Source: Candidatus Saccharimonadota bacterium
GTDB lineage: Bacteria > Patescibacteriota > Microgenomatia > UBA1406 > GWC2-37-13
Direction of reading: 5' to 3'
Length of the DNA stretch: 32,000 nucleotides
NCBI GenBank assembly: GCA_016432445.1
Contig: CP066689.1
Coordinates: forward strand, 120,001-152,000
This document shows positions 1-32,000 of the stretch, piece after piece. Positions within the stretch are counted from its first letter, which is position 1. Every line of letters begins with the position of its first letter. The notes beneath the pieces were generated by a model. It was not told the origin of the DNA, searched no databases, and saw only the letters and a list, made by a program, of their open reading frames with translations. Position numbers and translations under genes: made by a program.

Positions 1-621
1 ATTTACTACAAAGTGGTTGATCCTGTAAAAGCGGAGTTTGAAGTTGAAGATTTTGATACTGCGGCTACCACTTTGGCTCAAACAAATCTAAGAAATGTTG
101 TTGGTGATAAAACCTTAGACGAAACTTTAACCGCTCGTGATGTCATCAATACCAGCTTGAGGAATGTGCTTGATGAGGCCACTCATGGATGGGGTGTCAA
201 AGTGACTCGCGTTGAGGTGCAAAAAATTGAGCCGCCTCCTGAGATCAGTGAGGCCATGAGTTTGCAGATGAGAGCTGAGCGGGAAAAAAGAGCCAAAATA
301 TTGCAGGCTGAAGGCATTAGACAAAGTTTTATCCTCGAGGCTGAAGGAAGACGAAACGCTGAGATTCTTAAGGCCGAAGGAGACGCTCAAGCAACAATCT
401 TAAAAGCTAATGCTGATAGTCAAGCTATTAAAAAAGTAGCTGAGTCTGCAGAAAATTACTTTACCGATAGGGCTCAAGCCTGGAGGCGTTTTGAAGTCTC
501 ATCAACGGTTTTGGAGAATAATACTAAGTATGTGATTCCATCATCTTCAGAGGTAGTTAATATCCTTAATCTTGATGGCGCCTCAAACGTCATCCCGCTT
601 GATAAACATACAAAAAAATAA
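1..621 (+). CDS. SPFH/band-7 (stomatin/prohibitin-like) protein, 5' end outside the window
   Basis: The frame is open from base 1 (IYYKVVDP...). Motifs [18 protein letters not shown] and [15 protein letters not shown], plus an A/E-rich tail ([15 protein letters not shown]...[12 protein letters not shown]), are typical of stomatin-type SPFH proteins. The GTG at 13 is probably internal. Confidence 0.85.
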
Positions 622-623
622 AA

Positions 624-2057
624 TTATTCCAGTTTGAGTTCGATGGCAACAACGGTGTTGGCAGGAATAAGGATTGATTTTTGAAGTTGCCCATTTTCTA
701 CTAAAGTATTTTTTATAATGGTTGGATTTCCCTCCAAATAAGTAATGGTCATTGTGTAACTGCCATTGGCTAGATTAAGAAAGGTCACTGGAACAAGTTC
801 GGTATTTTTATTGTCCTTATCGTAATTGACTAAAACTAAAGCAGTTTTGTTAGCAGAAGTGCTGGCTAAGCCATGAACAAAAGTTCCCTCCCCTTCAATA
901 TTAATCCATGTGCCTTCAAGGAGGCTTAAAAGCTTTAGCGCATAATAACGGGGTTTTTTTTCTCCATTATGACCGAGGATTCCCCAGCGGGGAGTTGGGC
1001 CGTCTTTAATATCAAAAAGAAATCCTAAGGTAAAATTATAACGAAGAAAATTTCTTAAAGCCGCAATCGTGTGGGCGGCACCAACGTTAGTATCAGCTAT
1101 TGGGTTAGGTTCGGAATCGTATCCCCACTCGCTGATAATACGAGGAAGCGATTGGTATCGGCTAAACTCAGGCGGGCTAAGCCAAGAATTAAGATTTCCG
1201 GCATCATCGGTAAAGTCATCTGTGTTTTTTGAGTAGTGATGCCAGGATAAAAAATCAACCCGGAGATTATTGCGTGACACATAATTTAAAAATACTTGGA
1301 TCCAGTTTTTATATAAAGCAGTAGGGACGGGTCCGCCGATAAAATAATTATTTATTTCTTGAGCTTGAGAGGCGCCTAAAACTGAGTAATAATAAAGCGT
1401 TTTATAATCTTTGCTTCCTTCATACAAGCTCCACTTTCCAAATGTTTCCAGGTCAGGTTCATTCCATACCTCATAATAAATATCCTTCATCCAATCGCCA
1501 GTAATCTGTCCGCATAACCTGGTTGTTTTACCGCTGTATCTTTCAACAGTTTTTTGAACAAGATTTTTCCATTCTTGCCAGTCACTGGGCACAGCAATAA
1601 GTGATCCATCAGAAGACATAACGGGAGGCATGTAGCCTAAAGAAAAAAACGGCTTGGCGCCAATTTGATAAATATCGCAGATTGTCGCGTCAAGCTGAGC
1701 CCAGTTAAAAACCAGGGATCCTTTTTCGTCCCGGCTGACAACGTCATAATAATCATAGATATGATCAAGCCTGATATATTGAGGGTTTAATGCCGAAACT
1801 TCAGGTACGACATTTTCTAGCATCCGGACTCCTTTTTCTTCTCCTCCTTGAGCTAAGGCCAGCCAGCGGTTAGGGACAGGTTTTGTCGTACGTTTCAAAT
1901 CAATGACAATATCTGCCTTGACTGCGCTGGCTTTTGAAAAATACTGAAAAGAAAAAAAGAATATAACAGGGAGAGTAATTGTTAGTAAAACAATTATAAA
2001 GAATAATATTATTTTCCTTAAACTCATAAGAATAATTATATCCAAAAAAAATTTCAT
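624..2057 (-). CDS. Membrane-anchored glycoside hydrolase, clan GH-A (GH39/GH5-like) TIM barrel
   Basis: It has an N-terminal TM anchor. YYEVWNEPDL matches an NEP acid/base motif and IISEWGYD a candidate nucleophile Glu, with a beta-sandwich-like C-terminus. The family assignment is by eye only. Confidence 0.6.
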   Translation of the reverse strand: MKFFLDIIILMSLRKIILFFIIVLLTITLPVIFFFSFQYFSKASAVKADIVIDLKRTTKPVPNRWLALAQGGEEKGVRMLENVVPEVSALNPQYIRLDHIYDYYDVVSRDEKGSLVFNWAQLDATICDIYQIGAKPFFSLGYMPPVMSSDGSLIAVPSDWQEWKNLVQKTVERYSGKTTRLCGQITGDWMKDIYYEVWNEPDLETFGKWSLYEGSKDYKTLYYYSVLGASQAQEINNYFIGGPVPTALYKNWIQVFLNYVSRNNLRVDFLSWHHYSKNTDDFTDDAGNLNSWLSPPEFSRYQSLPRIISEWGYDSEPNPIADTNVGAAHTIAALRNFLRYNFTLGFLFDIKDGPTPRWGILGHNGEKKPRYYALKLLSLLEGTWINIEGEGTFVHGLASTSANKTALVLVNYDKDNKNTELVPVTFLNLANGSYTMTITYLEGNPTIIKNTLVENGQLQKSILIPANTVVAIELKLE

Positions 2058-2152
2058 TGATTTTACTAAATTCTTACCGAAATTTTATACAAATGTTTTA
2101 ACCTGTTAATGTTAAGAATTAGTTTAGATTAAGAGAGGAGGTGAAGAAGAAC

Positions 2153-2368
2153 ATGAGAATGTCCGGTTTAGACATGATTACTTTTATAATTGTACTTATT
2201 GGAGCTTTTAACTGGGGGTTAATAGGACTTTTCGATTTCGACCTGGTTACATCTATTTTTGGATCTGGTACGCTTTTAACCCGAGTAACCTATGTGATTA
2301 TAGGTTTATCAGCAATATATTTAGCGGCTATAGCTCCAAGCTGGGGAGAACGATATCATAAGGCTTAA
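2153..2368 (+). CDS. DUF378-family small membrane protein
   Basis: GAFNWGLIGLFDFDLV is the DUF378 hallmark and the protein has two TM helices. GGAGG at 2137-2141 sits 11 nt before the ATG at 2153, so this start is preferred over the GTG at 2141 in the ORF track. Confidence 0.75.
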   Translation: MRMSGLDMITFIIVLIGAFNWGLIGLFDFDLVTSIFGSGTLLTRVTYVIIGLSAIYLAAIAPSWGERYHKA

Positions 2369-2376
2369 AAAAAGGG

Positions 2377-2709
2377 TTACAAAGTAAATAAACGGAGTTT
2401 TTTAGCCACTTTATATATATCTAAATATCCCAAGAAAAGCAGTACAGCTCCGAATGTCCCGACTGATAAAAAAAACAATTTTATTTCTCCGGCATTAAGA
2501 AGACCGCGATTGCCTTGCTGAAGTAAAAAATAAACAGCAAAAAGAATAGTATGGGCAATCGTACCTGCAGCAATTTTTTTCAAACCACGTCCGAGCGGTC
2601 CTCCCATTGCCTTGGCTGAGAGAACTGCATTAATAATAACTAAAAGACTAGGTATAAAAACGATCAAAAAACCAAACTTTAATACAAAATCATAAAGATA
2701 ATAAGGCAT
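2377..2709 (-). CDS. Hypothetical small integral membrane protein (3-4 TM)
   Basis: A 110-aa hydrophobic ORF with its own TTGACA-N18-TATACT promoter immediately upstream. I recognise no family. Confidence 0.55.
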   Translation of the reverse strand: MPYYLYDFVLKFGFLIVFIPSLLVIINAVLSAKAMGGPLGRGLKKIAAGTIAHTILFAVYFLLQQGNRGLLNAGEIKLFFLSVGTFGAVLLFLGYLDIYKVAKKLRLFTL

Positions 2710-2719
2710 ATCTATTTTT

Positions 2720-2771
2720 AGTATAGTTTGTTAATTAATTAATTGTCAAGCTTGTGAAATCTTACGTTAAT
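2720..2771. promoter_or_regulatory. Bidirectional promoter sharing a TTGTCAA/TTGACAA -35 core
   Basis: Minus strand: TTGACA (2744-2749), N18, TATACT (2720-2725), 10 nt before the ATG at 2709. Plus strand: TTGTCA (2743-2748), N17, GTTAAT (2766-2771), facing the 2843 gene. Confidence 0.35.
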
Positions 2772-2842
2772 TTTGCTTATTTCTTACGGCATCCTAATAC
2801 TTCTTTTTTATTCTTATAAAAATACTAATTTTTTAATTTATT

Positions 2843-3352
2843 ATGATTAAATACAGGAATACCTTTCTTTTTATTATTTCAATAATACTTCTTGTAGGTA
2901 TGATATGGCTGTTTCAGCAATCGCCCAATACAAGCAGATTAACAGGGAATTCTTATCCTCAGGTTGGACAAGGAGGAGCTCCCCCAACTAAAGAGCCAAT
3001 TCAAACTAATTCAAACTCAGTAGAGATAAAAATGTTTCTTATAGAAGGCAGCCCAGTTCGGCAGTTAGGTAAAGCTTTTATTGAGGAGATTGATGGAGTA
3101 TTGAGAGTAAGAGTTGAGCTTAATAATCCAACCGGTATTGCAGTTTCTCAACCAGCACACTTGCATATGGGTGAGTGTCCCGGTGTTGGTCGGATTGCTT
3201 ATTCTTTAAATAATGTAGTTAATGGCCAGTCAGAAACTATTCTTAATCTGACTCTTGATCAACTGAAAAGTCAGCTGCCATTGGCTTTAAATGTTCATAA
3301 ATCGGCGGAGGAAATGAATGTCTATACTGCTTGCGGTAATATTCCTTTTTAA
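2843..3352 (+). CDS. Secreted or membrane-anchored CHRD-like domain protein
   Basis: It has an N-terminal TM/signal segment. AHLHMGECPGVGRIAYSL and ALNVHKSAEEMNVYTACGNI resemble the two CHRD motifs (aHiH.G..G and NvH......G.i). Confidence 0.5.
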   Translation: MIKYRNTFLFIISIILLVGMIWLFQQSPNTSRLTGNSYPQVGQGGAPPTKEPIQTNSNSVEIKMFLIEGSPVRQLGKAFIEEIDGVLRVRVELNNPTGIAVSQPAHLHMGECPGVGRIAYSLNNVVNGQSETILNLTLDQLKSQLPLALNVHKSAEEMNVYTACGNIPF

Positions 3353-3357
3353 AGCTA

Positions 3358-3924
3358 TCAATTAAACTTTCTGACAACGGCTTTAACGATTCCATGGATT
3401 TGAAGTTCCTGGCGGGGGAAAAAAGGAGGATATTTGGGGTTAGCCGAAGCTAAATATGATTTTTTTTGATTATCTTTTCGCAAAATTTTTAATGTCCATT
3501 CGCGATCGATTTGAGCGAGAACAATATCTCCGGATAAAGCTTGTTGACTTCTTTCAATAATAACCAGGTCTCCATCAAAAATACCGACATTTATTAAAGA
3601 ATCGCCACTGACTCTTAAAATAAATGAGGAATGAGGATCTTCAATAAGATACTCATCAAGGGTAAGATAATTTTTATCCTCTTCAGCTAAGATAGGGAAA
3701 CCAGCTTTAATTATTCCCAAAAAAGGGAGGCTGAAAAATTTAGAAGTTGGAGCAAGTTTACGAGCATCTTTTTTTATAAGTCCTTCTTCTATCCATTTTT
3801 GAATGATCCTGTAAATAGCGTTTTTTGAGGAAAAATCAAACAGTTTGAGCATCTCTGAATAAGAAGGTAAGCGCTTATGAAATTTATAGAATCTTTTTAC
3901 CGTGTCCAAGTGATCAAGTTTCAT
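3358..3924 (-). CDS. lexA: LexA-type SOS repressor (winged HTH plus S24 self-cleaving peptidase)
   Basis: The cleavage-site region is IIKAGFPILAEE. The catalytic Ser lies in VSGDSLINVGIFDGDLVII and the catalytic Lys in WTLKILRK. Confidence 0.85.
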   Translation of the reverse strand: MKLDHLDTVKRFYKFHKRLPSYSEMLKLFDFSSKNAIYRIIQKWIEEGLIKKDARKLAPTSKFFSLPFLGIIKAGFPILAEEDKNYLTLDEYLIEDPHSSFILRVSGDSLINVGIFDGDLVIIERSQQALSGDIVLAQIDREWTLKILRKDNQKKSYLASANPKYPPFFPRQELQIHGIVKAVVRKFN

Positions 3925-3930
3925 AGACTA

Positions 3931-3980
3931 AGTCTAGTAAACTATCGTTCACTTTGTCAAGCTTAAATTTTTGATATAAT
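3931..3980. promoter_or_regulatory. Bidirectional lexA / aminopeptidase promoter with overlapping -35 hexamers
   Basis: Minus strand: TTGACA (3955-3960), N18, TAGACT (3931-3936), only 6 nt before the lexA ATG. Plus strand: TTGTCA (3954-3959) and an extended -10 TGATATAAT (3972-3980). A GAAGGAA SD follows before the ATG at 4003. Confidence 0.45.
3937..3952. promoter_or_regulatory. Candidate LexA operator (Cheo-box-like AAAC-N4-GTTC)
   Basis: GTAAACTATCGTTCAC lies in the spacer of the lexA promoter. It has one mismatch to the Gram-positive-type GAAC-N4-GTTC core. Confidence 0.35.
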
Positions 3981-4002
3981 TTAGACTGAAGGAACAATCT
4001 TT

Positions 4003-5094
4003 ATGAATAATCGCATTGGAAAATTTCGAAAAATATTCTTAGACAAAAATTATTCTGCTTTTTTAGTAACGAATCCTTACAACATTGCTTATTTAACTGG
4101 TTTTAATGGTTTATCTCCTGAAGAAAGAGAAGCCTTTTTATTTTTAACTCTAAATAATTCTTATTTTTTTACTTACGGCACCTATTTTAATTTATTATTA
4201 GTTAAAAAAAATAAAACTAATAACATTACTACATATTTAATTGAACCAGGAAAAAATATTTATGATTATTTATCTCAGATTATTGAAAAAGATAAGATTA
4301 ATAATGTAGGTTTTGAAGCCGATGATCTAAAATTTTCCGAGCATGAGATACTAAAGCAAAAGACAAAAATTAATCTTATTGCCGCCAGTCAGTTAATAAA
4401 TAAACAGAGAACAATCAAAGATAAAGAAGAGATTGAAAATATTCAAAAAGCCTGTGATCTTATCGATAAATGCTTAAAGGATATTATTAAAATAATTAAA
4501 GTTGGAATATCAGAAAGTGAGATATTTTTTTTAATAGAAAAATGGATTAAGACTAAAGGATATGGACTAGCTTTTGCGCCAATTGTGGCGGTTGATGCAA
4601 ACTCGGCTCTGCCTCATTACTCGGGCGAAAAAAACTCAGAAGTGAAAAAAGGATCAATAGTCCTTATTGACTGTGGAGTTAAATACAAAGGTTATGTTTC
4701 TGATATTACTAGGGTTTTTTTAATTGGTAAAAGAGATGATGATTTTACTCAAGTCTATAATCAACTTCTTGAAGCTCAAAAAAAGACAATTGAGGAAATA
4801 AAAATAGGGATGGAGTGTAAATTTGTTGATGAATTTTGCCGGCAGGAATGTGAAAAAAATAATTTACCTAATTATCTGCATTCAACCGGCCATAGCTTAG
4901 GACTTGAGATTCATGAACTTCCTAGATTTGCAACTACATCATCTGACATTGTTGAAGATAATCAAGTTTTCACCATTGAACCTGGAGTTTACATTGAAGG
5001 GAAATGGGGGATAAGAATTGAAGACACCATTGTCATGAAAAACGGAGAAGCCGAAATTTTAACGAAGTTTCCTAAAAAATTAATGGTTTTATGA
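4003..5094 (+). CDS. M24-family Xaa-Pro aminopeptidase/dipeptidase
   Basis: Metal-ligand motifs are present: VLIDCGVKYKGYVSDITR, HSTGHSLGLEIHE, EPGVY and IRIEDT. A creatinase-like N-domain precedes them. Confidence 0.85.
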   Translation: MNNRIGKFRKIFLDKNYSAFLVTNPYNIAYLTGFNGLSPEEREAFLFLTLNNSYFFTYGTYFNLLLVKKNKTNNITTYLIEPGKNIYDYLSQIIEKDKINNVGFEADDLKFSEHEILKQKTKINLIAASQLINKQRTIKDKEEIENIQKACDLIDKCLKDIIKIIKVGISESEIFFLIEKWIKTKGYGLAFAPIVAVDANSALPHYSGEKNSEVKKGSIVLIDCGVKYKGYVSDITRVFLIGKRDDDFTQVYNQLLEAQKKTIEEIKIGMECKFVDEFCRQECEKNNLPNYLHSTGHSLGLEIHELPRFATTSSDIVEDNQVFTIEPGVYIEGKWGIRIEDTIVMKNGEAEILTKFPKKLMVL

Positions 5095-7662
5095 TGAATT
5101 ATCTGTCTGATTATTGTTAGTCTTTTCTTCTTCCTTTTTAGGTTCTGGTTCTTTTAGTTTGTCTTTTTCTTCGTCTATCTTTAACTCCTCTGCCATGGTC
5201 ATGGTTTTTGAGGCTTCTTCTTTTTTGGCTAGAGGTACGTCAACCAATACTTCCTCAGCTTTTGATTGAAGTTTTTCAGTAATCTCTTTTTCTTTATCAA
5301 TCTGCCCTTGAACAGTTTTAGCGGCTTCAAGCTTAGCTTTAAGGTAAACCAAAAGTTCATCTCCTTTTAAGTTGTTAATCATAAATATGGGCAGAATATA
5401 GCCAATCTCATCTAATCCTTGATTTTTTAACTCAGGATTATCTGAGATGAGTTTATTTAAAGTATTGGTGATAAAGACAATGTCCTGATCAATCCATTGC
5501 TCGCGATTAGTTAGATTTTCAGTTACTGGTACCTCACCTTTCTCGTATTGCTGAATCCACATTTTCTTAACTTCTTCATAGTCTTCAATGGAGATGGTTG
5601 AAGGAATAGCTACAGTTTGTTCAATATTCATTTCAGGTTCAGCGATAAGAGGAGTTTGGGCCTGAACAACTTTTTCAACCTGATCTTCAGTGATTTGTTC
5701 TTTTTGAGCCACCTGTTTAACCAGTTCTTTATTCTGGCTTATAGCTTCTGCCATTTGTTTGACAACTTTCACGACTTGTTCTTTTTGCAAACCAGTTTCT
5801 TGGGTTATATTTTGAATAACCTGAGTTGATGGTTTTTGCGAGTTCTGTTTATATGATGCAATTACTGTTTGAACTTGAGAAGTTGAGACGTGAGCATTTT
5901 GAGCGATTGAGTTAACAACATTGGTTTGTGAAGTTATGGTGTCGGCCAAAGAAGCTGTGATTGAGGATACTTTTTCTGTTGGAAGTTTTACTTTGTAAGA
6001 CACAACTTGAGTTACCGGCGTCAGCTTAAGGGTTGTCTGCAGAATCTTTTCTCTGTTTTGCATGCGTTCAACTGTTGAGGCGGATGTGGTTGATAAGATC
6101 TGTTTGGCCAGAGTATCTTCTTTTATGGCGCGATTGAAAAGCTCAGTTCTGATATTCATATATTTCTGCCTTTCAACAGGTGTTTGAGCTTTAGTTGGAT
6201 TGGAAAGGTAATCCATATTTTGTCTTATTGTTTGCTGAGTTTGTTTGTTGGTTTCGATGCGGGCAATATCAGTTAATTTGGTAGCTGATAAATTAAGCGA
6301 TTTAGTAATTTCTTCTGTTTTTGTTTTTTTAATTTCCTCAAGTGTCTCAAGCTTAACTTTAACAGGTATGTTCATTTCCTCTGTCATTTTAAGTTTTGCA
6401 CCAAAAGATGATGGAGTGGATGGTGAAGTGGGAGAAGGCGGAGTCGGTCCGTTTCTTTTTTGATCATATAATGACAAAAGAATATTCTTCATAGCGTTTA
6501 TGCCATCACAGCAGTAGTCTCTAAAAATTCTTAGTAAAAGCCAGGGTAAAAAAATCGCTACCCAAAGCATAAGGAGAGTAATTACATATTCAACAAAAGT
6601 ATCAATATAGTTGCCATTATTTAAAACAGATAGACTTTGAGCAGGCCCGCCATACAAAATGCTTATAGCAGTGGGATAAATATATCCATCAGGATTACCT
6701 GCCCGCTGAAAATCAAAAATAAAAGGAATGCCTTCTCTCCAGATTCGGGCCAGCCCTCCAAGAAATAAAGCAAATAAAGGACCATAAAAAAGCCATTGGA
6801 AAAAAACGCCTATCCAAACCCAGCCGATATTTCTTATGAAAACAAAAGGAAGAAGAATAGCTAAAAAAGGTGAGATAAAAAGTAAAAACCAGAGAATAAT
6901 CTTTCTTAATAAGATCATTACTCCCATGAGGTAATAGGTAATATTGGTAAGCTTCATCATAAATAACTCTGTTTGGGCTGCTTCCTGTACTCCAAAGTTT
7001 AAGTCGCGGCACCCTGGTGTCTGAAGATAATTTGATTCCTGGCTAGTTGAGGAAGCAAAATAAATATTAAAAAGATCTTTTCCTCCTAAATTTTCCATGA
7101 AAAATTTCATCATAATTTCTGATAACTGAATAAGAAAAAGAACAATAGCAGCAGAGAAAGTGATAAAAAACAAAGCTCCGGCGATTTTCAAAACTGACGG
7201 CCAAATTTTTATTTTGAAATCAAAACTGGTTCTTTGACTGATTATAAAACCAATGCCCAAAATAGCGGCCAGTAAAACAACAAAAAAATAAGAAATGTTT
7301 CGAGTAGTATTCCAAACAGACTTTATAGTCGGATGATCATCAATAGCGTTTTTATTTAATACCCAAGATATAAATTGTCTAGCTCTTTCATTAGATTGCC
7401 CTTGAATTTTAACTTCAGGATCCTCAGCCCAAAAGTGAGACTGGGCTGGATTTTGTTTAAATTCATCAAAAGTAGCAACACAAGTTTCACCTCGAGATTG
7501 ATAAATACTTTTTATACTGGCTGGACAATCAACTCCGCCTTGGCAAGGTGTAGGATCAAGCTCTACTTTTATAGATTCTTTTGCCCAAACAGCAGTAGAG
7601 ATATTTATAACGGTTATAATTGTTATAAACGTTATAAATATTATAAAAATTATTTTTCTCAT
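5089..7662 (-). CDS. 857-aa secreted/polytopic membrane protein with a Pro/Thr/Ser linker and long Q/E/K/V-rich C-terminal region (tentatively VirB6/TrbL-like)
   Basis: The start is placed at MRKIIFIIFITFITIITV (ATG 7660-7662), which forms an ATGA overlap with the stop of the upstream cohesin-like gene. After the signal peptide comes a Cys-containing ectodomain, about 8 or more TM helices, the linker PTPPSPTSPSTPSS, and a helical repeat-like tail (SQVQTVI, EQVVKVV, DQVEKVV). The VirB6 resemblance is architectural only. Confidence 0.65.
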   Translation of the reverse strand: MRKIIFIIFITFITIITVINISTAVWAKESIKVELDPTPCQGGVDCPASIKSIYQSRGETCVATFDEFKQNPAQSHFWAEDPEVKIQGQSNERARQFISWVLNKNAIDDHPTIKSVWNTTRNISYFFVVLLAAILGIGFIISQRTSFDFKIKIWPSVLKIAGALFFITFSAAIVLFLIQLSEIMMKFFMENLGGKDLFNIYFASSTSQESNYLQTPGCRDLNFGVQEAAQTELFMMKLTNITYYLMGVMILLRKIILWFLLFISPFLAILLPFVFIRNIGWVWIGVFFQWLFYGPLFALFLGGLARIWREGIPFIFDFQRAGNPDGYIYPTAISILYGGPAQSLSVLNNGNYIDTFVEYVITLLMLWVAIFLPWLLLRIFRDYCCDGINAMKNILLSLYDQKRNGPTPPSPTSPSTPSSFGAKLKMTEEMNIPVKVKLETLEEIKKTKTEEITKSLNLSATKLTDIARIETNKQTQQTIRQNMDYLSNPTKAQTPVERQKYMNIRTELFNRAIKEDTLAKQILSTTSASTVERMQNREKILQTTLKLTPVTQVVSYKVKLPTEKVSSITASLADTITSQTNVVNSIAQNAHVSTSQVQTVIASYKQNSQKPSTQVIQNITQETGLQKEQVVKVVKQMAEAISQNKELVKQVAQKEQITEDQVEKVVQAQTPLIAEPEMNIEQTVAIPSTISIEDYEEVKKMWIQQYEKGEVPVTENLTNREQWIDQDIVFITNTLNKLISDNPELKNQGLDEIGYILPIFMINNLKGDELLVYLKAKLEAAKTVQGQIDKEKEITEKLQSKAEEVLVDVPLAKKEEASKTMTMAEELKIDEEKDKLKEPEPKKEEEKTNNNQTDNSS
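7604..7640 (-). repeat. 9-bp-periodic (G/T)TTATAAC array inside signal-peptide coding sequence (copy A)
   Basis: Units start at 7604, 7613, 7622 and 7631 on the plus strand. GTTATAAC is its own reverse complement. The array encodes the ITFITIITV core. Confidence 0.8.
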
Positions 7663-8288
7663 GGCTGCTTTTTTGGGTGATAAGGTTGGTGATGTTTTTT
7701 TTGGGGATGATTTCTTCGTAAACTTAAAAAAAGATAACTGCTTATAGCTAAAGCTGCAATTCCAATCAGTGTTCCACCATAAGCAGTCGCTGTATTTCCG
7801 CTTCTGGGAAGCTGAGTTGGGGCAACTGTTGCCCCAGCAGGTATCGTAGGGACGGCAGTTGGAGCTGATGTTGGAGTAGTTGATGGCGCAAATAAAGTGC
7901 AAAGCTCTGTTGATCCGGGAGCCTGAGCAATAATTTTAAAATTGATATAGGCAAAAATACCTTTGCCTTTGAACCCTGAAGGATTAGAACCAGTCATCAG
8001 TATTTTTCCTCCTCCTAGATCTTGTACGTCAAGTTGAGATACGGCATCACCTGGAGTTACGCTTAAATATTGTAGATATTGTGTTTGATAAGATGCTCCA
8101 ACTTGAGTTGAGGTTATTGAGCCTGTTCCAGTATCAATGTTAACTGTAAACTGAATTTCTTGACCTCTTGTTAATTGTCCGCTTGGAGGGATAAGGTCAA
8201 ATGAAACTGCAGCCAAAGTTGATGATGGCAGAAAAATAATTCCTATAATTAAAAATAGGACGCTTAAGATTTTTTTAATCGGAAACAT
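7659..8288 (-). CDS. Cohesin-like domain surface protein with C-terminal LPxTG-like sorting signal
   Basis: After the signal peptide, the domain pattern EIQFTVNIDTG...YLQYLSVTPGD...GIFAYINFKIIAQAPG resembles a type I cohesin. It is followed by a P/T/A linker, LPRSGN, a hydrophobic helix and a basic tail (RRNHPQKKHH). Confidence 0.55.
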   Translation of the reverse strand: MFPIKKILSVLFLIIGIIFLPSSTLAAVSFDLIPPSGQLTRGQEIQFTVNIDTGTGSITSTQVGASYQTQYLQYLSVTPGDAVSQLDVQDLGGGKILMTGSNPSGFKGKGIFAYINFKIIAQAPGSTELCTLFAPSTTPTSAPTAVPTIPAGATVAPTQLPRSGNTATAYGGTLIGIAALAISSYLFLSLRRNHPQKKHHQPYHPKKQP

Positions 8289-8294
8289 ACTATC

Positions 8295-8346
8295 ATGGTA
8301 ACGAAAACTTTTTATATTGACAAGAGTTATTTATATTTGTTAGTCT
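8295..8346. promoter_or_regulatory. Bidirectional promoter sharing a TTGACAA core
   Basis: Plus strand: TTGACA (8317-8322), N18, TAGTCT (8341-8346), with AAAGGA/AGGG before the ATG at 8364. Minus strand: TTGTCA (8318-8323), N17, TACCAT (8295-8300), 6 nt before the ATG at 8288. Confidence 0.4.
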
Positions 8347-8363
8347 AAAGGATAGGGTTAGAT

Positions 8364-10217
8364 ATGAAAAAAATAATTACTATAACCGTTATAAGTTTTA
8401 TAACCATTATAACGGTTATGCAAACAAATGCAGTTTTTGCTCAACAGCCAGCTCAATCACAACGCTGGGTATGTCTTGATGCCAAATGGTGTAATGATCA
8501 AAACAGCGGTTGTTCAAAGAGAGATGCTCATAGAGCTAAGCTTAGCGTAAAACAAGATGTTAAGCCTTTGGCCAACTCCGATTCTTACGTTATTGAATGT
8601 CTGGCAACGCAGGGAGGCCAGATTTGCACTACAGGAAACAGAGATACCGATAGAAGAGTTTATGGTGTTGATACTACAGGAAAAACTAATGTAGAGAAGT
8701 TATCATCAGTGGTTCAGTATAGATTTGAAGGAATATTCCAGTCTGATGGCACTGCGTTGGCTCCTAATCCTTCCAGGAGCAACAATGCTGGGATTATCGG
8801 TCCATTTGAATGGCAAAGTTATACTCCATCTACCATATCGAGGAAATTCATTGCCCTAAATTATTTCACCCAAAATAACGTAACAGGTAGTGAGGGGGGG
8901 CAGCAGCAAGGGACTTTTAGTTTCGAAAATGCCTCTAGAACTTGTGTTGCTATAAACTGGGATCCATATGGTCGGGTCTTTGATAGTCAGACGCTTGAGC
9001 CTATACCTGATAGTATCGTTACTTTACTCCAGAAAAGGCAAGATGACTCTTTTAGCAGAGTAATTGCGGATGATATTTTAGGCGGCAATATTGAGAATCC
9101 TCAAACGACAAAAGAAAATGGAGCTTTTAGTTATGTTGTACCAGATAATATTTATAGAATAACTGTTTCAAAGTCTGAGTATATTTTTCCTAATGTTTTA
9201 ACAAAATTAAATCCAGCTTATTCTAGGATTTATTCAGATATTTATCGTGGAGAAGAAATTATTCAGCAAGGAAGGATACAGCATCGAGATATTCCTTTAG
9301 ATCATGTAGGCAGTGGAAAAACTTACCCAATGGTTATAAATTATTTTTACGAAACTGACAAGGTAGGAAAAGGAATAATTGAAGGGCAATCATCTCATCC
9401 TTTTGTTTTAATTAAGGCATATAGCGTTAAAGTCAACTCTTCTGTCGGTCAAGCAGAACCATCAAGAACACGCTATCGATTGTTAAAAACAATAAATGCC
9501 GATAAAAACGGAAGTTTTAAAATAGAAATTAATCAGTCAAATTTTGAATCAAATGAGGTCTTTGGCGAGATAGAAGTTCAGAAAACTGATTTATTAACTC
9601 AAAGTTCTGTTTCTCAAAATTTCTTCGAAAAAATATTATCACCAGTCCAAGCCGCAGAAACAACGACTTTGAAATTTGAGCCGATCCCTACTTATATTGA
9701 AGGGTTTACCTATGTTTCTGGTCAGGTTATGCCTAGTACGAAAGTTGGTGTTTACTTAACTTTCTCAGAGAAACCTTATTATGAAACACAATCAGATGAG
9801 AAAGGTTACTTTAAAATAAGTTCTGAAAATCTGCCAACCATGCCTTATAAATTAAGATACGGCTTAGCTGGTTTTCAAACTACTGTTTCAACTTCAAAAT
9901 TTATTGCTCAAAATGCTAAATATATTGGTTCTAATAACATTAAGGTTAATACTTTTCAAGATATTAATGGTAAAACTCAGATTACTTCGTCACCATCTCC
10001 AAAAAAAAGTTTATTTCCGACATCAACGGTAAATAAAAATTATTCTAACGATCAGAAAAACAAGGATTCTCAACAGTACAACGCTAATCCTTCATCTGTG
10101 CCACAATCAGGCATGCTTTTGATATTGCTTATTATTTTAGTACTTTTAGGCGGAGCAGCTTTCCTTCTTGGTTTTTATCTTTACAATAAAAACAGAATGC
10201 CTCCTCAAATGATGTAA
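8364..10217 (+). CDS. 617-aa secreted surface protein with Cys-rich N-domain, carboxypeptidase-regulatory-like beta-sandwich and C-terminal sorting-like signal
   Basis: Signal peptide MKKIITITVISFITIITVMQTNAVFAQQ. GRVFDSQTLEPIPDSIVTLLQ is CarboxypepD_reg-like. The C-terminus has VPQSG, a TM helix and a basic tail (YNKNRMPP). Confidence 0.65.
   Translation: MKKIITITVISFITIITVMQTNAVFAQQPAQSQRWVCLDAKWCNDQNSGCSKRDAHRAKLSVKQDVKPLANSDSYVIECLATQGGQICTTGNRDTDRRVYGVDTTGKTNVEKLSSVVQYRFEGIFQSDGTALAPNPSRSNNAGIIGPFEWQSYTPSTISRKFIALNYFTQNNVTGSEGGQQQGTFSFENASRTCVAINWDPYGRVFDSQTLEPIPDSIVTLLQKRQDDSFSRVIADDILGGNIENPQTTKENGAFSYVVPDNIYRITVSKSEYIFPNVLTKLNPAYSRIYSDIYRGEEIIQQGRIQHRDIPLDHVGSGKTYPMVINYFYETDKVGKGIIEGQSSHPFVLIKAYSVKVNSSVGQAEPSRTRYRLLKTINADKNGSFKIEINQSNFESNEVFGEIEVQKTDLLTQSSVSQNFFEKILSPVQAAETTTLKFEPIPTYIEGFTYVSGQVMPSTKVGVYLTFSEKPYYETQSDEKGYFKISSENLPTMPYKLRYGLAGFQTTVSTSKFIAQNAKYIGSNNIKVNTFQDINGKTQITSSPSPKKSLFPTSTVNKNYSNDQKNKDSQQYNANPSSVPQSGMLLILLIILVLLGGAAFLLGFYLYNKNRMPPQMM
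8379..8420 (+). repeat. 9-bp-periodic (G/T)TTATAAC array (copy B)
   Basis: Units start at 8379, 8388, 8397, 8406 and 8415 (ACTATAAC, GTTATAAG, TTTATAAC, ATTATAAC, GGTTATG). Confidence 0.8.
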
Positions 10218-10269
10218 TTTAGTCAAGATTGTTGAATATAGTCCATAGATATCTTCAAAAAACTATCTT

Positions 10270-10275
10270 TATAAT
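10270..10275 (+). promoter_or_regulatory. Candidate -10 box (TATAAT) 5 nt upstream of the comM ATG
   Basis: A perfect TATAAT with no SD between it and the ATG at 10281. The -35 is weak. Confidence 0.3.
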
Positions 10276-10280
10276 GGCGT

Positions 10281-11810
10281 ATGCTAGCAAAAGTTTTCTC
10301 AGGAACAACAATCGGTCTTGATGGTGTTTTAATTGATGTTGAGGTTGACGTTGCCAATAGAGGATTTCCAACATTTACGATTGTCGGCTTGCCAAGTAAA
10401 GCAGTTGATGAAGCTAAAGACCGTGTTAAAGCGGCTATAGTTAATACTTCTTTTGAGCTTCCTGACTCAAAAATTACAGTTAATCTTGCCCCGGCTGATA
10501 TCCCCAAGATGGGATCAAGTTTTGATCTGCCTATGGCTATTGGAATTTTGGCGGCGTCAGGGATAATTAATCCTGATCTTTTAACCACAAGTTTAATTAT
10601 CGGCGAATTATCCTTGGAAGGAAACATAAGAAAAGTGCCTGGCGTAATCTCCATCGCTTTGATGGCTAAAGAAAAAGGGATTAAGAGTCTTTTTATTCCT
10701 TCATCTATCGCCAAAGAAGCAACTATTGTTGAAGGAATTGCAGTCTATGCAGTATCTAGTTTGCTTGATCTCATTTTACATCTAAACAGTCAAAAATTAT
10801 TAACTTCTTTGGAGAGCGAAAAAATTGAGTACAATAAGGAGAATGAAGAAAAAGGCGTAGACTTTAGTGATATAAAAGGTCAGCAGCAGGCAAAGCGGGC
10901 TTTAGAAATTGCGGCGGCTGGTTTTCACAACATTCATCTCACGGGTCCGCCGGGTGCTGGTAAAACGCTTTTATCCCGTGCTTTTCCATCAATTCTTCCT
11001 TTCATGGAAAAAGAAGAGATTATGGATGTATCCAAAATTTACTCAGTGACAGGTTTAATGGGAAACAATAATTTTATTTGTGAAAGACCTTTCAGGTCGC
11101 CTCATCACACGACGTCAAGAATCGGACTTATAGGTGGAGGGACTCATCCTACGCCCGGTGAAATTTCTTTGGCCCACCGAGGAGTACTTTTTTTGGACGA
11201 ACTGCCTGAGTTTCCTCGTTCAGTTTTAGAATCTCTTCGTCAGCCTTTAGAGGATGGTAAAGTGACGATATCACGAGCTAATGGTAGTTTAACTTTTCCT
11301 TCAAGATTTTTACTGCTTGCCGCCTCAAATCCTTGTCCCTGCGGTTACTTAGGTCATCCAAAGAAAAACTGTAATTGTTCGCCTTCATCTTTATCCAAAT
11401 ATAAAAAAAGGATCTCAGGACCGTTGCTTGATCGTATAGATTTGCACATTCATGTGCCGCCAGTTGATCAAGATAAACTTTCGGGTGATGAAAAATCAGA
11501 ACAAAGCAGTCAGATTAGAGAGCGAGTGGTTAAAGCGAGAAAAATACAAAACAAAAGATTTAAGTTAAAAAGAATTAAAACTAATGGTGAGATGAGTCAG
11601 ATTGAGATAAAAGAATCTTGTCAGTTTACTGAGGGAGCCAAACAATTTTTAAGACAAGCCATATCTCAGTTATCACTTTCTGCTCGGTCTTATTTTAAAA
11701 TAATTAAAGTAGCTCAGACAATAGCTGACTTGAATGAAAGAGATGTGATTGAAGAAGTTTTTGTAGCTGAAGCTTTGCAGTTTAGGAAAAATGATGAATG
11801 GAGTAATTAA
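10281..11810 (+). CDS. comM: YifB/ComM family Mg-chelatase-like AAA+ ATPase
   Basis: It has a Lon-protease-like N-domain (GLDGVLIDVEVDV), Walker A (GPPGAGKT), Walker B (VLFLDELPEF), a Cys cluster (CPCGYLGHPKKNCNC) and a C-terminal ChlI-type domain. Confidence 0.9.
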   Translation: MLAKVFSGTTIGLDGVLIDVEVDVANRGFPTFTIVGLPSKAVDEAKDRVKAAIVNTSFELPDSKITVNLAPADIPKMGSSFDLPMAIGILAASGIINPDLLTTSLIIGELSLEGNIRKVPGVISIALMAKEKGIKSLFIPSSIAKEATIVEGIAVYAVSSLLDLILHLNSQKLLTSLESEKIEYNKENEEKGVDFSDIKGQQQAKRALEIAAAGFHNIHLTGPPGAGKTLLSRAFPSILPFMEKEEIMDVSKIYSVTGLMGNNNFICERPFRSPHHTTSRIGLIGGGTHPTPGEISLAHRGVLFLDELPEFPRSVLESLRQPLEDGKVTISRANGSLTFPSRFLLLAASNPCPCGYLGHPKKNCNCSPSSLSKYKKRISGPLLDRIDLHIHVPPVDQDKLSGDEKSEQSSQIRERVVKARKIQNKRFKLKRIKTNGEMSQIEIKESCQFTEGAKQFLRQAISQLSLSARSYFKIIKVAQTIADLNERDVIEEVFVAEALQFRKNDEWSN

Positions 11811-11816
11811 ATACTC

Positions 11817-11845
11817 TTGACAAAAATATTAAGGTGGAGTAATCT
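11817..11845 (+). promoter_or_regulatory. Candidate sigma-70 promoter TTGACA-N17-TAATCT
   Basis: The -10 ends 7 nt before the ATG at 11853. AAGGTGGAG in the spacer could alternatively act as an SD if transcription starts further upstream. Confidence 0.4.
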
Positions 11846-11852
11846 TTGAAAT

Positions 11853-12251
11853 ATGTTTCCTTATAAAAAAATAATAATTTTCTTGATTTTATTGTTTGTA
11901 AATATTTTTTTAGTGTCTAATGTTAATGCTCAAACAGATGTTAAAGTAAATTTACCTTTTCAAATTCCTACACTTGGTGACCTTTTGACTTTTATTATCC
12001 GTTTCTTTTTTGCTGTGGCCGGATTAGTTGCTCTGATATACCTTCTTTTGGGAGCTTTAGCCTGGATTACATCTGGCGGCAATAAAGAGAATGTTGATAA
12101 GGCCCGAGAAAAAATTCAAAATGCCATTATTGGCGTAATCCTTATTGTTTTAGTTTTAGCTATTATTTGGACACTAGAGCAAATAGTATTCGCTCAGAAA
12201 ATTTGTTTTGGAATCTCCTGTCCATTGAGTATGCCAACCTTATTAAAATAA
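11853..12251 (+). CDS. TrbC/VirB2-like (type IV secretion pilin-like) small membrane protein
   Basis: Signal peptide (VNAQTD), TM1, a short polar loop (TSGGNKENVDKAREKIQNA), TM2 and a Cys-containing tail. This is the architecture of VirB2-type pilins. Confidence 0.5.
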   Translation: MFPYKKIIIFLILLFVNIFLVSNVNAQTDVKVNLPFQIPTLGDLLTFIIRFFFAVAGLVALIYLLLGALAWITSGGNKENVDKAREKIQNAIIGVILIVLVLAIIWTLEQIVFAQKICFGISCPLSMPTLLK

Positions 12252-12267
12252 CTTTGAAAAATAAAAA

Positions 12268-12609
12268 ATGGTGGCTCTCCCGGTGTATGCACAAGTTAGA
12301 GAATGGGGATCATGCGTAGTTGACGGCGTACCTACTTTAAAATGTTTAGAAGTAATCTTTGGTAATATTCTTTTTTTATCATCAGCTCTTATTATCTTGG
12401 CTCTTTTTATTATGTTTCTTGTGGGGTCGTTTAGCTATCTGACTTCTTTTGGCAATCCGGAAAAGATCAAGAAAGCTCAAGGAACTTTAAAATATGCTAT
12501 TATAGGTTTAGTTTTATTTTTAAGTTCTTATCTTATTCTTAAAACTATTGATTTTATTTTCCTGGGAAATCAGAATCTGATTTTCAACTTCAGCCTTCCA
12601 GGTCCTTAA
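12268..12609 (+). CDS. Second TrbC/VirB2-like pilin paralogue
   Basis: Same TM1-loop-TM2 layout (LTSFGNPEKIKKAQGTLKYA) with a very short signal-like N-terminus (MVALPVYAQ). It is in tandem with the preceding gene. Confidence 0.45.
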   Translation: MVALPVYAQVREWGSCVVDGVPTLKCLEVIFGNILFLSSALIILALFIMFLVGSFSYLTSFGNPEKIKKAQGTLKYAIIGLVLFLSSYLILKTIDFIFLGNQNLIFNFSLPGP

Positions 12610-12612
12610 GTA

Positions 12613-12762
12613 TTATTTTGCTGGAGTGACAAAGATTACTTTGACGCCTTTTTCTTCAGGCACCGGTGAGATTATTCTTCCTTTATCCTGAATTAAGTTA
12701 TAGACAACAAAGATAAGAAGGGAGATCCCAATACTGATGAGGATATAGCCTACAAGTTTCAT
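12613..12762 (-). CDS. Unannotated 49-aa single-pass membrane protein, translationally coupled to the GT2 gene
   Basis: Hand translation gives MKLVGYILISIGISLLIFVVYNLIQDKGRIISPVPEEKGVKVIFVTPAK. Its ATG (12760-12762) overlaps the GT2 stop TGA (12759-12761) as ATGA. It falls below the ORF-track size cutoff. Confidence 0.4.
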   Translation of the reverse strand: MKLVGYILISIGISLLIFVVYNLIQDKGRIISPVPEEKGVKVIFVTPAK

Positions 12763-13688
12763 AGATTTACTTTTTCTTTAATAAGATACTGCGGCCTTTT
12801 TTGAATTTCTCTATATATTTTAGTGATATATTCTCCAATAATACCAATAGTAATGAGCTGTACTCCGCCTAAAAACATAATCCCGACAAATAAAGCTGTC
12901 CATCCGCTTACCCAGTAAGCAGGCAAAAATATTTTACCCAAAACAGCATAAATAATTCCTAAGAATCCAATTGAAGCGCTTAAGAAACCTGCAATTGAAG
13001 CTAAGCGCAAAGGTTTAGTTGAGAAAGAGGTCAATCCATCAAGAGCAAAGTTCACCATTTTAGATAAAGGGTAATGGGTACTGCCGGCATTTCTTTTATC
13101 TCTTTCAAAAGAGACATACTCTATGGGGTATCCGCCCCAAGCGACGAGACCTCGTAAAAACCGCGAATGTTCAGTTAAGCTGTTTAAAAACCTGACAACT
13201 TCTTTATCCAAAAGTCTGAAATCGCCAACTTCCTGAGGAATAGGAGTATCAGATAAAGTGTTAATAAATTGATAAAATATTTTGGCGGTCAACCTTTTGA
13301 ATAAATTGTCTCCCTGTCTTCGGTCCCGCCGGGCATAAACTATTTTAGCTCCTTTTTTCCATTTATCAATCATCTCAGGAATAATTTCTGGAGGGTCTTG
13401 AAGATCAGCATCTAAGCTTACTACGCAGTCGCCTTTAGCGAAGTTATAACCACAGCTTAAGGCGGCCTGGTGGCCAAAGTTGCGGTTAAAGGAAATAAGC
13501 TTTATTTTATTATTTTTTTTTGACTGAAGTTTAATTTCCTCAACTGTGTTGTCAAGGGATCCATCATTAACAAAGATTAATTCATAATTATACCGATCTA
13601 TTGAAGATACGATTCTGCCAATAAGAGGCAAAATATTCTCTTTTTCATTAAAAACAGGAATGACAATGGAGAGAAGAAAAGTATTCAT
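12759..13688 (-). CDS. GT2-family polyprenyl-phosphate glycosyltransferase (ArnC/GtrB/DPM1-like) with two C-terminal TM helices
   Basis: Motifs LSIVIPVFNE, VNDGSLDNT, DADLQDPPE and a C-terminal TM pair. The start is placed at MNTFLLSIV (13688) rather than the ORF-track start at 13733. Confidence 0.85.
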   Translation of the reverse strand: MNTFLLSIVIPVFNEKENILPLIGRIVSSIDRYNYELIFVNDGSLDNTVEEIKLQSKKNNKIKLISFNRNFGHQAALSCGYNFAKGDCVVSLDADLQDPPEIIPEMIDKWKKGAKIVYARRDRRQGDNLFKRLTAKIFYQFINTLSDTPIPQEVGDFRLLDKEVVRFLNSLTEHSRFLRGLVAWGGYPIEYVSFERDKRNAGSTHYPLSKMVNFALDGLTSFSTKPLRLASIAGFLSASIGFLGIIYAVLGKIFLPAYWVSGWTALFVGIMFLGGVQLITIGIIGEYITKIYREIQKRPQYLIKEKVNL

Positions 13689-13828
13689 GATAAATTTTAT
13701 TGGCAGATACAAGACTGCATCTGCCTTCGGCAAATTCTGCTTTAGATCGAAGACGGATGCAGTAATGTATCCGTCAAAGGCAAGTACAAGGCTATACCTG
13801 CCAATGCAAGGCGCAGAATTGTGCCTTG
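13689..13828 (-). other. Highly structured ~140-nt element between the tRNA-Met-like gene and the GT2 start (candidate cis-regulatory RNA, ncRNA or MITE-like insertion)
   Basis: Read on the minus strand, the helices are GACGGAT/ATCCGTC (7 bp), GGCAGAT/ATCTGCC (7 bp), GGCAGGTA/TACTTGCC (8 bp with one GU) and long-range AATTCTGC/GCAGAATT (8 bp). Competing pairings are CTGCATC/GATGCAG and TTGGCAGGTA/TATCTGCCAA. Confidence 0.3.
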
Positions 13829-13899
13829 TTACGGGGCCGGGAGTTGAACCACGGTCTAGAAGATTATGAGCCTTCTGTGCAACCGTACACTACCCCGTA
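13829..13899 (-). tRNA. tRNA-Met-like (anticodon CAT) with a defective T-stem; possibly a pseudogene or unusual tRNA
   Basis: Hand fold: acceptor TACGGGG/CCCCGTA (7 bp), TA, D-stem GTGT/GCAC with loop ACGGTT, anticodon stem GAAGG/TCTTC with loop CTCATAA, variable region TAGAC, and T-loop TTCAACT. The T-stem CGTGG/CCCGG has two mismatches. No CCA is encoded. Confidence 0.5.
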
Positions 13900-13929
13900 A
13901 AATATGTGCTAATTATATTAGAAAAACCT

Positions 13930-14277
13930 CTATAAGTCAATTTTGAAAAATGTGTTCCACCACTGGGCGTAGACTGGTATAGGAGTGGGAGTTATCATAA
14001 CTGGAGTGGGTGTAGGATTGGGTAAGACGATAGCTACTTCATTAGATTTTAAAAGATTCAATTTGTTTCTTATAATCTTTTCTATTTGGTTGGGATCATT
14101 GCTTTTAAGAATTTGGGTTTTAAGAGAAGTGTTTTGTTTTAAAGCTTTCTCATAGTCATTCTTATAATCCTCATAAAAAGAGTAATTTTTTTTGTACTCA
14201 AAAAAATTTTTGATAAGTGAGGTGAGCAAGAACAAAAAAAGTAAAAAAACCAAGATTTGCTTAAAAAGTTTCATCAA
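13930..14277 (-). CDS. Septum formation initiator (FtsB/DivIC family) protein
   Basis: N-terminal TM helix, then a coiled coil, then DPNQIEKIIRNKLNLLKSNEVAIVL, the typical DivIC C-terminal motif. Confidence 0.7.
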   Translation of the reverse strand: MMKLFKQILVFLLFLFLLTSLIKNFFEYKKNYSFYEDYKNDYEKALKQNTSLKTQILKSNDPNQIEKIIRNKLNLLKSNEVAIVLPNPTPTPVMITPTPIPVYAQWWNTFFKIDL

Positions 14278-14300
14278 AAAAAGTATACCAGAACAGTAAG

Positions 14301-14747
14301 TCAGATCTTAGATCTTAGATCTTTGAGGGTTTTCATAATCCGGGAGGGGTCAGCTTTGTTTTTGAGCTCCCGCATGACAATGCCAATTATTGCTTTTGGA
14401 TCACGATTGTAAACATCTTGATTAACATTGATGACTTTTTCAATTTCTTGTTTTAAAGCTTCTTCAGATATCTCCTCAGGCAGATAAGATGAGATAATTT
14501 TTTTTTGTTCTTCAGACTGGCGGGCTAAATCTTCGCGTGCGCCTTTTTTAAAAGCATCAATAGACTCTTGAAGTTCTTTGTTTTGTTTGCGAAGAAGTGA
14601 GATAACCTCCTCATCATTTAACTCACTTTTTTTGTCAATCTCTTTGTTTATAATTTGTGCTAAAATATAACGAAGGGTTTCAAGAACAGTTTTATTGCCT
14701 GATTTAAGTGCAGCTAATTGATCATTTTGCAGTTTTTGTCTTAACAT
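14301..14747 (-). CDS. GatB/YqeY domain protein
   Basis: MLRQKLQNDQLAALKSGNKTVLETLRYILAQI... matches the YqeY family throughout. The start is set at the ATG at 14745-14747 rather than the hydrophobic upstream extension. Confidence 0.85.
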   Translation of the reverse strand: MLRQKLQNDQLAALKSGNKTVLETLRYILAQIINKEIDKKSELNDEEVISLLRKQNKELQESIDAFKKGAREDLARQSEEQKKIISSYLPEEISEEALKQEIEKVINVNQDVYNRDPKAIIGIVMRELKNKADPSRIMKTLKDLRSKI

Positions 14748-14763
14748 TTCATTATTATAGTCT

Positions 14764-15162
14764 ATGAAAAAAAATAATGGCAATGACATCATTGAAATGA
14801 TGACTCATTTTCAAAAGAAAATCCTTGAACAAAAACCTTCACTAGACAAAATGTTTGAAGAGATCAGAATGATGAAGTTTAAGATCCGGCCTTTAAACGG
14901 GGATATTTCTTTACTTGATCTCAAAAACAATCATTTTATTGAGATATTATGGAGTTTAGGTAAGCTTGATGAGTTTTTTCAGTTCCAGTATAAAAAAGTA
15001 TCAGTACACAAGCGATCCTTATTCATTAAATTATTTGATGAAATGCATGATAAATTTCAGGAAGATTTAAATAATCTTAATCTTAAGCCTGAAAAATTAC
15101 CAAGCACAACTTCAGCCTTTGAGATGGAAATTTTTAAAGAAAGAACTCAGCAAAGCAACTAA
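14764..15162 (+). CDS. Hypothetical protein (132 aa)
   Basis: An intact ORF in an otherwise unoccupied interval. I recognise no motif. Confidence 0.4.
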   Translation: MKKNNGNDIIEMMTHFQKKILEQKPSLDKMFEEIRMMKFKIRPLNGDISLLDLKNNHFIEILWSLGKLDEFFQFQYKKVSVHKRSLFIKLFDEMHDKFQEDLNNLNLKPEKLPSTTSAFEMEIFKERTQQSN

Positions 15163-15170
15163 AACTTCTT

Positions 15171-15752
15171 ATGAAAAAATTCCCCATTGTACTTGATCTG
15201 GAGACAAAATATACCTTTAGAGAGTTTGATGATCCGCAAAAACTTGAAGTCTCTGTCGCGGCCATCTATGATTACCAGGATCATCAGGGCAAAATATATT
15301 TTGAAAAAGACCTAAACAAACTTTTTCCTCTTCTGGAGAGCGCGTCTTATATTATTGGTTATAATGTCCGGAGTTTTGATCTGGCAGTTTTACAGCATTA
15401 TTATCCGGGGAAAGTCGATCATTTTTCCTGTTTTGATATTTTGGATGATATTAAAGAAAAGCTGGGTAGGCGTTTGTCATTAAATGATGTAATATCAGCC
15501 ACTTTAGGTAAGAAAAAATCCGGTCATGGACTGATGGCGATTGATTATTATAAGGAGGGGAAGTTTGAGAAATTAAAAAAATATTGTTTGGATGATGTCA
15601 TTTTAACTAAAGAACTTTTTGATTATGGAGTTAAAACCGGAGAAATCTTTTATTTTACTTCTAAAGGAAAAGGAACAATAAAAGTCAGCTGGAAAAAATA
15701 TATTGAAGAGGATGGAGAAAATGGTAATATGCCCCTAACCCTGCCTTTTTAG
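15171..15752 (+). CDS. RNase H-fold DEDD-type 3'-5' exonuclease-like protein
   Basis: Motifs VLDLETK (Exo I), GYNVRSFDLAVL (Exo II) and YCLDDVILTKELF (Exo III-like). Confidence 0.6.
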   Translation: MKKFPIVLDLETKYTFREFDDPQKLEVSVAAIYDYQDHQGKIYFEKDLNKLFPLLESASYIIGYNVRSFDLAVLQHYYPGKVDHFSCFDILDDIKEKLGRRLSLNDVISATLGKKKSGHGLMAIDYYKEGKFEKLKKYCLDDVILTKELFDYGVKTGEIFYFTSKGKGTIKVSWKKYIEEDGENGNMPLTLPF

Positions 15753-15831
15753 ACGATAGGATTCTCCATGAAAAAGAATAAATTTTTTGATAAAATATAG
15801 ACTGTCAGTTTAAGCACTTTTAAATTTTATT

Positions 15832-15904
15832 TCCCCTGTAGCTCAACGGTACCGCGCCCGCCATCGCAAGCATGAGCTTGCTCAGGCGTTGCGGGCGGGG
15901 AGCA
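15832..15904 (+). other. tRNA-sized chimera: exact 5' 20 nt and 3' 8 nt of tRNA-Asn flanking a GC-rich extended hairpin
   Basis: 15832-15851 is identical to 16162-16181 (TCCCCTGTAGCTCAACGGTA). 15897-15904 (GGGGAGCA) is identical to 16228-16235. The core 15852-15900 folds as CCGCGCCCGC/GCGGGCGGGG (9 of 10 bp) enclosing GCAAGC-ATGA-GCTTGC. No anticodon or T arm can be drawn. Confidence 0.6.
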
Positions 15905-15922
15905 AAAAGCTATAATAAAACT

Positions 15923-16159
15923 ATGTTTTACACATATGTTTTAAAAAGCTATAAAGATAATAAATTATATATAGGTTTTAGTGACAATTTAAAGCAAAGA
16001 ATAGAAGACCATAATAATGGTAAAGTTTCCTCAACTAAAGATAGACGGCCATTAAAACTTATATATTATGAAGCTTGTTTATCTAAATTAAAGGCTCTTA
16101 AGAGAGAAAAATATTTCAAGACAGGATTTGGTAGACAGTATCTTAAAAATAGAATTTAA
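15923..16159 (+). CDS. Small GIY-YIG nuclease family protein (UPF0213/URI-like)
   Basis: FYTYVLKSYKDNKLYIGFSDNLKQRIEDHNNG...YFKTGFGRQYLK contains the GIY...YIG motifs, a conserved Arg, and the Glu in YYE. The start is placed at the ATG at 15923, 6 nt after a TATAAT (15911-15916). The ORF-track N-terminal extension runs through the GC hairpin. Confidence 0.85.
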   Translation: MFYTYVLKSYKDNKLYIGFSDNLKQRIEDHNNGKVSSTKDRRPLKLIYYEACLSKLKALKREKYFKTGFGRQYLKNRI

Positions 16160-16161
16160 CA

Positions 16162-16233
16162 TCCCCTGTAGCTCAACGGTAGAGCAGGTCGCTGTTAACG
16201 ACAAGGTTCGTGGTTCGAATCCACGCGGGGGAG
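16162..16233 (+). tRNA. tRNA-Asn (anticodon GTT)
   Basis: Cloverleaf: acceptor TCCCCTG/CGGGGGA, D-arm GCTC-AACGGTA-GAGC, anticodon arm GGTCG-CTGTTAA-CGACA (27:43 G-A mismatch), variable region AGGTT, and T-arm CGTGG-TTCGAAT-CCACG. The discriminator is G and no CCA is encoded. Confidence 0.9.
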
Positions 16234-17742
16234 CATTGTTGAATTTTTAGGTTGATTTGCGATTATAAAATACGGTTTCTTCCAGTCCCATCGGGCTTTT
16301 CCGTCCTTCCACTCTAAGTTCTCACAAAAGATATCAACCATTTCCCTTTTGTTTTCTGGTAAGGCCAGTCTTAGTCTTTTGGTGACGTGCTTTATGTTAT
16401 CTAGGAACTGGTACATAAGCTCGTCTAGTTCGCTAACGATATTCTCACATTTAATAATCGTATTTCGATAAGACGCTTCCTTTCGACGACTGTCTTCCAT
16501 AAGCCGGTTATAATCAGCCTTCATAAGCTCACCCCCTGAAAAGCGTCGACCCATATCGATTTGAAGATTTTGTTCGGTTGAAATCTTTTCGCCAAACTCC
16601 CGAACTTGTTTTTTAATATCTAGTTTTTGTGGTTGGTTTATCTCCACTACATAATCACGCGCTTCTTTCCAAGTATCCTGGTCTATTTCAATTCGTTCAA
16701 AAGCGGTCATTAAACTATCTTCAAGTTGTTTTTCAGGGATATAGGTGATTCGGGCAATATCTTTACAAGGGGACCGTCGTTTTCCACACCGATAATAGGT
16801 AATACCTTTTTTGTGCGTTCCTGAAAGCATTCCACCACACAGACCGCACTTAAACATACCTGAATATGCGTAATCTAGGTGGGTTGTTTTTGGGTGTTCG
16901 TGATCGGTGATAATTTCTTGTACGCGATAAAATAATGGGGTGTCAATTAAAGGTACATATTCGCCCGCAATCCTTTCTCCGTCGCTTTCGAAGATTCCTG
17001 TGTACTGAACGTCACTTAATCTGTTTCGCCAAGTGTTCTTATGAAATCCACCTGATACTGACTTACCAGACAGTAATCCGATATTTTTAGCATATTCGGC
17101 GATTTGTTCGAATGTGTAGTTACCGGTAGCAAACTGTTCGAAAACCATTTTAACTAACGGTCCTCGTACAGGATCGACAATCCACTTCTTACGACCCACG
17201 GGTCCTTCGGTAATATAACCTAGAATTGCCGGTCTTGCCGGGTGCTTCATTATCTTTGCTTTTGATTTCATACCCTCTATGGTCCTGTATCCGGTATCGT
17301 CGCTTGATTTTTTGGACATAGCAAATTCGATAGCTACCATTAGCTGATCCCCGGACGAATCAGTAAAGACTTTTGTGGGCGTATAAATTCGTTTGATTAT
17401 TCCGTTTTGTAAATACCACAGAATCATTCCACCGTCGGCAAAATTACGCGCAAGACGACTAATTTCGGTACAAACAATCCCGTCGATTTCGCCTTTATGG
17501 TCTTTAAGGTAATCGAGCATATTGGCAAAACTATCGCGTGCGAAAGCTTCATAACCGGTTTTATCGTCTTCAAAAATAGGACCAACTAATTCAAGTTTGT
17601 ATCTTGCTATAGCGTCTTTAACGAAGGTCTTTTGATATTCTAATGAATTTAATTGTTTACTCGCTTCACCTTTAAGATTGTCTTCCGAAGACTTCCGGAT
17701 ATAGGCGACCACGCGATTATATTTTGGTGGGTTATCTTCCAT
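16195..17742 (-). CDS. Large serine recombinase (resolvase catalytic domain, recombinase domain, zinc ribbon, coiled coil)
   Basis: VVAYIRKSSED carries the catalytic Ser and ICTEISRLARN is also present. The zinc ribbon is CGLCGGMLSG...YYRCGKRRSPC, followed by a long helical C-terminus. The start is set at MEDNPPKYN (17742). The last 13 codons (MLPRVDSNHEPCR) are antisense to the tRNA-Asn 3' half. Confidence 0.9.
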   Translation of the reverse strand: MEDNPPKYNRVVAYIRKSSEDNLKGEASKQLNSLEYQKTFVKDAIARYKLELVGPIFEDDKTGYEAFARDSFANMLDYLKDHKGEIDGIVCTEISRLARNFADGGMILWYLQNGIIKRIYTPTKVFTDSSGDQLMVAIEFAMSKKSSDDTGYRTIEGMKSKAKIMKHPARPAILGYITEGPVGRKKWIVDPVRGPLVKMVFEQFATGNYTFEQIAEYAKNIGLLSGKSVSGGFHKNTWRNRLSDVQYTGIFESDGERIAGEYVPLIDTPLFYRVQEIITDHEHPKTTHLDYAYSGMFKCGLCGGMLSGTHKKGITYYRCGKRRSPCKDIARITYIPEKQLEDSLMTAFERIEIDQDTWKEARDYVVEINQPQKLDIKKQVREFGEKISTEQNLQIDMGRRFSGGELMKADYNRLMEDSRRKEASYRNTIIKCENIVSELDELMYQFLDNIKHVTKRLRLALPENKREMVDIFCENLEWKDGKARWDWKKPYFIIANQPKNSTMLPRVDSNHEPCR

Positions 17743-18031
17743 ATTTATCTTTGGTGACGGCTTTATTAAGCTTGTCGAACGTTTCACTAAACGATTGTGG
17801 ACCCTTGCCTTTAGTAATTACCTTTCTAAATTCTTCGAGATCTGTCGTAATAATTCTTTGTTTGTTTTTTATTGTTATTTGGGCTTGTGGTTCGGTGTAT
17901 ATTCTTTGGACGACTTTAACAAATCGCTTAAAGCTACTTAATAGGGGTGGAATATCCTTATCGCCCAATTTAGGATCGCGTTTTAACAAGTGCGATATAA
18001 AATTCTTTTGTGCTTTACTTGTATTTTCCAT
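17732..18031 (-). CDS. Hypothetical basic protein (99 aa)
   Basis: It is co-directional and tightly spaced with its neighbours, with a 5-nt gap upstream and an 11-nt overlap with the recombinase start. It is preferred over the overlapping plus-strand ORF. Confidence 0.45.
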   Translation of the reverse strand: MENTSKAQKNFISHLLKRDPKLGDKDIPPLLSSFKRFVKVVQRIYTEPQAQITIKNKQRIITTDLEEFRKVITKGKGPQSFSETFDKLNKAVTKDKYGR

Positions 18032-18036
18032 ATTTA

Positions 18037-18567
18037 TCAGTTAACTAGTGCCGGTCGACTGTTTATTTCAAATAATCTGTCTATTTCCTGAATAAGTTCT
18101 GGCGGTAAAGTCACTTCTTGCTTGGGTACTTGTATATTGGCTGAACTAACGGTATTAGGTAGCCCTAGCGCGGTTCTTTCGCCTTCTATGGCTGTCTTTA
18201 GTATTCCGGCTAGAAAAGTTAATTCCTTGACGTCCCAAGACCTGTAACCATTTTCAGTAAAAGATTGATCTAACTTATTTAATAAGTTACTTGCCAGATC
18301 TTGAATCGTTCGCCACGTTTTAATATGTCTGGCAATCGTTTGATTTATTAGTTCGACCCGATTTTCGACAAATGTTTCTTCGGCCAAATCGTATAGGTTT
18401 CGTCTACGTTGAAGCCAGTTTTCGTTCTTGGCGCGAAGGCCTACTTCACTTTTGCTAACACCGAATTTATCGGCTACGTCTTGATACGAAGGAATCCTAC
18501 CTTCCGGATCGGGGGTTAAATAAAATTCTAGGGCCGATTCCCAATTTATTCCTTTTGGTCCGTCCAT
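18037..18567 (-). CDS. HTH-containing protein, terminase-small-subunit-like or DNA-binding accessory protein
   Basis: IPSYQDVADKFGVSKSEVGLRAKNENW is an HTH-like segment near the N-terminus and the rest looks helical. The assignment is weak. Confidence 0.45.
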   Translation of the reverse strand: MDGPKGINWESALEFYLTPDPEGRIPSYQDVADKFGVSKSEVGLRAKNENWLQRRRNLYDLAEETFVENRVELINQTIARHIKTWRTIQDLASNLLNKLDQSFTENGYRSWDVKELTFLAGILKTAIEGERTALGLPNTVSSANIQVPKQEVTLPPELIQEIDRLFEINSRPALVN

Positions 18568-18579
18568 AGTTTCTTAAAA

Positions 18580-19305
18580 TCATTTGTTAGCTTGGATAGG
18601 ATTACCCAAAACTGCTACGCCAACACCTTCGTTAGCATAAGCACACCCCACGCTAAAATCACCCAATAATGACAATCTATGGCCCGGTGAACCAGACCAA
18701 AAATCTATAGCGTCTTTGGTTGTGTATGTGTCTTTGATATAGAGTTCAGCGATAGGTGCGAATTTCTTATCTATTTCTTCATTTTTAACCCATTCTTCAA
18801 ATCCCTCGTGTCCTACGTCACCACTTTTAACTTTTAGGTATCTAGCGACAAGGTTATCGCAGATATAAGGATCGAGCTTTAATTCTAATTTTCCGTTTGC
18901 TAGCCGATATTCGTTCATTGAATCAAAAAGTTGTTGGCCTGTGTAATTAGCCTTTTTGTAACCAGAGTTAGCATTTCTATATCCAATTAAAAATACTAAC
19001 CCAATAAGTCCGAGTAAAACGACCGAAAAAACAGCTTTTTTTGTAGATAGACCCAATGGCGGTTTATATTCAGACTTATCCTTTTTTATTAAAATAACGA
19101 GCCAAGTTAATACCATTAACCCGAATGAAATAGCACCGATACCGATAGTAGATAACATTGGAAATAGCCACGGGGTTTCGGGTCCACCTGAAAAATTGGG
19201 ATCGTGTGTCATTCCCTTAGTGGTATAAACGATAATAAAGGCAAAAAATAAACAAGCCAAAGCCCACAAAATTGCTGTTATGTTGTTAATTTTTTTCAAT
19301 TTCAT
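18580..19305 (-). CDS. Membrane-anchored CAP/SCP (PR-1/YkwD-like) domain protein
   Basis: Three to four N-terminal TM helices are followed by NEYRLANGKLELKLDPYICDNLVARY...GHEGF...FWSGSPGHRLSLLGDFSVGCAY, matching the CAP-domain motif series. Confidence 0.65.
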   Translation of the reverse strand: MKLKKINNITAILWALACLFFAFIIVYTTKGMTHDPNFSGGPETPWLFPMLSTIGIGAISFGLMVLTWLVILIKKDKSEYKPPLGLSTKKAVFSVVLLGLIGLVFLIGYRNANSGYKKANYTGQQLFDSMNEYRLANGKLELKLDPYICDNLVARYLKVKSGDVGHEGFEEWVKNEEIDKKFAPIAELYIKDTYTTKDAIDFWSGSPGHRLSLLGDFSVGCAYANEGVGVAVLGNPIQANK

Positions 19306-19331
19306 AATCTACACTTTTATTTTACATTAAA

Positions 19332-21419
19332 TTAAGAAATCTTATTTGGCGCTGTTTTTCCTGTCGATATGCTGATTTGGTAAGCCCCAATCCTAAGTAA
19401 GATACAAAAAATCCAGTGACCGTAATTTAATAGATAATTTTCCCGAAACATTAAGGCGTGGGATACATTATTTCGAAGATTATATCCACCTAGCTCGATA
19501 AGAACATATTTCATAAGGATTAGTAAGTCGTTTCCGAATATCTCCCCGGCGTAAGGTTCTCTTAAAAGTTCGTCGAGTCCTTTTTTTTCGGTTACTTGTT
19601 TGCCACCACGTTCAGTTTTGATCTTATCGACCGGCTTACCAATCGTTTCGTAAAACTCCCGGATTAAGCCTTCAATCTTGGGGGTTAAAGAATCGATAGC
19701 CAGAACAAGATTGGTTCTAGCTTCCTCGACATTGTTATTCTTAATCATTTCTAAAGTAGTAAGATATGCTCGAATACCGGGCCGCAAAATATCTATCCAT
19801 TTTCTTGATTTCAAAAGAACTTCTTTAGTGTCCGAATCGTGTAGCTCGTATTCTTTCCCATACCACAAATGATCGGACATATACTTAATTACCGATTCTA
19901 AATCTAGTTTACCCGCGTCAATTAGTTCCTCGAATAAGACTTTTACCATAGCTTCGTAAGTTATTAAGGAAAACTGATATTGACGTAGTAGGGAATAGTA
20001 TTTCTTTTCAAGTTCACTATCGTATTTTCGCGGCATATTCCCTGAACTATCAAATACGCTGTGGGAAAACAAGGATTGTAGCGGAAATTCTTTATCCATT
20101 TTTTCTGCCTGCTTTTTCACTTCTTCGTATTTTGGAAGGATTGAACCGTCCACGGTCAGCCTAACTAAAAGTTGTTCTTTGCTTTCTTTAGCGATTAAAG
20201 CCTTAAACTGTTCTCTAATTTGTTTCACCCAGTCTGTAAGATCCATTGTTTGACTGAATGTTTGGAATTTTAGATTCTTTTTGGATTCTTGAAGCGTCTT
20301 TTCGAGTTCTTCTACTTTTTTTTGATTACCCAGTGTTTTATATTCAGTAATAGCCTTGATAAGAAGATCCGATTGAACGAAGCCGTCTTTTTTTGCGTTA
20401 GCTTCGTCTTCAAACGAAGAAGCAATCTTTTGACGCCAGTTTTTTCCTTGAAGCCCAAAAACAAGCCGTTCGATTTTCTCGCCCAGTGATAAAAAGTCCC
20501 TAGCAAAATAGAGGTTATTCTTTTTTTCTTGTTCGTCGGCCATTCTTTTACAAATCTTCACCGTGTTTTCCCAGAAATCCTTTCCATATTCTTTCCAGTT
20601 TTCTAAGGCGAACTCGATAAGACGGTGTGTAACAGCCCACCGGGATTCACTTTGATTATCAAAGTTCAAAATCGTGTTAGCGATTGATTGATTTACTTCG
20701 TTTATATTGTGTTTTATCTTCTTGGCAAGAATGTAGGCACTTCTTAGAGCGTTTACTATTTCAAAAGCGGAAGTTCCTTCCGGGTCTTTCTTAACTTCGA
20801 TATGTAACCAATCGACAACCTTTAAGTATTCCGTTATAGCTGTCTGGGCCATTTTATGATCCTTTTCGGTGATCCATAAAAAGTGTGCGATCCGTGACTT
20901 TATTCTTGGGTGCTTATATTTCGGAAGTAGTGATCTGATATAAGTGAAGTCGGATTTTGAAAAATCTTCTAAGTTCGGGAAGGCCCAATACTTGCCATTT
21001 TCGTCCGTCCCCGACATTTTGGATTTGAATTCGTCGTCTTTTACTTGAAAGCTGAAAAGGTTAATAAGCGCTTGAAATCTATCCCTTTCCCTCTCGTCGT
21101 CGAGAATAAAATAAGACAAATCTCTTGCTTCCCGGAAATGATCGCCCATTGTGAATTCATATTTAGCGTCTTCTGCGATACTATCTAAAGAAGCTAAGCT
21201 ATCGTCGATTTTCTTTCTAGCTACTTCTTTGTCGTCTGTTCCAAGCCTAACCATATCCTTAAACCGTTTTAATTTTTCAAGGTCGTATCGCCGATCACCT
21301 CGATCGTTGATTTTTTCGGCTTGAAGTTTTTTAGTCCTATCCCACCGACGAAGGGTTTCGGGGTGAATTCCCAAAAATTCTGCCGCTTGCGTTACTGAAT
21401 AATATGTTTTTTTAGCCAT
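19332..21419 (-). CDS. 695-aa protein: N-terminal MerR/excisionase-type HTH plus a large helical region ending in a HEPN-like R-x4-H motif (DUF4209/Abi-like)
   Basis: The N-terminus is YYSVTQAAEFLGIHPETLRRWDR...RYDLEKLKRF. The C-terminus is LIELGGYNLRNNVSHALMF, with R649 and H654 encoded at 19458-19475. Confidence 0.6.
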   Translation of the reverse strand: MAKKTYYSVTQAAEFLGIHPETLRRWDRTKKLQAEKINDRGDRRYDLEKLKRFKDMVRLGTDDKEVARKKIDDSLASLDSIAEDAKYEFTMGDHFREARDLSYFILDDERERDRFQALINLFSFQVKDDEFKSKMSGTDENGKYWAFPNLEDFSKSDFTYIRSLLPKYKHPRIKSRIAHFLWITEKDHKMAQTAITEYLKVVDWLHIEVKKDPEGTSAFEIVNALRSAYILAKKIKHNINEVNQSIANTILNFDNQSESRWAVTHRLIEFALENWKEYGKDFWENTVKICKRMADEQEKKNNLYFARDFLSLGEKIERLVFGLQGKNWRQKIASSFEDEANAKKDGFVQSDLLIKAITEYKTLGNQKKVEELEKTLQESKKNLKFQTFSQTMDLTDWVKQIREQFKALIAKESKEQLLVRLTVDGSILPKYEEVKKQAEKMDKEFPLQSLFSHSVFDSSGNMPRKYDSELEKKYYSLLRQYQFSLITYEAMVKVLFEELIDAGKLDLESVIKYMSDHLWYGKEYELHDSDTKEVLLKSRKWIDILRPGIRAYLTTLEMIKNNNVEEARTNLVLAIDSLTPKIEGLIREFYETIGKPVDKIKTERGGKQVTEKKGLDELLREPYAGEIFGNDLLILMKYVLIELGGYNLRNNVSHALMFRENYLLNYGHWIFCILLRIGAYQISISTGKTAPNKIS

Positions 21420-21422
21420 ATG

Positions 21423-21465
21423 ACTTATACTATCTACTTATACAGTATATGGTATAATAAATCAA
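21423..21465. promoter_or_regulatory. Overlapping divergent promoters with repeated ACTTATAC boxes and a TATACAGTATA palindrome
   Basis: Plus strand: extended -10 TGGTATAAT (21450-21458). Minus strand: TTGATT (21460-21465), N17, TATAAG (21437-21442). ACTTATAC occurs at 21423-21430 and 21436-21443, and the palindrome at 21439-21449. Confidence 0.4.
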
Positions 21466-21490
21466 GTCGCGTTTTCGACGGGGTATCAAT

Positions 21491-22060
21491 ATGTCATACG
21501 ATCTTAACGTTTCAAAATTAACAAAGTTCAAAGGGAAAACCATATTCCTTTTTGATTCGAGCACGTTTTGTAGATATGAAGAACTGTCTTTGTATTCAGG
21601 AATTGACTTCTTTGAAGTAGTAGGAAAGCTAGATAGGATCGTTTTTCTACTAACAAACGAAGTAATCGTAGAACTAATGAACGGTCCTAGAAAATTTCAC
21701 CCCAAGTTTTTACTAGATCACATAATCAATGTCGACGGTTCAATGGACCATTCCCTGAAAGAAAATAGATTTTTATATGAAAAAGAAGGAAAACTACACT
21801 ATTTGGTATTAAACAAAGTTTCTGCCGTCGATTGGAATCAAGTTCTATTATGTCAAAATCATTCAGATCTTGTACTGGTAACGAACGATAGAAAACTATT
21901 GAAAAGTTCGAAGGTCATTTTAGGCGATCGATCGTTTGGGGCGGCTTCATTGATTTATAAACTACTTGAAATGTATCCGGATAACACCGAACTTCAATCT
22001 TTGGAAATAAAATCAAAAGAACTTTTTAAGCACGAAAAACTAGGTAGTATAAGGTACTAG
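21491..22060 (+). CDS. PIN-domain (predicted RNase) protein
   Basis: The four acidic positions occur in canonical order and context: IFLFDSS (D22), TNEVIVEL, SAVDWNQVLL and LVLVTNDRKLL. Confidence 0.65.
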   Translation: MSYDLNVSKLTKFKGKTIFLFDSSTFCRYEELSLYSGIDFFEVVGKLDRIVFLLTNEVIVELMNGPRKFHPKFLLDHIINVDGSMDHSLKENRFLYEKEGKLHYLVLNKVSAVDWNQVLLCQNHSDLVLVTNDRKLLKSSKVILGDRSFGAASLIYKLLEMYPDNTELQSLEIKSKELFKHEKLGSIRY

Positions 22061-22345
22061 TACAAGTCTGCTACTGTATTATCAAGCGTTTAAGGCTAAA
22101 GAATTACCCTTAAAACATTCGTTTACGAATCTTATGTCTACCTCGTCGGGTAGAATAGGGGTTAGGATTTGGTCTATAAAATAAGTTCTCACCCGTTTCA
22201 ATAGGGCGAGCCAGATAGGACGCTGAGCGTATAAATGCCCAGTTTGTCCCGCGATATCAGACTTTTCTTTAGGTTCGAATAATCTGTAAACAAGCCCCCG
22301 CTAAAAGACAAGTGCTGAACCTCTCTTGAGTGTATTTAATTTCTC

Positions 22346-22393
22346 TTGACAACTAACATTGAAGGATTTATTATTTGAATAATCGTTCAAATA
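22346..22393 (+). promoter_or_regulatory. mer-operon promoter TTGACA-N17-TATTAT with an overlapping 8-6-8 inverted-repeat operator
   Basis: TTGACA at 22346-22351 and TATTAT at 22369-22374. The perfect inverted repeat TATTTGAA-taatcg-TTCAAATA at 22372-22393 ends 2 nt before the ATG at 22396, a typical position and shape for an ArsR/SmtB operator. Confidence 0.55.
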
Positions 22394-22395
22394 CT

Positions 22396-22701
22396 ATGGC
22401 AGAGTATCAACAGATAAAAAAGGAATTAAAGAATAAACAGAAACTCTTAGCTTGCGCAAGGCAGTTTGGGGTGGTAGGTGATGCTACCAGGCTTAAAATT
22501 TGTTACCTTCTATGTCATTATCCCGAAGTTTCTGTTGGTCAAATGGCAGAAATCCTGGATACTTCTATTTCTGTTGTTTCCCATAGCGTAAAAAAGCTTT
22601 TAGAACTTGAGCTTGTGACAAGGAGAAAAGAAGCACAAACTGTGTACTATTCTTTGACAACTAATGATTTTACTAAGACGCTTAAAAATTTTATCACATA
22701 A
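22396..22701 (+). CDS. ArsR/SmtB-family metal-responsive transcriptional repressor
   Basis: DATRLKICYLLCHYPEVSVGQMAEILDTSISVVSHSVKKLLELELVTRR is a winged HTH with Cys residues in the alpha3 region. The ATG at 22396 is preferred over the TTG at 22375, which lies inside the -10/operator. Confidence 0.85.
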   Translation: MAEYQQIKKELKNKQKLLACARQFGVVGDATRLKICYLLCHYPEVSVGQMAEILDTSISVVSHSVKKLLELELVTRRKEAQTVYYSLTTNDFTKTLKNFIT

Positions 22702-22703
22702 CT

Positions 22704-23339
22704 ATGAGGAAAGAAGAACAACAAAAACAAATTTCTAATTCAGCACTTAAATGGAGTGCGCTCTCGGCGCTTATCGCCTCTTTGTGTTGTATTGGGCCAT
22801 TAGTATTGGTTCTCTTTGGCATAGGCGGAGCCTCAACAGCATTAGCCATTGGCTACCGTAAGCCGTACTTTCTGCTTTTTGGCTTAGCAGTGCTTATTAT
22901 TGGATTAGTTTTCATCTATCGCAAAAGTTGTAGTACTACAAAATTAAGTAGGAAACAGCAAGTATTCATCTTCGGAGGTTCGTTTCTGGTTGCGGCATTA
23001 TTATATTACTTTTTGACCTATGTGGGAGTGCCGGCAGTTACCCCGCTGGTATATCAGTCCAGCAGCGCTTCAAACATATTAGCCTCCTTTTCAAATAACA
23101 GACCCAATAAAGCAACACTCAAAATAGAGGGAATGTCGTGTGCCTCATGTGCAGTAAGTGCACAATATAGCTTAAAAAGCCTTCCCGGTGTTGCTGACGC
23201 TTATATTGGCCTTACGAAAAACCTTGATGGTGAAGGTTGGATAGTCTATGAACCTGATCAGGTGACTAAAGAACAAATTATTAAGGCGATTGAACCATAT
23301 AAAGCAACGTTTACATCTGATAGCGTGTACACTCAATAA
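22704..23339 (+). CDS. Mercury transporter-like membrane protein (vicinal Cys in TM1) fused to a C-terminal heavy-metal-associated (MerP-like) domain
   Basis: LIASLCCIGPLVLVLFGIGG is a MerT/MerF-type CC motif, and three to four TM helices follow. The HMA domain is LKIEGMSCASCAVSAQYSLKSLPGV. Confidence 0.7.
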   Translation: MRKEEQQKQISNSALKWSALSALIASLCCIGPLVLVLFGIGGASTALAIGYRKPYFLLFGLAVLIIGLVFIYRKSCSTTKLSRKQQVFIFGGSFLVAALLYYFLTYVGVPAVTPLVYQSSSASNILASFSNNRPNKATLKIEGMSCASCAVSAQYSLKSLPGVADAYIGLTKNLDGEGWIVYEPDQVTKEQIIKAIEPYKATFTSDSVYTQ

Positions 23340-23353
23340 AGACGCAAAACATT

Positions 23354-23599
23354 ATGACTAAATTAACTATTGTTCATATTAAAGATTGCACATGCTGTGA
23401 AAGCGTAATCAAAATATCAAAGGAATTGGAGAAAGAAATGGATATTGAATTAAAACTGCAGAATTGGGATGAGTCTAAAGATTTGATTGAGAAAAACAAA
23501 ATTGTCTCTTCGCCGGCGATCTTTATCAATGATGAGTTCGTTCACGCCGGAGAGCTTAGTAAAGAGGAGTTAAAAGATTTAATTAAAAAACATGAATAA
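23354..23599 (+). CDS. Small thioredoxin-fold protein (Thioredoxin_3/glutaredoxin-like) with a CTCC motif
   Basis: LTIVHIKDCTCCESV...SSPAIFINDEFVHAGELSKEELKDLI has the layout of redox-active disulfide protein 2-type minimal thioredoxins. Confidence 0.55.
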   Translation: MTKLTIVHIKDCTCCESVIKISKELEKEMDIELKLQNWDESKDLIEKNKIVSSPAIFINDEFVHAGELSKEELKDLIKKHE

Positions 23600-23939
23600 A
23601 ACTCAAATTCAAATTTTATATTTCCCAGATTGCCCAATCTATAAAGAGCTTGAGAAACTTGTAAGAGAGGTTATCCGAGAACTTAGCATTAATGCGGACT
23701 TGGAATTAATCAATATTCAAACAAAAGAGGATGCCGAGAAGTATCACTTTACCGGTTCGCCCGGACTCCGCATTAACGGAAAAGACATTGACCCCCTGAC
23801 AGAAAATGCGCAGGTGGTTCTTAAGAGCTGCAAGATTTATCGCACTGAGGAAGGTATGAAAATGATTCCTACAAAAAAGATGATTCGAGAAGCTCTGAAG
23901 AAAGAGGAAATGGAAGGAAAAGAGTGTTGTAAAATATAA
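23592..23939 (+). CDS. Small thioredoxin-fold-like protein with a single CP motif and a C-terminal vicinal Cys pair (ECCKI)
   Basis: ILYFPDCPIYKEL...GSPGLRINGKDI is Trx-like, with a further Cys in LKSCKIY and a C-terminal CC. It overlaps the previous gene by 8 nt. Confidence 0.45.
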   Translation: MNKTQIQILYFPDCPIYKELEKLVREVIRELSINADLELINIQTKEDAEKYHFTGSPGLRINGKDIDPLTENAQVVLKSCKIYRTEEGMKMIPTKKMIREALKKEEMEGKECCKI

Positions 23940-23942
23940 AGT

Positions 23943-25376
23943 ATGGAAGAGTATGACTTGATCATTATAGGTGGTGGGGCAGGAGCGTTTGCTGCGGCTA
24001 TTAAGGCTAATGAGTTGGGGGCTAAAACCTTAATGGTAAATTATGGCCTGCCTTTGGGTGGTACTTGCGTGAATGTCGGTTGTATTCCATCTAAAAACTT
24101 ACTTAAAGCTGGCGAAGTGCTGTATTACAGCCAGCATCATAATTTCAGTGGTATCAAACTAAGGGTTGATGAATTTGATTTTGGCAAAACCGTTCAAGAG
24201 GAACTGGATGTGGTGGCGATGATGAGAAAGGAAAAATATGAGGACGTCTTAAAGAATTTGCAAAACGTTACTTTTATTGAAGGTAGAGCAAAGTTTACCT
24301 CACCCACAGAAATTGAAGTAAACAACCCCTCCTTCGCCGAGGCTCCAGCGGGCAAGCAAAAATATCAAGGTAAGAAGTTTGTTATTGCTACCGGTTCAAC
24401 TGCTAATGTTCCTCCTGTAGAAGGCCTTAAAGAAGCGGGGTACTTAACTCATATTGAGGCTTTAGCCGGAAAGATTCAGCCGAAATCTTTAATCATCATA
24501 GGAGCCGGGCCATTAGGGCTTGAGTTTGCCCAAATGTTTCATCATTTTGGAACTAAAGTTATAGTTTTACAAAGAGGTAATACTATTCTTCCAAGAGTTG
24601 AACCGGAAATTGCTTCAGCCTTACAAAAGTACTTATCCGATGAAGGAATTGAACTTTATACAGAAGCTGAAACACTGTCGGTTCGTAAAGTCGGTTTAGA
24701 AAAGATAGTTAAGGCTAAGATAAACGGAGTTGAACAGGAGTTTAGAGCAGAGGAGATACTTTTAGCGTCAGGCAAGACCGCTAATACTAAAGATTTAAAC
24801 TTACAGGTAGCGGGAGTAGGGATTGACGAGAGACAAGCTATCAAAGTCAATGAGTCCCAAAAGACCTCCCAAGACCATATTTTTGCTGTTGGGGATGTAA
24901 CAAACCAAAAGCTAAGGCTTGAGACAATAGCTGGTAGAGAAGGAACTTTAGCCGCCAAAAATGTCTTTACCGGCAGTCGCGACAGTATCAACTACCGGCA
25001 GGTTCCCTACGCTGTCTTTACTTATCCGGCCGTGGCAAGTATAGGGATGACTGATGCGGAAGTTATTGAAAGCGGCGGCAGGTGTAGTTGCAAAACTATT
25101 GACTTTTCCAAAGTTCCCAAGGCAGGTGCCATCAAAGATACCAGAGGAGTTATTAAAATGGTGATAAATAACGAAAATAGAAAAATTTTAGGTATCCATA
25201 TGGTAGCGCCGGAGGCAGCAGATATTATCAACCAGGGAATTTACATCTTAAAAGGAGGCATGACAGTTGATGATGTGATAGACAGTTTGCCTGTCTTTCC
25301 AACCCTTTCAGAAAGCATAAAAATCGCCGCTTTGTCATTTACTACTGATATCAATAAACTTAGCTGTTGTGTGTAA
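23943..25376 (+). CDS. merA: Mercuric reductase, core enzyme without the NmerA domain
   Basis: FAD motif IIIGGGAGAFAAA, redox-active GGTCVNVGCIPSK, NADPH motif IIGAGPLGLEFA, and the MerA-diagnostic C-terminal vicinal cysteines (KLSCCV-stop). Confidence 0.9.
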   Translation: MEEYDLIIIGGGAGAFAAAIKANELGAKTLMVNYGLPLGGTCVNVGCIPSKNLLKAGEVLYYSQHHNFSGIKLRVDEFDFGKTVQEELDVVAMMRKEKYEDVLKNLQNVTFIEGRAKFTSPTEIEVNNPSFAEAPAGKQKYQGKKFVIATGSTANVPPVEGLKEAGYLTHIEALAGKIQPKSLIIIGAGPLGLEFAQMFHHFGTKVIVLQRGNTILPRVEPEIASALQKYLSDEGIELYTEAETLSVRKVGLEKIVKAKINGVEQEFRAEEILLASGKTANTKDLNLQVAGVGIDERQAIKVNESQKTSQDHIFAVGDVTNQKLRLETIAGREGTLAAKNVFTGSRDSINYRQVPYAVFTYPAVASIGMTDAEVIESGGRCSCKTIDFSKVPKAGAIKDTRGVIKMVINNENRKILGIHMVAPEAADIINQGIYILKGGMTVDDVIDSLPVFPTLSESIKIAALSFTTDINKLSCCV

Positions 25377-25424
25377 AATTTTAGGCCCGTTTGTGCTAAA
25401 ATAAGATAACTCTGTAAATACAAT

Positions 25425-25907
25425 ATGAAAACAATTTTCTGTGACTTTCTTGATAGTGTAGACAAAAACGGAACGGTTACACTCAAACCGCTGGGAAAAG
25501 CAAAAAATAATGTTACTAAACCAACACTACCTGGCTGGAAGGATGTTATAACAGAGATTGTAATAGATAAAACATATACAAAAGGCTTAGATGGGATTGA
25601 GGATTATTCTCATGTAATTATTGTCTACTGGATGGACAAAGAAAAAGAATGCCATCTTAAGCACCATCCGCAAGGTAAAGAAAACATTCCATTTATCGGG
25701 ATTTTTGCCTGTCGTTGTCCCCAAAGACCAAATCGTATCGCCATCTCAACAGTCAAACTGCTTTCTCGATCAGGAAATAAGATAAAAGTCAAAGGCTTGG
25801 ATATTGTTAATGGTACGTCCATTGTTGATATTAAACCCTATACTCCTGAATATGATGAGATTAAGAAAGCTAAAGTTCCAGACTGGATCGACAAGTTAAT
25901 TTTTTAA
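25425..25907 (+). CDS. TsaA/TrmO (YaeB, UPF0066) family protein
   Basis: Motifs SHVIIVYWMD, FACRCPQRPNRIAISTVKLL and GLDIVNGTSIVDIKPY. Confidence 0.75.
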   Translation: MKTIFCDFLDSVDKNGTVTLKPLGKAKNNVTKPTLPGWKDVITEIVIDKTYTKGLDGIEDYSHVIIVYWMDKEKECHLKHHPQGKENIPFIGIFACRCPQRPNRIAISTVKLLSRSGNKIKVKGLDIVNGTSIVDIKPYTPEYDEIKKAKVPDWIDKLIF

Positions 25908-25937
25908 TCTTCTTTTTGATTTTGGTACACTAAAATA

Positions 25938-26810
25938 GTGAGTAAGAAAAAAATTTTCATAATTATTTGTATTGTCTTGCTTGTATTTATAGGATTTTTT
26001 GGTTTTAAGTTTTTTTCAACTACCAAAACTGCAAATGTAAAAATAAGTGGAGTTTTATTAGGTAACCAGATTTGGAGCGAGGAAATTATTATTACTGGTG
26101 ATACCGAAATTATCGGTAATTTAACTGTTTTACCCAGTACTATCGTTAAATTTGTTGTTGGTGATGATCGCGGCATGGGTGATGAGGTAGAGAAAGATGG
26201 TTTTAATGATAATGATCCGACACGACTTAAATCATATACAAAAACTCATTCTTCTCTTTTCATCCTGGGAAAATTAATAGCGCAAGGAAGAAAAGATAAA
26301 AAGATTATTTTTACCTCAAGTGCAGAAAAACCTTATCTAGCTGATTGGGAAGCAATAGTCTGGCAAGGTGACGGGAGTATCATAGATAATGTTATTGTGG
26401 AATTTACTCGCAACGGACTTAATCCCATAGGTAAACAGCCAAACAGTGTTATTCAAAATAGTATATCTCGCCATTCAATGTGGGGTGCAATATCTGCTGC
26501 AAATTCAAATATTAAAATCATAAACAATATTTTATCTGATGCGGGGCATGAAGGGATTGATCTCAAATCGAAAGGTAATCAAGAAGTTATCGGTAATGTT
26601 ATCGATGACTGTCACACGGGTATCGCTTCTATGGCTGGATCGCAACTTATTAAAAATAATACAATTACAAATTGTGGAGATGGCGTTTATATTGATTCCA
26701 AATCAAGCGCCATATCAGTCGGCAATATTTTTGCGTCCGCCCCAGAAGATAGCAAGCGCGAATGGCGCTACGGTAATTATGTTATCCCAATCTTTGGCTA
26801 TCCTAAATAA
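25938..26810 (+). CDS. Membrane-anchored right-handed parallel beta-helix (PbH1 repeat, NosD-like) protein
   Basis: GTG start and an N-terminal TM helix. Repeated N-x-I motifs (IIDNVIVEF, VIQNSISRH, IINNILSDAGHEGIDL, VIGNVIDDCHTGI, IKNNTITNCGDGVYI) follow. Confidence 0.7.
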   Translation: MSKKKIFIIICIVLLVFIGFFGFKFFSTTKTANVKISGVLLGNQIWSEEIIITGDTEIIGNLTVLPSTIVKFVVGDDRGMGDEVEKDGFNDNDPTRLKSYTKTHSSLFILGKLIAQGRKDKKIIFTSSAEKPYLADWEAIVWQGDGSIIDNVIVEFTRNGLNPIGKQPNSVIQNSISRHSMWGAISAANSNIKIINNILSDAGHEGIDLKSKGNQEVIGNVIDDCHTGIASMAGSQLIKNNTITNCGDGVYIDSKSSAISVGNIFASAPEDSKREWRYGNYVIPIFGYPK

Positions 26811-26861
26811 ATACTAAATATATCGTAAAAACTGTTAAAGAATAACTTATCTAAGGAGGCG

Positions 26862-27626
26862 TTATCGGCAATAATCACTTTCTTTACCGCTTCCAGAGTC
26901 TGAGGAGGGGAGGGACAAAACTTTAGCCCTATCTTCAGTTGGAATCCAATCAAACCAGCAAACAGCATAACTCTCAATCTCATAATTATGATTAGCGGCC
27001 CAAGTAGGATTTTTTGAAGCTTCATTTTTTTGCCGATAATCATAAACTCCCCAATCAACAAATGTATTTAATCCTCCAAAAACCTCCGGACCTCCGCTGT
27101 TTAAACCAACTGCCGTTGCAATTATCTCCCCTTGTTTTACTTTTATTGAGGGGTAAACTTCTGTTGTTCTGGAGTCTAATCCTTTAGGCATGGGGAATTT
27201 TTCGGCAATCGCCTGGAATTTTGGCGAAAGAGTAAGTAAATGTCCAAAACGATAGCGAATTCCACAAGGATGAGCAAAATCAAAAGTATACTGAATTTCG
27301 CCGTTTACAGGATAACGAGCTCCGGCAATAACTTCCGCATCATAAGGAGCAATTACTTGAATTTCATCAGGACGGGATTTGTCAAAGCGAAATCCTCCAT
27401 GAGGCTTGTAGTTTCCTCCTCTTTTTTGTCCGGGATAAAGGATTGATGTTACTCTGCTCATATCTATCGGTAGTTTAAAAATAAATGGTTCTGGACATGT
27501 TTCATATGAATTAGTGAGTCTATTAATAACAGAAGCTGGCGGCAAGACTTTTTCCGGATCGCGGATTATCGCGGCAATTAAGAATATTACAAATGCAATT
27601 AAGACAAAAGCTAAAACTTTTCTCAC
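26862..27626 (-). CDS. Secreted hypothetical protein (254 aa)
   Basis: Signal/anchor MRKVLAFVLIAFVIFLIAAI. I recognise no family; HGGFRFD and HPCGIRYRFGH hint at a metal site. Confidence 0.5.
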   Translation of the reverse strand: MRKVLAFVLIAFVIFLIAAIIRDPEKVLPPASVINRLTNSYETCPEPFIFKLPIDMSRVTSILYPGQKRGGNYKPHGGFRFDKSRPDEIQVIAPYDAEVIAGARYPVNGEIQYTFDFAHPCGIRYRFGHLLTLSPKFQAIAEKFPMPKGLDSRTTEVYPSIKVKQGEIIATAVGLNSGGPEVFGGLNTFVDWGVYDYRQKNEASKNPTWAANHNYEIESYAVCWFDWIPTEDRAKVLSLPSSDSGSGKESDYCR

Positions 27627-27710
27627 AATTAAACTGTATCATATTTTCAAGATTACGCTAATATTGTGTTATATCTTTCGTATGTGATAAGAACTGCTAT
27701 AATTTTTTCT

Positions 27711-27911
27711 ATGCTTCTTAAAAATAAAATTGTTCTAATTACAGGTGCTTCAAGCGGGATATATAAAGCCACGGCGCTGTTTTTTGCTAAAGAAGGCGTA
27801 ACAATATGTTTTAAAGTAAGGTTGCTTTATTGCGGTTTTATTACACTTCTATTATCTCCTTTTAATTATTCTTCTATACTATGTAATATCTATGTCAGGA
27901 TACGTCATTAA
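27711..27911 (+). pseudogene. Remnant of a short-chain dehydrogenase/reductase gene (N-terminal ~35 aa only)
   Basis: MLLKNKIVLITGASSGIYKATALFFAKEGV is the SDR Rossmann start (TGxxxGIG degraded to GIY). Similarity stops around 27800, after which the frame runs into low-complexity sequence overlapping the cupin gene. Confidence 0.5.
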
Positions 27912-28272
27912 CATTGAGGAAAAAACAAAACAGAATGAATATTTTCGTGAAGTATTATTTACTGCATCTTGCAGTCAGCTTGTGGTTATGAGTCTTAATC
28001 CAAAAGAGGAGATTGGAGAAGAAATTCATACTGTTGATCAGTTTTTACGCATTGAATCAGGAAGGGGTAAGGCCGTGCTGGATGGGGAAGAGTTTGATAT
28101 TAAAGATGGCAGCGCCATCGTAGTTCCTGCAGGTGTAAAGCACAATTTCATAAATACATCCGATACTGAAAAACTGAAACTTTATACGATTTATTCTCCG
28201 CCAGAACACAAAGACAAAACAGTTCATAGGACAAAAGAAGACGCAATAAAAGATGAAGAAAATCATCTTTGA
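27892..28272 (+). CDS. Cupin-domain protein
   Basis: Motifs GEEIHTVDQFLRIESGRG and IVVPAGVKHNFINTS (cupin motifs 1 and 2). Confidence 0.8.
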   Translation: MSGYVINIEEKTKQNEYFREVLFTASCSQLVVMSLNPKEEIGEEIHTVDQFLRIESGRGKAVLDGEEFDIKDGSAIVVPAGVKHNFINTSDTEKLKLYTIYSPPEHKDKTVHRTKEDAIKDEENHL

Positions 28273-28315
28273 ACACACTCTATAAATATTATATAAAATA
28301 AGGAAGGTGATAGTT

Positions 28316-28444
28316 ATGATGGGATATTTTGGAAACATGATGGCAGGCTGGGGACTATTCGGATTAATAACTTGGATTGCTTTAATGTTTTTCCTGGTCT
28401 TGGGCAGCATGTATTTTTGGAAGGAAATAAGCAGAAAAAAATAA
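28316..28444 (+). CDS. Unannotated 42-aa single-pass membrane protein
   Basis: Hand translation gives MMGYFGNMMAGWGLFGLITWIALMFFLVLGSMYFWKEISRKK. AAGGAAGGTGA at 28300-28310 serves as an SD 5 nt upstream of the ATG at 28316. Confidence 0.4.
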   Translation: MMGYFGNMMAGWGLFGLITWIALMFFLVLGSMYFWKEISRKK

Positions 28445-28508
28445 GGATTACTCCTAAAAGTGTGAGGTCAATCATTTTCCGTGAACTGTGGCATTTAGGG
28501 GGAAAGTA

Positions 28509-28517
28509 TGGTATAAT
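28509..28517 (+). promoter_or_regulatory. Extended -10 promoter TGGTATAAT giving a ~90-nt leader for the DEAD-box helicase gene
   Basis: The same TATGGTATAAT string occurs at 21448-21458. No convincing -35 is present. Confidence 0.35.
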
Positions 28518-28610
28518 GGAGTCAATTGTTTTAATAGATTCTGTAGTCTACATTAATATTCATCTGCGGGCTCTATTCTACAATCCATTTTAAGTTTTAT
28601 TATTCATTCT

Positions 28611-29798
28611 ATGTATAGAAGATCATATAGTGGAAGTTTTAATCGACCAAAAAATCATTTTAGAAAATTCTCTTTTCAAAAAAGAGGAGTAACGTCTAAA
28701 ATTCATGTATCCCAATACATTAAAAAAGCGCAAGTTAATAGCACCCAAGAAACTCAAGCTTCAACACGATCTTTTTCCAATCTTCAGATTGAGACAATTT
28801 TGAAAAATAATCTTTCCAGGCGAGGATTTACCAATTTGACTGCAATTCAAGAAAAAACGATTGATCACATTTTAGAAGGAAAAGATGTCGTTGGAATTGC
28901 TAATACCGGAACTGGAAAAACAGCCGCTTTTTTAATACCCTTGCTTAACAAAATTACAAAAAATAGAAGTAATAAAATAATAATTATTGTTCCGACCCGG
29001 GAATTAGCAATGCAAATAAGAGATGAAATGAGGGCTTTTTCCCAATCAATGAACATATATTCGACGCTGTGTATTGGCGGAGATAATATCAGAAATCAGA
29101 TATACGATTTAAGAAGAAATCCAAATTTTGTGATAGGTACCCCCGGAAGGCTTAAAGATTTAATTGAAAGGAAATGTCTTTGGTTAGATCAATACGGTAC
29201 AGTAGTACTGGATGAAGTAGACAGGATGCTTGATATGGGTTTTATTCATGATATAAAGTATCTTATTGCTTTACTCCCCAAAAATAGGCAAACTCTCTTT
29301 TTTTCAGCTACGCTTTCTCAGGAAATTAATACTTTAATGCAATCATTTTTAAATAATCCGGTGAGTATTTCTGTTAAAGTACAAGATACTGCTCACAATG
29401 TTGAACAAGATATCGTCCGCATACATCCCGGCGCTCAAAAAATGGATACGTTGGAGACTTTACTTAAAAAAGATGACTTTAAAAAAGTATTAATTTTTGG
29501 AAGAACAAAACATGGAGTTGAACGATTATCAACAAATCTCTATAAAAAAGGTTTTAAAGTCGCATCCATTCATGGAGATAAACCTCAATCTAAACGGACT
29601 CAAGCAATAAGACTCTTTAAAGAAGATGTGGTAAATATTCTTGTTGCCACAGATGTGGCCTCCCGTGGAATTGACATTACTGATATTACTCACGTCATAA
29701 ACTACGATCAACCGGCCACCTACGATGACTATATTCATCGAATCGGCCGAACTGGAAGAGCTAATAAAAAAGGCGTCGCCCTAACTTTCATAGATTAA
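28611..29798 (+). CDS. DEAD-box ATP-dependent RNA helicase (DEVD variant) with a basic N-terminal extension
   Basis: Q motif (GFTNLTAIQEKTI), motif I (ANTGTGKT), Ia (PTRELA), II (VLDEVDRML), III (SAT), V (ATDVASRGIDI) and VI (HRIGRTGR). Confidence 0.9.
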   Translation: MYRRSYSGSFNRPKNHFRKFSFQKRGVTSKIHVSQYIKKAQVNSTQETQASTRSFSNLQIETILKNNLSRRGFTNLTAIQEKTIDHILEGKDVVGIANTGTGKTAAFLIPLLNKITKNRSNKIIIIVPTRELAMQIRDEMRAFSQSMNIYSTLCIGGDNIRNQIYDLRRNPNFVIGTPGRLKDLIERKCLWLDQYGTVVLDEVDRMLDMGFIHDIKYLIALLPKNRQTLFFSATLSQEINTLMQSFLNNPVSISVKVQDTAHNVEQDIVRIHPGAQKMDTLETLLKKDDFKKVLIFGRTKHGVERLSTNLYKKGFKVASIHGDKPQSKRTQAIRLFKEDVVNILVATDVASRGIDITDITHVINYDQPATYDDYIHRIGRTGRANKKGVALTFID

Positions 29799-29896
29799 AA
29801 TCTATCACGTAACTCTTACTTTATTTTTATCTTCATCATACATGGAACACGTATACTCTTGATAAGTTAAAGTATTGAAAGGAGGTGAAAAAGATA

Positions 29897-30019
29897 ATGG
29901 CATTTTGGGGTATAGGAAAATCTAAAAGAGGACTGGCTTCAGCCGATGAGGAAACCAGGAGAAGAGTAGCCAGAAAAGGCGGTAGAGCCTCACACGGGGG
30001 CGGTAGAAAAAGTATCTAA
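29897..30019 (+). CDS. Unannotated 40-aa KGG-repeat (YciG-like general stress) protein
   Basis: Hand translation gives MAFWGIGKSKRGLASADEETRRRVARKGGRASHGGGRKSI. A strong SD (AAAGGAGGTGA) lies 7 nt upstream and a terminator follows. Confidence 0.6.
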   Translation: MAFWGIGKSKRGLASADEETRRRVARKGGRASHGGGRKSI

Positions 30020-30029
30020 AAGTAATGAT

Positions 30030-30068
30030 ACTAGCGCTCATATTTAACTTGGGCGCTAGTTTTCTGTT
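30030..30068 (+). terminator. Rho-independent terminator
   Basis: An 8-bp stem ACTAGCGC (30030-30037) / GCGCTAGT (30053-30060) with a 15-nt loop, followed by TTTTCTGTT. Confidence 0.55.
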
Positions 30069-30078
30069 ACATCAAAAC

Positions 30079-30107
30079 TTGACAAGGAAATAATTATTTT
30101 ACATACT
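30079..30107 (+). promoter_or_regulatory. Candidate promoter TTGACA-N17-CATACT, 7 nt before the ATG at 30115
   Basis: A perfect -35 with canonical spacing and no SD before the start codon. Confidence 0.45.
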
Positions 30108-30114
30108 TTTATTT

Positions 30115-30444
30115 ATGGAAAACATGGCTCAAGTTCCCTCATCTACTTCAGCTCAAGTAGTAACCGCTAATTCTTCACCAAGATCCCATAAAATATTTAT
30201 TTTTCTTGGAATCTTTTTATTTATATTACTGCTTATTATTGGTGGCGGTGTAGTTTATATAATGACTTTAAAAAAGAATAATTCTTCTCCATCTATAATA
30301 AATACATCTTCATTATCTCCAACTGCAGTCCCTACACCAACAACATTACTTAAAGAAGAATACAAAAATCCATTTGAGGAAAAAAACCAGTATCAGAATC
30401 CTTTTGAAACATCAGAAAATCCATTTGATGCTTTAAGCCAATGA
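30115..30444 (+). CDS. Single-pass membrane protein with three C-terminal NPF motifs
   Basis: TM helix IFIFLGIFLFILLLIIGGGVVYI, an S/T/P linker, then KNPFEE, QNPFET and ENPFDA. The stop overlaps the next ATG as ATGA. Confidence 0.55.
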   Translation: MENMAQVPSSTSAQVVTANSSPRSHKIFIFLGIFLFILLLIIGGGVVYIMTLKKNNSSPSIINTSSLSPTAVPTPTTLLKEEYKNPFEEKNQYQNPFETSENPFDALSQ

Positions 30445-31766
30445 AAAAAATAATCAATATAATTTTTATTATCGTTATAACAGTTATAACTGTTATACAA
30501 GTCACTGAAGTAAAAGCTCAAGAAGCATCTGAAGCCAATGCAAAAAAATTTGGTATTTCCTTTCCTGTAGCCGAGCTTGGTAACTGTGCTTCAGTTTCTG
30601 AGTGCAAAACTTACTGTGATGATAGCGCCAATAGAACACAATGTATAGCTTTTGCCAAGAAAAAAGGTTTTTATAAAGAAGAAAAGTTAGATGATAAAAA
30701 AAGAGAAATGATTCAAACTGCCAAAGATAGTCTTGGCTGTAGTGATGAAGAGTCATGTAAGGTAGTTTGCAGCAAGGAGGAAAATTATGAAAAATGCAGT
30801 CAGTTTGCGAAAAAAAATGGTTTTGAAGGTCCAAAAAGACAAAATCCTGGTGATAAAAAAATAATTCAGAAAGCCAAGGAGATATTAGGCTGCACCTCAG
30901 AAGAGTCATGTAAATCAATTTGTGAACAGGATAATAATAAAGACAAATGTTCAGAGTTTGCTAAACAAACTGGTTTGGGGGGTGGAATACGGCGTGTTGG
31001 TCCGGGAGGTTGTAATTCTGAGGAAAGCTGTCGTAGCTACTGTGAAAAAAATGAAGATGAATGTAGAAAATTTGGAGGTGGCGGTGGTCCTCCTCCTGGC
31101 TCAACCGGTAAAATGCAAGGTCCGGGGGGATGCAATAGCGAGGAATCATGCCGGTCTTATTGTGAAAAAAATCCTGAAGAATGTAAAAAGTTTGGAGGCG
31201 GTTCTCCAGATAGACAAGGACAGCCGCCGCCTGAGGCGCAAAGACGAGGCCCAGGTGGATGCGATAGTGAAGAATCGTGTAAATCTTACTGTGAAAAAAA
31301 TCCTCAAGAGTGTGGAGGGAAAAGAGACGAAGGAGAACGGCGAGGTTTTGATCAAAGTGGTTTTAACCAAAGTGAAAGCAAAGAAGATTTCTGCCGCAAG
31401 AATCCTGACAAATGCCGTTTGCCTGAAAATCTTCAACAGCAAAATATTAGTCAGGAGGAATTCTGTAAAAATAATCCAGATAAATGCGTTCAAAATAAAA
31501 AAGAACAGCGGGAGCAGTTTATAAGACCTCCCGAAGATAGTCAGAGAATTGAAAAACCACCGGAGAGTTTTCAACGACCTCAGGGAGAAAATAGAAGTTT
31601 TCAGCCGCCTCAGGGAGAATTAAGACGTGACCAGCAGCCTGAGAATTTTCAAAGACCCCCGTCAGGAGAAGTGAGACAAGAACAAAAACCGCCTGAAGTG
31701 AAAGGAGCTTCTTCATCTTTTTCCTTGCTTAACAAAATCATTCAATTTTTCCTTCTTAAAAATTAA
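30441..31766 (+). CDS. Secreted cysteine-repeat protein (six 4-Cys modules plus two 2-Cys half-modules) with a C-terminal P/Q/E/R-rich repeat region
   Basis: Signal peptide MKKIINIIFIIVITVITVIQVTEVKAQE. The module G-C-x3-ESC-x3-C-x6-8-C-x2-F recurs six times, for example GGCNSEESCRSYCEKNEDECRKFGGG. These are followed by FCRKNPDKC and FCKNNPDKC, and then PPE.FQRPQGE-type repeats. Confidence 0.7.
   Translation: MKKIINIIFIIVITVITVIQVTEVKAQEASEANAKKFGISFPVAELGNCASVSECKTYCDDSANRTQCIAFAKKKGFYKEEKLDDKKREMIQTAKDSLGCSDEESCKVVCSKEENYEKCSQFAKKNGFEGPKRQNPGDKKIIQKAKEILGCTSEESCKSICEQDNNKDKCSEFAKQTGLGGGIRRVGPGGCNSEESCRSYCEKNEDECRKFGGGGGPPPGSTGKMQGPGGCNSEESCRSYCEKNPEECKKFGGGSPDRQGQPPPEAQRRGPGGCDSEESCKSYCEKNPQECGGKRDEGERRGFDQSGFNQSESKEDFCRKNPDKCRLPENLQQQNISQEEFCKNNPDKCVQNKKEQREQFIRPPEDSQRIEKPPESFQRPQGENRSFQPPQGELRRDQQPENFQRPPSGEVRQEQKPPEVKGASSSFSLLNKIIQFFLLKN
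30465..30498 (+). repeat. 9-bp-periodic GTTATAAC array (copy C)
   Basis: GTTATAAC at 30474-30481 and 30483-30490, GTTATAC at 30492-30498, and a degenerate unit at 30465. Confidence 0.8.
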
Positions 31767-31851
31767 GCGGTCATCTAATTTTATTTTTCTTGCAGGTTTC
31801 ATACTTGTTTCTTTCGTTCTTTTGACCTTCTCACAATAATATATAGTAGAT

Positions 31852-32000
31852 ATGGTTTTTAACTTTTTACGGAAGGATAATGATGGTAATCAAAGAAAGG
31901 TAAGTCCGGCAATCTTTCTTAAAAAAATGGCGGTTTTTCCGACAGAAAAAATATCTCTAGTTTTAGAGGGAGAAGAAATTTCAAAAACAGTGTCAAAAGC
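31852..32000 (+). CDS. Possible start of a gene running off the window (MVFNFLRKDNDGNQRKVSPAIFLKKMAVFPTEKISLVLEGEEISKTVSK...)
   Basis: An open frame from the ATG at 31852 to the window end. Too short to assign. Confidence 0.3.
   Translation, partial: MVFNFLRKDNDGNQRKVSPAIFLKKMAVFPTEKISLVLEGEEISKTVSK

Follow-up and report, generated by a model that had tools for sequence, protein, structure and literature searches.

A probable selfish, homing-type cassette carrying a GIY-YIG nuclease gene and a GC-rich palindrome in the D-arm region of a bacterial tRNA-Asn gene

The 32,000-nt stretch of DNA analysed here (the window, from contig CP066689.1) contains an intact tRNA-Asn(GTT) gene at 16162..16234, identified by ARAGORN and by Rfam (63.8 bits), and immediately upstream of it, on the same (+) strand, a compact series of features that begins with a native tRNA-Asn leader (15768..15831). 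The leader includes a promoter-like site at 15768-15796, called by a consensus scan, and is homologous to the leader of a cassette-free tRNA-Asn gene in a related locus (L196), with which the letters gataaaatata...gcacttt.aaattttat align. It is abutted by nt 1-20 of tRNA-Asn (15832..15851), an exact 20-nt repeat of 16162-16181, the first 20 nt of the intact gene. This sequence, TCCCCTGTAGCTCAACGGTA, occurs exactly twice in the window, at a spacing of 330 bp, where shuffled sequences would be expected to contain no copy. The first repeat is followed by a GC-rich imperfect palindrome of 48 bp (15852..15899, recognised by sequence and fold, its ends ambiguous by 1-3 nt), five further bases (GAGCA, 15900..15904), an A/T-rich spacer of 18 nt (15905..15922), a gene for a 78-aa stand-alone GIY-YIG nuclease (15923..16159), and a 2-nt gap (CA, 16160..16161) between the stop codon and tRNA +1. 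The repeat, the GC-rich hairpin and the succession of nuclease gene and intact tRNA had been reported in a preliminary description of this DNA, and all were found again in this analysis. A longer GIY-YIG open reading frame with a start at 15872, inside the hairpin, was considered an artefact. No displaced 3' part of tRNA-Asn was found in the window by a pattern search allowing up to 3 mismatches, and local alignment did no better than with shuffled sequences. A serine recombinase gene at 16195-17787 is located outside the 330-bp insert, on the other (3') side of the same tRNA-Asn gene, and is part of a separate island. The tRNA-Asn counterpart in a relative carries a group I intron.

The interval 15832-15904 had been described as a tRNA-sized chimera of 73 nt in which a hairpin replaces the middle of the tRNA and 15897-15904 copies its 3' end. 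The eight bases, GGGGAGCA, do match the final 8 nt of the tRNA, but are better read as the GGG that ends the hairpin followed by GAGCA, nt 21-25 of tRNA-Asn, because the hairpins of related loci almost always end in ...GCGGGCGGG regardless of the tRNA and the next bases continue the D-arm of that locus's own tRNA, a continuation observed in at least 31 loci. The split alignment to the tRNA has its breakpoints at x=20 and y=25, and the palindrome is not a substitute for the tRNA middle but a discrete, independently occurring element put between nt 20 and 21. The agreement with tRNA length is a coincidence, the equivalent unit measuring 45-96 nt in 31 other loci. Neither ARAGORN nor Rfam scored the interval as a tRNA or any known RNA; a permissive Rfam scan of 15000-17000 matched the real tRNA alone, with no match on the chimera or the hairpin. 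The minimum-free-energy fold of the interval is a single long hairpin, not a cloverleaf, with z = -1.72. The TATAAT box noted ahead of the gene is present (15911-15916), yet the scan called no promoter-like pair at this place; the one that it did call is upstream of the left fragment, at 15768-15796, which may serve the nuclease gene. A role of the box as a general expression signal was rejected, since spacers of 1-7 nt in many loci are too short for a promoter. Across other loci the spacer is 1-29 nt long, unconserved, and often too short for a promoter or a ribosome-binding site.

The nuclease matches PF01541 over residues 1-71 with an E-value of 1.9e-16 (Pfam cutoff 22.6 bits), and Y5, Y16, G18, R26, H30, E50, R61 and E62 are invariant in a 49-sequence alignment, a pattern by which the protein can be assigned to the GIY-YIG superfamily; no NCBIfam family scored above its cutoff. 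More than 2000 homologues were found across the CPR, many of them 65-79% identical, and dN/dS values of 0.05-0.19 in related pairs indicate strong purifying selection. The AlphaFold model (pLDDT 95.4) has a three-stranded sheet with helices and is closest in fold to UPF0213 and Slx1, with query-normalised Foldseek TM-scores of 0.67-0.72 to Slx1 chains versus 0.47 to I-TevI. A phmmer search of the PDB returned 1zg2 (UPF0213; E 4e-4), 1ywl and the SLX1 structure 7wme. Model and matches place the protein in the Slx1/UPF0213 (YhbQ-like) branch, as a minimal domain that lacks the C-terminal Asn. The separate DNA-binding domain typical of GIY-YIG homing enzymes is absent from the 78-aa protein, and the model contains no extra domain. 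That the protein consists of a catalytic domain only, where Slx1 itself requires the partner Slx4, counts against the homing-type reading given below. The nuclease gene is the only open reading frame in the insert and matched no transposase family, and no HUH (Y1) protein, as sought for a REP/RAYT system, was found among the window open reading frames examined. A collection of viral contigs yielded one relative of the nuclease, suggesting that the family is not phage-borne, and the five non-CPR homologues in the sample had no adjacent tRNA gene.

The palindrome is predicted to fold with -24.9 kcal/mol as RNA and -16.3 kcal/mol as DNA. It is identical at 47 of 48 positions to the hairpin of another locus (L002), which adjoins tRNA-Met, and its 24-nt arm has exact matches in 109 metagenome stretches. 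A 47-nt master sequence is carried unchanged by 46 of 97 hairpin copies, and the orientation is the same in 24 cases and opposite in 21. Beyond the nuclease loci, solo hairpins with the same split-fragment architecture lie beside tRNAs that have no nuclease gene (22 cases), and 29 places have neither a tRNA nor a GIY-YIG gene nearby. Copies were found as an in-frame insert of 16 codons in a SufS-like open reading frame, inside a terminator stem, in tRNA loops, 3' of genes and nested within other hairpin copies, and extra hairpins have gathered in old fragments (L116 vs L013). In being short, dispersed, present in both orientations and inserted into genes and into other copies, the sequence has the attributes of a palindromic mini-element of the RPE/REP/MITE-like kind. 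The hairpin is more conserved than the nuclease gene, being 36/36 identical between two loci whose GIY genes differ by dS 1.28. A GC palindrome lies upstream of the open reading frame in 88/88 GIY-plus-tRNA units; both automatic hairpin finders were too strict for variants with mismatched arms, and the cases they missed were judged by eye. Other GIY-YIG subfamilies of the same arrays have distinct hairpins of their own (L035, L058). In the window no further convincing hairpin copies were found. The possibility that the hairpin is a terminator was rejected, as it lacks a T-run and was not called as a terminator.

A tRNA fragment and a GC-rich hairpin at other GIY-YIG genes, for which the preliminary description had proposed to search, were found in 88 related units, which share the order own tRNA 1..x, hairpin, x+1..y, spacer, GIY-YIG gene, 1 to 9 nt, intact tRNA. 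The gap between nuclease gene and tRNA is 1-9 nt in most of these units, and 48 of the 91 GIY-YIG matches in genome loci have a tRNA on the same strand that begins no more than 20 nt from the stop codon; these represent 21 isoacceptor types. Split fragments were clear-cut in 31 loci, where x is mostly 9 and y lies between 14 and 30, and an independent automatic procedure recovered this architecture in 55 of the 88 units. In all, one gene family and one hairpin family are combined in this design at 21 or more tRNA types, in hundreds of genomes and across the CPR/Patescibacteria. Pairs of nuclease open reading frames with at least 78% nucleotide identity always lie at the same tRNA type, and each lineage of the family appears from these comparisons to keep to a single tRNA isoacceptor. 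Promiscuous hopping between tRNA types was rejected, no pair of that identity being found at different types; it follows from this absence of near-identical cassettes at different tRNA types that much of the distribution could be old and vertical. The nuclease gene also forms tandem arrays, with 100% identity in L053 and 81% in L010. At three loci (L127, L023, L128) the acceptor strand of the upstream fragment pairs with a downstream 3' remnant and not with the intervening intact tRNA, and at some loci the block lies within a broken cognate tRNA of another lineage; a 3' remnant was present within 260 nt in only 14 of 83 units. At L152 the hairpin separates a gene end encoding EVWRVTEE* from a second copy of that end, which differs at synonymous sites only. 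No description of this arrangement was found in the searchable literature, and the cassette family is apparently undescribed.

An orthologous locus lacking the insertion, another comparison that had been proposed, was found in a related Roizmanbacteria locus (L196/L197), which shares the synteny DivIC-YqeY-hypothetical-exonuclease and a homologous leader. There tRNA-Asn directly follows the leader, with neither a hairpin nor a GIY-YIG gene, and the left fragment in the window can therefore be regarded as the 5' end of the resident tRNA, displaced by an insertion of 330 bp. The occupied/empty comparison is provided by this one case, in which the flanking protein is 73% identical. Six other relatives of the flanking gene have no tRNA at that position and are uninformative. 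A strain-level empty site was sought via contigs with an identical flanking exonuclease protein and none was found, all same-population contigs being occupied. Assemblies of the same population mostly break inside the hairpin or at its end, which is the behaviour of a multi-copy sequence.

The explanation that we favour, with a probability of roughly 60%, is that 15852-16181 is a 330-bp selfish, homing-type cassette inserted in the D-arm region of tRNA-Asn and carrying a replacement for the part of the tRNA that it displaced. This was the first of three readings put forward in the preliminary description (a mobile GIY-YIG cassette at about 15852-16181 that targets the D-loop and brings a replacement 5' segment), and the comparative evidence essentially bears it out, because an orthologous locus has no insert and the same architecture recurs at at least 21 tRNA types; the earlier interpretation as a whole is partly supported. 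In the proposed cassette the 48-bp palindrome is followed by 5 nt of the broken tRNA, the spacer, the nuclease gene and a second copy of tRNA nt 1-20, which together with the resident nt 21-76 would make up a working tRNA-Asn 2 bases past the nuclease stop codon. Such a cassette may spread as free-standing homing-endonuclease genes do. When a cognate tRNA gene that lacks it is broken, an occupied copy would serve as the template for repair, with the short tRNA 5' fragment as the left homology arm and the tRNA body as the right one, and nuclease gene, hairpin and replacement tRNA part would be copied in together. Homeologous fragments and 3' remnants in L127, L023 and L128, and the synonymously differing gene end at L152, are consistent with co-transfer of flanking target sequence, a point on which the identical copies in the window are uninformative. 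Since the 20-nt copies are identical and there is no 3' remnant, the window locus does not separate a carried replacement from a target-site duplication.

For a simple homing model there is a self-cleavage problem, because the rebuilt tRNA keeps any sequence-defined target that spans the insertion point. The lack of a DNA-binding domain and the Slx1-like fold suggest that the nuclease probably recognises DNA structure, such as a hairpin, a cruciform or stem-loops like the D-arm, rather than a long sequence; going by its fold and its obligatory hairpin partner, it may cleave branched or hairpin DNA in a structure-specific way. The nuclease probably also mobilises the hairpin in trans. As judged from the spacing of the features, the nuclease gene may be transcribed from the tRNA promoter, and an RNase P cut at tRNA +1 may form the 3' end of the nuclease mRNA. 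With the resident 5' end displaced, loss of the cassette would risk loss of the tRNA, which would favour retention. A more far-reaching proposal, tentative and in our estimate unlikely, is that the Slx1-type mini-nuclease is the mobilising enzyme of the palindrome, a nuclease-only, structure-guided "transposase" whose home bases are the tRNA cassettes. The enzyme would cut DNA that forms stem-loops or cruciforms, as in terminators, other hairpins and the D-, anticodon and T-arms of tRNAs; the hairpin would be pasted or copied at the cut stem-loops, and the home bases would be retained by having replaced the resident tRNA 5' end, a form of tRNA-based addiction.

It is conceivable, though rather improbable, that the hairpin is the sole truly mobile entity, a MITE/RPE/REP-like element that prefers stem-loop DNA such as tRNA D-arms, with the target duplications arising from its own insertion or from repair and the GIY-YIG gene being a host or hitch-hiking gene in tRNA leaders. 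The 22 solo copies beside tRNAs, the 29 places with neither partner nearby (in-frame coding inserts included), the conservation of the hairpin in excess of that of the gene and the extra hairpins in old fragments (L116 vs L013) are all in its favour, but it does not account for the position of the hairpin directly upstream in 88/88 GIY-plus-tRNA units, for an orthologous site that lacks the nuclease gene as well, or for the tandem arrays of the nuclease gene. Moreover, the distinct hairpins of other GIY-YIG subfamilies (L035, L058) suggest matched pairs, and several solo spacers resemble deletion remnants of the open reading frame, for example ATG...AAGAATTT in L095. A little less probable again is true transposition in which the target-site duplication is long and variable: staggered cuts, one at tRNA +1 and the other in the region from the D-loop to the anticodon stem, would duplicate nt 1..y, and the hairpin would enter the upstream copy during the event or afterwards. 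That the duplication begins on its left side at tRNA +1 (exact leftward extension 0-2 nt in 25 of 31 loci), that the two window copies are identical and that y varies from 14 to 30 would all fit, but related pairs (L116 vs L013) explain the variation of y by deletions, and the upstream fragments with different acceptors beside intact hairpins (L127, L130, L039) are not local duplicates. The fidelity of lineages to one tRNA type is unexpected for a free transposon, and there are no transposase, no fixed ends and no inverted terminal repeats around the open reading frame; a duplication of 14-30 nt and a single palindrome on one side are likewise not those of a classical IS or transposon.

The other two readings of the preliminary description fared less well. 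A function of the 73-nt unit as a tRNA-like RNA heading the nuclease transcript at its 5' end (a processing signal, mimic or stabiliser) is very improbable. The unit would lie in the 5' untranslated region if the tRNA promoter starts transcription, the hairpin is predicted to be very stable as RNA in either orientation (-24.9 and -26.0 kcal/mol), and a 5' stem-loop could stabilise an mRNA; against this, neither a tRNA nor an Rfam family was called, the fold of the whole unit is unexceptional by its z value, its length and the position of the hairpin vary widely, and the same hairpin occurs in both orientations and within open reading frames, terminators and regions 3' of genes. It is scarcely credible that tRNA-Asn was simply duplicated in tandem, that one copy decayed and that an unrelated small gene happens to separate the two. 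A partial tRNA copy does lie upstream of an intact one, and the left fragment is a former tRNA 5' end in the sense that it is that of the displaced resident gene, but it is the left copy and not the right one that sits behind the native leader, and the identical design, gene and hairpin families included, recurs at 21 or more tRNA types across hundreds of genomes.

If the selfish-cassette reading is true, the CPR/Patescibacteria gain a kind of selfish element that is widespread and seems not to have been described, and their genomes, which are thought to be streamlined, would nevertheless have heavily parasitised tRNA genes. The enigmatic stand-alone Slx1/UPF0213 nucleases would be given a testable context, with a defined hairpin partner and tRNA genes as targets, and annotation faults would be explained, such as GIY-YIG N-termini over-extended from starts in the hairpin and false tRNA calls that start in hairpins, as would assemblies that break at cassette sites. 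A structure- or hairpin-guided nuclease of this size could be of interest as a very small programmable or structure-specific cutter, and a structure-guided "transposase" would represent a new class of mobile element in prokaryotes and would give the Slx1/UPF0213 lineage, which is supposed to be housekeeping, its first selfish role.

Several known systems share part of this design. Islands that integrases insert at tRNA genes have a tRNA target, a duplicated segment that keeps the gene intact and a displaced partial copy that stays behind, but they rely on tyrosine or serine integrases, measure kilobases and as a rule duplicate the 3' end, whereas the cassette comprises 330 bp, has the 78-aa open reading frame alone and no integrase, and duplicates the 5' end. 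Rickettsia palindromic elements, REP/REPIN sequences with RAYT transposases and yeast mitochondrial GC clusters are palindromic mini-elements. The hairpin resembles them as a short imperfect palindrome with many copies, both orientations, nesting and inserts in frame and in RNA genes (for a survey of REP sequences, see PMC3733652), but its partner would be a GIY-YIG protein instead of an HUH/Y1 transposase, and it is strongly linked to tRNA 5' regions, where it always comes with a rebuilt target.

SegB of phage T4 is a GIY-YIG enzyme whose gene lies among tRNA genes; it recognises a conserved tRNA-arm motif and drives the inheritance of itself and of the neighbouring tRNA genes (PMC2330249). 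SegB is a full-size protein of the I-TevI/UvrC lineage with a DNA-binding part and is phage-borne, whereas the window protein is a 78-aa Slx1/UPF0213 catalytic domain and the cassette family is chromosomal; the palindromic element and the broken tRNA fragment, both present in the cassette, are lacking in SegB. The prokaryotic Slx1-like/UPF0213 proteins (PDB 1zg2, 1ywl) share with the window nuclease the fold, the minimal domain and the residue pattern without the C-terminal Asn. For this YhbQ-type family, vertical inheritance and a probable role in repair have been described, selfish GIY-YIG enzymes being placed in the other (UvrC+) lineage (PMC1564403), whereas the Slx1-like subfamily of the cassettes seems to behave as part of a selfish element.

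In fungal mitochondria, free-standing GIY genes come with a partial duplication of the atp9 N-terminus (PMC7487136). As in the cassette, the nuclease gene has entered the end of an essential gene that a replacement segment keeps working, a remnant stays, and transfer between lineages is indicated by homeologous copies (L152 and L127 may be compared). The Allomyces atp6 element is another fungal free-standing GIY-YIG gene with a partial duplicate of the adjacent gene. Unlike the fungal elements, the cassette targets the 5' part of a tRNA in free-living or episymbiotic bacteria, belongs to another GIY-YIG lineage and has an obligatory hairpin; the likeness extends to the genomic setting, since fungal mitochondrial genomes are also AT-rich and contain mobile GC-rich palindromes.

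The locus at the tRNA-Asn gene of the window consists of an interrupted tRNA fragment, a nuclease gene and an intact tRNA, all on the plus strand. The organism belongs to Candidatus Roizmanbacteria, within the CPR. Downstream of a promoter-like site in the native leader (15768-15796) lies a fragment comprising nt 1-20 of the resident tRNA-Asn (15832-15851), followed by a GC-rich imperfect palindrome of 48 nt (15852-15899, the hairpin), the bases GAGCA (15900-15904), which continue the tRNA as nt 21-25, an A/T-rich spacer of 18 nt, a 78-aa GIY-YIG ORF (15923-16159; PF01541, E 1.9e-16), two bases, and the intact tRNA-Asn(GTT) (16162-16234; identified by ARAGORN, Rfam 63.8 bits). The 20-mer TCCCCTGTAGCTCAACGGTA occurs exactly twice in the window, in the fragment and as an exact copy at 16162-16181, where it opens the intact tRNA; the two copies are spaced by 330 bp, and none would be expected by chance. 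No second copy of the tRNA 3' part was found in the window.

The preliminary description had regarded 15832-15904 as a tRNA-sized chimera, which was not borne out. In the intact tRNA-Asn, nt 20 (A) is followed by GAGCA, and the identical five bases directly follow the hairpin in the left copy, indicating that the left copy is tRNA nt 1-25 split after nt 20, that is, a broken tRNA 5' end with the hairpin inside. At related loci, the hairpin almost always terminates in ...GCGGGCGGG irrespective of the tRNA, and the bases past it resume the D-arm of the locus's own tRNA, as in the comparison locus L021 (GCACCGGTA, hairpin, GCTCAGTCGG). The 8 nt reported as a copy of the tRNA 3' end do match it, but they consist of the hairpin-terminal GGG plus GAGCA, and the 73-nt length is a coincidence, as the equivalent unit measures 45-96 nt in 31 other loci. 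The suggested ARAGORN analysis and a permissive Rfam scan gave no match in 15832-15904, and the predicted fold of this interval is a single long hairpin whose z-score (-1.72) is unremarkable.

Orthologous loci lacking the insert, whose comparison had also been proposed, were sought through homologues of the exonuclease-like gene just upstream of the locus and then the contigs carrying them. One empty site only was found, in L196/L197, with conserved synteny (DivIC, YqeY, a hypothetical gene and the exonuclease, in the order of the window) and a leader recognisably homologous to that of the window (gataaaatata...gcactttaattttat). Because tRNA-Asn is located directly behind this leader, with neither hairpin nor GIY-YIG gene, the left fragment of the window is at the native position behind the native leader, and the sequence comparison indicates that the 330 bp are an insertion. 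The tRNA-Asn of L196, from a related Roizmanbacteria (2164-2376), is interrupted in the anticodon loop by a group I intron (Rfam RF00028, 105 bits) and for this reason was missed by ARAGORN. Every same-population contig was occupied, with no empty allele among them, and three of four representative contigs end within the hairpin or at its end, a breakage which indicates that the hairpin is multi-copy in the sample.

Several other features were observed in the window. A 530-aa large serine recombinase ORF with Resolvase, Recombinase and Zn-ribbon domains (16195-17787, minus strand) overlaps the 3' half of tRNA-Asn with its last roughly 13 codons, and beyond it, to about 21419, are small unknown ORFs, a CAP-domain protein and a 695-aa protein with HTH(MerR), DUF7380 and DUF4209 domains. 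The recombinase region probably represents an integrated island of its own, on the 3' side of this tRNA-Asn; the downstream DNA of the L196 relative differs from the island side of the window. Not far from this island, an ORF at 22704-23339 encodes MerT-like and heavy-metal-associated (HMA) domains. A Cys-codon-rich repeat at 30991-31313 (GGTCCGGG...TGTGAAAAAAAT), present in three tandem copies about 120-129 nt apart within a 441-aa ORF (30441-31766), probably encodes a small disulfide-rich domain that is repeated within a secreted protein. The N-terminal coding sequence is similar in three ORFs (8364-8456, 30441-30533 and, inverted, 7607-7662; ATGAAAAAAATAAT...ATAACCGTTATAA...) and probably specifies related leaders, of the signal or transmembrane type, in paralogous secreted proteins.

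The predicted nuclease belongs to the minimal prokaryotic Slx1-like branch. Its AlphaFold model is confident (pLDDT 95.4), and the best PDB fold matches were the UPF0213 protein BH0048 and the Slx1 nuclease domain (query-normalised TM-score 0.67-0.72, 27-28% identity), in agreement with sequence matches to 1zg2, 1ywl and SLX1, while the I-TevI catalytic domain reached a TM-score of only 0.47 to the model. A survey of the superfamily describes a minimal Slx1-like branch without auxiliary domains and assigns the selfish enzymes to the other lineage (PMC1564403). The Tyr, Tyr-Ile-Gly, Arg, His and Glu positions were invariant in 49 sequences, and dN/dS was 0.05-0.19 in related pairs, indicating that the protein is under strong selection. 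Many database versions have 85-135 aa (entries P0007, P0020, P0058, P0091, P0094, P0095, P0098 and others), probably as a result of gene calls that begin at an ATG within the hairpin or upstream of it; the 95-aa ORF from 15872 in the window is an example.

More than 2000 homologues of the nuclease were found, many of them 65-79% identical across CPR and many on very short contigs. For 48 of 91 GIY-YIG matches (80 genome loci), a same-strand tRNA starts within 20 nt past the stop codon, and these tRNAs span 21 isoacceptor types; no adjacent tRNA was found at the non-CPR homologues in the sample. The search for further GIY-YIG genes with a partial tRNA and a GC hairpin, as the preliminary description had advised, yielded 31 loci with a clean split layout, namely own tRNA 1..x, GC hairpin (36-56 nt), own tRNA x+1..y, spacer (1-29 nt), ORF, gap (1-9 nt) and intact tRNA, where x equals 9 in 13 loci and ranges from 7 to 22 in the others, y ranges from 14 to 30, and the left edge of the duplication is tRNA +1. 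With metagenome loci included, there were 88 ORF-plus-tRNA units, every one with a GC palindrome just upstream. Tandem arrays were also found, with two units 100% identical in L053 and units 81% identical in L010. Distant GIY-YIG subfamilies (33-53% identity) share arrays, each with its own different small hairpins (L035, L058). Small GIY-YIG subfamilies were observed at the same tRNA loci in L004 (1939-2211), L007 (1965-2237), L035 (1128-1379) and L058 (1813-2067), some of them downstream of the tRNA.

The hairpin constitutes a distinct element by itself. The 24-nt arm of the window hairpin had exact matches in 109 metagenome stretches, and 46 of 97 copies shared an identical full-length 47-nt master sequence. 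Roughly half of the copies are 10-100 nt upstream of a GIY-YIG start, in the same orientation as the gene in 24 cases and in the opposite one in 21, which favours an element at the DNA level over a strand-specific RNA. Another 22 copies adjoin a tRNA in the same split-fragment layout without a nuclease gene, and 29 have neither nearby; these lone copies were found in a terminator stem, inside other hairpins, in tRNA T-loops and anticodon loops, and in one case just past the stop codon of a PilB/GspE-like gene. In L177 (7032-8618; also L083 and L087), the hairpin forms 16 in-frame codons (PPATPEQAQDLRWRTG) of an otherwise intact 528-aa SufS-like cysteine desulfurase ORF, resembling the Rickettsia palindromic elements. 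Insertion points in tRNAs cluster at D-stem edges, between TA and GCTC (9/10) or GGTA and GAGC (about 21/22), and in 57 of 97 copies the left flank, in canonical orientation, has A as its last base. The hairpin is better conserved than the gene: the hairpins of L046 and L053 are identical at 36/36 positions while ORF dS is 1.28, and those of the window and L002 at 47/48 while the proteins are 73% identical.

Hairpin-interrupted full-length tRNA copies were also observed. In L167 (about 45-165, tRNA orientation), a full-length tRNA-His with a perfectly paired acceptor stem carries the 47-nt hairpin in the D-loop, and ARAGORN calls a false tRNA beginning within the hairpin; this may be a dead copy, or the hairpin may be excised at the RNA level. 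Similar copies are present in L157, L114 and L023, and the Rfam tRNA match in L171 is 175 nt long. In L103 (minus strand, around 338), a Rossmann-fold gene (MKILITGGAGFIGSH...) is directly preceded by a diverged fragment of its 5' part (MKRVLVTGGAGFIGS...), which the hairpin interrupts. This is the layout seen at tRNAs, here at a protein-coding gene and with no nuclease gene.

ORF pairs with at least 78% nucleotide identity always had the same tRNA type, indicating that each lineage keeps to a single tRNA rather than hopping freely. At several loci (L127, L023 and L128), the block is embedded in a broken cognate tRNA that has a different origin: in L127, upstream GGGCGTT... pairs with the downstream remnant ...AACGCCC and not with the intact tRNA-Val between them (GCGCGCT/AGCGCGC), and the arrangement in L023 and L128 is analogous. 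L127 (minus strand) is itself a tRNA within a tRNA, an intact tRNA-Val that is flanked by a 13-bp inverted repeat (CCCCGTTAGATTT / AAATCTAACGGGG) and lies within another, broken tRNA-Val, at its anticodon-loop region; the broken tRNA-Val also carries the hairpin in its D-loop. In L152, a gene end that encodes EVWRVTEE* precedes the hairpin, behind which the same peptide is encoded a second time with synonymous differences only. This second copy appears to have evolved elsewhere, at the end of a working gene. In 14 of 83 units, the tRNA 3' part is present a second time within 260 nt downstream.

The tRNA-type fidelity, the broken cognate tRNAs, L152 and the 3' copies fit a homing or recombination model, in which the cassette would travel together with a replacement for part of its target tRNA, the short 5' tRNA fragment acting as left arm and the tRNA body as right arm, and a crossover within the tRNA would leave no 3' remnant. 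Since the rebuilt tRNA keeps its sequence across the insertion point, this model leaves occupied-allele immunity unaccounted for. Some weight is also given to the hairpin as the sole mobile part and to a true transposition with a long target duplication. The nuclease gene may be co-transcribed from the tRNA promoter and its transcript released by RNase P, as the tight spacing from stop codon to tRNA +1 and spacers too short for a promoter suggest.

A full-text literature search gave no account of a cassette that combines a GIY-YIG gene and a hairpin at CPR tRNA genes. The cassette is classed as a nuclease cassette of the free-standing homing type joined to a palindromic mini-element, and the probability that it represents a new kind of mobile element guided by structure is modest. 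T4 SegB, which recognises a conserved motif in a tRNA arm, drives the tRNA genes next to it (PMC2330249), and free-standing GIY genes of fungal mitochondria are accompanied by partial duplicates of the neighbouring gene (PMC7487136); the proposed spread of the cassette with a replacement part of the tRNA mirrors both systems.

Follow-up and report, generated by a model that had tools for sequence, protein, structure and literature searches.

A small element of a CPR bacterium, probably inserted at the end of tRNA-Asn by a large serine recombinase, belongs to a family of cassette-like mobile elements

According to the usual rule, tRNA genes are targeted by tyrosine integrases and serine integrases are directed towards other sites (PMC8092301, PMC7168690). 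How an island headed by a large serine recombinase (LSR) came to lie against a tRNA-Asn gene is the question raised by a stretch of 32,000 nucleotides from Candidatus Saccharimonadota bacterium (GCA_016432445.1 CP066689.1:120001-152000), hereafter the window. The island is foreign DNA of about 6 kb that the large serine recombinase has probably put exactly at the tRNA-Asn 3' end of a CPR (candidate phyla radiation) host. It represents a family of small, cassette-like mobile elements, not described before, which use the same tRNA site and bear swappable, defence-like cargo. The preferred reading, to which a probability of about 0.8 is given, is that of a site-specific integrative cassette from a family specific to the CPR/Patescibacteria, the LSR of which joins an attP located at the 3' end of its own gene to an attB located at the 3' end of tRNA-Asn(GTT).

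An earlier note on this DNA had pointed by eye to an excess of CpG over the flanks, which is borne out by the numbers. The observed/expected ratio of CpG amounts to ~1.37-1.38 in the island (16162-22345) versus ~0.74-0.76 in the flanks, and GpC goes the opposite way (0.90 versus 1.21). All six island genes exhibit CpG ratios of 1.09-1.47, as compared to a mean of 0.73 for the host genes (Mann-Whitney p 3.6e-6), and the ratio is at most 0.88 in every 6-kb host window. The composition profiles proposed as a check also set the island apart, with a correlation of tetranucleotide usage to the host of r 0.085, versus at least 0.878 for host windows, and an unsupervised dinucleotide Markov change-point search delimits the segment 16176-22299. 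The composition of the island is thus entirely un-ameliorated.

The recombinase, announced as a 515-aa protein abutting tRNA-Asn, counts 515 residues from an ATG or 530 residues from a GTG at position 17787. It contains the catalytic resolvase domain (PF00239, E 6e-16) followed by the recombinase and zinc-ribbon domains (PF07508, E 2e-8, and PF13408, E 8e-9, both over the cut-off), and matches the PHROG 95 integrases (E 9e-53). Residues Y14, R16 and S18, the SRLARN motif and four Cys are invariant in an alignment of 28 family members; the ORF appears intact, with all of these residues retained, and the enzyme is predicted to recombine attP with attB. Beyond merely abutting the tRNA gene, the recombinase gene overlaps it in antisense by its last 40 nt, and its last 11 codons are antisense tRNA, so that the protein tail ...MLPRVDSNHEPCR is translated tRNA. 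About 90 protein clusters share at least 37% identity with the recombinase, nearly all of them from CPR/Patescibacteria, and below this value identity falls sharply to about 30%. The same antisense arrangement over tRNA-Asn(GTT) occurs in at least 13 independent loci; it is seen in L018, L019, L025, L026, L029-L033, L035-L037 and L131-L134, and three others (L020, L022 and L034) look alike but are truncated or masked. Across the family the C-terminal tails read DSN(H/Q/L)(E/Q/R)P, which corresponds to the antisense T-arm. Three relatives (L021, L023 and L043) are not located at any tRNA and are tentatively read as outer array members or decayed copies; the L024 recombinase is a decayed, frameshifted relative. 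The positions of all features are collected in Table 1.

Table 1. Features of the element, its genes and its target, numbered from the first nucleotide of the window
Feature	Position	Strand	Basis or remark
Host tRNA-Asn(GTT)	16162..16234	+	ARAGORN; Rfam tRNA 63.8 bits
attL core GAGC, left crossover region	16231..16234	.	Sole sequence common to both ends
Integrative element	16235..22207	.	Between the two GAGC cores (16231-16234, 22208-22211), about 5.98 kb
Large serine recombinase, 515 aa (integrated form)	16195..17742	-	Pfam Resolvase, Recombinase, Zn_ribbon_recom
99-aa basic protein, pI 10.1	17732..18031	-	Overlaps recombinase start by 11 nt
176-aa acidic protein, N-terminal HTH-like stretch	18037..18567	-	Recombinase-side arm in close relatives
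Cargo: 241-aa membrane protein, borderline CAP domain	18580..19305	-	Pfam CAP; TM helices
Cargo: 695-aa MerR-type HTH/DUF7380/DUF4209 protein	19332..21419	-	Pfam; PADLOC PDC-S39
189-aa PIN-like protein, divergent	21491..22060	+	Conserved far-end arm
Conserved tail ORF (LALLKRVRTYFIDQILTPILPDEVDIRFVNECFKGNSLALNA, then stop), 41 codons	22082..22210	-	Peptide conserved in 10 loci; includes P arm
attR core GAGC, right crossover region	22208..22211	.	L052/L131 homology breakpoints; family junction motif
Older-element remnant, ~28 3'-terminal codons (...LFEPKEKSDIAGQTGHLYAQRPIW) from a distant relative of the recombinase gene	22212..22299	-	L070 homology
Host DNA beyond element and scar	22300-22374		

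The B arm of the attachment site is supplied by the 3' part of the tRNA gene. Once the element is integrated, the tRNA ends in ...GGGGGAGC followed by ATTG, so that the genomically encoded CCA of other loci (...GGAGCCA) is lost; a probe made of the identical tRNA 3' half and a subsequent non-A base matches 77 metagenome loci, most of which read GGAGC-CA. Because the core counts only 4 nt, the position of the crossover rests on comparative breakpoints. Homology to the related loci L052 and L131 halts at the element cores: identity to L052 reaches 96% inside the core, drops exactly at 22208-22211 and is ~45% (near background) outside, and homology to L131 stops at 22218 on the right side. Relatives part from their tRNA or non-tRNA partners immediately past GCTC, and the motif GCTC-CGAYGRYTGAA is conserved on the element side of the attR core. 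Independent Logan contigs from the left flank stop at 16231 or 16234, those from the island begin at 16205, i.e., k-1 before 16235, and the assembly graphs fork exactly at the core. The central dinucleotide of the attL core, and with it the exact point of crossover, is probably GA (TC in the sense of the recombinase). The tRNA 3' end is present as a single copy, a 24-mer with at most 3 mismatches being found once. The inverted repeat TCAA-N4-GCTC-N6-TTGA is conserved in the reconstructed attP of the loci examined; the B' half of attB varies across hosts, which is unusual for this class of enzymes. An island does occupy the proposed span of 16162-22345, yet its right end lies at the attR core instead, and the tRNA gene is the target rather than a part of the island.

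The 285 nt at the far end, previously regarded as non-coding, are so only in part; they hold the conserved tail ORF and the recombinase remnant. The remnant is 68% identical to the C-terminus of the L070 recombinase, the ORF of which reads ...WL-PRVDSNHEP into tRNA-Asn, and has 5 CpG in 89 nt, a foreign-like content, with the composition boundary at 22299. From this homology, its parent recombinase gene once abutted tRNA-Asn; as the remnant of a different, older recombinase gene lying outside the element, it shows that the site had been used before. Other far-end ORFs (P0123, P0126, P0131 and P0132) are likewise recombinase 3' remnants joined to a tail at the core, the outer remnant being in frame with the tail in arrays for P0126 and P0132, and tandem arrays occur in L046 and L038. 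The tail peptide recurs in 10 loci, where it lies 5-8 kb upstream from the end of the recombinase, and its DNA is 96% identical to L052 up to the core. Joined at the reconstructed attP, the tail and the recombinase share their codon phase in 9 of 9 loci; these loci are not phylogenetically independent. A 545-aa enzyme is hence predicted for the excised form, with the tail as its C-terminus.

Two points of this layout can be read otherwise. The far boundary might be placed at 22295-22299, which would put the 88-nt remnant inside the element, move the crossover to an AGC (16232-34 and 22295-97) and give the excised form a 70-aa tail. Such a join would agree with the composition change-point and with the T-loop-like TTATTCGAACC in the 88-nt segment, would leave the recombinase frame open as well, and would predict an attB with a perfect 7-bp palindrome, GCGGGGG-AG-CCCCCGC. 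However, CCCCCGC follows none of the 77 tRNA-Asn loci, identity to L052 (96%) and L131 ends at 22211-22218 and not at 22299, the family junction motif maps to 22208-22211, and the 88 nt show homology to the recombinase C-terminus of another lineage, which elsewhere directly abuts tRNA-Asn, all of which makes this boundary very unlikely. Somewhat less likely than not is the reading that the tail ORF is separate from the recombinase, either as a gene for a regulator or directionality factor of ~40 residues or as a stretch conserved only as protein-binding P-arm DNA. Its profile matched only 12 short proteins (stand-alone calls of 43-119 aa) and no recombinase-tail fusion among 5.8 billion; an in-frame ATG or TTG lies at or near the core in some loci, and conservation of the first ~25 nt is in any case required by their role as an att arm. 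Nevertheless, neither a start codon nor a ribosome-binding site is conserved for the tail, the conserved stretch exceeds 80 nt, synonymous change is close to saturation, pN/pS is 0.40, and the matched phase and the in-frame remnants of the arrays both favour a tail belonging to the recombinase. The position of the attachment site within the recombinase gene would give rise to two forms of the enzyme, one of 545 residues (with the VRTYFIDQ... tail) made only from the circle and one of 515 residues made from the integrated copy; that such a C-terminal switch sets directionality or stability is a speculative and rather doubtful proposal. If true, the full-length form might integrate, for example, and the truncated form be inactive or excision-competent only with the 99-aa partner; the switch would let the element sense its own state, which is without a described precedent among serine integrases, and in arrays an incoming element would give the resident recombinase a tail again.

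Under the preferred reading of a site-specific cassette, the crossover would take place within GAGC, at the discriminator/CCA of tRNA-Asn(GTT). After integration the body of the tRNA would be unbroken up to the discriminator, the main portion of the recombinase gene would run antisense into it, and the last ~41 codons of that gene, together with the PIN-like gene, would be moved to the far end of the island. The element consists of two conserved arms, i.e., the 176-aa, 99-aa and recombinase genes on one side and the tail ORF plus the PIN-like gene on the other, with a slot for swappable cargo in between, filled here by the membrane CAP-like protein and a candidate defence protein of the PDC-S39 type. 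In cross-locus comparison the cargo in the middle varies among related elements sharing both arms. L131, with a 91%-identical recombinase at the same tRNA in another host context, has only the two arms in common with the island (83-90% nucleotide identity) and differs in the cargo between them. Reconstructed elements from 9 loci measure 5.2-8.0 kb. Horizontal acquisition of a minimal element, as the earlier note had it, is supported by the composition, by the family-wide conservation of the target and by the comparison across hosts.

The four further co-directional genes reported next to the recombinase all exist, and their labels held to different degrees. The 99-aa protein is basic as described. 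Its gene is detected by tblastn in 24 of 29 related loci, the exceptions being Dojkabacteria loci, L027, L029 and the truncated L038; the matches lie immediately upstream of the recombinase (L018-L026, L028, L030, L039, L043-L051, and also L131). No family match is found for it among the Pfam, PADLOC, NCBIfam and PHROG profiles, and it may serve as a directionality or regulatory factor. The 176-aa protein, 86% identical in L131 and 43-65% in L024 and L026, resembles HTH proteins only weakly, through a match to the N-terminus of a PHROG small terminase. The CAP domain of the 241-aa protein, the gene of which is missing from the L131 element, is borderline (21.2 bits for a cut-off of 21.1). In the 695-aa protein the HTH is found as proposed, of the MerR type, and the HEPN assignment is reduced to a suggestion at the motif level: RNNVSH (Rx4H) at residue 649 lies within the DUF4209 match, and the C-terminus matches no HEPN profile. 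Residues 106-468 match two PDC-S39 models (E 6.5e-50 and 2.7e-38), and a 60%-identical homologue occurs in the restriction-rich locus L043. The PDC families of PADLOC are candidates by definition. Of the "minimal integrative element carrying defence-like cargo" proposed earlier the element therefore stands, and the defence role is a candidate one, linked to the PDC-S39 family and not to a validated system. The divergent gene is also confirmed. Its 189-aa product, 93% identical in L131, has no Pfam match even at E<=10; a Foldseek search with its AF2 model (pLDDT 80) gives PIN domains as the best but weak PDB matches (E 5e-3 to 0.1, TM 0.4-0.57), with Utp24 (E 4.7e-3) followed by HARP and VapC11, and D22, E61, D114 and D133 are invariant in 7 homologues. 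The PIN assignment, a suggestion at the level of the fold, is plausible, not proven.

With respect to known systems, the island enzyme has the resolvase catalytic domain, recombinase domain and zinc ribbon of the phiC31, Bxb1, TP901-1 and A118/LI integrases. As with these phage-type LSRs, the short att sites share just a tiny core and lack long direct repeats, attP has an inverted repeat around the core, and the same unidirectional mechanism, dependent on a directionality factor, is expected. Unlike them, the family targets a tRNA 3' end instead of an ORF or intergenic site, carries attP within the coding sequence of the integrase itself, is associated with no phage genes, is only 22-23% identical to the nearest integrases of GenBank phages, and has no member in 2.9 million IMG/VR contigs. 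SCC elements (CcrA/CcrB) are likewise small cargo cassettes, which LSRs move into the outermost 3' end of a single conserved gene, with serial re-use of the site (tandem or composite arrays, remnants), swappable cargo and no transfer genes of their own. They differ by a pair of recombinases instead of one, by rlmH instead of tRNA-Asn as a target, by a host other than CPR and by resistance genes instead of candidate defence cargo. CcrA is the best NCBIfam match of the recombinase (E 7e-14); assignment to SCC/Ccr was rejected on the scores (CcrA 51.7 bits for a cut-off of 700, CcrB 26 for 900) and on the target. Tyrosine-integrase islands and prophages also reside at tRNA 3' ends with the integrase gene beside the tRNA, keep the tRNA functional by element-derived bases and accumulate in tandem at the same tRNA. 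They exhibit a direct repeat of 15-80 bp of the tRNA 3' end, in contrast to the 4 nt common to both ends here, and this class was rejected since no island ORF contains a Phage_integrase domain and the tRNA 3' repeat is missing. In mycobacteriophage integration-dependent immunity and in SSV1-type split integrases, attP similarly lies in a coding sequence and integration alters a C-terminus; for the MabB/MabK prophages, attB and a tRNA 3' end overlap, transcription of this tRNA runs toward the truncated gene, and the product gains a few residues encoded by the host (PMC8092301). However, these systems rely on a tyrosine integrase and the cut gene is a repressor (or the SSV tyrosine integrase), whereas the gene cut in the island would be that of the serine recombinase itself.

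A degraded prophage or phage satellite in place of an autonomous cassette might be suggested by the PHROG integrase match and by the weak small-terminase resemblance of the 176-aa protein. It is extremely improbable in view of the 5-8 kb size kept throughout the family, the distance from phage integrases and the absence from IMG/VR already mentioned, and the lack of virion structural, packaging and lysis genes, PHROGs giving only integrase or HTH-type matches. In keeping with the earlier note, searches of the six island ORFs against Pfam, NCBIfam and PHROG also yield no relaxase, coupling protein or type IV secretion gene, and the element is therefore not classed as an ICE or IME; the two T4SS_pilin genes at 11853-12609 belong to the host and lie beyond the element. 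A fixed relic, acquired through the recombinase and mobile no longer, with the enzyme kept by chance or for another role, appears unlikely, though less so than a prophage. The tRNA-antisense codons that replace the C-terminus may have inactivated the recombinase, several relatives are clearly decayed (the frameshifted L024 and the remnants), and the same configuration occurs at 100% identity in many samples. The proposed check for excision products was also negative: neither an empty attB for this host nor a circular attP junction was recovered, Logan contigs pass straight through the right junction, and an attP-shaped pattern is matched neither in IMG/VR nor in any of the 134 fetched loci, so that present-day mobility is not shown. 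Conversely, the recombinase with its full set of invariant residues, the un-ameliorated composition, the element with similar arms and other cargo at the same tRNA in another host, and the branching of the assembly graphs exactly at the core all speak for the site-specific cassette, which would presumably still move and pass from cell to cell. Its predicted junctions read ...GGGGGAGCCAGATAGGACGC for the empty site and ...AATTCAACAATGCTCGCCCTATTGAAACGG for the circle.

The window looks like part of a CPR/Patescibacteria genome, judging from its 36% GC, its small genes, its two T4SS_pilin genes and the labels of its relatives (Patescibacteria, Paceibacterota, Shapirobacteria, Woesebacteria and Dojkabacteria). 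An element of about 5.98 kb is inserted at the 3' end of its tRNA-Asn(GTT) gene and encodes a 515-aa protein which by every sequence criterion is a large serine recombinase. The recombinase ORF crosses 40 nt of the tRNA in antisense, with no stop codon ahead of the tRNA, and its C-terminal residues, MLPRVDSNHEPCR, are translated tRNA; an Rfam search over the whole window returned two tRNAs and nothing else. The excess of CpG dinucleotides over the flanks, which the earlier note had perceived by eye, is real and strong, with a CpG o/e of 1.37 in the interval then proposed vs 0.76 in the flanks and an opposite GpC bias. Windowed profiles set the island apart as well, since CpG o/e reaches at most 0.88 in any 6-kb host window and, for tetranucleotide usage, the correlation with the host is r = 0.085 in the element vs at least 0.878 in host windows. 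Every island gene takes part in this excess (1.09-1.47 per gene vs a host mean of 0.73; Mann-Whitney p 3.6e-6), and segmentation with a two-state dinucleotide Markov model settles on 16176-22299.

Features of the element and its attachment sites (att sequences in recombinase sense)
Feature	Position	Strand	Remarks
tRNA-Asn(GTT)	16162-16234	+	six ORFs come after
515-aa large serine recombinase	16195-17742	-	Resolvase, Recombinase, Zn_ribbon_recom
99 aa	17732-18031	-	pI 10.1
176 aa	18037-18567	-	without Pfam family
241 aa	18580-19305	-	TM helices, borderline CAP
695 aa	19332-21419	-	MerR HTH + DUF7380 + DUF4209
189 aa	21491-22060	+	without Pfam family
attL			...AATTCAACAAT-GCTC-CCCCGCGTGGATTCGAACC (tRNA)
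attR			...CAGCGTCCTATCTG-GCTC-GCCCTATTGAAACGGGTGAGAAC
attP, reconstructed			...TTCAACAAT-GCTC-GCCCTATTGAAACGG

A search of 5.8 billion proteins gathered about 90 clusters of relatives of the recombinase at 37-91% identity, beyond which identity falls abruptly to about 30%. Many C-terminal tails in a 28-member alignment read ...S(T/N)x-L-(P/R)-x-D-S-N-(H/Q/L)-(E/Q/R)-P, a motif that corresponds to the antisense translation of a tRNA T-arm, since GGTTCGAATCC is read there as GAT TCG AAC. Among the 25 loci returned by a genome scan, ARAGORN places a tRNA-Asn(GTT) antisense over the recombinase 3' end in L018, L019, L025, L026, L029-L033 and L035-L037, whose recombinases share 39-86% identity, and L020, L022 and L034 have a like arrangement in truncated or masked form. 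The tRNA likewise overlaps the recombinase 3' end in four contigs bearing P0001, a 91%-identical recombinase. No family member occurs among the 2.9 million contigs of IMG/VR, and the closest integrases of GenBank phages share 22-23% identity with the window enzyme. By these comparisons, the recombinases form a discrete family with one target. An exact look-up of the 515-aa protein found no record, because every Logan contig cuts the recombinase at the tRNA.

In L027 (11066-11200) and L028 (11500-11640), family recombinases adjoin a sequence with the tRNA-Asn acceptor and T-arm, also found in L080, L087, L094, L096, L100 and others, which shows upstream an odd 'gatagtccagacc...ggtaaca' segment and a loop, CTGTAAG, with the anticodon GTA. 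This sequence receives no ARAGORN call and may represent a tRNA-Tyr-like gene, unusual or interrupted, that has the recognition arm of the recombinase in common. L018, L020, L022, L030, L038 and L039, which are CPR-like MAGs from their gene content and their synteny with the window, are titled 'uncultured Gammaproteobacteria bacterium', and L024 and L027 are labelled Actinomycetota and Nevskiaceae, respectively; these labels are probably taxonomy or binning errors.

The same tRNA has been occupied before. A JGI metagenome scan, probed with the 3' half of this tRNA plus a following non-A base, yielded 77 loci; the native gene ends as ...GGGGGAGCCA. In several of these loci, the approximately 70 nt after the tRNA are homologous to window 22212-22285 and form the 3' end of the gene for another large serine recombinase (460-542 aa), only distantly related to the window enzyme (20-26% identity), whose ORF also enters the tRNA-Asn, as ...PDWL|PRVDSNHEP in L070 and L073. 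Window 22213-22287 encodes LFEPKEKSDIAGQTGHLYAQRPIWL, 68% identical to the L070 C-terminus. On this homology, 22212-22299 represents a scar left by a previous occupant, and its foreign composition is thereby explained. At least two further recombinase lineages (L054, L062, L070, L073, L079, L088, L114 and L124), with tails ...WLPRVDSNHEP and only 20-26% identity to the window enzyme, enter the 3' end of the same tRNA-Asn in antisense, so that, from their sequences, several lineages compete for one site.

No direct repeat of the tRNA 3' end occurs at the far end of the element, a 9-nt GGTTCGAAT match at 22274 being accounted for by the old remnant. A far site sought as the reverse complement of attL scored no better than shuffled controls, and cross-locus homology was used instead. 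Using tblastn, a small conserved peptide, ...LRRLKAVRT(Y/F)FIDQ(I/L)(L/V)TP..E.D..., was found at the far end, 5-8 kb upstream of the recombinase end in L018-L022, L024, L026, L046-L051 and L131, and always preceded by GCTC-CGAYGRYTGAA. Starting at TGGCTC and going inward, L052 and the window share 96% identity, against about 45% in the outward direction, and the homology of L131 with the window ends at 22218. Since the far-end peptide, the remnant homology and both breakpoints agree, the current element is, on sequence grounds, bounded by GAGC 16231-16234 and GAGC 22208-22211; host DNA starts again at about 22300. A crossover at AGC (16232-34 / 22295-97) would place the far end at the very change-point in composition, keep the recombinase frame open through the join and give a neatly palindromic attB, ...GGGGGAGCCCCCGCTAAAAG. 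However, the metagenome scan shows that the 88 nt thereby included are the C-terminus of another recombinase, and the breakpoints mapped with L052 and L131 contradict 22295-22297, so that this placement was rejected and the GAGC-to-GAGC bounds are retained.

Synthetic junction sequences built on these bounds read ...GGTTCGAATCCACGCGGGGGAGCCAGATAGGACGCTGAGCG for attB* and ...CCTAAAAATTCAACAATGCTCGCCCTATTGAAACGGGTGAGAAC for attP. An inverted repeat, TCAA-N4-GCTC-N6-TTGA, is kept in the reconstructed attP of nine loci. Its centre lies at the T/C step of the core, which makes TC (GA on the + strand) the probable crossover dinucleotide. Hosts do not share a conserved B' side of attB, and recognition of attB probably depends mostly on the tRNA arm. 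Upon integration, the tRNA is retained through the discriminator and its encoded CCA exchanged for CAT. CCA must be added enzymatically to tRNAs where it is not encoded, so the integrated tRNA would need such an addition.

The far-end peptide, a conserved tail of 41 codons (22082..22210, - strand), apparently belongs to the recombinase itself. The G of GCTC occupies the third codon position in both the recombinase and the peptide ORFs at all nine loci with both ends, and the ends joined in silico yield a single 545-aa ORF finishing ...NSTM-LALLKRVRTYFIDQILTPILPDEVDIRFVNECFKGNSLALNA*. The peptide is devoid of a conserved start codon, its substitution pattern over 27 codons (pS 0.69, pN 0.27) fits a protein-level constraint past what an att arm requires, and the database far-end ORFs P0126, P0132, P0123 and P0131 consist of a recombinase 3' remnant joined at the core to the tail peptide. 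These three features lead us to infer that the tail is coding sequence of the recombinase, split by its own attP. Against this reading, a tail profile search matched 12 short proteins only, none a full-length recombinase-tail fusion, so the excised form was never captured. The long-tailed recombinases P0014, P0036 and P0079 were considered as excised attP forms, a reading rejected because L046 and L038 are tandem arrays and L024 is a pseudogene; L043 carries no tRNA on its contig, and neither explanation covers it.

Between the window and L131, the two arms of the element are alike, with 83% identity over 18562-16162 (176-aa and 99-aa proteins, recombinase and tRNA) and 90% over 22218-21484 (tail and 189-aa gene). 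The middle differs (CAP-like and 695-aa proteins in the window; a short-chain dehydrogenase and small ORFs in L131), and the host flanks are unrelated except for a GIY-YIG gene; such a pattern indicates cassette-style cargo exchange in different hosts at a common target. Repeated use of the site is likewise read from L046, whose family recombinase lies 6.8 kb from the tRNA-Asn with another gene set in between, including a Tsp45I-type restriction-modification system and an HTH_17 protein, from L038, where a second ORF of 490 aa overlaps the tRNA, and from the frameshifted recombinase copy of L024. L046 (6540-15019) and L038 (1-10505) are tandem arrays, with recombinase-tRNA-Asn distances of 6.8-9.8 kb and a long non-tRNA tail on their family recombinases.

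To call the cargo defence-like, as previously suggested, is reasonable as a provisional label from sequence and predicted structure. The 695-aa protein matches the PADLOC candidate PDC-S39 (E 6.5e-50), although this is a candidate family only, and contains an RNNVSH motif in its DUF4209 region; a 60%-identical homologue resides among type I and II restriction systems, Mrr and HNH-WYL genes in L043. Other family elements carry a HATPase_c_3 protein. The PIN assignment of the 189-aa protein is tentative: its fold is confidently predicted (pLDDT 80), and PIN domains head its PDB matches, though weakly.

With respect to present mobility, Logan assemblies of many SRR121133xx/SRR121134xx runs contain left-flank contigs stopping at 16231 or 16234 and island contigs starting at 16205, k-1 ahead of the first element base, and the assembly graphs thus branch exactly at the core. 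The right junction is crossed unbroken. The empty site and circular junction that the earlier note had proposed to seek were not recovered: exact-protein look-ups of the flank genes in Logan, ENA and JGI yielded neither an empty site nor a different right neighbour, all contigs ending at the tRNA or bearing the island, and a gapped DNA pattern for the circular junction had no match in IMG/VR or the fetched loci. The branching may reflect other tRNA-Asn contexts, not excision.

Tyrosine integrases usually target tRNAs and serine integrases integrate elsewhere (PMC8092301, PMC7168690), a rule from which the family departs. No description of tRNA-targeting serine-recombinase elements in CPR was found in the literature searched. 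In its mode of working, the element is most like an SCC-type cassette, or else a tRNA island whose enzyme has been exchanged for one of another class. The nearest parallel to a gene cut by its own attP beside a tRNA is found in mycobacteriophages and their integration-dependent immunity, but there the repressor gene is the one cut, and the integrase is a tyrosine enzyme (PMC8092301). For the poorly charted mobile elements of CPR/Patescibacteria, a compact, recurrent cassette family is now defined; its ends are precise, it has a single, conserved target in the chromosome, and its slot collects candidate defence genes, by which reduced genomes could swap accessory functions. The predicted self-split of the integrase gene suggests how directionality could be encoded, the scars and arrays left by unrelated lineages offer a small model of hotspot change over time, and a natural attB that is short, clearly delimited and strongly conserved, namely the tRNA-Asn 3' end, makes this set of divergent serine integrases of practical interest for genome-engineering toolkits.

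Some other observations concern the surroundings of the element. A perfect palindrome, GTACTAGTAC, followed by AAGTCTGCTAC, occurs at 22054-22075 between the convergent tail ORF and 189-aa gene and is kept in L018, L026, L052 and L131; it might act as a terminator in both directions or as an operator. Directly 5' of the tRNA-Asn stands a gene for a GIY-YIG nuclease (15872-16159). Ahead of this gene come a perfect 20-nt copy of the tRNA 5' end (tcccctgtagctcaacggta, 15832-15851), then a GC-rich hairpin and ...cggggagca, together resembling a mini tRNA-like unit. This arrangement recurs beside the tRNA-Asn of other hosts (L019, L132-L134), so that mobile DNA appears to use both ends of the gene. 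Directly past the island lies a mercury-resistance-like operon of host composition (22375-25376), unusual for a CPR genome, whose genes encode an ArsR-type regulator, a fused MerT-HMA protein, two proteins of thioredoxin fold and a pyridine-nucleotide disulphide oxidoreductase resembling MerA. Logan contigs break recurrently, in several runs, at the att core (16205-16234), at 22367-22369, where the ArsR start is 29 nt further downstream, and at 22557-22602, within the ArsR gene itself; the latter two breaks may mark strain variation in the promoter or regulator of the mer operon.

Follow-up and report, generated by a model that had tools for sequence, protein, structure and literature searches.

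An HTH-fused DUF4209 HEPN gene and a PIN-like gene as probable independent passengers of a serine-recombinase island in Candidatus Roizmanbacteria

The locus described here belongs to a Candidatus Roizmanbacteria genome and was analysed within a stretch of 32,000 nucleotides (the window; contig CP066689.1, positions 120,001 to 152,000). Its focus is a pair of divergent genes, 71 bp apart in the list of open reading frames, that specify proteins of 695 and 189 aa (Table 1). A preliminary description, made from the sequence alone, had presented them as a candidate two-nuclease defence module. The two ORFs, their strands and the 71-bp gap are exactly as it gave them, and the position it assigned to the R649/H654 codons of the larger protein agrees with a coordinate check.

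Table 1. Features of the island and of the gene pair (positions within the window)
Feature	Position	Strand	Evidence or remark
tRNA-Asn(GTT)	16162-16234	+	Island left end; ARAGORN; sister-island homology starts here (blastn)
Large serine recombinase	16195-17787	-	Pfam Resolvase, Recombinase, Zn_ribbon_recom
p99, backbone gene	17732-18031	-	Kept with recombinase in sister islands (tblastn)
p176, backbone gene	18037-18567	-	Kept with recombinase in sister islands (tblastn)
p241, predicted membrane protein	18580-19305	-	Marginal Pfam CAP match, 21.2 bits against a 21.1-bit cut-off
695-aa ORF	19332-21419	-	NCBI QQG44420.1 (exact record), labelled "DUF4209 domain-containing protein"
Predicted HEPN four-helix domain, aa 540-677	19389-19802	-	Secondary structure of AF2 model
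R649-N-N-V-S-H654, R-x4-H HEPN motif codons	19458-19475	-	Invariant in alignments A1 and A5
HTH domain, aa 6-59	21243-21404	-	MerR_1 3.6e-8, HTH_17 8e-7
695-aa promoter region	21420-21465	-	Conserved in 13 relatives whatever the upstream neighbour
189-aa ORF	21491-22060	+	NCBI QQG44421.1, annotated hypothetical
Island right terminus, conserved	22052-22218	.	blastn; sister islands with or without 189-aa gene

Both genes lie inside a serine-recombinase island of about 6 kb (approximately 16162-22218) beside tRNA-Asn. The island begins with the tRNA gene, the recombinase, p99 and p176, continues with a slot of variable content, and closes with the conserved right terminus. The recombinase gene overlaps the tRNA with its 3' end, the HTH of p176 is similar to that of phage small-terminase/DNA-binding proteins (PHROGs), and p241 is found alongside the 695-aa gene in some islands (L008, L027 and L184) and not in others (L017-L020; tblastn and ORF maps). 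The island ends were placed by comparison with sister islands, not by att repeats, and homology at the right terminus stopped at 22211-22218 in three independent blastn comparisons. No long att direct repeats were found around the island, the sole repeat being a 20-nt stretch, 330 bp leftward, that duplicates the 5' end of the tRNA. Serine recombinases require almost no att identity, so that the lack of long repeats fits an element of this type. The recombinase domains and the sister-island comparison thus bear out the earlier view of a mobile island headed by a large serine recombinase.

The 695-aa protein carries an N-terminal MerR/excisionase-type HTH, followed by DUF7380 (aa 107-243), an alpha-helical solenoid and DUF4209 (aa 582-671); no transmembrane segment was found in it, and no Pfam sequence match to Abi_2 or DUF3644. 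The HTH, as had been recognised previously, exceeds the Pfam cut-offs for MerR_1 (33.8 against 21.6 bits) and HTH_17 (29.7 against 27), and also that for MerR (29.0 against 28.2). The intervening stretch of roughly 550 aa had been said to match nothing, but part of it is Pfam DUF7380 and the remainder models as an alpha-solenoid. Within that part, a second HEPN motif (R172-x6-H179) was considered and dropped, since distant relatives do not conserve R172; their consensus at this site is NPxLKARYNH, that is, R-x2-H.

At the C-terminus, the match to DUF4209 (PF13910) scores 35.5 bits against a cut-off of 22.3 bits, and PF13910 is present in all 30 of 30 close clusters. R649, N650 and H654 are invariant in A1, an alignment of 21 homologues (51-87% identity) that were retrieved independently of the R-x4-H motif. 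The same residues are invariant in A5, which adds distant relatives, although this invariance is biased because the distant loci of A5 were partly retrieved through the motif pattern; a homologue search with the mixed close and distant profile (A5) returned, among the matches listed, the close set only. The bare pattern R-x4-6-H occurs at chance level, with three instances in the protein against about 2.1 expected. It is the Pfam match together with the invariant R and H that sustains the HEPN-type C-terminus, for which DUF4209 had already been named. In the AF2 model of the whole protein (pLDDT 79.7), helix-2 of the predicted HEPN domain bears the invariant residues D576 and E583 and is followed by a beta-hairpin insert, and helix-3 ends at the catalytic motif. 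The modelled helix order is consistent with HEPN topology (PMC3710099), the motif loop having a pLDDT below 50. A fold search with the full-length model gave generic helical repeats only (solenoid, TPR, HEAT). Against PDB sequences, the full-family profile had a designed helical repeat protein as its sole match, and a C-terminal-only profile (A7) matched no solved HEPN structure.

The preliminary description had found no named system for this protein, but PADLOC matches it to PDC-S39 (HMMs PDLC05011, E 6.5e-50, and PDLC05012, 2.7e-38). PDC-S39 is a single-gene phage defence candidate combining DUF7380 and DUF4209, and PDC systems are explicitly of candidate status (Payne et al., bioRxiv 10.1101/2024.01.29.577857). 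Neither PDC-S39 nor DUF4209 was found in a search of the supplements of that paper, and the literature searched held no experiments on PDC-S39 or on any bacterial DUF4209 protein. The order DUF7380-DUF4209 is the same as in Bacteroidota relatives of about 590 aa, there is likewise no conserved partner gene, and the neighbourhoods of relatives are rich in R-M and defence genes. The differences are an additional N-terminal region of about 100 aa with the MerR/excisionase-type HTH, a conserved promoter with direct-repeat boxes, and a setting on a serine-recombinase island of a CPR genome, not within BREX, DISARM or type I R-M loci. By phmmer (aa 1-66 against the family), the HTH fusion is confined to 23 proteins of the close clade and is seen in none of about 120 distant relatives. 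The large protein is, then, an HTH-fused variant of an already catalogued candidate, and its novelty is modest.

DUF4209, since renamed EMARD_N, corresponds to the C6orf70/ERMARD HEPN family. Anantharaman et al. (2013, PMC3710099) predicted this family to be catalytically active and, with regard to its bacterial members, wrote that it 'occurs in R-M related operons'. The 695-aa protein resembles that family in its Pfam match, its R-N-x3-H motif and the acidic residue in helix-2, and the helical repeats upstream of its HEPN domain parallel the description 'fused to TPR' (PMC3710099). The eukaryotic prototype, in contrast, resides in the ER membrane and has a transmembrane segment; the present protein has a DNA-binding head and no such segment. 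In the literature searched there was no demonstrated RNase activity for any C6orf70/ERMARD-type member. Abi2/AbiD/AbiF and HEC-08 are also large proteins with one terminal HEPN domain carrying R-x4-6-H and a mobile or defence-island setting, but they belong to different HEPN families. HEC-08 (DUF3644 HEPN), in which mutation of the motif histidine abolishes defence, serves as a model for the mechanism proposed below.

The spacer between the two genes contains a promoter for the 695-aa gene, made up of a -35-like TTGATT (21460-21465), a 17-nt spacer and a -10-like TATAAG (21437-21442). The sequence ACTTATAC is present twice (21423-21430 and 21436-21443), and the corresponding two direct GTATAAGT boxes represent a putative operator for the HTH; they lie over the -10 element and start site of the 695-aa gene, the second box (21423-21430) being 3 nt ahead of its ATG. 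The N-terminal winged HTH is of the type found in MerR regulators, but these have a palindromic operator and a 19-20 bp spacer, as opposed to the direct repeats and 17-nt spacer seen here; since only the HTH domain is shared, the protein is not a classical MerR regulator. The repeated boxes reported earlier are real, they are kept upstream of 13 homologues of the 695-aa gene, and autoregulation by the HTH is plausible. What did not hold was that the two genes share promoters, because promoter and boxes follow the 695-aa gene alone, with any upstream neighbour. By blastn, the homology that moves with this gene stops at 21444-21465, and that moving with the 189-aa gene begins just 7 bp before its ATG. 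For the 189-aa gene, a putative -10 element (TGGTATAAT, 21450-21458) is seen at a distance of 7 nt from the putative operator boxes, and the gene here probably borrows a promoter from the upstream spacer of the HEPN gene.

The 189-aa protein had no match in Pfam (PIN models included), PADLOC, NCBIfam or PHROG. Four acidic positions, D22 (21554-21556), E61 (21671-21673), D114 (21830-21832) and D133 (21887-21889), stand in canonical motif context (DSS, EL, S..D, VTND); among 59 sequences D133 is invariant and the other three are at least 90% conserved. With its AF2 model (pLDDT 80), the nine best-ranked Foldseek matches in the PDB were all PIN domains, the best at E 4.7e-3 and none reaching 1e-3. 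The model includes a beta-hairpin insertion at aa 84-107 (partly of low confidence) and a C-terminal helical extension. VapC, Fcf1/Utp24 and HARP are the best PDB matches of the predicted fold and share the four acidic residues in canonical order, but in contrast to them the 189-aa protein itself matches no PIN model, and its family is very rare (65 representatives among 1.84 billion) and has no Pfam model of its own. A member of this family, P0097 (profile E 2.3e-7), does match PIN_4 (27.3 bits against a 21.9-bit cut-off), and others match PIN, PIN_8 or PIN_9 below the cut-off. Aligned with HARP and VapC, the family profile gives weak matches that span the catalytic motifs, and hhalign against one VapC-like PIN_3 protein was negative. 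The conserved acidic residues, the Foldseek ranking and the link from P0097 to PIN_4 support the earlier recognition of a PIN-like partner, and the protein appears, from residues and predicted fold, to be a member of a rare and divergent PIN-like family. Unlike the toxin of a VapBC type II toxin-antitoxin system, it has no small upstream antitoxin gene in the same operon: no VapB-type gene precedes it, what lies upstream being the divergent 695-aa gene. Upstream of its relatives lie unrelated genes. The family had no match in viral contigs, phage records or plasmid records.

Across 165 loci with a relative of the 695-aa gene, none but near-identical copies of the present island had the 189-aa gene next to it. 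One further copy of the same lineage with both genes adjacent (L184) lies outside that scan and was retrieved by look-up of a 189-aa relative, and the pair is retained throughout the lineage (window, L008, L016 and L184). Sister islands with the same backbone carry either gene without the other: L001-L006 have the 189-aa gene (93% aa identity) with different cargo and no 695-aa gene; in L017 and L018 the 695-aa gene is present, as is the right terminus, and the 189-aa gene is missing. Beyond this lineage, no 189-aa relative was found beside 15 close or about 120 distant relatives of the 695-aa gene. The copy in L184 is a mosaic: identity to the window's proteins is 99% for the 695-aa protein and for p241, and 80-93% for the 189-aa protein, p176, p99 and the recombinase. 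One recombination breakpoint falls within p176 and another in the 189-aa gene, about 40 codons from its start. The two genes have discordant histories (99% against 90% identity). Judged by these breakpoints, the 189-aa gene forms the conserved flank on the right side of a cargo slot, which is occupied here by the HEPN gene.

The idea that HTH-HEPN and PIN proteins make up a divergent two-nuclease defence or toxin-antitoxin module under a shared operator draws on their close, divergent arrangement, on their persistence together in L008, L016 and L184, and on the proximity of TGGTATAAT to the operator boxes, by which co-regulation could occur here. In L180, moreover, 2 nt separate a 189-aa relative from a following ORF that weakly matches an Abi_2-type HEPN. 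The lack of co-occurrence in the loci surveyed largely refutes the idea all the same, and the separate descent in L184, the promoter and boxes that travel solely with the 695-aa gene and the definition of PDC-S39 as a single-gene candidate point the same way, making such a module very unlikely. Since related islands carry either gene separately, the pair does not amount to a new immune system of two parts. Functional interaction at a local level is conceivable, as the pair stays together in this one lineage.

The surroundings of the larger gene vary between its relatives. Among its 15 close relatives, upstream and downstream neighbours differ from locus to locus and include Abi_alpha/PDC-S47, DUF4238 and SEC-C proteins, an RrnaAD methyltransferase, APH, glyoxalase and PD-(D/E)XK. 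In 43 distant loci no neighbour family was seen in more than two loci, the neighbours including type I, II and IIG R-M systems, GajA, IetA and Old. The HEPN gene stands alone, without an obligatory partner.

With a probability of roughly 60%, the two genes are best regarded as independent passengers of the island, namely an HTH-fused HEPN cargo gene and a solitary PIN-like nuclease gene, and not as a two-component system. The larger protein is, judged on its sequence, probably an autoregulated HEPN RNase of the abortive-infection type, for which we infer both the RNase activity and an anti-phage function. In the most likely mechanism, the HTH would bind the two GTATAAGT repeats over the -10 element and start site of its own gene and hold expression low, and the alpha-solenoid may act as a sensor or scaffold. 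When triggered, for instance by phage infection, a pair of HEPN domains would come together to form a composite R-x4-H active site and could then cleave cellular or phage RNA, leading to growth arrest as in abortive infection. The 189-aa protein would be a solitary, divergent, metal-dependent PIN-like nuclease that borders the cargo slot on its right and evolves with the island backbone.

This evolution with the backbone, and the same terminal position beside two types of cargo, could also mean that the 189-aa protein serves the island or RNA processing, as an excision or replication nuclease or a HARP-like tRNA 5'-end enzyme, and is not a toxin or defence effector. The window holds no adjacent antitoxin-like gene, and HARP, a protein-only RNase P, is the best profile match among solved structures, at an E-value of 0.012 that is below significance; HARP 8kd9 ranks fourth in Foldseek. 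The gene is, however, dispensable for the island, being absent from L017 and L018, which keep backbone and terminus. Distant relatives also lie outside such islands, next to SLFN_AlbA_2 and weakly SIR2-like genes in L007 and to SNase and weakly Abi_2-like genes in L180, settings that look defence-like. Such a role is accordingly considered quite improbable.

A comparable question arises for the 695-aa gene, which might serve the island because it heads a tight co-directional run that ends in the recombinase: it is followed by p241, p176, p99 and the recombinase with gaps of 26, 12 and 5 bp and then a 56-bp overlap, and no minus-strand terminator-like sites were found within this run. The HTH could repress the leftward operon and so control excision or integration, with the HEPN domain as an addiction toxin that stabilises the island. 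In 8 of the 15 close relatives the 695-aa gene has a recombinase of this family downstream, and excisionase-type models (HTH_17, TIGR01764) are also among the matches of the HTH. Against this, relatives such as P0030 (L011-L015 and L033) have chromosomal settings with no recombinase nearby, L001-L006 retain recombinase, p99 and p176 without the 695-aa gene, indicating that the backbone is independent of it, and the distant family members lack the HTH and are found among R-M and defence genes. A service to the island therefore seems unlikely.

The position at the head of the recombinase operon and the excisionase-like HTH also allow the speculation that the 695-aa protein couples phage sensing to island behaviour. 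On infection it would leave its operator, become active as a HEPN RNase and de-repress the recombinase, and the island would escape from a doomed cell; the neighbouring PIN-like gene, transcribed from that operator region, would then be turned on too and supply a second effector. A coupled switch of this kind is considered highly improbable. If true, a defence gene of ultra-small CPR bacteria would at the same time be the switch that mobilises the island carrying it.

Under the preferred reading of two independent passengers, the value of the locus is mainly corrective: adjacency on a mobile island had been read as a system, and the large protein already had a catalogue entry. The HTH-fused variant of PDC-S39 is a convenient entry to an uncharacterised HEPN candidate, because its putative operator is conserved and easily testable. 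Little is known of the immunity and mobile elements of CPR (Patescibacteria), and the locus reveals a family of compact, tRNA-linked serine-recombinase islands in which homologous recombination refills a cargo slot, with defence-like genes (DUF4209 HEPN, Abi_alpha/PDC-S47, DUF4238) and resistance-like genes among the contents.

The two divergent genes assort independently, and their earlier reading as an undescribed two-nuclease module is not supported. The observation behind that reading was confirmed and its domain calls were essentially right. The domain composition of the 695-aa protein, its conserved catalytic-type residues, its conserved promoter with boxes and the architecture of the island are established here. 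The genes lie 71 bp apart on a 1.10-Mb contig from a Candidatus Roizmanbacteria MAG, and all peptides quoted in the preliminary description were found in the window, with the R649 to H654 codons at the checked position.

Features of the locus, its flanks and related loci (window coordinates unless a locus is named)
Feature	Location	Strand	Remarks
695-aa ORF	19332-21419	-	NCBI QQG44420.1, "DUF4209 domain-containing protein"
R649 to H654 codons, 695-aa gene	19458-19475	-	
MerR_1, 695-aa protein	aa 7-59		Pfam, 33.8 bits (cut-off 21.6)
HTH_17, 695-aa protein			Pfam, 29.7 bits (cut-off 27)
DUF7380, 695-aa protein	aa 107-243		Pfam, E 9e-15, above cut-off
DUF4209, 695-aa protein	aa 582-671		Pfam, 35.5 bits (cut-off 22.3)
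189-aa ORF	21491-22060	+	NCBI QQG44421.1, "hypothetical protein"
Putative -10, 189-aa gene	21450-21458		TGGTATAAT
Exact 20-nt copy of tRNA-Asn 5' end	15832-15851		Real tRNA 330 bp to the right
Small GIY-YIG-type ORF	15872-16159		
Segment common to sister islands	16162-18572		tRNA-Asn, recombinase, p99, p176
Recombinase/tRNA-Asn overlap	16195-16234		Opposite strands
p241	18580-19305		Predicted membrane protein
Island terminus common to sister islands	22052-22218		
ArsR-type regulator	22375-22701		Mercury-resistance-like cluster
MerT-HMA fusion	22704-23339		MerT match just below cut-off
Two small CxxC-containing ORFs	23354-23939		Mercury-resistance-like cluster
477-aa ORF	23943-25376		Putative MerA-type flavoprotein disulfide reductase, by look of sequence
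Other 477-aa ORF	624-2057		Unrelated to the preceding ORF
Partial ORF beside 189-aa relative	L180:2388-3430		EIRNNIAH motif
Erm/KsgA-type rRNA adenine dimethylase	L020:3805-4704		Sister island
APH-family phosphotransferase	L026:8108-9088		Sister island
Glyoxalase/bleomycin-resistance protein	L023:6035-6484		Sister island
Second recombinase and defence genes	L184:5902-15880		

The Pfam matches of the 695-aa protein bear out the proposed joining of a MerR/excisionase-type HTH to a HEPN-type DUF4209 C-terminus. A 2013 paper made DUF4209, under the name C6orf70 (ERMARD) family, part of the HEPN superfamily; it predicted catalytic activity and noted both fusions to TPR repeats and the presence of bacterial members in R-M related operons (PMC3710099). 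The protein contains three bare R-x4-6-H matches where chance predicts about 2.1, so the motif by itself proves nothing. Across 21 homologues (51-87% identity) gathered without reference to the motif, R649, N650 and H654 are invariant, as are D576 and E583. In the AlphaFold model (pLDDT 79.7, pTM 0.54) the latter two lie within a long helix (564-592) that is followed by an insert bearing a beta-hairpin; helix 630-648 then stops exactly at the R-x4-H motif, the loop of which has a pLDDT below 50, and the last helix spans 664-677. In the published HEPN layout the motif terminates helix 3, helix 2 bears an acidic residue, and an insert separates these two helices (PMC3710099), an arrangement that the modelled helix order fits. 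The fold was not directly confirmed: a search with the full-length model gave generic helical-repeat matches only. Sequence-profile searches against solved structures found no solved relative.

The fusion and pairing had not been matched to a named system, but the large protein matches the PADLOC candidate PDC-S39 (E 6.5e-50). The PDC systems are 145 untested candidates derived by "guilt-by-embedding" in BREX, DISARM and type I R-M loci (10.1101/2024.01.29.577857), and no functional study of PDC-S39, DUF4209 or DUF7380 was found in the literature searched. The HTH fusion is restricted to the close clade, where 23 proteins carry it, and occurs in none of about 120 distant relatives, which are roughly 590 aa long and come mainly from Bacteroidota. 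The neighbours of the 695-aa relatives vary. Upstream of the close relatives are genes for Abi_alpha/PDC-S47, a weak DUF4145 match, DUF4238 and SEC-C proteins, and downstream are those for RrnaAD methyltransferase, APH, glyoxalase and PD-(D/E)XK proteins; in 8 of the 15 close loci the downstream genes include a recombinase from the family of the island's own. No family of neighbours is shared by more than 2 of the 43 loci of distant relatives; their neighbours include type I, II and IIG R-M, GajA, IetA and Old. Three sister islands carry resistance-like genes next to the HEPN gene (L020, L026 and L023 in the table), cargo that is borne on mobile islands of CPR bacteria.

Overlapping promoters with repeated boxes had been attributed to both genes. 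The boxes are real, but belong to the 695-aa gene only. Upstream of 13 homologues, whichever gene lies further upstream, TTGACA (in the window, TTGATT) and TATAAG are conserved with 17 nt between them, as are two direct GTATAAGT boxes, of which the second stops 3 nt short of the ATG. Homology that moves with the 695-aa gene stops at 21444-21465, and that moving with the 189-aa gene begins only at 21484, so the boxes are part of the HEPN gene alone; they are a plausible operator for the HTH. The likely -10 of the 189-aa gene falls in the non-conserved spacer, and is therefore a chance product of the juxtaposition. No Shine-Dalgarno sequence is recognisable for the 695-aa gene (window 21417-21443), and only about 18 nt separate its conserved -10-like element from the ATG, which implies that the mRNA leader is very short or almost absent.

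Co-occurrence was assessed in 165 loci encoding 695-aa relatives, from metagenomes and species-representative genomes, searched with the 189-aa family. The two genes adjoin only in copies of this island with an identity of 99% or more (L008 and L016, plus the fragments L009 and L010); the 189-aa gene is absent from the remaining close relatives (68-91% identity; L017-L033, L094-L096) and from beside the roughly 120 distant ones. Its own nearest relatives (93% amino acid identity; L001-L006) occur in islands that share the backbone of recombinase, p99 and p176 and have no DUF4209 gene; their cargo instead comprises 292-, 75-, 160- and 165-aa proteins, an SDR and a 58-aa protein. A distant relative lies beside SLFN_AlbA_2 and weakly SIR2-like genes (L007), others beside unrelated genes (L181-L183), and one (L180, 73% identical) has an SNase neighbour. 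In this last locus a partial ORF with a weak Abi_2 (HEPN) match (E 8.8e-4, below cut-off) starts 2 nt after the 189-aa relative; this is a second PIN-like/HEPN adjacency, independent of the first, and may be a coincidence within a defence neighbourhood.

DNA comparison upheld the mobile serine-recombinase island, its tRNA-Asn segment, recombinase backbone and terminus being common to sister islands. Two of these (L017, L018) have the terminus and the 695-aa gene without the 189-aa gene. A further copy of the island, L184, has the gene order of the window yet is mosaic: the 695-aa protein and p241 are 99% identical to those of the window, compared with 93% for the recombinase, 90% for the 189-aa protein, 88% for p176 and 80% for p99. 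Near-identity extends from about 18317, within p176, as far as about 21620, some 40 codons into the 189-aa gene, limits which indicate that the HEPN cassette was exchanged by homologous recombination with p176 and the 189-aa gene as flanks. The 189-aa gene thus behaves as backbone or flank, and the 695-aa gene as cargo. p241, which has a marginal CAP/SCP-domain match, occurs with the HEPN gene in the window and in L008, L184 and L027, and is missing from other variants; in L027 it is 87% identical to that of the window, and the HEPN protein only 72%.

The 189-aa protein has no match in Pfam, PADLOC, NCBIfam or PHROGs, and its family is rare: a set of 5.8 billion sequences yields 7 clusters, and one of 1.84 billion yields 65 representatives. 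An alignment of 59 sequences shows D133 in every one, with D22, E61 and D114 conserved at 90% or more. The nine top-ranked PDB matches of its AlphaFold model (pLDDT 80, pTM 0.77) are all PIN domains (Utp24/Fcf1, HARP, VapC11, PAE2754 and Utp23), but are weak, the best having an E of 4.7e-3 and none reaching 1e-3. The family profile reaches the member P0097 (E 2.3e-7), which matches Pfam PIN_4 with 27.3 bits against a cut-off of 21.9; further members match PIN, PIN_8 or PIN_9, all below threshold. The profile also aligns weakly with HARP and VapC over the DSS, EL, S..D and VTND motifs, and a comparison with one VapC-like protein was negative. For the proposed PIN partner a PIN-like fold is very likely.

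At the left of the island, the 20-nt tRNA copy is followed by a GC-rich hairpin and the GIY-YIG-type ORF, whose counterpart in L002 and L003, a GIY-YIG gene in the same place, is 52% identical; the whole (15832-16159) may have been left by an earlier integration, or may be a homing-type element targeting the tRNA. The last roughly 13 recombinase codons overlap the 3' half of tRNA-Asn, so the island appears either to provide part of the tRNA gene or to lie within part of it. Just to the right, outside the homology-defined island, is a mercury-resistance-like cluster (22375-25376). In L184 the terminus is followed directly by a second serine recombinase, then HsdM and HsdS (type I R-M) and an OLD-like AAA_15/TOPRIM ATPase, and islands may stack in tandem at this site, forming a defence hotspot.

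A mechanism for the 695-aa protein can be suggested in which the HTH would autorepress through the direct repeats, the solenoid region would sense a trigger, and the HEPN domains would dimerise, cleave RNA and arrest growth, by analogy with HEC-08, a tested HEPN protein that loses defence when its motif histidine is mutated. The 695-aa protein represents an HTH-fused form of a candidate that had already been catalogued, and its neighbour, probably a solitary Mg-dependent nuclease, belongs to an orphan family of PIN-like proteins that marks the edge of the cargo slot.
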